A DNA stretch of 64,000 nt from the human T2T-CHM13v2.0 reference genome, Homo sapiens. Positions within the stretch are counted from its first letter, which is position 1, and each line of letters starts with the position of its first letter. A program made the position numbers and the translations under genes. The notes beneath the pieces were generated by a model that had not been told where the DNA came from, did not search any database, and saw only the letters and a list, made by a program, of their open reading frames with translations. Positions 1 to 64,000 of this stretch are shown in pieces. The DNA is taken from assembly GCF_009914755.1 (NCBI RefSeq), contig NC_060934.1; one strand, written 5' to 3'.

Positions 1-23
1 GGCGTGAGCCACCGTGCCCAGCC
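1..23 (-). mobile_element. 5' end of an antisense Alu, cut by the window edge
   Basis: ggcgtgagccaccgtgcccagcc is the reverse complement of the Alu 5' end. Confidence 0.9.
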
Positions 24-1385
24 TCTGATTGTAAACTTTATTATAGCCTAGCTATAGTGAAGGCATGGTAAAATATTTCTAGCTGTTACTTGGAAAAGCA
101 GATGTGACCATACAGATCTTAGATACCTTTAGAGACCCGTGGTTGGGATCTGAAGAAAACAAGACACTTACCACAACTGCCTCTGGATAAAGGGGAAATG
201 CTCAGTTTCCACAAACCAGTGAGTATGAGAGCTATTAACTGTAAAAATACACACAGTCCTCAGATGGTGAGGGCATGGGTTAGGGTAACAAAAATACAAT
301 GGAGAAAAAAGTGGCATTTCCAATGTGACACATTTAAAATATGGAATGGAATTTCATGGGTCACTTGGAAATAAGATTTTTTTTTCATTGGTATAACTTC
401 AGGCTAGAGATGGTTTGCCACAGAGTAAGTCAAAAAAAATAAAAGAATATGGAGATGACGATGAAAATGACAACTGCCAATAAAAGTCAAAAGGATAGAT
501 TTTGAGAACTCTCCAGAAGAGGGAACAAAAAAATCAAAAGATTTTTTCCCTTGGCAAAGTGCCCCCTCCAAAGCACACATAGTCTGCTTCAACCAACAGC
601 CTATACCCACAGTGTTTTCATATACTAAATGGCATATCACTAAATAACAGTAAATGAGATTAAACTGTAGACTTCCTAGTTGCCTTAAACAACTGATGGT
701 TAATTTCTTGAACACTGAATAACAAATATGCAGTCTCATGACACTGTAAGAAGCTAAAGGTGCTCATTCTTTCCATGAATTCTAAATTGCTATAATACTT
801 ATATTAGGAAAACAGAACAGTGGGAAGGAAAATTTTAAACAAACCCAGAATAAACCACACTTTTGATTGGGTTTCCAGCAATAATCAGTTCCCCATTAGA
901 ATGTGGACCCCGAAGTATACCAAATGCAAGCTCAGTGGAGCTCAGTCTCCTCAGCTGAAAATGAGAGCTTACTCTGGAAATGAGCACTTCTTAACATTTT
1001 TAACCCATGTTCCATCCTATTAAACATAAAAACCTCATACTCCCATTGAATGTTATTTGTGACTTCATAACCAAAACCAAAACCAAACCAAAGCAAGGTA
1101 AGTTTTTATTGTTTTTTTTTCAGTGTCTCATCATAACCATTTACAAATTCATTTATTTACAAATACTTGCATAAATGGACAGATATTAATAATTAATGCT
1201 TTTTTAAATCTTGAAGACAAAAAAGATTTTAAAAAGCCTATGAAGAATAATGATGACAATGAAATGATATTTACTGAGACCTTTGGCAAATGATATTTAC
1301 TGGGACCTTCTTCTCTCCTCCAGAGTTACTATTAATATAAATGATCCTTTCTTTACTAGCATTCAGCCAGAAGAAATGCTGGCTG

Positions 1386-1387
<2 letters not shown>

Positions 1388-1442
<55 letters not shown>
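1388..1442. repeat. (CA)n microsatellite
   Basis: ~55 bp CA run with one TATA interruption. Confidence 0.97.
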
Positions 1443-1649
1443 TATATTAGGCCTTCAATATTTGTTAAATGTTAAAAGAGGTGATAGGTCCTCTTTTACT
1501 ATTCTGAAAATAACAGAACCCTAATATAGTAACCTTTCTCAAGTAATAAAGGATAGAAGCAAGTAGGTTAAGTCTTTGGTATAGAGGTGAACTGTAGAAG
1601 CTTTTGACAACAGTTATGTTAATGAAAACAGTAAGAACACCACCTAATA

Positions 1650-1815
1650 CTAGCACATTTATAAAACACTTAGCAATGTCTAACGTACTTTATGTAATTT
1701 CGACCCTACAGCTGTATGAAGTGAATATTATTATTTGATTAAAACAGTGTCATGAAGCTGTTCAAAGTCACACAGCTAGTTAAGCAGCAGAGCTCAGACT
1801 TAAAACTCTCTGAGA
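1650..1815 (-). mobile_element. MIR fragment
   Basis: aaagtcacacagctagttaagcagcagagctcagact resembles the antisense MIR core. Confidence 0.65.
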
Positions 1816-3198
1816 GCTATCCCATTCACTAACAGCTCTTTATTTTGTCATGAAATGTGGAAAATATCCTCATCCAAACTCCAAAATCAGCATATACATA
1901 AGCACAACCTTTTTTTCTCTCAACCTACCCAATACCCCTTTCTACCAATTCCCATAAAAATTCTTGGAGTTCCTATTGCAGCGTCTTTATGTCTTCATAC
2001 TGGTATGACCAAGGGCACAATGGAAGACTTCTTTCAAAAGGGAACCACCTTCAATCTAAGTCTTGTCTCCTATAACTGTCCCCAAAATGGACATCATCAC
2101 AGGCATAGGCTTTTCAAACCATTAACTAGTGAGGAAATGTCTGGGGTTGTCTGTTCCTCATTTAAAATCAGTCAAATAGGACACATACTACCACTTCATT
2201 CCTAAAAGTTGAGCAAGAATCATCCTCATATCTCCAGCTTTCTGGTTTAGCAAGCAGACACCCGACTCTGGGGACTTGGTAAAGGCCAACTGCACAAGAA
2301 TAAAAAGTGTAACAGAACTGGCAGTTACAGTCTTAGCAATTTTAAAAAATCATTCCAAATGTTTTGGTAGAAATCTTATTAAAGAATGCTAAACTACTGG
2401 CATTAGTAATTTACTGTAAATGAAAGGTATACTAAAGGTAGAATTTTATTCATATAAAATAAACTATTTTACTTCTGAAGGTTATTATGAAGATGAGGCT
2501 AAATTATATGAAAAATGCTAAGCATCCCGCCTAGCTCATAGTAACTACGCAGTAAGTGTCAGCTGCTATTAGTAATACTGCAGAAGTATTAAAAATAAAA
2601 CATAACAACGGAAGGCCATATTTAAAATGAACCAGCAATCAACATTCTGTGTTTAAACATCAACAAAAAACATATCCATCTGTGGTATGTATACATATAT
2701 ATGCATAAAAATATTTAGAAGACAATTTGGAAGAATAAATAGCAAAATGATGATCTCTGGGGAGACAGAAGGGTGGTAGTCAAATGGAACTTTAGCCTGA
2801 CATAAATGCTTTTTGTTTTTTAACAAAGTATTCATGAATTTCCTCTGTAAATAATTTTATTTTAAAAAGAAAAATCATAGTTTCTTCAATTCCATAGTTG
2901 ATTTCAGTATTACATGAAAAAAAGTTTACTTTTTTTATAGTTAACGTGTTCAAATTTCTAAAACCTCATTTTCTTTATTTAGTAATACTATTCAAGGCTT
3001 ATGTTACAAACTGCTTTAATCTTCTTTATGATATTCCTAATTGCTATATTAAAAATATCTGCCTATGCCACCCCCCAACAATTTTATTAGGTTTTAAAAC
3101 CACTCGGTGTATTTAATCAAGGTGCAAAGAGGCTTTCAAAGTCTCGGAAGCCATAAATCAAAACAGTTTCACATAAAAAGATTACCTTTTCCCCTTAA

Positions 3199-3550
<352 letters not shown>

Positions 3551-4234
3551 CCTTGATTCCTTTTAAGACCAAAAGTTTACCTATTTGAAATCATTATAAC
3601 AATTTAAAATGTCTTAAGGAGTGCTATAATTAAAAAACCTCTGCTTCTGTGCTCTTGCTAATTTCTAATTCTCGTTTGTACCATTTGTGACAGTTTTTAT
3701 ATTTTTAACTTTTCTTCTAGTTCACAGCCATAACTTTGACTTTTGCAACGTATTCTTTTTCCTTCAGATCATCTAGATTTTAGCCAATAAAGTGTGTATG
3801 AACTATGTCACAAAAGCTCTTATTAACTCCCTAAAAACAGCAAATAGTGGGCCTTTTGTGGCTCAGGCATGGAGGTAAGCCACATGCACCATGGGCCAGA
3901 CTCAGCCTGGGCCCCTTCAATTTACAAATCCAGCTTAAAATATATTACAGGCCTCTACTGTTGTCCAAAAAGACCAAGACTTCAATGATGACAGAGAGAA
4001 AGCAGCCTCATACTTGAATAGGAGGACACTGGGCTGAATAGGAAATCCCTACCTCAAAGAGCCATGGGATTCAATGATTATGGGAGGCCATGCAATCTCT
4101 TTTTAATAGATTTAAAGTTCAAGAAAGACTTTTACTGTAACTTAATAGGGAACAATGTTTGATCAAAAGGTGTCTCCCTTTAATTTCAAATTTAAAATTC
4201 TAGATATAATTTGTAGCTAGTAGAGGGCAATTCA

Positions 4235-4267
4235 ATCATCATCATCATCATCATCATCTTCATCATC
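4235..4267. repeat. (ATC)8-TTC-(ATC)2 trinucleotide repeat
   Basis: read directly; on the minus strand GAT GAT GAA (GAT)8 followed by TGA. Confidence 0.95.
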
Positions 4268-4529
4268 AGCTGAATACAGAAAGCACATGTATCAACAATT
4301 TTTTTTTCCTTCCAGATGCTCAGCTATGGACTCATTAATATAAAGCAGCTATACCTACAAAAACATACAATAATGTTTCCTCCAGTAGTTAACGCTGTAG
4401 TTCTAGAAGACTTAAAGACTGCAGAAATCTGAAAGTATAGGCACCTTGAGGCTGCCTCACTCTAATCTCAGAACACAGTCAATCCCACACATTCTATTAT
4501 TCTCCCCTGTATGCCCTCATGTACCTGGC

Positions 4530-4790
4530 ACTCTAGTTACCTATTTATTCATATCCCTCAGGACTATAAATGCCTTGAGAACAGAGACTCAATCTTCTCT
4601 GCCTTACTTTGTAAGTCCTGCTGCCTTGCATAGAGTAGATGCTCCACAAAAACTGAATGAAACATAATAAATATTAGCCATTTATATGTTGGCCTCACCC
4701 AAGTTCCTGAGGGCAGACTTTACTGAATGTTGATCTCTGCATCCCTACCAGAGCCTACCATACAGTGGCACTTAAAAGCCTATCACATAT
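4530..4790 (+). mobile_element. L2 3'-end fragments (two)
   Basis: ...ccttgagaacagagact...catagagtagatgctc...tgaatgaa and tcctgagggcagact resemble the L2 3' tail. Confidence 0.65.
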
Positions 4791-4959
4791 ATTTTTAAAT
4801 TCAAGTTTCTAATTTATTTTGAATTTTATTTGCATTTATTCAATTCATGATACGTGTTTACTAAAACAAAACACATTTCTGAAATGAAACAACTCTCTCC
4901 CACCCCCGGAAGCTCTTGATAGAGAGGGAAATAAAACTTTTCAACTAATTTTTAGTCCT

Positions 4960-5400
4960 CAATGTGATGACTACAGAGAAGAAAAGCGACCAAAGCCCAC
5001 TGTCCAGTCTTTTCTGTGCTGTTCCGGTGGCTCTTCCTCCAGAATCCGGGCAGAACAAAGTCTTTCTTCAAAAAGAGTCACCCTTTGCTGCATAGATTTT
5101 ATTCAGTCAGCACTCGTTCCCAGCTCTTTCACAACTGTGACATGTTCATTATTTGAAAACTCTCTCTGCCCACCCTGCGTGTGACCATGCCCAGCTCAAC
5201 TTACAACAGATAGCCAGCTAGGGCAGCATCGTGTTACTGCCCTTGTGAAACACAACTTTAGTGCTAGCAGCCGTTTCACCACTCAGGAGTTCAATGAAAG
5301 ATGTTCAGTGTGACCTGCAGCCTAATGGCTGATTGGTAGCACACAACAGGCCTACCTCCCAGTACCCTCAATTTTGAGACACACACATATCCCAGTGGAA
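4960..5400 (-). promoter_or_regulatory. Candidate internal promoter/enhancer
   Basis: unique sequence retaining several CpGs; CCAAT box (minus TACCAATCAG, ~5330-5339); ERE-like TGTTCA-gtg-TGACCT at 5302-5316. Confidence 0.4.
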
Positions 5401-5479
5401 AAGGTGATAACCTTCTGGGAATCTAGATAAATAGTTCTGTCAAGTTTTCTCCAGGAAAAAATGGTGATTTAACATTCCC

Positions 5480-5790
5480 AGCTAGGTGCAGGTGCTCAGG
5501 CCTATAATCCCAACATTTTGGGAGGCCAAGGCAGGAGGATTGCTTGAGACCAAGAGTTTGAGATCAGCCTGTTTAAGACAGGGAGACCCCATCTCTATAA
5601 AAAAATTAGCCGAGGCTGGTGATGCGTGCCTGTAGTCCCAGCTACTCAGGGGACTGAGGTGGGAGGATCGCTTTAGCCTGGGAGTTCAAGGCTGCAGTAA
5701 GCTATCATCAAGCTATTGCACTCTAGCCTGGGTGATGGAGTAAAATCGTTTCAAGAAAACAAAAACAGAACAAGCAACAACAACAACAAA
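5480..5790 (+). mobile_element. AluJ
   Basis: dimeric Alu with ggaggattgcttgag J-type motifs and a (CAA)n-degenerated tail. Confidence 0.93.
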
Positions 5791-5875
5791 CATTCCTCTG
5801 AGTCACTCTAGTACCAGATTATTTCCATGTGTTACAATAGGGACAATCGACTGCAACATGCGTCATGTCACTTAC

Positions 5876-5934
5876 CTAATACGAAGTCAGAACATAAACA
5901 TGTGAGCCATATATGATTCCTTCTTCTAATCCTC
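5876..5934 (-). other. Candidate 59-nt internal exon
   Basis: minus strand ...tcttactgctttgaacag|GAGGATTAG...CGTATTAG|gtaagt; consensus donor, unique sequence. Confidence 0.5.
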
Positions 5935-7299
5935 CTGTTCAAAGCAGTAAGATAAATGGTTTATTCCTCTTGACTTTACAAAATGAAATTAAAAATAAAA
6001 ATGCTATTGAGTAGAAACCTCCTTGTTCTACCCTGGTCCTCTGGTCAGACACAGAATTTTAAAGTTAGAAAGGATCTTTGAGTCAGATTCCTCATTTAAT
6101 AAATCTAGTCTGAGACTCACAAAAGTTAAATGGTTTGCCACAGTTAGAAACAAGAACAGAGAACCAAAATTAGAATAAAGGTCTCCTGCCTCCTCAGCCC
6201 ATGTGCTTTCCAGAATACCACACTAAATCCAGTCTCTTGCCAAGAACTTCACCCTAACCTGATAATCCTGGAGAGGCTGTTCTCAGCTTTACTTCACTCC
6301 CTACCTCTTGGTAGTCTAGCTACATAATCATCCACTAAAAAAGAAAAAAAAATTAAAGAGAAGCCTTCCATGTCTAAAAGTAACTTAGTGACAGCATTGT
6401 TTTCTTAAAGATATAATATTACCCCTAGCAACTGCTACAGAGTTCTTCCTTCCCCACTGTTTCCAAGACAAGACTGAATGTCCTCTAAGACCCTGCTTCC
6501 CTAAATGGTCCTCAAGCATGTTCTGAAAAAAACTAGGAAAGCCCCATACAAGGTCCCTTATTATACAGAGAGAATGAAGTTGGTGCCCATTTGAGAGGAG
6601 GTCAGATGACTAGGCACATTCAAGATGGGGAAAACAGTCTTAGAGACTCGAAAGCAATAGAGGACAGCTTCTGTCACTGAACAAATACCAATGAGAATCT
6701 AAGTGCCACGCCCTGTGTTACCTGATGCAGTAATTGACAGGGACATCTTAGGACACAAGCTTACAAGCTACTAAATAACTGGTAATTCTCCCCATAAAAC
6801 CCATCACCATAAAATCCATTAATCCAATAATCCTAAACATGTTCCAGACCTTAGACTTTGCTACAGAAAATACCAAATACATAATTTGGTATCTTAATTT
6901 CACATCTGACTATTTCTACTTCTTTTCTCCTAGTCTAATGAGCAAAGAAATAGTTCGAATGTGGGCAACAGAAAAAATGAAAACAGTATTTTTTAAAGAT
7001 ATAATATGAAAATAAATCAAAATAATAAGTAATAGGATATCAGAATATAATTTTGATGGTTTAAGATTCCTTTTGATAAATACTTGAAAAAGTAGAAATT
7101 AAGGTTGTGACAACTTAGGGTTTTCATATTCTTTATGCCCATATAAAAGTTAATAAAATAAATTGTGCATAAATTATTTAAAATTATAATTTAGTAACAG
7201 TCTTGAGTTAAAAATCTTAGATCATATTAATGAAAACAGAGAAGCAGATAAGTAAAAACATATTAAATTTCTCATTTATCAAGAGATACCATCCTATTC

Positions 7300-8570
7300 T
7301 TAACTGTTAATGATAGGTGTCATATAAATTTAAAGTTAAAAAAATATTTAAAATAATCCTTAGTTTTCAAAGCCTTAGATGCACAATAAGTTAAAAATGA
7401 AAACCAAATTAAACATAAAACTTTAAATCAAAACAGCAAAAAATCCAAAACACAATGAAAACAAGGAAGAATTTCAAACAAAAAGCTGAAAAGATCAATA
7501 AAACCAATCAGAACAATTTGGAAACAAATTTAAATGCATTAAATATTTGTTAAGAGACAAAGTTCTTTTTAGGATAAAAAATAAAATCCAAGTATGTTCT
7601 ACTTTTAGGAAACATATCTAAAAGTAATGACAAAGAAAGTGTAAATATAACGGGAAGCACAGATTTATGGAGAAATATAAACTAAGGTAGCAATATCAAT
7701 GTCAGCTAAAACAAAACACAAGTCATAAATTAGAAAGTCATGGCTGGGTGCAGTGGCACACACCTGTAATCCCAGCACTTTGGGAGGCTAGGCCAGAAGG
7801 ATCGCTTGAGGCCAGAAGTTCAAGACCAGTCTGGGCAATATAGCAAGGCCCTATCTCTACAAAAAATTAAAAGGAAAAATTAGCCAGGTGTAGTGGCACA
7901 CTTATAGTACCAGCTAGCCAGGAGGATTGCCCACTTGAGCCCTAGAGATTGGAAGGTGCAATGAGCTATGATCGTGCCTCTGCATTCCAGCCTTGGTGAC
8001 AAAGCAAGACCCTTTATTTAATAAAAAAAAAAAAAAGAAGTCATATTACTCTGATAAAAGGTATAATCCTCAATTGAGATGCTGACAGTAAATAACACAT
8101 AACACATTAACACATACACCAAAATAAAAACTTATAGAACTACAAATAATTAAAATTGACGGAAGAAATCAGTGATTTACAACTTTAAGCCTTTGAGAGA
8201 TCAGACAAAAAAATAATAAAGTTCAACAACATAATAGGTATTTAGGTATCTCATAAAGAAAACTTCTTTAAAAAGGTCTGTGTAACTTTACGAAAACTGA
8301 TCATAGGCTAGTCCAGAAATACAACCATAAAAATCTAGAAAAGCAGAATGCCATATATTAACATCATTCTATTATTAATACCAAAAGCTTAAAAGTAACT
8401 TGGAAATTTGCAAAACATTCTCTCAAATAATTAATCAAAAAGGAACTCTTGGCATGTAATCATATGTATTTTAAAAACTACTTTAATTGAGAATACCATA
8501 CCAATATATAGACAATATAGCAAACAGTATAAAGAAAAACTTAAAACTCTGAAATGCTTTCCATTTTATA
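7300..8570 (+). mobile_element. Old, degenerate L1M ORF2 region (interrupted by an Alu)
   Basis: strongly A-rich with L1 ORF2-like motifs (ggtagcaatatcaatgtcag, gaaaactgatcatagg). Confidence 0.6.
7742..8036 (+). mobile_element. AluJ
   Basis: dimeric Alu, poly-A, TSD-like agaa(a)gtcat. Confidence 0.93.
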
Positions 8571-8574
8571 TTAG

Positions 8575-9310
8575 CGTATAAACTTTCTGCCATAACAAAG
8601 AGACTCAAAAGTAGCTCAAGTGAGAAAGAAATTCTTCTTTTTCATGCCAAAATATGGGGTGACAGGGGAAGGTGTGTTTCACAAGATCATCTGTGGACCC
8701 AGGCTGGCCCTGCCATCTTCCACGTGGTTTCCAAAGTAGTTTCCAACTAAGATGGCTACTGTAACTGGTGTAACATCCCAGCCAGCAGAAAAGGAAAAAA
8801 GAAAGTCTAGGGTAAGTGGCTTGTCTTAACAGAGGTGATCTTACACACATTACCATTAACCTCTCATTAGTCACACAGCCACATGTTGCTGTAAAAGAAG
8901 CAGAGAAGCACAGTTTCTAGATAGGGAGCCATGTGCTTAGCTAAACTCTAGGGGATCCATTCCTAAAGGAAGAAATAGATTCTGGGCCCGGCACGGTGGC
9001 TCACGTCTGTAATACCAACACTTTGGGAGGCCGAGGCTAGCGGATCGCAAGGTCAGGAGTTCGAGACTAGCCTGGCTAATATGGTGAAACCCCATTTCTA
9101 CTAAAAATACAAAAACTAGCCGGGCATGGTGGCGGGCACCTGTAGTCCCAGCTACTCAGAAGGCTGAGGCAGAGAATTGCTTGAACTTGGGAGGCCGAGG
9201 TTGCAGTGCACCGAGATCGTGCCACTACACTCCAGGCTGGGTGACAGAGCAAGACTCCGTCTCCGAAAAAAAAAAAAAGATTCTAAGGGACATTGGTATG
9301 TTGGTATGTC
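8575..9310 (-). mobile_element. Old MLT1 (ERVL-MaLR) solo LTR, split by an Alu
   Basis: homologous to the LTRs at 47691 and 49896 (caagatcatc, catgtgcttagctaaac motifs). Confidence 0.6.
8984..9279 (+). mobile_element. AluS
   Basis: full dimer, poly-A, TSD AGATTCT. Confidence 0.95.
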
Positions 9311-9719
9311 TTCTAACCAGTTTTTCTAGTTAAAAAACATGAAATAAAAGTCAACTCAAGAAGTTAAGAACACGAAAGCAGAACCAAGAACCAGTTGTAA
9401 TTATTTCATTTTATCTGGCTGCTTCTTAGTGTCCAGGGTACTACCAAACATCGATTCAAGAAACTGGAAATGTACACCAATTCATTCCGAGGATTCCAAT
9501 ACATCAAACTACAGACTAGACAGTATATTGAGAATTCGTCTACTCTCTTTCCTTATTTAGGGACTTTTAATTCATATATTCTTTATGTATATTGTATACA
9601 CTGATTTATCTAAATGGATTTTTCAGGATGACTAAGTTTTAGCATTACACAAAGGTCTTCTAACATTAGACAGAAGTTAATCTTTTGCTAGTAAAACAAC
9701 TTTCAAAATTTGTGTACCA

Positions 9720-10085
9720 GGGTTTTTTTAAGCATTGTTACTGAGATAATAGTTTACATATAATAAAATATATAAATTTTAAGTGTACTTTTCAGTGGGT
9801 TTGGACAAATTTATATCTCCATATAATCACCACCAGAATCAAGATATAGAACACAACCATTATCCCAAAAAGTTCCCTTGTACTGCCTCCAGATCAGTCA
9901 CAACCCACCCTTAGCTGCATGCAACAACTTGTCCACTGTTTGTCACCATACAGTAAATTTATCTCTTCTCACACTTCTGATATACTAACCTAGAGCAGTA
10001 AATGGAATCAGTTGTGGTGTTCTGTATCTGGCTTATTTTACTCAGTATAATGTTTTTGAAGTTTATCCATATTTCTAGTGTGTAT
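9720..10085 (-). mobile_element. L1M 3' end
   Basis: antisense L1M 3'UTR motifs (caccaccagaatcaagatatagaac, aatggaatc...tctggcttatttt). Confidence 0.75.
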
Positions 10086-10087
10086 TA

Positions 10088-10260
10088 TTTTCAAAATGGT
10101 AAATGAACATTGGCTTCAAGTCACCAGCTGCATTAGCCCCTAGCAAGAGAGTCAGCTTCTCCTTTGAAGCTTTGAAGCCAAGCATTGACTCTCCCTCTCT
10201 AGCTATGAAAGTCTTATATGATATCGTCTTCGAATATAAGGCTGTTTCATTTGCATTGAG
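10088..10260 (-). mobile_element. Tigger1 transposase fragment (inverted)
   Basis: reverse complement matches Tigger1 ...GGCTTCAAAGCTTCAAAGGA...GGGGCTAATGCAGCTGGTGAC... Confidence 0.85.
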
Positions 10261-10567
10261 GCCATTAAGAATTATGCTAGGGCCATGAATAATTATGCTA
10301 AATCTACACTACTCTGTAAATGGAACAACAAAGCCTGGATGACAGCATGTCTGTTTACACTATGGTTTGCTGAATAGTTTAAGCCCACTGTTGAGAGTCA
10401 CTGTTCAGAGAAAAAGATTCCTTTCAAAATATTATTGCTCAATGAAAATGCACCTAGTCACCCAACAGCTCTAATGGAGATGTACAAGGACATTAATGTT
10501 GTTTTCATGCCTGCTAACATGATATCCATCCTGCAGCTTACGGAACAAAAAGTAATTTCAGTTTTCA
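10261..10567 (+). mobile_element. Tigger1 transposase fragment
   Basis: translates [47 protein letters not shown], matching the pogo/Tigger1 DDE region. Confidence 0.9.
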
Positions 10568-10918
10568 TTCCATGCTCATGGATAGGAAGAACCAATATCA
10601 CGGAAATGGCCATACTGCCCAAAGTAATTTATAGATTCAATGCTATCCCCATCAAGCTACCACTGCCTTTCTTCACAAAACTGGATAGAACTACTTTAAA
10701 CTGCATATGGAACCAAAAAAGAGCCTGCATAGCCAAGACAATCCTAAGCAAAAAGAACAAAGCTGGAGGCATCATGCTACCTGACTTCAAACTATACTAC
10801 AAGGCTACAGTAACTAAAACAGTATGGTACTGGTACCAAAACAGATACATAGACCAATGGAACAGAACAGAGGCCTCAGAAATAACATCATGCATCTACA
10901 ACCATCTGATCTTTGACA
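10566..10918 (+). mobile_element. L1PA ORF2 internal fragment
   Basis: IPCSWIGR...[11 protein letters not shown]...[11 protein letters not shown]...WYWYQNR...DQWNRTE is L1 ORF2p sequence. Confidence 0.95.
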
Positions 10919-11060
10919 TATCTGGACTTCTTGGTCCAGAGCTGAGTTCAAGTCCTGGATATCCTTGTTAATTTTCTGTCTCATTGATCTAATATTGACG
11001 GTGGGGTGTTAAAGTCTCCCACTATTATTGTGTGGGAGTCTAAGTCTCTTTGTAGCACTC
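10919..11060 (-). mobile_element. L1PA ORF2 endonuclease-region fragment (inverted)
   Basis: ggtccagagctgagttcaagtcctggatatcc...ggggtgttaaagtctcccactattattgtgtgggag is antisense L1 EN sequence. Confidence 0.9.
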
Positions 11061-11339
11061 TTTAAACTGAGGAGAAATCTCTCTCTGTAACTTTTCCCCA
11101 TTGATTCTAGCTATGACTTTCTGTAGATCTAAATCCAGTCCTTCTTATTCTTGAAAGCAATCCAAATTACCAAAACTAGGAATGCTAAAGCTGTAATATT
11201 TTTATTGTGACTCTACTGATACATGTGCTAGAGAGTCTTGGATATGCACTTTTCTTCTCTCTAAATCTACCTCCACTGGTACTAGGCTAAACTGGTTGGA
11301 GTGAGGGGTGTGGGATCACGGAACCAGGAGAAGCTAGCT

Positions 11340-12090
11340 GATTACAAATGGACTTGGGAGTATCTAAGGAATAGCAAGAAGGCATGTGTGGCTAGAGGAG
11401 AGTGAGCAAGACAGTGAGTGACAGGAGATAAAGTCAGCAGGCCTGTTAGAACATGTGAGACAACGTTTCATCCTGTGTGTGCTGGGTAGCCACTGAAGGG
11501 TTCTGAACAGAGGAATGACAGAAACTGTTTAACATTAAAAAAAAAAAAAAAAACACCTTTTACTCCTATATGGAGGACTGACTGGAGAGATACAATGAGG
11601 AGATAAGGAAGGCCGGTTAGAAGACGATATTATCACCTAGGTGACTTATGACAGTGACTTACAATAGGGCAGTAAGGGTGAGGAGTGGGGTAGGAGTAAT
11701 TTGGGATACATTTTGAAAGGCAGGCATATAAGCCTTACTAATGGACTGGATGTGGGATATGGAATAAAAAGTCACACATGACTTTGAGTTTTTGGCCTGG
11801 AACAACTGGGTATATCACTTACCCAGGGAGAAAAGTTCAAGATTTACATTTTAGACATACTAAGTTTGAAATGTTTATTAGACTCCAAAATGGAGATGTT
11901 GAAAAGACATAAAAATAAGTCTAGAACTCATGGGAGAGACCAAAGTAAAGAAATTGTAAATTTGGGAGAACAGATGGCATTTAAAACATGGGATCATATG
12001 AGATCGTGTGGAAAATAAATACAGAAGGCTAAGGACTGAGCCCTGAGAAATGTCAACTTTTAGAGACCATAAAGAAGAGAAGATAGCAAA
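11340..12090 (-). mobile_element. L2
   Basis: antisense L2 motifs (ggatacattttgaa, ggatgtggga, ggcctggaacaactggg). Confidence 0.8.
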
Positions 12091-12877
12091 GGAGATTTTG
12101 TACTTTTATGACTCTTCCTCAAAAAGAAGTTAGAATTATTTTATGTCTACAAACTATGAAGTCCATAGCCAACCATCATAATCCTCTTCAAAAACCACTT
12201 TTTAGAGTCACATGCCTACTCTATTTCTGACTCCTGACCAACTAACAATCTGAATAGCTACATTTCACCTGTCAGCTGTTCAACTACCCCATCCCTGGTC
12301 TCTGGCATGTGTTGCAGTTTCTGGATCAAAGTTTTCACAACAGCTAGGAACTTCTAGTTGTCCAACAGTTACCAGGAGGCACGTGGAGAGCATGTTCCCC
12401 AGAGCTGCCAAAAGTTCTTGGCATATGATCAACGAAGCACACAATGAATGAGTGTTCAGCAATTAATCAGGTGACAGAGAACAACTGACATGTTAGGGGA
12501 CTGCAGAATGAGCCAGAGTAAAGCTAGACAAGAAACACAAGTCCTTACTCCAGGCTGCTCACCCCAGGAGAATCCACTCTAGGTCACCCAGTGTGATCAG
12601 ATATTCTTACCTAGAAAAGCTGAAATAATCCGAAGTTTACTACGTGTTTATGGAAACATGACAGCATTTCCTGGGAGCTGCTTATATCATGAACAAACAG
12701 TAGGTACTGTACATAATAGGCACTTGTTCTGTCCGCCTCCCCATCTCAGAATTAGACTGGAGACAGCTCTTCTCTCTCAGCCTCATCTGTAAAGGGAATT
12801 CCAGCCTATCTCATAGGTAATTATGAAGATTATATGAGATAATGTAAGTAAAGTGCCTGGTACATAGAAAATGTTCA

Positions 12878-13174
12878 GGCCGGGCGTGATGGCTCACACC
12901 TGTAATCCCAGCACTTTGGGAGGCCGAGGCAGGGGGATCATGAGATCAGGAGTTCGAGACCAGCCTGACCAACATGGTGAAACCATGTCTCTACTAAAAA
13001 TACAAAAAAAATTAGCTGGGCTGGTGGCGTGCACCTGTAATCCCAGCTGCTCAGGAGGCTGAGGAAGGAGAATTACTTGAACCCGGGAGGTGGAGGTTGC
13101 AGCAAGCCGAGATTGTGCCATTGCACGCCAGCATGGGTGACAGAGCGAGACTCCATCTCAAAAAAAAAAAAAAA
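12878..13174 (+). mobile_element. AluS inserted in a MIR
   Basis: full dimer with poly-A; MIR sequence at ~12760-12877 resumes after it. Confidence 0.95.
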
Positions 13175-13369
13175 GTTCAATATATACTAGCTATTCTTAT
13201 TTACACTTTGATGACCACAAATTACAATCAGCTGAATGGTAAGCATGTCCCTAAAAACAATACTTTTAATGCTCTTCTAGCACAGAATAATAAGTTTTTC
13301 TTGTTTGCTTGTTTTGTGTGAACTATTACATGATCAATGTAATTTAAACTTGGCCTGAGAAAACCATCC

Positions 13370-13682
<313 letters not shown>

Positions 13683-14516
13683 ATCCTGTCTTTTTCTCAA
13701 CTTCCCAACCAAGGTTAGCACAATCATGTTAAACAACTAAAAAATAGATTATAATTCTTTAACTATAATTCTATTAACATGAGACTGTTAACACCAATTC
13801 TGGCTAAAGACTACCAAGCAACACAGAAATTTCCAAGCCGGACAATTATTCTGCAAGAGTTATTCAGGCATGGGTCTGTTGTTTTAAGTGTCTATATCCT
13901 TTAAGTATAATATATTTATATTTCCCTTTATGAAATTTAACTAAAATCATTAAATTTGGCAGCAGAAGCAGGAAACCATCTACAAGACCTGCATGGCTAC
14001 TTTACTTTTATTAATGAAAAGTTACATAAGAGTTTCAGCAAACTACAAAGTTTCCTTCTTATAAGTCTTTTAATATTTATAGAAATTTAAAATAGTTATC
14101 ATGCTAGAGTCCATTTTAGAAACTGAGAATTTCTATTATCTGACAGCAATAGATTCTGTATTATTTTAGCTCAATTACAGAAATGGATATGTAAGAATTA
14201 TATTCATCTTTATTCGTACTTGTTAACAATACATCTACCATGTCTACTACTTGACCTAGAAGCTCAAGTAGTGTGACTGAACAAAACTACACTAACAGGG
14301 TCTCAACCCCAAACCACTGAGTCACATTATTGGACTTTTTTCTCTAAACAATACACTAAAGAAAAGAAAAAGAAGTGTACTGGGAACCATTTAAAGGGCC
14401 TGCTTGGAATAACAGAAAAAGTTACACAAAAGGACCAAAGAACACAAGTGGCTTAAAGTATCAAAGAGAAAGCCTGTAACCAAGTACGAGGAGATGTCCG
14501 CAAACACCATGCCCAT

Positions 14517-14896
14517 TGTATCAGTCCTTTCTTGCGCTGTTATAAAGAACTATCTGAGACTGGGTAATTTATAAAGAAAAGAGGTTTAGTTGGTTCATGG
14601 TTCCTCGAGCTGCACAGGAAGCATGGTTGGGGAGGCCTCAAGAAACTTTCAACCACAGCGGAAGGCAAAGGGGAAGCAGGTACATCTTACATGGCTGAAG
14701 AGGAATAGTGTGAAGGGGGAGGTGTTACACACTTTTAAACAACCGGATCTCATGAGAACTCACTCACTATCACAAGAACAGCAAGAAGGAAATTCGCCCT
14801 CATGATCCAATCACCTCCCATCAGGCCCCTCCTCCAACATTGGAAATTACAATTTGACATGAGATTTGGGCAGGGACACAAATCCAAAGCATATCA
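14517..14896 (-). mobile_element. MSTA/THE1-type MaLR solo LTR
   Basis: TGTA...ATATCA ends, gagactgggtaatttataaagaaaagaggttt motif, near 5-bp TSD cccat/ccaat. Confidence 0.9.
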
Positions 14897-15089
14897 CCAA
14901 TGTTAAAAAAATAAAATTGCATACTTCCTATAAACTGAAAAATGAAACCTATAGCCATGTATTTCCTTGAATCGTTTTTATGTAATCTGGATTTTTCAAA
15001 TTATTTTTTTTATTTTTTTAAACCATGGTCCAGAAAATCTACTTCTAAACTATACATTTTGAATCAATAAACTGACTTTTGTGCTTCAA

Positions 15090-15345
15090 GTAAACTTATT
15101 TTGAAATAATTTTAGATTTACAAGATAGATACAAAAATAGTATAGACTTCCTATACACCCTTCATCCAGTTGTCCATAAAGTTAAACATCTTACATAACC
15201 ACAGGACATTTGTCAAAACTAAGAAATTAACATTGATTAATTTCTAATTGATTACTATTAACTATAGACTTCATTTATATTTCACCTGTTTTTCTACTGT
15301 CTTTCTTTAGTTCCTAGGTATAACCCAGGGTACCATATTGCATTT
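15090..15345 (-). mobile_element. L1M 3' end fragment
   Basis: ttattttgaaataattttagatttaca...tatacacccttcatccag. Confidence 0.7.
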
Positions 15346-15959
15346 AATTATTTTTTCTAATGCTCTAAATTTTGCTACATGCCATACTTCTATGTCTTAT
15401 AAACAATATCTTCATTGTAATTATTATACAAATAAGCCTAAAATTCCCTGGGAAATATGATTTGTTAGCTATTAGGGAAATGTTACATGAAGATTCATGT
15501 AAATGTGATATTTCTACAAATGTTATACTGAAGAGAAAAGAGTTAATTGCTGAAGTAAGATATGCCCCACTGTCTACTTTGCCAGGAACCTATGAGATCA
15601 AATTACTTAATGTTTCAGAAATCTCTCTTCAAAAAATGCTTGTCACTTACCTATATCCCAAGGCTCCTGTAGAGTCATAAGATATACCGTAAATCCTTTT
15701 AATTAATTCTGTAACAATACAAAGTATTATTATAATCATATTCAGATAATCCATTTTCATCAAATATATGTAAAAGGTGCCTTCTTTTCAAGTTTCATTT
15801 TTAATTACTGTATATTTTTATTAAGATAATAAAAGAACTAATGTAGAAGAAAATAATTCCATAGTTGATTACATGTCTTTAGTTTAAAAATGAAAGCATG
15901 CAAAATTTAATAAAAGTTTTAAGATAAATAGAAAATGTTCCAGAAAAAAAGAAATGCCA

Positions 15960-16125
15960 CAATGAATAAAACTGGCTAAGAAGAATGCTTCACATTCTTT
16001 TCCATGTGCATAATACTGTGGAAATTAGTAAACAGTCACAAACAAGTGATTCATATTCAGGGCGCAGCCTTTTTGACAGGAAAACAGTAATCAAGAGTTT
16101 GGGATTTGAAGATTTTTAAAAGGAC
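15960..16125. promoter_or_regulatory. Candidate enhancer (forkhead/AP-1/ETS cluster)
   Basis: GTAAACA 16028-16034, ACAAACA 16038-16044, TGATTCA 16047-16053 and CAGGAA within ~60 bp of unique sequence. Confidence 0.35.
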
Positions 16126-17166
16126 ACATGTCTAGTAAAGTGTGTCAGTTTGCCTGAGACAGTCCCAATTTACGGCCATTGTCCCAGTGTCCCACAAATT
16201 TACCATTTGTCCTGGATTTTTCATTTTCTAATGATTTTTTTTAATGATAGCATTAAAATATGCTAAGACTTACTTGTACTTTTAGGCTCTGCCATAATCT
16301 CATTGAGCCATGTGTGAGATGCATGTGCAATGAAGCCAGTTGTCAATTTCGCAACTTGCTTAAATCTTTAAGACACCTAGCAGTAACCCATTTCTAAATG
16401 TACTAAATGTACTGTAACTGATACTTCATTCTTAAAGACAGCACCCAGGCACCATGCAGAAAAAGTATACCTAGGCAGGAGCAGGTAGGGACAGCTAACT
16501 CCTCCAGTCTTGAATGAAGGTAGAAGAAATACTGAATACTGCTCCCTGCTCATGGCTAGCTTAAAGACACGGATTTAATGAAAGCAGACAGGACAGAGAA
16601 AGTGTTTTACGTATTATTCTCTAAAGCATGACTTTTCATCTAGATCCAATGACTTTTTAAAAAAATGCACTTAGTTCTGATTCTAAAGCGTCTCTTTTAC
16701 ATCATCAAAGTAAAGTGAAAACTGGTTGGCTCCATTAACAGAAAAACTCACAGTTAAATGTTGCCAGCTTTCTGTCAGCATCAGGAGATGTACCAACCAG
16801 AAAAATCAGTTAATTCCAATAATGGTTTGATGATTTCATCTAATTCATGAAACCAAAGTAAAGCTTTTGGAAGTTCATTCTGTAGAATATGAAACACTTG
16901 ACATTGCTTTAATTGCTACTTAAAAATCAGTTTAGAAGTTCAACAACAAAGACAAAATTACCGTTGGTTCTCCTTATTCACAGTAGTTAAGTTCTATGAA
17001 GTCACCATGAACACTGAATTAGGGAATACCAAACTGTTTACTCATAAGGGAAATTCAGGGTTGGGTTCCTGAGAGCTCCTGAGAGCCTCTGATTACATTT
17101 TAATTAGCTGATCAAACATAACCTCATTTTATGTATATTTCTGTTTCAAGATACCTTATTAATATA

Positions 17167-17496
17167 TAGTCATCCACTGCATGATGTGTCAGTCAACAAC
17201 AGACTGCATATATGATGGAGGTGGTCCCATAAGATTATCAAGCTATATTTTCACTGTACATTTTCTATGTTTAGATAAATAAATATTTACTATTGTGTTA
17301 CAATTGCCTACGAATTCAGTATAGTAACACACTGTACAGGTTTGTAGCCCAGGAACAAGAGGCTATACCAAATAGCCTACGTGTATAGTAAGCTATAGAT
17401 TCATATCAGTACACTCTATGATACTTTCACAATGACAAAATCACCTAATGATACATTTCTCAGAATTTAACCCTGTTGTTAAGCAATGTATGGCTG
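17167..17496 (+). mobile_element. Tigger3a-like MITE
   Basis: agtcatccactgcat...ggtggtcccataagattat...gttaagcaatgtatggctg. Confidence 0.8.
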
Positions 17497-17865
17497 TTCA
17501 CTGTTGAGTCACTAACACTGAACTCATAGCCAACAGCACTATAAGTTTATCTATCACATGCATTTTCTCCTTAAGGCACATCACAGCCTTCTTGCACTTA
17601 GGCGCAATATACAGCACTTCAGTTCCACACTGGGTAGTCATTTTAAACACAGAAATCATAAGCCTAAAAAAGCAAAAATCATGGCACTATATAAACCACA
17701 AAAAGGAGACTTGTTTACCGTATGAGAGCTGAAGGAAATCAGCTTGTCAACTAGGAATGTGTTGAGCAATCCAAATTTTTCACCATTCTGTACCATTTGC
17801 AGTCATGCACTCAGTTGAATGCCTAGTGTCATGAGTATTGATTTTGCAGTTACAAATAAATTTTA

Positions 17866-18117
17866 TAGGTTCAGTATCCCTTACCCTGAAATGTTTGGGG
17901 TCGGAAGTGTTTTGAATTCAGAGTTTTTAAAAATTTTGAAACATTTGCATTATATACTTATTGAGTATCCCTAATCCAAAAATCTGAAATCCAAAATGCT
18001 CCCATGAGTATTTCATTTGCGCATGACCCTTGAGGATTGTGTTGAGCATCATGTTGGCACTCAAAAAGTTTAGGATTTTAGAGCATTTCTGATTTTAGAT
18101 CAGAGATGCTCAATCTG
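17866..18117 (+). mobile_element. Tigger4b/MER46-like MITE
   Basis: TIRs aggttcagtatccct / agatgctcaatctg, TA flanks. Confidence 0.8.
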
Positions 18118-18454
18118 TAGTAAGCAGACGAATTCATGAAAACAAAATCTGTGAATAATAAGGGTCAATTCTATTTGTTTTTACAGTGATAACACAATTA
18201 CAAACCTTGGTTGAGTACAGCATCATAGAAAGAACAATGTTCTTACTAAATTTAAAAAATGGTGAAACAGAAATAAACTTGGACTTGGCTGTGGTTCACA
18301 TATAATTCACAGCTGTGCCCAAAACTGCAATATATTACCAATCAAAATTGGGGGAAACATATTTTACAACTGAATCCACAAAAGATGTGACATTCTACCA
18401 ATTAAAATTTACAAACGTTTATACACACACACAGGGTTAAAAAAATTGAACTAA

Positions 18455-18617
18455 GGCTGGGTGTGGTGGCTCACACCTGCAATCCCAACATTTTGGGAGG
18501 ACGAGATGGGAGGATTGCTTGAGCTTGGGTGGTCAAGGCTGAAGTAAGCTGTGATCACACCATTGCACTTCAGCCTGGGCAACAGAGTACACCCCTGTCT
18601 CAAAAAAAAAAAAAAAA
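18455..18617 (+). mobile_element. Monomeric Alu (FRAM-like or left/right-arm recombinant)
   Basis: single ~145 bp unit plus poly-A. Confidence 0.85.
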
Positions 18618-18791
18618 CTAAAATATTTGTGACAAAGCTGATGCTGAATTAAAAAAAAAAAATTCCAGCATGATAGTCCATGTTTTCTTTTTGTTATCTA
18701 TCTTAGAATTCTTTGAGGCTTAGACTTTGCAAAATCATCAACATAACGGATGATTTTCATTCAAACATTACATTCAAAGTCAGTTGAAAAT

Positions 18792-19189
18792 AGCTATGGA
18801 CTAAACGTTTGTGTCACCTTAAATTCTTATGCTGAAGCCCTAATACCCAATGTGATGGTATTCAGAGGTAGTGCCTTTAATTAGCGTTAGATTAGGTCAT
18901 GTTGGTGGGGCCCTCCTGATGAGATTAATGCTGTTATAAAAAGAAACAGATCTCTCTCTCTCTCCCCACCCACCACCCCCCATCCAAGTGCACACACCCA
19001 GGAAGGGCCATGTGAGGACATAATGAGAAGATCAAACCAGGTCTGCAAACCAAGAAGCAGGCCCTCACCAGAAACTGATCTGCTGGTGCCTTGATCTTTG
19101 ACTTTCCAGCCTTCCGAACCGGGAGAAATGAATTGTTGTTTAAGCCACCCAGTATGTCATATTTTGAGAGAGCAGCCCAAACTAAGACA
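18792..19189 (+). mobile_element. MLT1A-type solo LTR
   Basis: gctatggactaaacgtttgtgtc...tttaagccacccagt...gcagcccaaactaagaca. Confidence 0.85.
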
Positions 19190-19507
19190 GAAATCTTTTA
19201 TTCAAGATTTAATTTTTATGGCGAACTTACTTTTTTACTTAAATAAGTTTATATTATGTACTAGAATAAAATGAACTTGAGAATGCCTACAATTTAGCAG
19301 CATCTAAATTTGGTTAAGATGTTTAAAAGATTTCCATAATAGACACAATTTATTTGACAAGTTTGTCATAAAAATTTTATTGAATAAAGGTGCTGTAAAT
19401 CGAGTTTACTGTTTTTTTTAATAGTAGCTTTGAAAATGTATGTGCTAGAATATTTACATATTAAACTATTACAAAATAAAATTTAATAGAATTTGCTTTG
19501 AACTTAC

Positions 19508-19626
19508 CAGGTACCTCATTATCGACATAGAGATTACATTCTCAAATTTAAAAATCACAATTTATATAGAAAACAGTAACTTGAAAAAAATCAATAATTT
19601 CAAATGTAGCAATCACAAAATGCAAC
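19508..19626 (-). other. Candidate 119-nt (likely non-coding) internal exon
   Basis: minus strand gtctttttcag|GTTGCA...GTACCTG|gtaagt. Confidence 0.45.
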
Positions 19627-19721
19627 CTGAAAAAGACTACAATTTTATGAAGCAATTAAAGATAAAATACAACCGTATTTTTAAAATTTTTTTTCCAGGA
19701 AAATACAGAGAGCTGTATTCT

Positions 19722-20598
19722 GTGGAGCTCCTTAGTACTTTCTAATCTCCCTTATGTAGTATATTATTAGTCAGGGTTCTCCAGAGAAAGAGAGAGATAA
19801 CAAGATTATAATTATTGTACCTAATAAATATATTAGTACAAATTATAGCTAAGAAACTAAATAATGTAAGCTTTTACTGAGAATTATATTTACGCTATTT
19901 TTAATGTTAAAACAGTTTTGCTTTAATGAATATAGCTATATGTTAATATGTTTTAGAAATAACTTTATTTTTAAAATAATTTCTTAATAGGACTATTTTA
20001 TAGGTTCGCCAATATGATGAAACCAATTTGTCAGTCAAGCAATAAAATTATATAAGTTTACAGTTTTTTAGAAAGAATATCAATTTTGGCAATAAACAGT
20101 TAACCTAGATGTGACAGTTAATTTTATGAGTCACTTTGGATAGGTTATGATGGCCAGCTGTTTGGTATAACACTAATCTAGATGTTGTGTGAAGGTCTCT
20201 GTGGATGTAATTAACATTTATAATTAGTTGACTTGAAATAAAGCAGACTCCATACTGTGGTGGGCCTTATTCAATCAGATGAAGGCCTCAACAGCTAAGA
20301 TAAAAGTTACCTGAAAAAGAGGCAAGTCTACATCAAGATGGTAACATAGAAATGCTGAGTTTCCAGCCTACTAGCCTATTTTGCAATTTTTACACTCAAG
20401 ACCATTACCAACTCTTACTTAAGTATATAGCCTGCTGCTGTATTCTACATGTTTGATTTGCCAACTCCCAAAATCCTGTGAGCCAATTCCTTAAAATAAA
20501 CTCTATATCTTTCTCTTGTTCTCTCTCTGTTTCTCTGGAGAACCCTGACTAATAATATACTACGTAAGGGAGATTAGAAAGTATTTAAGGAGCTCCAC
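19722..20598. repeat. Inverted duplication: arms 19722-19805 and 20514-20598, 708-bp spacer
   Basis: hand alignment: ~85 bp with 4 substitutions and 1 indel, including a 34-bp perfect block. Confidence 0.95.
20110..20554 (+). mobile_element. MLT2 (ERVL) solo LTR
   Basis: tgtgacagttaattttatgagtca...ctgtttctctggagaaccctgactaata. Confidence 0.85.
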
Positions 20599-20999
20599 CA
20601 AAAGGAAGCTGCTCCCTGATAAGAGTAGAGAGAAAGGGTTTTATTTTAAGAAACATGCAAGTAAAGAAGAATTAACATTAGCATTAACTTCTTTTAAAGA
20701 AGAACAGAATCCCAGATTCTATGGCCACATCTTCCTATACCAGAATGATACATAACCCAATAACCCTGACCCTTAGCTTTCAGAGAACAGGGACATATCT
20801 TACATCTCTTTGTATCCCCTTTCTAGCAGTGAGTGTGAGACAGAGAAGATGCTCTAAATGGTTGCTGAATAAACTAAAGTCTCAGAAGACATCTCCAGTC
20901 CTAAATGTGATTAAGGGGGCGAGAATGTATGCAAAAATATGGATTTTAATGTTTTGAGTAGTATTGTGGTGTTGTCATTCTGAGACTGTTGTGTGTGCA

Positions 21000-22160
21000 C
21001 TATAGGATGAAAATACATAATTGTAGGACTTTCCAGTTCTATAAGCACTCATATCCTTGAAAACAGAGGAAAGAGATACAGAAAGAAGATTTAAACACAC
21101 TATCATCTCCACCATAGTCTCAAGTTTGAATTGGAAACACCAATATAAACTTATGAAATATTTTTATTTTATCTTCAATATGTGCACATACTTCTGATCT
21201 CTGTCTACAGAAAGGGCTGAGAGAAAACATGATCACCCCTTAAACAGTAGGGCTTCTAAGAGAAATAGCTGAATCTAGGACTCAGGAGCTAAGTTTAAGA
21301 GGCTTCCATTGGCCAAAGATGGAATAATTTGAGCTTCAGTGATGGTAATACTTGAAATGAATTAACTAATACGTTAAATTCTAAAAGTTCATAATAATAT
21401 TCTTAAAAAACTGGTCACCTTTAAGAGATGATAGAGAACCAATTCATTATCTTAAGAAATATATCAAAGGGAAAAAATCAAGAATTTATGTTACCTGTCT
21501 TTTGAGAACTCTGGGTAACTGAATAAGAAATAAGGACATGTATCTCTTTATAAAAATATTCCAATGAATAAATGAAAAAAATAAAAAGAATTAGAATGTT
21601 ACTATTTTTCAAACCTTAATGAACAAATAGATACAAATAATATGCATAAATGGCTGCTAAGATCACAAAAAAAGATGCAACCAAACATTGACAGTAGGTT
21701 ATCCAGACCAGCAGCCTCAGCCTCACTCAGATACTTGCCAGAAATACAAACCCTCAGGTCCAACCTCCAATCTCCTGAATCAGAAGGTTTGGGCATAGGA
21801 CCCAGTAATCTGCATTTTATTATTACAAGCCCACCAGGTGATTCAGAGGTATCCTAAACTTCATTAAATTCTATGTATAGAACTGCCAAAGGAATCAAAT
21901 CTGAGTCTGATCCAGTTCATGGACAGCTGCCAATTTATAGGAATTATAGAGGTCAGAGAAACGTGTGGATCTACACCACAAATACGCACACATTAAAATC
22001 CAGAATGTGGGAAATTCTACAGATCAAACCTCCCAGGTTCTTCAACAGGTAAACTGTATGAAACTTAAAGGGATGGAGAAGGAACGTAAAGATTAAGAAT
22101 CTATAAAGTAACCTGTATAGATTAAGAGAGATTGAAGATATATCTTTTTTTTTTTAATGA
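21000..22160 (+). mobile_element. L1MC/MD-like 3' region with a MER5-type insertion at ~21694-21860
   Basis: gccaaagatggaataatttgagc motif; MER5-like gaatcagaa...ggacccagtaatctgcatttt. Confidence 0.6.
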
Positions 22161-23384
22161 GCAAAACCAAGAGACAACTTCCAGAATGGAGGAATGAAGA
22201 GTGCCATAGAATTTCTCCCCAACAAAAACAATTTAACTGGAAAAAAAATTGTTTAAAACAACCACTTAAACTGGAAATTGTTTGAAGAGTATATAATAAA
22301 TGGAGAAACATGCATTCAAGAAAATATTCTAAATCTTGGTAAGAGCCTGTCAGTGGCATTTGAGCCATGACCTGCTCCCACCTTACCTCCCCTGCACCTC
22401 CAAGCTCTGACTTATGTCTTAGTCTGTTTTACTTACTCGAGAGCTCTAGTCCAGAAGGTCCGGTCAAGAATATGGGGGCTCCTTTTCCCCTCAGCTCCCA
22501 AGCTGGGGCTGCATTTTCACCCTGGTAGAACAAGCCACTGGCACTGTTCATTTTCCCTAGCCCTCTATGGTAGAGTTTCTATTCTGTAGAGGCACAGCTG
22601 AGAGGGCCAGGGCTTCCTTACTCTAGCCAGCCCTCATTTGTGGGGCAAAAGTTCTACTCTAGGTGCAGCAGGCTGAAAACACTGGGCTTCTATCACTCCT
22701 GGATCAACTTGCTGGTGGGGCAAAGGTTCCATATCCATAGGGGCAAGCCAAGAAGACAAGTGGCTAATGCCCATGCTCCCAACACCCTTTTATAGCAGGG
22801 GTGTCACTCTGGAAGAAGTGAGTCACTATTCCTGCCCCCAGTTTCTGTGCAGTGGTGCAAGGTTCTACCTGTGGGGAGATGCAGACTGGAGACAGCAGCC
22901 CTTAAGGACAAAAAGTTCCTCTGCTCTGTCTGAGGGAATTGACATAGTTAAGAAGGTGCTCATGGCCCCAGGATACAAGCAGCAACCAACAAATTAGGAC
23001 TATCAGAAGTTTAACAGAACTAGAAAAAGAGACAGCCAGCTCACAGTAAACACAGAGGTCAGGAAGGCTGTGCCCAAGTGGGAGGCTGCATCCACTTGAG
23101 CAATCAGAGCTTGATATGGGCACAAGCCACACAGATCAATTAAAAAAGGAAGCTTCACTGTCACTCGGGGGCTGAAGTATAACCTCTGATCAAACAGTGG
23201 CTGAACAATAAGCTCTTCTGCCCCAAGATCAACTCCTAGGAAGCCAGGCTTTAATATGAAAGTATCCCTGGCAGTTTACTAGACTGTGGGCATGCTCAAG
23301 GCTTGCTTCGCTCAGGAGTGACTGGGAATGAATAATCCAAGCTACTAATCTATGGCTGAACATGGGGCAAAACAAACTTCTTGC

Positions 23385-25979
<2,595 letters not shown>

Positions 25980-26030
25980 GATGCCATTAGGAGAAAAAAG
26001 AGGCAGAAATAATACTTAAAGAAATAATGA

Positions 26031-26340
26031 GGCTAGGCATGGCGGCTCACATCTGTACCTCCAGCATCTTGGGAGGCCGAGGTGGGAGGATTGCTTGAGC
26101 CCAGGAATTTGATACCAGCCTAGGAAACATGGTGAGACCCTGTCTCTATAAAAAATATTAAAAATTAACCAGGCAGGGTGAAACACACCTGTAGTTCCAG
26201 CTACTCAGGAGGCTGAGGTGGGAGGACTGCTTAAGCCTGCAGTGAGGTAGAGCCTGCAGTGAGCTGAGATCATGCCACTATACTCCAGCCTGGGTGAGAG
26301 AGTGAGACCCTATCTCAGAGAGAGGAAAAAAAAAAATGAA
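26031..26340 (+). mobile_element. AluJ
   Basis: J-type dimer with a small internal duplication agcctgcagtgag x2. Confidence 0.92.
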
Positions 26341-28797
26341 TGAAAAAGAACAAAAAATAAATAAATAATGGTTGAAATCTTTCCAAATTTGATAAAAGAA
26401 AAAGAAATATGAATCTACACATCCCCCAAGGAGCTCAACAAATTCTAAATAGGATAAATACAAAGAGATATACTTCCAGACACATTACAGGCAAAATCTT
26501 GAGAGCCAAAGACAAGGAGAAAATCTTGAAAGCAGCAAGAGCAAAATGACCAGACAAGTACAAAGCAGCCCCCAATACGATTAACAGCTGACTTCTCATT
26601 AGAAACAAGGGAGGCCAGAAAGCAATGGAATTAAATATTCAAAGTACTAAAGTAAAATACTGTGAATTATGACTCTAATATCCAGCAATACTGTGTTTTT
26701 AAAATAAAGGTCAAATTAAGGCATCCCCAGAAAAATAAAGACAGAAAATTTGTTGCTAGAATATCTGTTTCACAAGAAATACTAAAGGAAATTCTTCAGG
26801 CTAAAAGCAAGTAACACCAAACAGTAATTGGAAGCCCCAAAAAACAAAGCATGCCAGTAAAGGAAATTACGTACATTATTGCAAAAGACACTGTAATTGC
26901 ATATTTCTTCCCCTTTCTTCTCTTAACTGATTTAAAGAATAATTCAATAAAACACTGTAGCTATAATTTAATTATTGGGCTAACAACATTTACTGCTATA
27001 CATTTAGACAATAACAGCACAAAAGAAGCAGGTGAGAACAAAGTTCTTCGGGAGTAAGAAAATGACCCCAGAGCTAACTCAAATATGCAGAAATATGTAA
27101 AGAAAATAAAAAATAGAGAGGTCAATACAACTAACTATAAATACGTACTTGCTCTCCCTTGTCTCAGCTTCTTCAAAAGACATAAAGTAAAAATTACAAC
27201 AGTGTGTTGTTGGGTTTGACATAATAGGTACATCAATAATAGCAGAAAAAGTTGGGGAAGGAAATGGAGCTAACAGAGGAAGTCTATTTTGCTGAAAGTA
27301 AGTATAAATCAGAAGTGAAATTCTTATAAATCGGGATGTACACTGTAAACCCTGGAGCAACCACTAAGAAAATAACTCAAAATATATATTTTTAAAAGTA
27401 GCAAAGGAATTAAAGCATCACACTACAATATATCTACTTAATTCAAAAGAAGGCAAGAAAGGAAAGAACAAAAAAGACCTGAGACCTATAGAAAACAAAA
27501 TTCGTAACTGCAGACAAAAATCCAACTATATCAGTAATCACATTAAATGTGAACAGATGAAGCAATCTAATCAAAAGAAAGATTATCAGGCTGTATTTTT
27601 ATAAAAGAAAAAGAACAAAGATCCCAACTATATAAAATCTACAGAAGACACATTTTAGGTTCAATCATACAAATAGGTTGAAAGTAAAAGCTATACCATA
27701 CAAACAGTAAACATAAAAGAATCAGGCAAAATACATTTTAAAGCAAGAATATAATACTAGAAATAAAGAGAAACACTTCATAATGACAGAAGGGTCAATC
27801 CATCAGGAAGGTATAACAATTAGAAGCATATATGCACTTAACAAGAGAAGGAAGAAAAGACAGTTGAAGGGATACACAATTGAAAAATAATAATTGGAGA
27901 CTTCCCTCTTTCAATACTAGATAAAACCATCAGGAAGAAAATCAACAAGAATACAGAAGATTTGAACAACACTGTAAGACAGCCAGACCTACAGACAACT
28001 ATATAACACTCCACTCAACAAGGCAATATGCATTATTAAGTGCACATGAAACATTTTCCAAAAGAGACCACATGCTAGGCCATAAACAACCTTCAATAAT
28101 TTAAAGAGATTAATCACACAAAGAATGTTCTCTGAAACAATGGCATGCAATTAGAATACAAATCAGTAACAGAAGGAATTTTAGGAAATTCACAAAGATG
28201 GGAGGGAACCACACTCCTAAATAACCAATGGGTCAAAGAAATCAGAGAGAAAATTAGAAAATACCTTGAGATTAGTGAGAACTAAAACTCAACATACCAA
28301 AATTTATTGGATACAGCTAAAGAAAATAATACCCAGAAAGACATTTGTAGCTATAAATGCCTATATTAAAAAAGAAAGATCTCAAGTGGATAATCTAATC
28401 TTCCACCTTAAGACAGAACCTACAAAAAGAAAAGCAAACTAAACCTAAGCAAGCAGACGGAAGGAAATAATAAAGAATAATGTACAAACAAATGAAACAG
28501 AGAATGGAAAATCCAGAAAACAAAGACACTGGCAAAGGATTTGGGAATCAGGTGGTTATTGCTGTTGATAGAAAGGAAGGTTCTTATTAGGAGGAACAAA
28601 ATCCAGATTGCAAGGAATTTAAGGAATAAATGGGAGGGGAAAAAAATGAAGGCAGCATATGCAGACTCTTCTTTCAATAAGCCTGAAGAAAAAGAATGAG
28701 AAGACTGAAAATGAACGCAAAAAGAAATTATTAACAAAGTCTTCTAAGAGGCAGAAAGGAATTAAAGCTCTAGGCAAATAAATTGGCCTTGGAAGAT

Positions 28798-29357
28798 ACG
28801 GCAGACACTAGTGGTTGCCTACCTAGTCTTCCCTTCTTTCTGAATAACAAAATCCTATTTTTTTTTTTTTTTTACCTTGGGAGGAGTGAAGGGCCATGAA
28901 TCTTGACTAGTCTAAGCCAAACACAGGACTTCCGTACCCCTCACCACTGACTGGCTTAGAAACGGGTATAGGATGCAATTTTAGCTAATGAGGTCATGTT
29001 TTCTAGGAGGCTTCTAAGAAAGTTTTCTTCATTTTAAAAAAAGACATAAGAGAGACACCTTCTTTTCTTACAGTCATGGGTGCTTTGATATGAGTATGTC
29101 ATTCTTGGAGTTAAAGCTGCCATCTTGAGATGAGGAGGGGAAAAGTCTGAAGACAAAAGCCAACTTATCAGGATGGTAGAATGAAAAGACAGAGCCAGAG
29201 AGTCTGATGATAAGAGTTAGCTGCTATATAAGCCAACAAAAAAACTATCTTTCTTCCAGATTTCTAGTTATATGAGACAATAAAATGCAGTTATTACATA
29301 CGATACTTTCAGTTGGGTCTCTGTCACTTACCAGCTGAAAGCATTCTAACTGATATA
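28798..29357 (+). mobile_element. Old MLT1 (J/K-like) solo LTR
   Basis: ggcagacactagtggttgcc...ctgactggcttagaaacggg...cagctgaaagcattctaactgatata. Confidence 0.7.
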
Positions 29358-29540
29358 GAAAGAAAGATACTTTCACAAGACAGATGTGGATGAAATTAAC
29401 TTTGCATGTTGGAGATAAGGGAATTTGAGAGTTTCAGCCTAAAGTTTCATTTATTAAAGAAAATGAAACTCATATAGATCCATTTTACAAAGGGAGTGAC
29501 CTTAACAGCTGCTGTTTCTTGCTTTAAAATATCAAGTATT

Positions 29541-29869
<329 letters not shown>

Positions 29870-30659
29870 TTACTAATGATAACAATAGCTAGTAATGAAG
29901 ACGATTATGATCATAAGCTCATGGTTATTAAAGTATTTTTAAAGCTAGGTATTTTATCCTTTATTGTTTACCTTCTGCATTCTATTTGACTTCAATAGTG
30001 AAAACACACCGATCTCTTTTACTTTCTGTTTATAACAATTTTCATGGCAGTTTCATTTTTCATACTTTCATGGTATATAACACAGTATACCATGATATAG
30101 TTTACAGAGGGAATCCTTAACTTTGAAGAACAAACACTTTGAAAACTAAACAATTTATAAAAAGATTTCTCTATTTCCATACACTTTCTGAATCTGGTCA
30201 AGAAAATAAAACAACATTTCAACTGCATCTGTGCAATGATAGCTTTGATTCATATCAGAAGACGGAAAATCAACACTGTAGCCACATAGATACATACCAG
30301 AGAAAGCACACTTTTAACAGAAATAACAAAAAACACTAGAATTGTGCTCTTATCCAAGCGGTTCCCAAATGGAAAAAAAAAAATCTGAAAGTTAAATTGT
30401 AAGACAGCTTTTGAAGCCCAAAACATTTTTCCTATAGAAACAACATTACTATGAGTCATGTCATTACTAGGCCAGTCCATAAAAGCCTTGTAAAACCATA
30501 TGCATAAGACTGTTGTTTGAACTATACCAAAGTAGAATAACAGTTTTTCCTTGGGAAAATACATCATTTTCTCCCTCTTCTCTCTACTAAGTCCCAGAGG
30601 AGTGGGCCTCACCAGGGGCTCTGTTCACCTCTCGGAGCTCAGCAGTCATCTCCCTCACT

Positions 30660-32490
30660 CTGACACTCCATGGTGAGCCACACTGAACTTCTCCAACCTG
30701 CAGGGCCTCTCCACTCCAAGTCATTACTGTTATGACCTTCCCTTCTTCTTCTTGTAGGTCACCACCACTCAGCCTTCTGGTCTCAGCTTAATGCTACTTC
30801 CTCAGGAAGGCCATCCCTTGTCTCCACACTGAGTCATGTGTTCCTGATGTGTGTGCTCTCACATGACACTATACTTTCCTAACACAGCATTTGTCAATCT
30901 CCCCCATAAGCTCCACTGTTTCAGGGATTCATTTCATTTGCTATTAATGTTAAGGTCAGAAGACTGCCTGGCATTTTGACGATTCTTTACACATATTTAT
31001 TTATATGAATGATTTCTCATAAGATACTTTAATCGTTTTTAACTTGATCTATGGTCATTACCAAGGAAAAGGGGGGGTTTCCAAAGAAGACTTCTCCTCC
31101 CCTCAATTTACACCTAGAGATTGTTCATAGGGAGGAAGCTACCTATCCAATTTCTTTCCCATTGCTGGTTTATAGTCACTTAAATGGACATTAAAATTTT
31201 AGCAAATAGGTATATTTTCTTTATTTGTCTTTTTAGAAGATGAGGCCTTTGAATGATGAAGGAATAGGTATATTTTCTAATATTAACTTTATCTCTTTTT
31301 TGTAGGTAATGTCACTCATTCTCATGACTTTTATGTCGGCAACGAAATGCTTATTCCCAAATTTGTGTCTCTATGCTTGATTTTTCTCTCAAGCTTAGAA
31401 TCCAAACTTTCAGCTGTCTACAATTTTTATACCTGAATGTCCCACAAAAACTTCACCCCATCCCCCTGCCCAAGCTTTCTTTTCTCTGGTATTCCCCATT
31501 TCAGGTATTTCAGATAATGACATCACCATCTAGCCAGCGGAGTCTCACACCCACGTTATCTCGTCCTTGTTAATTATTCACTGGACCATGGCCTAACAGT
31601 GTTGGCATCACTTGGGAGCAGAATCTGAGGCCCCACTGCCAGACCTATTGAATCAAAATCTACCTTTTAACAAAATCCCTAGACAATTCACATGCACATT
31701 AAAATCTGAGAAACACTGATGTATAATTCCTTTTTCTCTCTACCCCCACAAAACTCTGATACCAAGTCTACATAGGCAAATATATTCCCTCCCATCCATT
31801 TCTGTTATCATGGCCCTGATTAAGCCATCACTTCCTGTGGTGATGTGGAACACTGCAATGGCTTCTTAGCTGACCTCATTCCTGTAGCCCACTGTTCACC
31901 CAGACTTTTAGAAGGGACACTCTGATGTACAGCTATGAGAGGGCATATGGTTGGCTGGCCAGAACTGTGCATAATGTAAAGCCTGTCCTATCTATGTTAC
32001 AATTTAAAATCTGGGGATGCTCACAAAATTGTCACATAGAAAAGCATGCAAAAAAAAAAAAAACTTTTCTTGTGTTTCCTTGTTATAATCACTGATCTCA
32101 ATTTTCTTTCCAAATACAAACCTAATCATGTCATATCCCTCTCCAAAATCTTTTAGTGGCTTCTGAAGACATCATGTATTTCTACACTTCTACCTTTCTG
32201 TTCATGCTTTTCCCCTTTTCTCCTATCCATCTTGCAAAAATCTTGCCCATCTTCTAAAGTCCTGTTCGAGAGTTATCTTACCAGAGAACAGTCATCTCAT
32301 CTCACCAGCCCTCTTAAGAAATAACTGCTTCTCCATTCACTCTACAACCCATTGCACTCATTACAACACGATTACAACACTCATCTTGCTGTATGAAAGG
32401 CCCATGGATGTCTGTCTTTCCTGTCAGACAAGGACTTCCTTAAAGGAATTCTGTATTTCAGTCATTGGCAGATGGTAGATACTCAAAAAA
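30660..32490 (+). mobile_element. L2 fragments with a MER5A at ~31580-31720
   Basis: ctcaggaaggccatccct, acctgaatgtccca, ctaatcatgtca L2 motifs; cagacctattgaatcaaaatc...tgcacattaaaatctgagaaacactg. Confidence 0.65.
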
Positions 32491-35319
32491 TGTTTTAAAA
32501 AAACAACTACCATTTATATTTGACATTATTAAAAGCTGTAGAACTCATCGCTGATAATGTGAATGTATTTACAAACTATAAAATACTAAGTACCATATCT
32601 TTCAAGTTATATGCACCCAGGCACAGTAAAAGCTCAAAAAATGCTTGGGGACCTAATTCAGTCACATAAATGCAGCTATCCTTAAAAGCCCACATTCTGG
32701 GGAGGCCCACCCTATTTCCTGAGAGTTCAATCAGATAATTGGACAGGACACACAGAGGTTAATTCTGATGAGAAGAGAGGGAGGTCAAGTGTGCCAACTG
32801 ATTTTAAAAATTATATATTGTATCATAAAGATTGTAATAAAGAAATAAAAGTTTGTTACCTATAACTTTAAAATATTTAAAAATTCATTTTCTGCATATT
32901 ACCTTTCTAATGCAGTTGAAATTACACTAAACATATCATTCTGTATTTGGTTACAAAATTTTGCCATAAGTTACACTTATAATTGCACTTTAGTGATCAT
33001 GTTATTCCATCACCCTAACATATTGTAGTTCATTAAAACATTCACCAAAATCCAATAATTTAGTTCAATAGTTATTGAATAATTACTTGTATACCAGACC
33101 CTGATGCAGGGCCTGACCAGTCCCAACCTCAAGAACTCCCCAGCCAAGTGGTAGGGACTGATTCATACACCCATGGCTGCAATACAGTGCCGAATGCAAA
33201 TCAGAGTGCTCATTGGCAGGGCTGAGTAAGAAGGGATGCCCCCAGGATCTGAATGCTGCTCTCAAGAGATGGAAAGTCAACAGAAAGAAGAGGGGAAGGA
33301 CTCATAAAGATGAGACGTAAGAATTTAAAATGGCACAGCATGTTCAGGGAAAGGCAGTGGCTGGGAGTAGCACAAGAAACACATAAGACTGAATGGGTCC
33401 ATTTCCTTAAAGCCTCTCCAGAATTGTCAGTTATTTTAATTTTCAGTATTTTCGAAAGAATAGAAGAGATAACTCAAGGTTAACTTAAAAGGCATTTCTT
33501 TGATTACCAGTGACGGTAAACATAATCCCACCTTTTTATTAATCATTAACTGCTAAAATACTTTGTTTACTTATGTATTAAAACTTCTTCATTAAGTTCG
33601 AGAGAACTTCCTCTTCAGATATTATAGATATTCACCCTTAGTCACATTTGATACAAGCATTTCCTCCAGTGTGTTGTGTGATTTTTTTCATTGTAAATAA
33701 ACCTTACATTTTATATGTTCAAAACTATTAGATCTTTTCCTTGGTGAGTTTTCCCTCTAATACTGAGTCATCAATCCTTCACAAATCTGAATATTGTTCT
33801 ATTTTCTACTACTTTTCAAAAATACGATTAAAAAATATTTAGCTCTTGATACTAGCTAGACCTGATTTAAAAAACATGATGTGCATAAACATTCACATAC
33901 AGGCCATTATCCTCCCTCTTCCAATCCTACTCCCACTCCCTTTGCTAAGATGGCTAGGGAATGCCCTTTCATCCAAACTCTTAATTCATTTTAATTCAGG
34001 TTCCCTTATATAACAATACGGAGAAGAGAGCAGCTAGAGCATGTGTCCTTTGCAGTGTCTTTAGAGATGGCCCTGAAATGGCTATGACCCCTACAAAAGA
34101 ATTACAAAGTAGTATATTAAGGTACATAACATGGACAGAAAACATTTATGGGATGTATCAGCAATAAACATAGATGCTAATTTAAAGTACTAGTAGATAC
34201 CTTCTAAGTCCCCAAACAAGTAATGCAGGTTTTCTTTAAGGGCCTGGAATGTATAGCCTTTTGACTAACTTCCTATTACAGAAGGCAGTTTTCAAATTAG
34301 CAAAGGGGGCTCAGTCCAGTGGTATACAGGTGAACACGTCTGACTCCCATGGGGAGTCTGGAAATGTGGGGAGGCATTTTTTAGATGTCACAATGAGAGA
34401 GCACACTATTGCAAGTCTTGAGATGTGTAGGGCAATCTTGTACAACAAAAACCTGTCCCATCCCAAATGCCGATAGCCACCTCACTTCAGCTAAGGGCCT
34501 TCCAGCCCAAGATGATGTGCTTCCTATATTTAATGAAGGAAACACTCCTGACTTCCAATTGTTCTATCTACCCTGCCACCCAGTACATGTTTTACCGTGG
34601 GAGGACCAGCCCTAAGTAAGATTGTGAGGTAGAACAGGTAGTATTGGATGTCTTGCTTACTCTTCCCGTTGGGTCCCTTGTTTTAAAACCCTGTTCTGGC
34701 CTGAATCCCTTCAAGTAACATCCCAGGAAGTTCTGGCTTGGAGGAACCCAGGAACTTGGCTACTGTCTTCTCATTCTGACCCACCAAAACCTGTTCCCTG
34801 CAAGTTCTTAGAAAACATCTGAAAAACAAAGCATACTCTGATACTAACCTCATGAAGGTACAAGTGCATTCTTCTCAGGGCTATTTGTGTTTAAGCACTA
34901 AACTAAAGATGCCACTCCTTATCATATGCCCTACTACCATCCTTATACAAGCTACTACCATTTTTCACTGTGATTACCACAGTAGCCTCTTAACTGGTCT
35001 TCCTGCTTTCAGTCTTCCAAGTCATAGTCTATGCTCAAGAAAGAGCTGATCTACGTGAGATCATGTCATTTCTTGGCCCAAAACTCTCTGGTGGCTCCCT
35101 AGTTTACTCCAAATAAAAGCCTCCAATGGCTTTTATTGGTACCTCCAATGCAAGATCATAAATAATCTAAAATCTGAAAATCTGGGGGGAGAGCATATAT
35201 GGAAGAAAAAACAAGAGTCCATTTTGGTCACATTAAATTTGCAATGCCTAGGAGACATTCAAGTGGAGATGTCAGAAAGGTGTTATCCCCAGATCCTCAG
35301 AAGAGAACTTCAGGCTACA

Positions 35320-35545
35320 TAAGTACTTCTCAATGGGGGGTGATTTTATGCACCCAGGAGACATCTGGCAATATCTGGAGACATTTTGATTGTCACAATA
35401 AGGGTAGAGGGAACTCTATTGGCAGTTAGAGCATAGAGGCCAGAGATGCTGCTAAGCATCCTACAATCCACAAGACATCCCCTGACACTGAAAAAATTTT
35501 CCAGCCCAAAATGTCAATAGTGCTGAAGATGACAAACTCTGGGCT
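35320..35545. mobile_element. MER20 (hAT-Charlie)
   Basis: ggcaatatctggagacattttgattgtcacaa...gaggccagagatgctgctaagcatcctacaat. Confidence 0.85.
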
Positions 35546-36227
35546 AGAGATAATAAGACTTACACAAAAAGATTATATTTAACCAAAAGTACAAGATGAA
35601 AAACAAGAGAACTAAACCTTTCCTCTTTTAGATGTCAGGTAACACAGAAGACAGAAAATGGTCAACTAGAATGGGAGAAGGAAAACCAGGGAAGGGTTTG
35701 TCTCAAAGGCCAAGAGACAAGTGTTTCCAAAAGGAAGCAATGGTCAATTGTGGTCAACTGCATGGAAAACTGCTAAGACATCAAATAACACTGATAGGGG
35801 GTTAAAAGGTTTGAGAAGAATGAAGGCAGTATGCTGTGAGGAGTGAGGGAGTGAGATAATAGACACGTCGGAAGACTGCTGGACAATTTTAAGGCTGCTG
35901 AGCGTATCATTAAAGTGAAAAAACTGGCAGGTAGTTGAGCTCATCCAGTTCTGAGATTGGAGAGACCAAAGAGGTACAAAGGAATTGAAAGAATTTGCCG
36001 GAAAATAATTTGAATCAAAGCATCTAGGCTGGATAAGGAAGGAACTGGTAACAGAAAGGAAGTGATAAGTAGAAATGTGGGGGAGGGGGCTGGAAGTCAT
36101 GATGAGTCATAAATACTTTTCCCACATCAATAAATAAACTTCCTATATGCTTTTAACTGTTTCATAATAACATAGCCTATTTCTTGATATTATTAAGCAA
36201 ATGTGATTATTACTTTAATAAGTTACC

Positions 36228-37025
36228 AGAGATAACAAGTGTTGGTGATGGTGTGAAAAAGAGAAACCTCATACACTGTTGGTGGGAATGCAGATCAGTG
36301 CGGCCACTGTGAAAAACCATACAGAGGTTCCTAAGGAAATTAAAAATACAACTACCATATGACTCAGCAATTCCTCCAGTGGGTAGATATCCAAAGGAAA
36401 TGAAATCACCATCTCATAAAGATACTTGCACTCCCATGTTCACTGTAGCATGAGCCAAGATTTAGAAACAATAATAGCCAAGATATTGAAACAACCAAAG
36501 TGTCTGTCAACAGATGAATGAACTGTGAGTTATGTGTGTGTACATATGTGTGTGTGTATATATATATGTACATGCACGTACGTAAATGGAATATTATTCA
36601 GCTTTAAAAAGGAGATCCTGCCATTTGCTACCACATGGATGAATGTGGAAGACATTATGCAGAGTGAAATAGGCAAGACACAGAAAATGCATGATTTCAC
36701 TTATATGTGGAATCTTAAAAAAAGAAAAGAAAAAGAAAGTTGAATACTTAGAGAACAAAATGATGGTAAACAGGGGTGGACGGGGGAGAAAATGTGAAGA
36801 TGTAGGTCAAAGGATACAAAGCTGCAGATACGCAGGATAAAGGGGTCTCGATGTCTAATGTATGACATGAGGACTATGGTTAATACTGTACTGTATTTGA
36901 GATTTTTGCTAAAAGAGATTTTCCTGCCACTAAAAAGAGTAACTATGTGAGATGACTGATGTTAATTTGCTTGACTGTAGTATCCACTTCACTGTGTGTA
37001 TACATCAAAACATCATATACGTTAA
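36228..37025 (+). mobile_element. L1MA/MB 3' end
   Basis: ORF2 C-terminal remnant (KKEILPFATTWMNVEDIM) and 3'UTR. Confidence 0.88.
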
Positions 37026-37343
37026 ATATATACAATAAAAAAATAGGTATTTACTATTTGAACAATGCTCATCATCCTATTTACTTTTCCTAAGTAGGAT
37101 CAAATGGTATTTGTGGGAAAGATCATGTTATTGTGAAAGATATGCATATATGATAAATAACAGATCTGGGTTAAAATATCAGCTCTTTCATTTATTATGT
37201 TGTGACCTTGGACAACTTACTTAATCTCTCTGAGCCTAAATCTCTTCAGCTTATTAACAGATTGTGGTACACAGAATATTGCCTCCCTCAAAGGATGTCC
37301 ATCCCTTATTCCCTGGAATCTCTGTCTACCCTATATTACATGG

Positions 37344-38156
37344 TATGATATTGTGAAATATATATCTGGTCTACATCCTCATTTCCTGGCACACAACTGC
37401 TAAAATCCTTAGAATCTCCAAAGTGATGTCTTTTGTATGCTAATGAGTGACTGATGGCTGGCAGTCCCTGGGTAGCTTCAGGATGGAGGCTGGACACTAG
37501 AAAGACCAAAGCTTGATTAGAGGGTTGGGACGTTCAGTGACACCCTCCAAGCTCTAGGAAGGGGAAAGGGTCTGAAAGTTAAGTTGATCACCAACAGCCA
37601 ATGATTCAATCAATCATGCCTACCCAATGAAGCTTAAATAGAAACCCAAAAGGGCAGGGTTTGGAGAGCTTTCAAATAGCTGAACACATGGAGGTTCGCA
37701 AATGGTGGTACACCCAGGGAGGGCAAGGGAGTTCCTTGCCCCTTCCACATGCCTGGCCCTGTGCACCTCTCTATCTGCATCCTTTGTAATACCCTTTATA
37801 ATAAACCAGTAGATGTGTTTTCCTAAGTTCTGTGAGCCCTCTAGTAAATTAAATGAACCCAAAGAGGTGGTTGTGGGAACCCCAATTTATAGCAGGTTGG
37901 TCAGAAGCACAGGTAGAGCCTCCTGAGACTTGCTGTGAGACTGAGGCCTGAAGATATGGGATCTGACACTCTCTCCAGGTGGTGTCAGCATTGAATTGAA
38001 GGCAACCCGAGTGGTGTCTGCTGCAAAATGTCTTGGTGTGGTTGGCGGGGGGCGGGGGGGGGAACTCCCACACGTGTGATTACAAAAGTCTTCTGTGTTG
38101 ATTGCTGTTGGCTAATAGAAAAAAAAAAACCATTTTGAGTGTGTTTTTTCCACTCA
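37344..38156 (+). mobile_element. MER21 LTR
   Basis: tgatattgtgaaatatatatctgg...cttttgtatgctaatgag...gggaaccccaatttatagc. Confidence 0.82.
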
Positions 38157-38511
38157 TTTGGTAAGGCGGAATGAAGGTTGCACACAGAATTAAGGCTGGT
38201 AATCAGTGGGCCTTAAAATAAGGAGAGTATCTGCATTATCCAGATGGGCCCAAAGTAATCACAAGGGTTCTTAAAGGGGAAAGCAGGGACAAAAGAATTA
38301 AAACCAGAAAAATGGCACTGTGAGAAAGATTTGCCCAGCCACTGCTGTCTCTGAAGATGCAAAGAGACTAAAAGTGAAGGAATGCAGGCAGCCTCCAGAA
38401 GCTGGAAAAGACAAGAAAATTGACCTCCCCTAAGCCTTCAGGGAGAAGGGAAGCCCTGCTAACAGGATGTCAGGTCCATTTTGGGCTCCTGACTTCCAGA
38501 ATGTAAGATAA

Positions 38512-38854
<343 letters not shown>

Positions 38855-39544
38855 AGATCTTTTGTTTTTTGTTTGTTTGTTTCATTTTATTTTACAGCAG
38901 CAATACAAAACTAATACACAGGTAAAATGAACTGTCTTCATAAGCTTTGTGTAGATTAACCAAGATAACATATATAAAGTACCTAACAGAGAGTGCCTAG
39001 TATATAGGAAGCATTTAAATAGCTATTAAGAGTGTTAGTTCTATTAATAGTAGAACACACTTAATAGCACTGAAACCAAATAGTCAGCAGAAAGAACACT
39101 GACTCAGTTCTAGAATTTACTCAATGCCATGACATAAGACATCTTACTTTGTCTCTGTAGGACTCAGCTCTCTCATAAAGCAAAATGAGGGGGGACTAGA
39201 TGACTTCTGAAGTTTCTGCCAGCTCTAAAACTTTACGATTCTAAAATCTAATTTCTTAATGACACATTCACTTATTGCTAATTAACTGATTCAGAAAATC
39301 CTATTAAATATAAACAGTAGACAAAGCAGTTTTCATTTTATGTTTCAACATTTTCAATATTTTATATTGCTGAGTTACAGCCTTATAAAGTTGAGTCATG
39401 GCATAAAAATCACAAGCCTGCAAGCAAGGAAAAATATCTAAGTCATCCTGCTTTTATTTAATGGCCTTACAGTCAAATTGAAATAATAATAATAATATCT
39501 TTTCAAACAGCTCAAAGTATATTCCCACATATTACCTCACTTCT

Positions 39545-40470
39545 TCTTTTTTAACAGCTTCATTGAGGTATAATTCACATACCATGCAATTTACCCTTTT
39601 GAAATATACAATTCCATGGTTTTAGTATATTCAGAGTTGTGCCACAATCACCGCAACTTTAGAACATTTTTATCATCCCAAAATGAAACTCCCTATCCAT
39701 TAGTAGTCATTCCCCATCTCCCTCCTCTAACCCTCTCAGCTCACAAATCTACTTTCTGTCCCTATGGATTGGCCTACCTTGCACATTTCACATAAATGGA
39801 ATCATACAACATATAGCCTTTTATGTCTGATCCTTTCACTTAGCATGTTTTGTTATGTTATAGCATGTGTCAGTACTTTATTCCTTTATGCTTTTAATGC
39901 TGAATAATATTCCATTGTATGGATGTACCACATTTTGTTTATATATTCATCAGCTGATAGATATCTAGGTTGTTTCCGCTGTTTAGCTATTAGGAATAAT
40001 GTTACTAGCATTTATGTATAAGTTTTTGTATGTAGGTATGTTTTCATTTCTCTTGCACAGATACCTAGGAGTGAAACTGCTAGGTAACATAGGGTAACAC
40101 CTTTTGAAGAACTGCCAAGCTATTTCTAAAGTGGCTGCCCATTTTAAATTCCTACCAGCAATGTATGGAGCGTCCAATTACTCCACATCCTCACTAACAC
40201 TTGTTATCTGCTTTTGATTACAGCTAACTAGTGGGCATGAAGTAGTATCTTATGTGGTTTTGATTTGCTTCTCTCTATGAGTGACAACGTTGAGCATCTT
40301 TTCGTGTGCTTATCAGCCATTCATAAATCTTCCTTAGAGAAATGTCTATTTAGATCCGTTGCCCATTTTAATGGGGTATTTTTGTCTTTTTAATATTGAG
40401 CTGCAAGAGTTCTTTATAAATGTGGATATAAGTCCGTTATCAGATATATAATTTGCAAGTATTTTCTCTT
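39545..40470 (-). mobile_element. L1MB 3' end
   Basis: cagcttcattgaggtataattcacatacc...tccattgtatggatgtaccacattttg. Confidence 0.88.
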
Positions 40471-41024
40471 ACCCTGTATACCTCATCTAACCTTAGTGCA
40501 GCTACTTGCACTAGATAGATTGTGTGTTGCTATCCCCATTTTGCAGACAGAATTGGCATGTGATTAAACAGACCTGATAACTGGCACTCTTTTAAAGAAA
40601 ACGTACAGCTGTGCCTCTGCTTCCATTAATTTAAAAGAGCCATATACTGATAGCAATATTGTGACAACACGTCCAGGAAGGCTGCCTTGTTCAACTCAAT
40701 AGATACAGGGAAGCTATCCTCTATCTATTATACAACCTAACAATATTTTCCACAGTTATACCAAGGATAGTTCATTCCTTCACTCAAAAAATACTAAGTA
40801 TTATATGTGAGGTGCTGCACTACTCCTAGCTCACGTGCATCCATGAACATGATCCAATCCTTGCCCTCATTAGTCTTATAATTTGGCAGTATCCTGCAAA
40901 ACCCTCAACCTTAAATTCCTTAGTTGCAAACAGTCCTGACAAAGAAATGTTTTATCTTAAAGATTCACTCTCAACTCAGAGGAAGCATTACAAAGCTTAA
41001 CACAAGATACCCTATTTTTTTTAA

Positions 41025-41420
<396 letters not shown>

Positions 41421-41878
41421 TTGTCAATCATTTTTATAATGCAGCAATGCTTACTTTAATGACATTTTTCAAAATTAAACATGGCTAAAAGAAAAAATAC
41501 TTATATGTTTACCTTTAACCAGAAAAGCCTGATGATTCAGAGACCAACCCATGGCCAGTTCCTATTCCATGCTGAATAAAAATGTTATAATAGCTCCACT
41601 GAACAAAACCAAAATACAGAATTACAAATCTGACAACTTAAATAGGTAGTTCTAACCTTTTCCATCAAAGTAGTCCTAATTCAGAGCTGAGGGACCAAAT
41701 AATCCTGGGAAGACTAAAGACATAACCCTAAGTGGCCCATGGAAACTTTAAATTTCTTGATCTTATTTTTTTCCTTAAAAATTGTACACAAATGTTACAT
41801 TCTAAACTATAGTACATCTATTTTCTTTTGGCATAAAAAATTGAACATGTTTAATTAGGGTCATTAAAAAAATTTGTT

Positions 41879-42166
41879 GGCTAGACACAATGGCTCATGC
41901 CTGTGTTTCTAACACTTTGGGAGACTGAGAAGGGAGGACAGCTTGAGGCCAGGAGTTTTAGATCAGCCTGGGCAACAAAGCAAGACCCTGCTCCAGAAAA
42001 AAAAAATTAAAAATTAGCTGGGCACGGTAGCACACATCTGTAGTTCTAGGTACTTTCTTGCATGACTGAGGCAGGAGGATCACTTGTGCCCAGGAGTTCA
42101 AGGCTGCAGTGAGCTATTATTACACCACTGCACTCCAGCCTGGATAACGAAGTGAGACCCTGTTTG

Positions 42167-42196
<30 letters not shown>
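41879..42196 (+). mobile_element. AluJ
   Basis: J-type dimer, ~30-nt poly-A, TSD-like tttgtt. Confidence 0.92.
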
Positions 42197-42198
<2 letters not shown>

Positions 42199-43386
42199 TT
42201 TTGTTGAGAAGGACAGACAGAACCTATGGTGTATAATTAGAACTATGTTAACTTTTACTATAAAAATGTAGTGGATTAAATAATAGCCAGTGAGGAAAAT
42301 TAACACTCAGGAAGATGCACCATGCATGCTTCATGGTTCTGAGTGCCCTCAGCACACCACTTTGTAACGGGAGGGTGCACGTACCACTGTCAGGCAAAAC
42401 AGGTGCCTGAGGATTAAGAAGGCACAGGCTGAGCAGAGAGAGCATGGCCTGGGGTGATCCCAGGGATGAGCTGCTGCAAAAGAGCAACAGTTCAACGTGG
42501 GGCTTTTCCACACTGTGAGCTGGCAGGCTAACGGTTCTCAGAAGGTGTCTCAAAGTTGTTTTGGAGGTCAGAGTACAACTGCAAGTGGGCAGAGCACTGC
42601 ACTCCTGACCCCCATTTCCCTCGGTTTCCCCTGGCTGACACACTGGGCTTCCATCAAAGTTTTCTGCAGACTGAAGTCTGAAGTCAGACTGAATAAAAGG
42701 TCTGAAAACCTAGATCTAGAGGAAGTCTTGGCCAGGAAGACAACAATGTGCATCAGATATGAAAGACAAGGTGAGGACAAAATGGGAGAATGAATAATGG
42801 AGCTGGTGAGGAAGAGAGTCAAAAACAGGAAAGGGTGCGGTATAAGCCAAGGGTCAGGGTCAGGCCTTCATCCACAGAAAAGAACGTCTATTGTGGAGTG
42901 GGTGTGTCTGCTTAAAGGAATAGCAACGAGATTCTCACTCAGAAGCACTCAACTGCTGAAATCTCAAATTCCCATATGTTATTTGTGAACCACCATCTCT
43001 TGTCCTTCTACCTCTCTGGATTACTTAATTGCCCATGGCCAATCAACTCTCCAAAAAGCAGCCAGTATGAGCCTTCAGAAAAGTAAAACAGATGTTATGT
43101 CTCTGACTCACACTTTCAACGGCTTTTCACGACCCTTGAATAGAATCCTAGGTCCTTATAGTGGCCCTAATGTATCATGGCCCTAATTTATTACCACTGT
43201 CCTCCTCCTCACTCACGCTCCCCAGTGCCATGGCTGTTCCTTATACAAGCCCCTGCCAGGGCTTTGCACAAACATGTGCTGTTTCCTTGCCCTGGAATGC
43301 TCTCAGACATCTGCATTGCTGTGCCCCTGATAACACTCATGTCTCTGCTCAGAGGTCACTTCTCAGAGTCTCTTCCCTGATCTCAT

Positions 43387-43696
43387 TTTCTTTTTTTTTT
43401 TTCTTTTTTTTTTTGAGATGGAGTCTCGCTCTGTCGCCCAGGCTGGAGTGCAGTGGCATGATCTTGGCTCCACTGCAAGCTCCACCTCCTGGGTTCACGC
43501 CATTCTCCTGCCTCAGCCTCCCAAGTAGCTGGGACTACAGGCACCCGCCACCACGCCCGGCTAATTTTTTGTATTTTTAGTAGAGATGGGGTTTCACAGT
43601 GTTAGCCAGGATGGTCTCGATCTCCTGACCTTGTGATCCGCCCACCTCGGCCTCCCAAAGTGCTGGGATTACAGGCATGAGCCACAGTGCCTGGCC
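43387..43696 (-). mobile_element. AluY inside an L2 (~42990-43915)
   Basis: gcaagctcc...ttcacgccattctcc; TSD TCTCATTTTCT. Confidence 0.95.
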
Positions 43697-44311
43697 AATC
43701 TCATTTTCTTTTTGACATTTTCTTACCATCTGAAATTATACATACAAGTATGTATATGTTTATACACATAATATATGTTAATCGTCTACCTCCCCATTGG
43801 AATTAAGCTCTACAAGGGCAGATTTTGTTTTGATCACTGTTTTGATCTAGGGGGCCATAGCACCTAGAACAGTGTCTAGAAGATAAATGCTCAACACACA
43901 TTTATTGAAGGAATGACTGCATACACCAACTCTGTTCTTAAATCTGTTAAGCTCTGGTCTTTCTCCACCTGACTCTCTCTTTCCCACTTCACTCTCTATC
44001 TTTCCTAATCCATTAACCATCCTCCAAGCTTCACTTCTTATCCATTGTAACCCAGAATCTGATCTCCCAGAAAGAGGGACCCTCTTCCCCAACAATGCCA
44101 GAAAGGAGGTAAGAATGTGTGTGTGGTTATTGGCCAGTGAGGGTGAAGTAAACTGAGGGAATCTGACCTAATAACCTCTCACTCCCTGGCCTAAATTCTC
44201 AACTGTCTTACTGGCTTGTCCTTCCACATACACTCCCTAAACCAATGTAAGAGTCTACTTCTTTAGTCCCATACCCAGACTAGAGATCACTGTTATAAAA
44301 ATCCCCAACTG

Positions 44312-44666
<355 letters not shown>

Positions 44667-45497
44667 TCACTGCTGCCATCAATCCTCTCTCAGGCTCTCT
44701 GATGTCCCACAGATTCAATTCCAAACGTCCACCACTTTCAAGCTCCCTACACCCCCTTCACTCAGAAAATGACATCACCTCCACAGAAACAAAAGAGGGG
44801 TTATTAGGTCAGACTCCCTCAGTTTCCTCCACCCTCACTGACCAACAAACACACGCACATTCTTCCCTCCTTCCTGGCACTGTGGAGGAAGGTGCCAGGA
44901 AGATGCAGGAAAGAAACTTCCCGCTCAAAGCTAATCTGCAACTTAAGGTATCCACCTCCTTATGGATCTGATGCCATCATTTATCCACTTCCCCCTCCAC
45001 ATTTTCTATCTCTCCTTCTCTTCTTTTACCCCGCTGCACATAAATGCTTACATTTCTCCCATCATTTGATTCATTTAAAAAAATGAACCAAACTAATATA
45101 CATCCCCAGACTTTATGTCTCTCTTGCCACTTCCTATTTGCCTCTTTTCCTTCACATCCAAGTCCGAAAAAGAGTTAAAACTGTTTTTACTGTCTCCCCT
45201 ACCCCACATCATTTCCTACTTAACCCTCTGCAATCTGGACTGCAAACACAAAACTGCTCTTCCCAAAGCACAGATGACTTCTTAAATGAAAATTCCCTCA
45301 AAGTGTTATCAATTTAATAATGATATCCTTGATCTTAAAATGCTTGTCTCTTGGCTTCAGTAACATTATTCTTTCTTGGTGTCCTTTCCACTTTTTTGGT
45401 CCCTTCTTTGCAGTCCAATTTGCTATACTGACTGTGTGATCTGAAAAAAAACAAAAAACCTCTAATCATGTCATGTCACAGTTAGGAGCATAGGCTT

Positions 45498-45869
45498 TGT
45501 CTTTGTCTGAGCTACCACAACAACAGAAATTTAACTGGGTGGCTTAAACAACAGAAATTTATTCTCTCACAGCTCTGTAGGCTGAGAAGTCCAAGATCAG
45601 GGTGCCAGCATGGTCGCTTTCTGATAAGGGCCACTTCTGGGCTTGCAGACAGCCACCTTACCACTGTGTCCTCATATGGCAGCGGAAGAGCAAGAGTAAG
45701 CTCTCTGGTGTCTCTTCTTATAAGCGCACTATTCACATCATGAGGGCCCCACCTTCAGGCCCTCATCTAAACCTAATTATCTATCAAAGGCCCCATCTCT
45801 AATTACTATAAACATGGAGGATTAGGGCTTCCACATGAGTTTGGTGGGGATCCAATTCAGTCCATAGCA
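45498..45869 (-). mobile_element. MLT1A-type solo LTR within a MIR
   Basis: ctgggtggcttaaacaacagaaatttattctctcacag...caattcagtccatagca. Confidence 0.85.
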
Positions 45870-46109
45870 TGCTCTGTGGCAAGTAAAGCCTAGCGAGAAT
45901 CTACACTTTACCATTAATCAGCTGCGTGATGACGGTGAAGGTACCCAACCTCCCAGTGCCTCACTTGCCTTATCTACAAAACATGAGCAACAGTACTTAC
46001 CACATAAATCTGTTGTAAGGATCAAATAAGATAAACGCTTAAAACAGTGCCTGCATACAGTAAACATGCAATAAATATGTCATTCTTACTGTTATAATTA
46101 TATATAAAT

Positions 46110-46118
46110 GTGTGTGTA

Positions 46119-46153
<35 letters not shown>

Positions 46154-46442
46154 TTATTTAGAGACAGAGTCTCACTCTGTAACCCAAGCTAGAGTACAGT
46201 GGTGTGATCATAACTCCAACTCCTGAGCTGAAGTCATCCCCCCACTTCAGCCTCCTGAGTAGCAGAGACTACAGGCATATGCCACCATGCCCAGTTAATT
46301 AAAAGAAAACTTTTTTTGTAGATACAAGGTCTTGCTATGTTACCCAGATTAGTCTTGAACACCTGGCTTCAAGCGATCCTCCGAAAGCACGTCGGCTTCC
46401 GAAAGTGCTGAGATTACAGGCGTGAGCTACCATACCCAGTCT
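46110..46442 (-). mobile_element. AluJ with a (TG)n(TA)n microsatellite at its tail
   Basis: antisense Alu preceded by TG/TA runs at 46110-46152. Confidence 0.88.
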
Positions 46443-46635
46443 GTTACTGTTATTGATCTTGTCATTATCATAGCTGTCTTTATTATAATCATCATTGCTG
46501 ATTGCCATTGTTATTACTATTATTATCAATATTGTTTCTGTCATTATTACCAGTGATAAAATAAAATTATTCTAGATCGAGTCCTACGTAAGATAATTCA
46601 ACAAATAAATAATTTTTACAAGAATACAGCATTAT

Positions 46636-46944
<309 letters not shown>

Positions 46945-46989
46945 TTATAGAAGGAAAACTTGAAAGCAATCTAAATGCCAATATACTAT

Positions 46990-47328
46990 CAACTTCAGCT
47001 GCAATAATGACATACCATGACTGGGACTTCCTCACAGTTCTGGAGGCTGCAGTCTAAGATCATGGCGCTGGCATTGTCAAGTTCTGATGAGGACCCTCTT
47101 CCTTGCTAGCAGATGGCTGTACTCTTACTGTGTCTTCACACAGGTGAAAAGAGAGCTCTGGTATCTCTTCCTCTCCTTATAGGGGCACCAGTTCTATCTG
47201 ATCAGGGGTCCATTCTTATGACCTTACTTAACCTTAATCACCTCCTTAAAGGCCACATCTCCAATACTGTCATGTGGAAGGTTAGGGCCTCAACATATGA
47301 ATTTTGGGGGGACATAACTAGTCCACAG
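46990..47328 (-). mobile_element. MLT1A/B-type LTR
   Basis: ctcacagttctggaggctg...tcaacatatgaattttggggggac. Confidence 0.75.
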
Positions 47329-47690
47329 TGACCAATAATAATAAAATTTTAAGTACAGTAAAACTGAGTGTTATACAATAATAACCATGCAAATATAAGA
47401 ACTCTAAAGCAAGAAAGAAAATAGATATCACATGAAAATATCAGGATATAAAATTTTAATATAAATATGTAAAGCACATGCTTATGAAAATAAAAAGAAA
47501 CATAGCATAATTATAACAGGGGTGATGTTAAAGTAAGAGCTTTATTTCTAAAGTGTTGGTACAATTAGACAATCTGAAAAATAAATTTTCATAGAAAGAA
47601 TACATAAATGAAAAGCTTCAACTGAAAAAAATCAAGAATAATTTCCAATCTAACATTCTATATTTGATTCCTGCTTATATCATTACCATC

Positions 47691-50388
47691 TCTATTAACT
47701 AGGATATAAGCTAAACTCCTGTAATGAGACCAATATAGTGGCTCAGATAAAAAAAGAATTTATTTCTCTCTCACGTTACAGTCAAGAGGCAGACAAGTGG
47801 TCAAGGAAAGGTAAGTAGCTTTGCTCTATAAGGTCATCCAGAGACTAAGATTCCTCCTGTTTTCTCTTACCACTCCTTGGGGCACTGCCCTCAGGTGCAT
47901 GATTGAAGCTAACTCACCAATGCTTCATTTACGGGGATGGGAGGGAAAAGAATATGACTAACAAGCCTCTTTTTTAATACAAATATGTTTTTAAAAGTAG
48001 CATATGTCACTTCCACTCTCATCCCACTGGCCAGAACTTAGAAATCTGGCTTCATCTGGCTACAAGGAGCGTAAGAAATACAATTTCTTTGTAGGGGTTA
48101 TGTGCCTAGCTAAATACGTACCAAAGGTGGGAGTGCATCCTTCTTCCCACTCTGAAATAGTCATCTCCTTTCTAAAGGGATAACTTGAAGTCTCATCCAG
48201 TTACTGGATTTAGCTTAAGGTCTAGGTCTCTGGGCAATATACAACCCTCTTCAACTCATTCACATCCGTGTAGCTCCTTCCTAGTCCAGCGGCTCGCAAA
48301 CTAACAAAAGAGTATAACCTCTGCTCTCCACCACCACCATCGCACACAAAATACAACTGTGGAATACAAATGAGATTAATGCAATTAAGTCTTCCATTCT
48401 GAAAATAAAAGAATAGCAAACACACATTTTTATCAATGATGAAACACTTCTAGAAAGGAATTGCAAAGTATCTCTGCTCTAGCAAGAAGGCAAGTCCCTT
48501 GGTTCATTTCAGATTCTGTTCTCTGAGGGGAAGACCCTTGTCCAGGCAGTCTTGGCTTTGCCTTTGGAAGATTTTTTCTTTTCCATTATCCTTTCTGGTC
48601 ATACATGAAACAAACTTGGAAGAGTATATGCTCCAATAGGGCAGCAAAGATCTAATAGCCTACTTCCTGCTGGTGCAAATTTGGGACCAAGGGTTGCTTT
48701 AGGTGTCAAACAATATCAAACCAGCAGAGGCTTTTGCAAGCCAAACTTATGGGATCTTTGGCAACATAATCTCCTAAAAATTTCAAAAGGTCTGTTTGCC
48801 TCAGTCAGTTCCACAAGAAAGTAGTAACCACAACTAAGGATTTAATCTGGTCATAGATATTAAGCTTGTCAACTCTCCTGTTTTATCTGCTGGCCTCTGT
48901 GACGCAGCCATCGCTCCCTCTCTTCAACCCTCTCTTGATTGAAGGTTAGCTACCTTGAGATTATCTGATTCACATCAGGAGGATTATACCACTCCAACCC
49001 ACTGACATCAGGACAGGCCATGTGACTTGAGATAATCCTTCTGACCTGACTGATTTCAGGCTTAGCCATTTGACTTGCTTTGGCCAATAAAATATGAACA
49101 AAAGTAACACGTACCACTTCCAAGACACTGGTTCTGCCATATCTCTTTTGCCTGTCACAAGAATGGCAATGTCCCAAACAGGCTTATTCCTTTGGCTTAA
49201 ATAATGAAGTGACAAAGTATGTGGAACACAGCCACAGCTAACATGTCATGAGTAAGAAATAAACCTTTGTTGTTGTAAGGAACTGAGATTTTGTATGTAT
49301 AACTGAAGCTTTTACATAGTTCAAATGACTGGTTGAGGTGGAAAAGCAAATCCTTAATTTGAACCTTGCCTGGACTGTCTGCCACTGTCAGGCCAAGAAA
49401 ATCTAACAGGAGATTCCTGAGAATGACTATCTTACCTCTTGCTGTTTGGCACAGAGAAGCAATTTTTTCCAACACTGCAATGCCCCATATTACTGGCCTC
49501 TCAGTCAATTCAGACCACAGGCCATTGGCAGAGAGAACCTCCTTTAGCTGTATATTATAACTAAAAACTATACTCCCTTTCAACTCTAATTGCAAACTGG
49601 CTAATCGTTCTCTTATTTGATGCCCTCTTGTAGTTACTGGCAAGGACGAATCAACTCATATTAACAGTCTGATTCTTTCTAACTACTTCCCTGGAGGTAC
49701 AAACTGGGTAGACAAATTAACTCTCTTCCAAGTTATTAGAGGTGACAGTCTCACTGAACATTTTGCCACCACATAATAAGGGTCACCAGTTTTCCAGCCT
49801 ATAACATGTTTTCTACTGTCTGTCGACCAACCACTTAACCAGTGCTATACATTTCAGCTTTTTAATTGTGGAACACCACTTCAGGCGCCAATTTTTGTAC
49901 TATACAGGCTATGGGCTAAACTGCTGTAATAAACTGATGCCAAAAACCAGTGGCTAAAACAAGAAAGTTTATTCTCTTCCTTGAAACAAGAGAGAGATAG
50001 GCAGATGGCCAGGGAGAAGATGAAGAGTAGTAATTGGTTCTGTTCCACAAGGTCATCCAGGAACCTAGGCAGAGGGATCTTTAGGTTCAAGGTAACTGTT
50101 GCCATTCCAGTTGCTGCTGCTTTCAGTTAGGGGGAAAGGGAGAGGGGTGGGCAGACGAAGTTCAGGACAAGCACCTTATATTTACAAAGATAACTCAGAA
50201 TTTGCACATATCACTTGTGTTCTTATCTAACTGGCCCAAATCTAATCACAAAGTCATACTTATTGGCAGGAGGAGTTTAAAAACAGTCTCTATGTACATA
50301 GCCATGTATCTGGCTAAACCAACAGGGTTCTGGTAGTAGAAGAAAGGAGGAATTAGATATTGGAGCAGAATTAGCAGTCTTTGCCACA
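47691..50388 (-). mobile_element. Ancient MLT1 provirus: LTR ~47691-48130, internal region, LTR 49896-50388; another MLT1 LTR nested at ~48970-49305
   Basis: two homologous LTRs (gctaaactNctgtaat, aaggtcatccag, ctggcc, atgtNNctNgctaaa); MaLR LTR-int junction aaattggcgcctgaagtgg on the minus strand. Confidence 0.7.
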
Positions 50389-50944
50389 CTCTCATACAAT
50401 CTATTCTCCATAGTCATCAGAGTTTCTTTAAAGGCACGGTTCAGACAATGGCACCCTCTGTTCCAAACCCTCCAGGGCTTCCTATTTCACTTAGCATAAA
50501 AACCAAAGTCCTCACAATGACCGACAAGTCTTCACACAATGTGCCCCTTCATTGCCTCTCTAACCTCATCTCCTAATATTGTTCCCATAAAATAAATACC
50601 AAATGTATTAAAAACCAATGTATAAAAGCTAAAACTATAATGCTAATGAAAGAAAAAGTTAAATAACATATTTGCAACCTTGGGATGACGAAAGATTTCT
50701 TCAAGATCTCAAAAGCATAAACATGGAAAAATTTTGATGGCGTCAACTTTGATGAATTGGACACCACAGACAAAATTAGAAGATAGGCAAAAGACTGGAA
50801 GAATATGTTTGCAACATCTAAAAAGGCAAGGGATTAAAATCCAGTGTATGCCAAGAACTGCTGCAAAAACAACAACCAAAAGATAGAAAGTGCAACTGAA
50901 AATCTGACAAAAAGGCAGAGGCAGACAATTCACAGAAAGTGAAG

Positions 50945-51134
50945 TTAAGTTTGCCAGATAATATACAGGATGCCCCACTGAATCTTAATTTCAGATAAAT
51001 AATTGTTGTTTTTTGTAGAAGCGTGTCCTGCATATTGCATGGCCCATACTTACACTAAAAATTTATTTGTTGCTTACCTGAAACTCAACCTTAACAAGGT
51101 ATCTGTATTTTTATTTGCTAAATTTGGAACTGTA
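50945..51134. mobile_element. MER53 (hAT) inside an old L1M (~50580-51250)
   Basis: ttgccagataa...caggatgcccc...ttatttgctaaatttggaact. Confidence 0.75.
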
Positions 51135-51487
51135 AGTGAAATCCATACGAGTAAATGAAGAGAATCTCACTCTCACTCACTAGTAATTAAAAAAATGCAA
51201 ATTAAAATTTGAGCTACCATTTTACCCATTATACCAGCAAAGACTAGAAAATAAGGCTTTTATTGAAGAACATGTAACTCTTTTTTTCCATTTTACTACA
51301 AAAGATAACCTAACCTAAGATTCTTTATCATATCACTAGGCAAATAAGAGCCCAACTATTCACTGCATGTACACAGAGAAAAACACATTTCAAATCCATT
51401 TATTTCATACTGCAGATAACAAGAATAATGCTAGTAACCATATTCAGGAATCAATTTTTTCCTAGGAATTTTAAGTACATATTTAGC

Positions 51488-51935
51488 GTGAACCTAAAAC
51501 AATCAAAAGGGTGAGATTGTAGTTTAGAGTTTATTCAAGCACAAAGGTTGAGGACTGCAGCCAGGGACACACTTCCAAGTTGCCTAGCTGAGTGCTCCAG
51601 AAAACAAAAGAGAGTCTCAAGTTTTTAAAGAAAAAAAGGACGAATCAGGAGAGGCGGCAATTACAAAAGCTGTTCATCAGAAATTCTCATTGGTTTACAA
51701 AAATAACATTGCTTGGTGATTGGATATACGTTGTTGAACTACAGGGTATATGGCATTTTATGGGTACTTGGCGTCAGTTAGTCTGGAGCCCCAATAGCAA
51801 GCAGCTTGAAGAGGTCATTATTTAGCTCTAGGGGGAATGAGATGTGACTGCTGTTACATTTTAAATTCCTTTCTGGGCCTGATGGTTTAAAGGAGGTTGC
51901 ATTCCCAAATAAAAAGGATTTTTTTTATTTCTCCT
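51488..51935 (-). mobile_element. ERV1 MER4-group solo LTR
   Basis: tgaacctaaaa...tttagagtttattcaagc...aaggttgagga resembles the antisense MER4-group LTR end. Confidence 0.6.
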
Positions 51936-52327
51936 TAGTATAAATTTATAAAGTTTAACTGTTAAAGATAACAGTGTTTGAATATCTTTTAGTAAACAAC
52001 AGCTCTGTCAAAAACAATATTACTTATTGTTCATAATGTTAATGTTATATTATAAATAATTTTATAATATATTAACTATAGTATTAATTTTCACACTAGG
52101 CTAAGATTAACCTCTTAAGGTTAACTATCATACAGGTCAGAAATTTGGTCTGTCAACAGAGACAAGAATCAGACTTTACATTTTCAAAGAGTGTTTCCAT
52201 AAAAATATCTAAATCACACATAGTTTTACCACTGGATTATTCCTACCTGGAAGGCAGGAATGAAGGTATGACACAAAAGCTGTAGATTAAGGAAGGAAAT
52301 AGGGGCTGCATATAAAAACAACAGCAA

Positions 52328-52405
52328 CTTTTTTTTTTTTTTTTTTTGAGACAGGCTCTCACTCTGTCACCCAGGCTGGAGTGCAGTGGCGCAATCTCAG
52401 CTTAC
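52328..52405 (-). mobile_element. 5'-truncated Alu
   Basis: poly-T plus ~55 bp of right arm, TSD ACAACAGCA. Confidence 0.85.
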
Positions 52406-52906
52406 AACAGCATCCATTTTTTAACATGTTATGAACTTATTACATACATAAATACAGACAGCACTTAGGGCATTTAAAAATAAAACTTCAATACAAAAAA
52501 GAAATTACACCAAAAACTCATTCTGACTTCTATAACTTCTAAGATAATGAATGCCCTAAATTTATTTTAACATCTCCATAGGAAAATAATAATTTAAAAT
52601 ATTACTGTGAAAGATCAATTTAGAAAAATGTTTTGTCACAGAGTAAATAGTTATAGATAGTACAGTAGTTCTTTATTTCATACTGAAAAAGAAAAATATT
52701 CTAAATAAATGTTAAACAACTGAAATATTGGGTTGGTGCAAACGTTCATTGCAGGTTTTGTATTGTTGGAATTTGCCGTTTGATATTGGAATACATTCTT
52801 AAAATAAATGTGGTTATGCTATATATCATTTTAATGGACATTTCTCACTTTGTTTTTTTTCTTAATGATTTATTATTTGCTGTTTATTTTATATTTATTT
52901 TAGACT

Positions 52907-54251
<1,345 letters not shown>

Positions 54252-54899
54252 TAAAGACGTGTCTGAGCCGACTTATAATGATTTAAAATTCACGGTCCAA
54301 AACCGCAATTACTTTTGCACCAACCTAATACTTTATATAAATGGTACTATGATCTAATAATTATAGTAACATGATTTGCAAATACTAAAATATTTTGCTT
54401 GCCTTGTTCTATAAAATATATGTAATATAATCACTAATCTTTCATAATGTTGATCAGAATACTTTCCAAGTAACATTCAAAAAGTAATCACTTCTAGATG
54501 TATCTCTAATAACAGCAAAAACAACAGACTTCTAGATCTATAATTCGGCATCTATCAAGACTAATTGTGGCAGGCACATAATATAACACACTCCCAAAAG
54601 AGAAAAAAAATAGACATAACCTTCACCATAGACAGCACAGCCTTCACCATAATTTTTAAAGCATTAATATATTTCCACAAATAATATATTACCTCTTGAA
54701 CTACATATAAAAATAATCCTTGAGGCAGCCTGGGTTCCAAATATATTGTCCTGAAATTGATAGACAGAAAACAAGTGATATTTGTACATCCATTTTTCTT
54801 TTAAGTTTCAGAAGAAAAGCAAAATCAAAAGTATGTTATATTAGCGCCATAGCTAACATCAACATGTTTGACATAAAAAGTACGTATTCTTCAACTTCA

Positions 54900-55265
54900 A
54901 GAAAGGAAAAGATTGTTCTTTGGCTCTAGTCCTAAGCTGGAAACAAGTAACCACAAAACCAGTTTTAAATCTACCCCAGTCAATCCATCCTTAAAGTCTA
55001 CTCAACCTTTCCACTTAAGCACTTTGCCAACAAAGTAAGCCAATCAGCAACTGCCCCGCTTCAGTACCTTTGCTCCTCAAAGCCGGTCAGTCTCTAAACT
55101 CTAAGTTTAAAGCTGGCTAATCCTTAAATTTTTGCACTTTTCAAAATCAGCCAATCTCAAACTCTGTGCTTCCTCAAAACCCTACATAAAAACGTCTCTG
55201 CCTGTTTAAAGGACTGTCTTCTGCAAGCACGGTTCTCCCCTACCCAGCAAGTATGGTTTACCAAA
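54900..55265 (+). mobile_element. Probable old ERV LTR remnant
   Basis: repeated agccaatc CCAAT boxes followed by a TATA-like cataaaa, typical of ERV LTR U3. Confidence 0.4.
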
Positions 55266-55617
55266 ACTCAGGTAAGTTTCTACTTAAGTCAAATTAGAAT
55301 AGGCTTACAAACACTGAATTACCAATGATTCAAGTGGCAACATGAGTTTCAAGAAACCTAATTAAGTTAGGCAAAGATTCTGTGAATTTATCCAGAAATT
55401 GTCAGATTTATTTATTGGAGAATATCTGAAGACACAGAATAGCTCAGTGGAAACAGCCAAACTACATTATGAGTTGGGTGGCACTGAATAGGTTATTTAA
55501 TATCTCTAAACCAACTTCTTTTTCTATAAAATGAGAGTAATAACTCTATTTCACAGTATTGTCAAGAAGATTAAATGGGATAACAATAACTGGTAACTTT
55601 AAAAGATTCCTAGGTAC

Positions 55618-55918
<301 letters not shown>

Positions 55919-56497
55919 CTAGGTATAAAGTTCTAGATTTGCTTTCATCACTAACTTATTAACACATATGGAAAGTCATTTAACCTAAGTCTGTTTCTTC
56001 ATTGGTCTAATAGTGAGGATAATGCATGCCCTACACATTTTATGGGCTGTTTGTAACAATCAAAAATGAAAATTAATGTGAAAAGGATTTTGACAGATAT
56101 AAACCATGAAACTGTGAAATAGCTAATTTAACATATACAACAATAAAGGGAATTCACACTAGGAAACCTGTTACAATCCAGGATTATATAAAGTCCAGAT
56201 TAAATTAATTTTAGTAAGAAAAATATTCATAGCCAAAAACAAATACAAAACCACTAGACACACTAGCAACCAAAAAAATTCAAGGCTACTATTATTAGCT
56301 CCAAGAATTATTTCCCATTCAGTAAATGAACCAAATTAGCTCAGCTATCCAACAAACTAAAAGCAGTACAACACAATCCTTTGTCCAAGTCAGGCATTTG
56401 CCACTTAAAACTACCACCTCCATTTCTAAAGCAAAAAAATAAAAAAATAAAAAAGGAGGAACAGAAGGAAGGAGGGAGTGAAGGAAGAAAAGATATT

Positions 56498-56720
56498 ACA
56501 GAATTTCTCAACATCAGGAGTACTGACATTTTGAACTGGATAATTTTCTGTTGTTGAGAAGTTGTCTTGTACATTGTGGGACATTCAGTGACATGCTATA
56601 ATGGCCTCAATCCACTAGATGCTAGGAGTAATGTCCCCACACACAAATGTGACAACCAAAAATGTTTTCTAGACATTGCCAAATGTCCCCAGAGTGTGTT
56701 GGAAAGTAAAAAATCATTCT
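56498..56720. mobile_element. MER3 (hAT-Charlie)
   Basis: ctgacattttgaactggataatt...ccactagatgc...gtgacaaccaaaaatgt...agacattgccaaatgtcccc. Confidence 0.85.
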
Positions 56721-57237
56721 GAGTTCAGATTCTTCACAGTATCATCTTCCAGTATTTATTTCACACTGCTTGGTGGCTTGCAATGCAGACTGAAATTAAT
56801 AGCTTTGCAATTGAAGAACCAAATAAGAAAATACTCCCTGTAGAATAGTAACAACTTGAAGAATAATAGCTACGTAGTTATGGTTAAATTATTCCTTTCA
56901 TCGACATACTGGTTTTGCTTACTATTCCCTAAGAATTTTCTTCTGGGTGTTCTTTTGGGGTTAAAACTTGGTTAACCTGTCACTAAAGCTTAGTCTCCAC
57001 CTAGACTTACTAATTATTAGCCATTAGTGTAATGTGTTAAAATCAAACCTAAAGATTTTAATTTTTAAGCAACCAAATGTGAAATGAAGCAAAAATAAGT
57101 GCTACTTATATAAATTATTTAAATATATTCAAACATTTAGAGTGTAAAGTACACAAACAAGCATCCAGCTACTACTACAAATATATATGAGTTGAAGATA
57201 ATAATGCAAAAATAAAAGTGATTGCAAGAAGTAGAAT

Positions 57238-58540
57238 TTTGACAAAAACAAGAAATGGGGAAAGGATTCCCTATTTAATAAACGGTGCTGGGAAAACTGG
57301 CTAGCCATATTGAGAAAGCTGAAACTGGATTCCTTCCTTACACTTTATACCAAAATTAATTCAAGATGGATTAAAGACTTACATGTTAGACCTAAAACCA
57401 TAAAAACCCTGGAAGAAAACCTAGGCAATACCATTCAGGACATAGGCATGGGCAAGGACTTCATGTCTAAAACACCAAAAGCAATGGCAACAAAAGCCAA
57501 AACTGACAAATGGGATCTAATTAAACTAAAGAGCTTCTGCACAGCAAAAGAAACTACCATAAAGAGTGAACAGGCAACCTACAGAATGGGAGAAAATTTT
57601 TGCAATCTACCCATCTGACAAAGGGCTAATATCCACAATCTACAAAGAACTTAAACAAATTTACAAGAAAAAATCAAACAACCCCATCAACAAGTGTGCA
57701 AAGGATATGAACAGACACTTCTCAAAAGAAGACATTTATGCAGCCAACAGACACATGAAAAAATGCTCATCATCACTGGCCATCAGAGAAATGCAAATCA
57801 AAACCACAATGAGATACCATTTCACACCAGTTAGATTGGCGATCATTAAAAAGTCAGGAAACAACAGGTGCTGGAGAGGATGTGGAGAAATAGGAACACT
57901 TTTACATTGTTGGTGGGACTGTAAACTAGTTCAAACACTGTGGAAGACAGTGTGGCGATTCCTCAAGGATCTAGAACTAGAAATACCATTTGGCCCAGCC
58001 ATCCCATGACTGGGTATATACCCAAAGGACTATAAATCATGCTGCCATAAAGAGACATGCACACGTATGTTTATTGTGGCACTATTCACAATAGCAAAGA
58101 CTTGGAACCAACCCAAATGTCCATCAATGATAGACTGGATTAAGAAAATGTGGCACATATACACCATGGAATACTATGCAGCCATAAAAAAAGGATGAGT
58201 TCATGTCCTTTGTAGAGACATGGATGAAGCTGGAAACCATCATTCTGAGCAAACTTTCACAAGGACAGAAAACCACACACCACATGTTCTCACTCACAGG
58301 TGGGAATTGAACAATGAGAACACTTGGACACAGGGTGGGGACCATCACATACCAGTGCCTGTCGTGGGGTCGGGGGAGGGGGAAGGGATAGCATTAGGAG
58401 ACATACCTAATGTAAATGACGAGTTAATGGGTGCAGCACACCAACATGGGACATGTATACATATGTAACAAACCTGCATGTTGTGCTCATGTACCCTAGA
58501 ACTTAAAGTATAATTTAAAAAATAAATTTAATTAAAAAAA
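57238..58540 (+). mobile_element. 5'-truncated L1PA (~PA5/6): ORF2 C-terminus, 3'UTR, A-tail
   Basis: [10 protein letters not shown]...[15 protein letters not shown]; [18 protein letters not shown] zinc knuckle; G-rich 3'UTR. Confidence 0.96.
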
Positions 58541-60339
58541 GAATTATATTTAAATGCTCAGTATGTACTATCACTGGGCTAGACACACTGTTTTCAACAA
58601 TAAATCTTCATATATATAAAAGTACTCATAAAATAGTTTAAAATTTGCTTGTGCAAATGTAAATTTTAAAAGGAATCTGAATTTTATTTACTATCTAGGA
58701 TGTTATATTTCGCATGGTCAGTGTTAGAAACAGAGGGTCCTGTTGTTTTCAGATAGAACTTACCATCACTCCCCCTCTGCTGGGAGCTACCTGACACAAT
58801 TAAATAACCATCAACCTGCCCTCACTGTGCCTGAACTTAAAAGTCAATAACACCTGAGCATCAATAGGCTATTGACTATGCAATTTTACTTTATACCATA
58901 TATGGGTATCTGATGTTCCTGGGAAACTAACTGCAAATGTGGTGTAAATAAAGACTAATCATTTCAACTCCATTAAATGTAGGGAAGCTACAAGAGCAGA
59001 TTTAAAACGTTGTGAACTGCAAAATGAGATGGCACCCCTCTACATTTACGTTAGTAGAGGGCTTCTGTTTAGAGTAATCATAGATCTGGTTATTTAGATA
59101 CTTTCCCAATGAAAGCTTAAAACAAAATATAATTTTATATATTTTTAAAAATTCTGAAATTAACCATAAAATCTACGGCAGTGCAATTTTATATAATTCT
59201 TACATGGTTTAAATTTGAAATACTCATGTTAGGAAGTAACAAAATTGTGACAACTGTTGAGGTTATGGTATGCCATGAAAGATCTACGGGAACAAGACAC
59301 ATCTTTTTTTGTTTGTATTTTTCTAGTCTCCATGTTCTACAATGATCCAGCTATACGAGATGTAATCTGCAATTCCACCTACAATATATATCACCAGATC
59401 CCCTTTCTATGACAAAAAAAAAATACATGTCAATGTTAGAGATGGTCAGCAAAGAAACTCAAACTTATTCCAATAGGTGGAACTTTGGCATGACACACTT
59501 AAACCGGTGGAAACCTGCCTGAATACTTCACCCAACCCCTCCATCACCCTCTATTATGCAAGCTGCAACATTTCAAGCCAACTCCCTTATTTCTCTGGTG
59601 AGCCCTGTCAACACTGAGGTAATAGAACTGGAAAAACTCATCACTTCAAAAGGACAGTCAAATATCAGAATTTATTTCATTTGGTAAAAATTCTATCATT
59701 GCCAAATAAAGCTAATGCAAATATAGTAAAATATGCATGATTTTGAGTAATTCTTTTGTTGAAAAGGACTCTTGGGGAGCCTCAACTTCATCCTGCAACA
59801 GCTTAGGCATTCTTTTGCCCCTTTGCCCTTTTCATGCCCCATCTCACAAGTCATGGAAGCTGGGGAGGGGAGGGTGCAGAAAACCCAAATGAACTAATCG
59901 GCATGTATTTATGCATTTAGTCTACTCTAATTTTATTCCCACAGGTTTTTCCTCATACCCTGCTCCTCTAAGGTAAAGAACTGTTTTATTCATCTCTGAA
60001 CTTCCAAAACCTAACCAAATGCCCATTATATAAAGTCATCCCTAACATCTACTACACAGCAGGCACTGGATTAGGGACTAGAGATAGAGAAGTCAAAGAG
60101 ACAGACCTTGCCCCTACGGAACCTACAGTGGGGAATACCAGATACTGGCTGCATGAACCCAGTCAGGTCGTAATCAAAGACCAGTTAGCACAGTCCCACT
60201 GCCTATAATCTTTCTCCCACAGACAACCAAAGCTTAGATGAAAAACAAAAGCATGCTTTCTCTTCAGAAAAATAAATGGGTATCTCCAACCCTGACCACT
60301 CCCCTGAGTTCCATATTCACAGGCATGCATACTCAACAT

Positions 60340-61930
60340 GTTCACTCGGAGGTGGTTACAGGGATTCAATGCATGGACTCCAAAGCCACAATGCTTAGGT
60401 TTGAATCCTAGCTACATCACTCACCAGCTGGGTGACTTCAGACAAGTCACTTATAACCTCTTTTTGCCTCTATTTTCTCGTGCTGTAAAATGGGGACAAT
60501 AATGGTTCCTTGCACATATAATTCTTATGATGATTAAATGAATTAATATAGGTTAAAGTACTTAAAACCCTGCCTGGGACTCAGTTTACGCTTACATAAT
60601 ACTATTTTTACTAGCACTGTTGTTATGACTATGTCTAACAGGCATTTAGAACTTGTGCAAAACTAAATTTGTAATTTTCCTCAGTAAACAGCACCACTAT
60701 ACTTCTAGTTGTTCCAGCCTAAACCTAAAAAATCATCACTTCTCCCTTTTCTTCAAATTCCACATCAGCTCGTTTCCCGTCAGCTCTACCTTCAAAACGT
60801 ATCACCAATTCTACCGCCTACCATCATCTCCACAACTAACCTCCCCCAGCCCAAACCACCATCATTTCACCTGCAGGGCACAGCAGCTTTCTCCCGATTT
60901 TCACTCCATCCGACCCACTCTAATCTACAGTTAATTCTCCATACAATAAAACTTAAATCAGACACCAGTCCCTTGATGCAAACCTTCCAATGGTTTTCCA
61001 TCACAGTTAGAACAACATCTTTACTTCACCACAGCCTACAAGGGACCCCACGGCCTGCCTGGCCCTTGACCATCATTGGCCACTACTTTCCCCGTTCCCG
61101 GCTGTGCTCTAAACACTCTCACTGTGTCTGGACCACCTCAGAGCATTGTCCTGTGCTGTTCCTGCTGTGAGGCCGAAAATACAGTCACCTGGAGCCTGGA
61201 CTCTGAAGTCAGACTGCCCACGTTCAAATAGTCTCTACCACGTTTTAGCTGTGCAACTTTGGCAAATTCTTAACCTTTCTGTGTGTCAGTTGCCTCATCT
61301 ATGAAAGGGAGATACTAGGTTACATCAAAAGACTTGTAAAAATTTAATTTAGTGTTCAGAATAGTGCCTTACATATGGTAAGCTCTACTTTTTTTAAGTG
61401 TTCATTGCTATTAATTATTCCTCTCTGAAATGTTCTTACCTCAGGCTCTTTCCCTCACACTTCAAGTGTCCCTGCCTTTGAATGGCTTTTCCTGACAGAT
61501 CCCACCAAAAACAACCTTCCCTGTTCCCCCACTGTCCTCCTTTCTTCCTTCCCTTCACTGCACTTATGACTACCTGAAATTACATTATGCACGTATTGTT
61601 CGTTGTCTATTTCCCACTGCAATATGAGCCCTGCTAGGTTGGAGGCTGTCTTCTTTGCTGCTCTATTTCCAGAGATTTCTGACTCACATCTCATCCAGGC
61701 TAGGGGACCAATGCGAATCTCCTAATAACAATAGCACACTTAGCCTTTCATTTGCACTCTCGTGATCTCATTTGATCCTGGAAAAACCAACAAACAGATA
61801 AACCATCGGCTCTCATTTTAGATAAGAAAAACAAAGTTCCAAGTTTGCGTGACTTGTCCTTGGACACGAAGCTAGTTAACGAATAGAACAAAAATTAGAA
61901 GCCCTGCTTTCTGATTCAAAGGCTCTTCCT
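60340..61930. mobile_element. Interleaved MIR and L2 fragments
   Basis: ggtttgaatcctagct...gacaagtcactt (MIR), aaaccttccaatgg (L2), gtgacttgtccttggacacg (antisense MIR). Confidence 0.7.
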
Positions 61931-62819
61931 ACCTGGATGAAAAGATATCACACTCCTGAAATGAATTTACAGAAATGTGAACTCTCGAGCTCCTGTATAA
62001 ATACACCCTGAAGTGTGCACAGTATTCTTCCCTTCAAAGTTCCTGAAGACTACTAGTCCCGGAGTTTGAGAGGCATTATAGTCTAGTAATAACTAATCGA
62101 TAATGTAGTACCCCTTGACCAAAATATTCAAGCAGTCAGATACGATGATTGGATATTCCAAATCGATACAGCAATCCTTAAAACTCAGTGAGTCTGTGTT
62201 GTCTATAATGTGCTAGTTCCAGCACACTGAAAGCTTCCTCTGCAAAACCCAGACAACGGGGGCATTGTAATTGCCAAGAGTACCGTGCTAACGATACCTG
62301 TTATTTCTTGGGATCCCCATTCTATCAAGTTTAGTGACAACAGTTCGATCACCCAACAGGCTCCAGTGTGGTATAGAATCAGATGGAGGGAAGGTTGTCG
62401 GGGGGAGGCAAAACAGTGAAAAAGTTCCCCTTCTACAAGATTCCTGGTCAAATAGCCAGTGGCTACCACATTCCTCAGAATAACCAAGTGTCTGTGTATA
62501 AGCTTTCTCCTAGCAAATTTACACACTTGTGTTATCTCACGTGTTCCTAGTGCTGTGGGAACAACCATTAGGGAGGCCAGAGGCTGCTGTACCTCCCTTT
62601 TACACAAAAAAGAAAACTGAGGCAGCAACTGGTTATCTTATAAATGTGTCCACGATGACTTGGTCACTTGTGGGATCCCAACGGCCAGGACATAGGATTC
62701 CTATTCTCTGAGAGGAAGCTTCCATCCCCTACTTAACATGTCAAACTCCAAGGCTGAGAGGGGGAAGAAAAGGAATCTAAGTCCCTTTATCACGGAAGAA
62801 AAAAAGGGACTCTCCATTT

Positions 62820-64000
62820 GGACTTTCCGCCCCTTCTAAGGCCTCGCTCCCAGGCTCGGAGACGCGCCCCGCCCCAGGGGAAAAGGTGCTGGCCCGGCCC
62901 CACGGGGCGCGGCCTCGCCTCCCGCACCCCAGGTCCCTACCGCCCAGCAGGGCGCGCTGCCACTCTGAGCAGACACCTGTCCCTTCGCCACAATCGGCGA
63001 CTCCCCAAGGAACTGACGCCCCCAGAGCCACCACCACCGCCGGGACTGCCAGCTGCCAGCGGGCCCCGCAAGCCCTAGGAGCTGCAGGAATCCTCGTAAA
63101 CTTACAGTTTTCCTACAGCGTGCGCGTCACAGCGGGGTGACGTCACGGGCCCAGCAGTCGGGGAGGTCAAGCCACGGGGCGCGGGCCGCTGGGCCCCCAG
63201 GCTCCGCCCTCGCCCCGCCCCGGCGCCGCGGCGGGAGACACGCCCCCGAGCTCCACGCCCTCGAGCTCCACGCACCTCCCCGTAGCAGACACCCCGCGCA
63301 GGCGCAGACGGCCTCTGCGCCCGCATGCCTGTGGGCTTCGCCGACCGGGGCGCCTGCGGCGGCGACTGCTCTACCAAAGCCTCACTCAAAGCCTGAAGTC
63401 GGGGTTAGAGGAGGAGGAGGGGCCGACAAAAGGGGACGGAGACCTTCAGAAATACTGTAAACAAGCTGTCGCCCTGGGGGCTGGAGTAAGACGCCTGGGT
63501 TGTGAGGTAGTTTTTCCACAGACATTGCCCGCCTTCCTCACGTGTTCGTTAAAAGTTCTCCACGTGTGGAAACAGCCATTTGCTCTCCATCAGGTGCTGG
63601 CGGGTCCTCAGCCCTGAAAAGACAGCTCTCCCAGGGTCCCTCGCTCCTCCCCGGCTCGACGCGGCTCCCGCTAGACTCCGCCCAGACCCCGAGCAGTCCC
63701 CGCCCATCTCTTGACTATGCCCCTCCCACGCCCACTTAGGCCTTGCCCCTGGGTCCCGCCCTTCCGGCTCCCGCCCCTGGCTCCCGGCTCCCGCGGGCCC
63801 CCACCTGCCCTTCTTGCCCTGGCGCCGCCTCCAGCCCAGCCCGTTTCTTGCAGATTTTAGCTTCTCCCTTGCCTGCCGCCTTTCCCGTTTCGGCTCGGTG
63901 AAGCTACCTATGGGTTGCTGTTCATTTAACAAACGGTGATCCGGATAAACATGTTCACTTCTTCGCCTGGGCAAACTTTCCAGCCCCCGACCCACTCATG
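62820..64000. promoter_or_regulatory. CpG island / promoter region
   Basis: abrupt GC/CpG enrichment; GTGACGTCAC CRE 63137-63146, GC boxes 63201-63221, NRF1-like GCGCAGGCGCA 63296-63306, GTAAACAA 63457-63464, CACGTG 63539 and 63561. Confidence 0.9.
63100..63108 (-). other. Candidate first-exon 5' splice site
   Basis: minus strand AAACT|GTAAGT inside the CpG island. Confidence 0.55.

What the first reader, a model, noticed from the sequence alone, without database searches (positions are those of the whole stretch)
19722..20598. ~85-bp inverted duplication spanning an LTR end and its unique flank, beside a candidate splice acceptor
Seen: 19722-19805 is the reverse complement of 20514-20598 (~94% identical, 34-bp perfect core), with a 708-bp spacer. 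The copy includes both the MLT2 3' terminus and ~45 bp of non-LTR flank, so it is not two independent LTR insertions, and it is much younger than the LTR. Inference: a template-switch or micro-inversion scar that could support recurrent inversion of the spacer. In minus-strand pre-mRNA it would form a stable stem ending ~95 nt upstream of the 19626 acceptor and could modulate that exon.
Basis: partly seen in the sequence, partly recalled or inferred. Interest (0 to 1): 0.7.

Follow-up and report, generated by a model that had tools for sequence, protein, structure and literature searches.

The report
Inverted local copy of LTR edge
An 84-base piece spanning the edge of an ancient retroviral LTR and its neighbouring DNA was copied backwards into a spot about 0.7 kb away inside a ZNF438 intron, most likely as an ordinary copying-error scar with no sign of an inversion or an annotated function.

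Summary
The inverted repeat is real. Arms 19722-19805 and 20514-20598 differ by 4 substitutions and a one-base indel, share a 34-nt perfect run and lie 708 nt apart. Genome-wide, only these two places hold the whole 85-mer.

Arm 2 is the source. It continues an old solo LTR (20110-~20559) into about 39 nt of unique flank. None of 29 other copies of the LTR family runs into that flank.

Arm 1 is the copy. It sits inside an older AT-rich repeat whose two halves stay collinear and on one strand in 7 of 13 other copies examined. The spacer is therefore not inverted. This is an inverted, locally templated insertion, matching template-switch type 1-4-3-2. It is not a micro-inversion.

Arm divergence (K=0.049) is about one sixth of the LTR's distance to its nearest relatives (K=0.31). 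That suggests a primate-age event of roughly 10-50 Myr, on an LTR at least 70 Myr old.

The arms pair in the predicted pre-mRNA fold (z = -12). The nearby "acceptor" belongs to no exon in any of 55 RefSeq ZNF438 transcript rows. The name MLT2/ERVL rests on recall, because no repeat library was available.

The parts
20514..20598 (.). Arm 2, the source copy: the last ~46 nt of the LTR (20514-~20559) plus ~39 nt of unique flank (~20560-20598)
   Evidence: It is contiguous with the LTR body; alignments of other family copies cross 20513/20514 without a break (e.g. L002 20110-20553, L019 20108-20552). The flank occurs nowhere else in the reference.
19722..19805 (.). Arm 1, the inverted copy of arm 2: flank-derived ~19722-19760, LTR-end-derived ~19761-19805
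   Evidence: 94% identical to arm 2 over its whole length. 8 of 29 family copies match only 19757/19767-19793, and 0 of 29 enter 19722-19756. GC is 0.38, inside DNA of GC 0.21-0.24. It interrupts an older repeat.
19806..20513 (.). 708-nt spacer: the right part of the older AT-rich repeat (19806-~20102) followed by the LTR body (20110-20513); not inverted
20110..20559 (+). Old solo LTR. Recalled as MLT2-type, ERVL/ERV3; the name and the '+' orientation are not tool-verified. The right end is uncertain by a few bases.
   Evidence: 659 first-look candidates in the genome, of which 40 were scored. 23 of 29 fetched copies start aligning at 20102-20112; 12 of 29 reach 20548-20562 and none passes 20562. 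No partner LTR lies in the 64-kb window. It starts with TG at 20110. AATAAA sits at 20495-20500 on the + strand, and I saw no such hexamer on the - strand (read; weak support for orientation). A possible 5-bp target duplication, 20105-20109 against 20560-20564, matches at 3 of 5.
19179..20102 (.). Older AT-rich interspersed repeat (family not named here), interrupted by arm 1 and abutted by the LTR
   Evidence: The two blocks on either side of arm 1 match 7 of 13 other genomic copies on the same strand and in the same order, at 58-77% identity.
19508..19626 (-). Unannotated candidate pseudo-exon (119 nt) with a pyrimidine-rich AG acceptor and a GTAAGT donor, 95 nt downstream of arm 1 in the transcript
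   Evidence: Minus-strand sequence. No RefSeq exon here: 0 of 55 ZNF438 transcript rows.

Best explanation
This is the scar of one inverted, locally templated insertion. The proposed order of events is as follows. An ancient solo LTR (20110-~20559) landed next to an older AT-rich repeat. Much later, during replication or break repair, a growing DNA end at about 19721 switched to the opposite strand roughly 0.8 kb away. It copied 84-85 nt backwards across the LTR edge and its unique flank (20598 down to 20514), then returned to its original template at what is now 19806. The result is L - arm1(inverted copy) - unchanged spacer - arm2(source) - R. In the four-point template-switch model this is event type 1-4-3-2, which creates an inverted repeat without inverting the spacer. 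Shown here: the repeat itself, its uniqueness in the genome, the LTR/flank boundary, the continuity of arm 2 with the LTR, the collinearity of the older repeat across arm 1, and the low divergence between the arms. Inferred: the enzymatic route (replicative switch or break-repair synthesis), the date (about 10-50 Myr), and neutrality. The only predicted consequence is an ~80-bp duplex in the ZNF438 intron RNA. I judge the element most likely neutral.
For: Only two places in the genome hold the whole arm. The flank is unique. 0 of 29 LTR copies extend past 20562 or into 19722-19756. Family alignments cross the spacer/arm 2 junction without a break. 7 of 13 copies of the older repeat match both sides of arm 1 on the same strand and in the same order. 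In 6 of those 7 the window carries extra DNA between the blocks (54 to 324 nt, computed from the coordinates). In 5 of 7 global alignments a long window-only gap overlaps arm 1. Arm 1 has GC 0.38 inside DNA of GC 0.21-0.24. Arm distance is K=0.049, against a mean pairwise K=0.309 between the LTR and 29 relatives. Where the arms differ, arm 2 carries the commoner family base at both LTR-derived sites (16 of 23 and 11 of 23 copies). Type 1-4-3-2 events are described in print (PMC5453318, passages). Copied fragments up to 128 nt are reported in great apes (PMC7954356, passages).
Against: No outgroup genome could be read, so the state before insertion is inferred, not seen. The older repeat copies are 58-77% identical, and no alignment shows a clean 84-nt gap: L040 shows none and L042's gap lies just after arm 1. 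The copied fragment (84 nt) is far above the published median of 12. The donor lies about 0.7-0.8 kb away, outside the +/-100-nt range that study searched. I found no clear microhomology at either junction (0-1 nt, read). The date rests on 4 substitutions (Poisson 95% range 1.1-10.2). All 3 differences that can be polarised lie on arm 1 (plus a CpG argument), so some may date from the copying itself.
Confidence: 0.75

Rival explanations
1. Micro-inversion of the spacer with duplicated, inverted breakpoints (staggered breaks), or an inverted repeat that still supports recurrent inversion by homologous recombination.
For: Inverted repeats can mediate inversion. Events with less than 50 bp of matching sequence between nearby repeats are on record (PMC2583991, passages).
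Against: The spacer is co-oriented with both of its neighbours: with arm 2 through LTR continuity, and with the left flank through the older repeat. The arms are 84 nt with a 34-nt longest perfect run, against processing segments of 134-232 bp and 300-500 bp. A preprint abstract (10.1101/2021.12.20.472354, search listing only) states that about 85% of human inversions under 2 kb arise by L1 twin priming, which does not apply here.
Confidence: 0.05
2. An old inverted duplication, made soon after the LTR inserted, whose arms have been kept alike by gene conversion.
For: Nearby inverted copies can convert each other. Dating from 4 substitutions is weak.
Against: No decayed homology lies beyond the sharp arm ends: 4941 of 5000 shuffles (inner) and 958 of 5000 (outer) reach the observed score. 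An old longer duplication with a converted core would leave such traces. The arms still differ at 5 sites spread along their length.
Confidence: 0.08
3. A selected RNA element: the 80-bp stem in ZNF438 pre-mRNA regulates use of the candidate exon 19626-19508, or acts as an editing or small-RNA substrate.
For: The arms pair in both the minimum-energy and the centroid fold of the 941-nt minus-strand RNA (z = -12; 0 of 20 shuffles fold as well). Duplex energy is -133 kcal/mol with 80 of 85 positions paired. The candidate exon has an AG acceptor and a GTAAGT donor. 53 of 55 ZNF438 transcript rows span the repeat as intron.
Against: 0 of 55 RefSeq transcript rows use an exon in 15709-22436. Rfam gives 0 matches at E<=1 over 19000-21200. 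The stem ends 95 nt from the AG, so it covers neither the acceptor nor the usual branch-point zone. No expression, editing or conservation data could be consulted. The 10 listed papers of 1,749 matching a ZNF438/editing/circRNA search (at least 2 of 5 terms) contain no occurrence of ZNF438.
Confidence: 0.06
4. The arms are terminal inverted repeats of a DNA transposon or part of a multi-copy composite repeat, or they are two independent LTR fragments.
For: Inverted arms with a ~0.7-kb interior look superficially like a small transposon.
Against: The whole arm occurs only at these two places in the genome. The flank part is single-copy apart from arm 1. The interior is a plain LTR body plus part of another repeat.
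Confidence: 0.02

Closest known systems
Short-range template-switch mutations, four-point model event type 1-4-3-2 / 3-2-1-4 (Loytynoja & Goldman 2017, PMC5453318; Walker et al. 2021, PMC7954356)
   Same: [quoted passage not shown] This creates an inverted repeat with an uninverted spacer and a potential hairpin. That type made up 31% of high-confidence human-chimp events.
   Different: Published events are short: median copied length 12, maximum 128. They were sought within +/-100 nt. Here the fragment is 84 nt and the donor lies 709-793 nt away. I could not see the supplementary figures that show all event types and length distributions.
Templated insertions made during double-strand-break repair (polymerase-theta end joining, 'snap-back' synthesis). 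Recalled; no paper read here.
   Same: Inverted copies of nearby sequence are inserted at a junction with little or no microhomology.
   Different: As I recall, such insertions are usually much shorter than 84 nt. Sequence alone cannot separate this route from a replicative switch.
Inversions flanked by inverted duplications from staggered breaks (described in Drosophila; recalled)
   Same: An inverted duplicate of a short breakpoint segment.
   Different: That mechanism inverts the segment between the duplicates. Here the spacer is not inverted.
Intronic inverted Alu pairs that form dsRNA edited by ADAR (PMC526178; search listing and start of abstract only)
   Same: An intramolecular long duplex inside a transcribed intron.
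   Different: The duplex is 80 bp rather than ~300 bp, is single-copy sequence, and has no editing evidence consulted.
Solo LTRs of ERVL (MLT2 group; listed as HERVL/ERV3 LTRs in Kojima 2018, PMC5753468, passages)
   Same: A dispersed ~450-bp family with shared ends, starting with TG, with no partner LTR nearby and high divergence.
   Different: No tool here holds named repeat models.

Membership tests
Solo LTR of an old ERVL-type (MLT2-like) family | Many dispersed copies sharing the same start and end | tested here: met
   659 first-look candidates, 40 scored. 23 of 29 fetched copies start at 20102-20112. 12 of 29 end at 20548-20562 and none goes further.
Solo LTR of an old ERVL-type (MLT2-like) family | TG...CA termini and a 5-bp target-site duplication | tested here: inconclusive
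   TG is present at 20110. The right end is degenerate with no clear CA. The candidate duplication 20105-20109 against 20560-20564 matches at 3 of 5.
Solo LTR of an old ERVL-type (MLT2-like) family | Match to a named MLT2 model (Dfam/Repbase) | not testable with these tools
   No repeat library is available. RefSeq's soft-mask rows carry no names and do not cover 19722-20598. The name rests on recall. Naming the subfamily needs a repeat library, not the inner genes, which I did not touch.
Solo LTR of an old ERVL-type (MLT2-like) family | No partner LTR or internal region alongside (solo state) | tested here: met
   Within the 64-kb window the LTR matches only itself and the 49 nt inside arm 1. 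The left neighbour is another repeat and the right neighbour is unique DNA.
Template-switch mutation, type 1-4-3-2 | A fragment present nearby is inserted as its reverse complement | tested here: met
Template-switch mutation, type 1-4-3-2 | Source left in place and spacer not inverted | tested here: met
   LTR continuity across 20513/20514. Collinearity of the older repeat across arm 1 in 7 of 13 copies.
Template-switch mutation, type 1-4-3-2 | Ancestral sequence without the copy, seen in an outgroup | not testable with these tools
Template-switch mutation, type 1-4-3-2 | Short range and short fragment, as in published sets | tested here: inconclusive
   84 nt is within the published maximum of 128 but far above the median of 12. 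The donor distance of ~0.7-0.8 kb is beyond the +/-100 nt that study searched.
Inversion with inverted breakpoint duplications / micro-inversion | Segment between the duplicates is inverted relative to both flanks | tested here: not met
Inverted repeats competent for recurrent homologous inversion | Uninterrupted identity of at least the minimal efficient processing segment | tested here: not met
   The longest perfect run is 34 nt, against 134-232 bp and 300-500 bp (PMC2583991).
Inverted repeats competent for recurrent homologous inversion | Both orientations found among haplotypes or species | not testable with these tools
DNA-transposon terminal inverted repeats | The arm sequence recurs at the ends of other copies in the genome | tested here: not met
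   Only 2 of 9 matched places hold the whole arm, and they are the two arms themselves.
ADAR-type intronic dsRNA | Long intramolecular duplex in a transcribed strand | tested here: met
   This is a prediction only. It is intronic in 53 of 55 transcript rows.
ADAR-type intronic dsRNA | Observed A-to-I editing | not testable with these tools
   No reads or editing catalogue are available.

The most novel reading that the evidence does not exclude
An unusually long (84-nt) and long-range (~0.8-kb) primate-age template switch created, in one step, an 80-bp double-stranded RNA in a ZNF438 5'-region intron. That duplex is now edited or processed, or tunes a silent 119-nt pseudo-exon 95 nt downstream. 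If so, this would be a de novo structured RNA born from an LTR edge.
Probability: 0.08. Interest if true: 0.4.

Novelty: new member of a known kind. Interest (0 to 1): 0.18.

Why it matters
It is a clean, datable example of a large inverted templated insertion. Two unrelated old repeats, the LTR and the AT-rich element, act as built-in markers of polarity and orientation. This shows the event was a copy and not an inversion, without needing an outgroup. It lies at the upper end of the size and distance ranges reported for template-switch mutations, and outside the +/-100-nt range that great-ape study searched. It warns that such events can be misread as micro-inversions. For ZNF438 itself, nothing points to a functional effect.

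Tried and rejected
Extension of the arms. The apparent extra similarity just outside the arms (about 17 nt, seen) is not beyond chance: 958 of 5000 shuffles reach the score. Nothing extends inside the arms either: 4941 of 5000 shuffles reach the score.

Base-precise mapping of the insertion site with copies of the older repeat. MAFFT and long-gap global alignments put extra window DNA around arm 1. They do not give a clean 84-nt gap, because the copies are too diverged.

Partner LTR or provirus: none in the window.

Transposon-TIR or composite-repeat reading: rejected, because the arm is a unique pair.

Known RNA families: 0 Rfam matches at E<=1.

Literature on this locus. One search (ZNF438 with editing, circRNA, cryptic exon and inverted repeat; 1,749 papers holding at least 2 of 5 terms; 10 listed) showed no listed paper containing ZNF438. 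This one search does not show the locus is absent from print.

PMC3961182 (passages) gave no minimum arm size for inversion-mediating repeats. PMC3836709 (passages) only told me that MLT2A1 and MLT2A2 are called primate-specific.

The substitution rates used for dating (0.5, 1.0 and 2.2 x 10^-9 per site per year) are recalled values, not from a call.

One search was a badly written script that printed a useless table.

Supplementary files of the two template-switch papers were not seen. They may bear on how unusual 84 nt and ~0.8 kb are.

Full report
**1. Observation**

The inverted repeat exists as described. The repeat finder gives an ungapped core at 19736-19805 / 20514-20583 (70 nt, 96% complementary, 708 nt between the arms). 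With a single one-base gap, the match covers 19722-19805 against the reverse complement of 20514-20598. That is 84 versus 85 nt, with 4 substitutions (2 transitions, 2 transversions), 1 indel and a longest perfect run of 34 nt.

A search of the whole reference with the 85-mer returned 9 places. Only two hold it end to end: the arm itself and arm 1 (94% identity, E = 7.8e-28). The other 7 match only query positions 12/13 to 42-52. The arm ends are sharp, with no similarity beyond chance either inside them (4941 of 5000 shuffles reach the score) or outside them (958 of 5000). Because the arms differ at 5 sites, an assembly fold-back artefact is not a credible source.

**2. The old virus remnant: is it real, how old, what family**

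The stretch 20110-20550 found 659 first-look candidates in the reference, of which 40 were scored. It matched them at 68-80% identity.

I re-aligned the 29 fetched copies, with their flanks, to the window:
- 23 of 29 begin at 20102-20112.
- 12 of 29 reach 20548-20562.
- None goes past 20562.

So a dispersed repeat about 450 bp long, with shared ends, lies at 20110-~20559. It starts with TG. It has AATAAA at 20495-20500 on the + strand, about 60 nt before its right end (read). A weak 5-bp candidate target duplication matches at 3 of 5. It has no partner in the 64-kb window. Its neighbours are another repeat on the left and unique DNA on the right. It is therefore a solo LTR.

Its substitution distance to the best segment of each of the 29 relatives is K = 0.309 on average (range 0.257-0.378). 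These relatives are the best-scoring ones, so this is if anything an underestimate for the family. On a star tree, and with recalled rates of 2.2 and 1.0 x 10^-9 per site per year, this gives about 70-150 Myr.

Print lists the MLT2 group as the LTRs of HERVL/ERVL (PMC5753468, passages). It calls only MLT2A1 and MLT2A2 primate-specific (PMC3836709, passages). The divergence here fits an older subfamily. Naming needs a repeat library. I did not use, and did not need, inner genes.

**3. Where the LTR stops inside the arms**

In arm 2, family homology ends at 20548-20562. In arm 1, 8 of 29 copies match only 19757/19767-19793, and 0 of 29 enter 19722-19756. A 101-nt query starting at the flank (20560-20660) found only itself.

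So each arm is about 46 nt of LTR end plus about 36-39 nt of single-copy flank. Two independent LTR insertions are excluded.

**4. Which arm is the original, and is anything inverted**

Arm 2 is continuous with the LTR body. Alignments of other copies run straight across 20513/20514, for example 20110-20553, 20108-20552 and 20110-20548.

Arm 1 lies in AT-rich DNA (GC 0.21-0.24 on both sides, arm 1 itself 0.38). That DNA belongs to an older interspersed repeat. Of 13 other genomic copies examined, 7 match the window on both sides of arm 1, on the same strand and in the same order: L032, L033, L038, L040, L042, L045, and L043 as a single spanning match. Three copies match the left side only and three the right side only.

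Between the two matched blocks the window carries more DNA than the copy in 6 of 7 cases: 199, 104, 86, 61, 324 and 54 nt. L040 has 201 nt less (computed from the coordinates). In long-gap global alignments, 5 of 7 copies show a window-only gap overlapping arm 1. L042's gap starts at 19805 and L040 shows none. No gap is a clean 84 nt, because the copies are only 58-77% identical.

The conclusion is that the left flank, the left part of the spacer, the LTR body and arm 2 all stand in their original relative orientation. Arm 1 is the added piece. The spacer is not inverted.

**5. Mechanism**

The layout is L - inverted copy - unchanged spacer - source - R. This is what the four-point template-switch model calls type 1-4-3-2 (mirror case 3-2-1-4). 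That type "creates an inverted repeat" and made up 31% of high-confidence human-chimp events (PMC5453318, passages).

In great apes the copied fragments had a median of 12 nt and a maximum of 128 nt, and donors were sought within +/-100 nt (PMC7954356, passages). This case, with 84 nt copied from 709-793 nt away, is at the long end for size and outside that search range for distance. I saw at most 1 nt of microhomology at the junctions. Sequence alone cannot separate a replicative switch from templated synthesis during break repair.

**6. Date of the duplication**

K between the arms is 0.049. With recalled rates of 2.2, 1.0 and 0.5 x 10^-9 per site per year this gives 11, 25 and 49 Myr. The Poisson range on 4 substitutions widens that to about 3-120 Myr.

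One caveat applies. At both LTR-derived differences, arm 2 carries the commoner family base (16 of 23 and 11 of 23 copies). The flank CpG is intact in arm 2 and decayed in arm 1. With all three polarisable changes on the copy, some may have arisen during the copying itself, which would make the event younger still.

**7. Consequences**

*RNA.* ZNF438 is on the minus strand. 53 of 55 RefSeq transcript rows span the repeat, always as intron. In the fold of the 941-nt minus-strand RNA, the arms pair in both the minimum-energy and the centroid structures (z = -12; 0 of 20 shuffles fold as well). As two separate strands they form a duplex of -133 kcal/mol with 80 of 85 positions paired. This is a plausible substrate for double-strand-specific enzymes, but no expression or editing data could be consulted.

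*Splicing.* The candidate acceptor is real as sequence: a pyrimidine run, then AG at 19628-19627, with a GTAAGT donor after 19508, defining a 119-nt pseudo-exon. However, 0 of 55 transcript rows have an exon anywhere in 15709-22436. The stem ends 95 nt upstream of the AG, clear of the acceptor. Rfam finds nothing in the region.

*DNA.* The longest perfect match is 34 nt. Minimal processing segments for homologous exchange are quoted at 134-232 bp in cultured cells and 300-500 bp in human meiosis. Rare exceptions below 50 bp occur between close repeats (PMC2583991, passages). Recurrent inversion is therefore unlikely but not excluded.

**8. Verdict**

This is a template-switch-type inverted local copy of an LTR edge plus its flank, of likely primate age, on a solo ERVL-like LTR that is probably older than the placental radiation. 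It is not an inversion scar. I find no evidence of function. It is a new example of a known kind of mutation, notable only for its size and reach.

Noticed in passing
window 19508-19626 (minus strand): A 119-nt candidate pseudo-exon with a pyrimidine-rich AG acceptor and a GTAAGT donor lies inside the older AT-rich repeat. No RefSeq ZNF438 transcript uses it (0 of 55 rows).
   Followed up: partly
window 19179-20102: An older, very AT-rich interspersed repeat (58-77% identical to other genomic copies) was not named here. Both the LTR and arm 1 landed in or next to it.
   Followed up: partly
window 15000-31000: The masked-repeat rows of the RefSeq table cover neither the LTR nor the older repeat; there are no rows between 18631 and 23687. 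That mask therefore misses old interspersed repeats and cannot be used to call DNA 'unique'.
   Followed up: no
window 19705-19721 vs 20604-20620: About 17 nt just outside the arms look loosely complementary and pair in the RNA fold, but the similarity is within chance (958 of 5000 shuffles). It could still be the homeology that guided the switch.
   Followed up: yes
window 20599-21100: The 502 nt to the right of arm 2 found no other match in the reference, so the LTR's right neighbour is single-copy DNA.
   Followed up: yes
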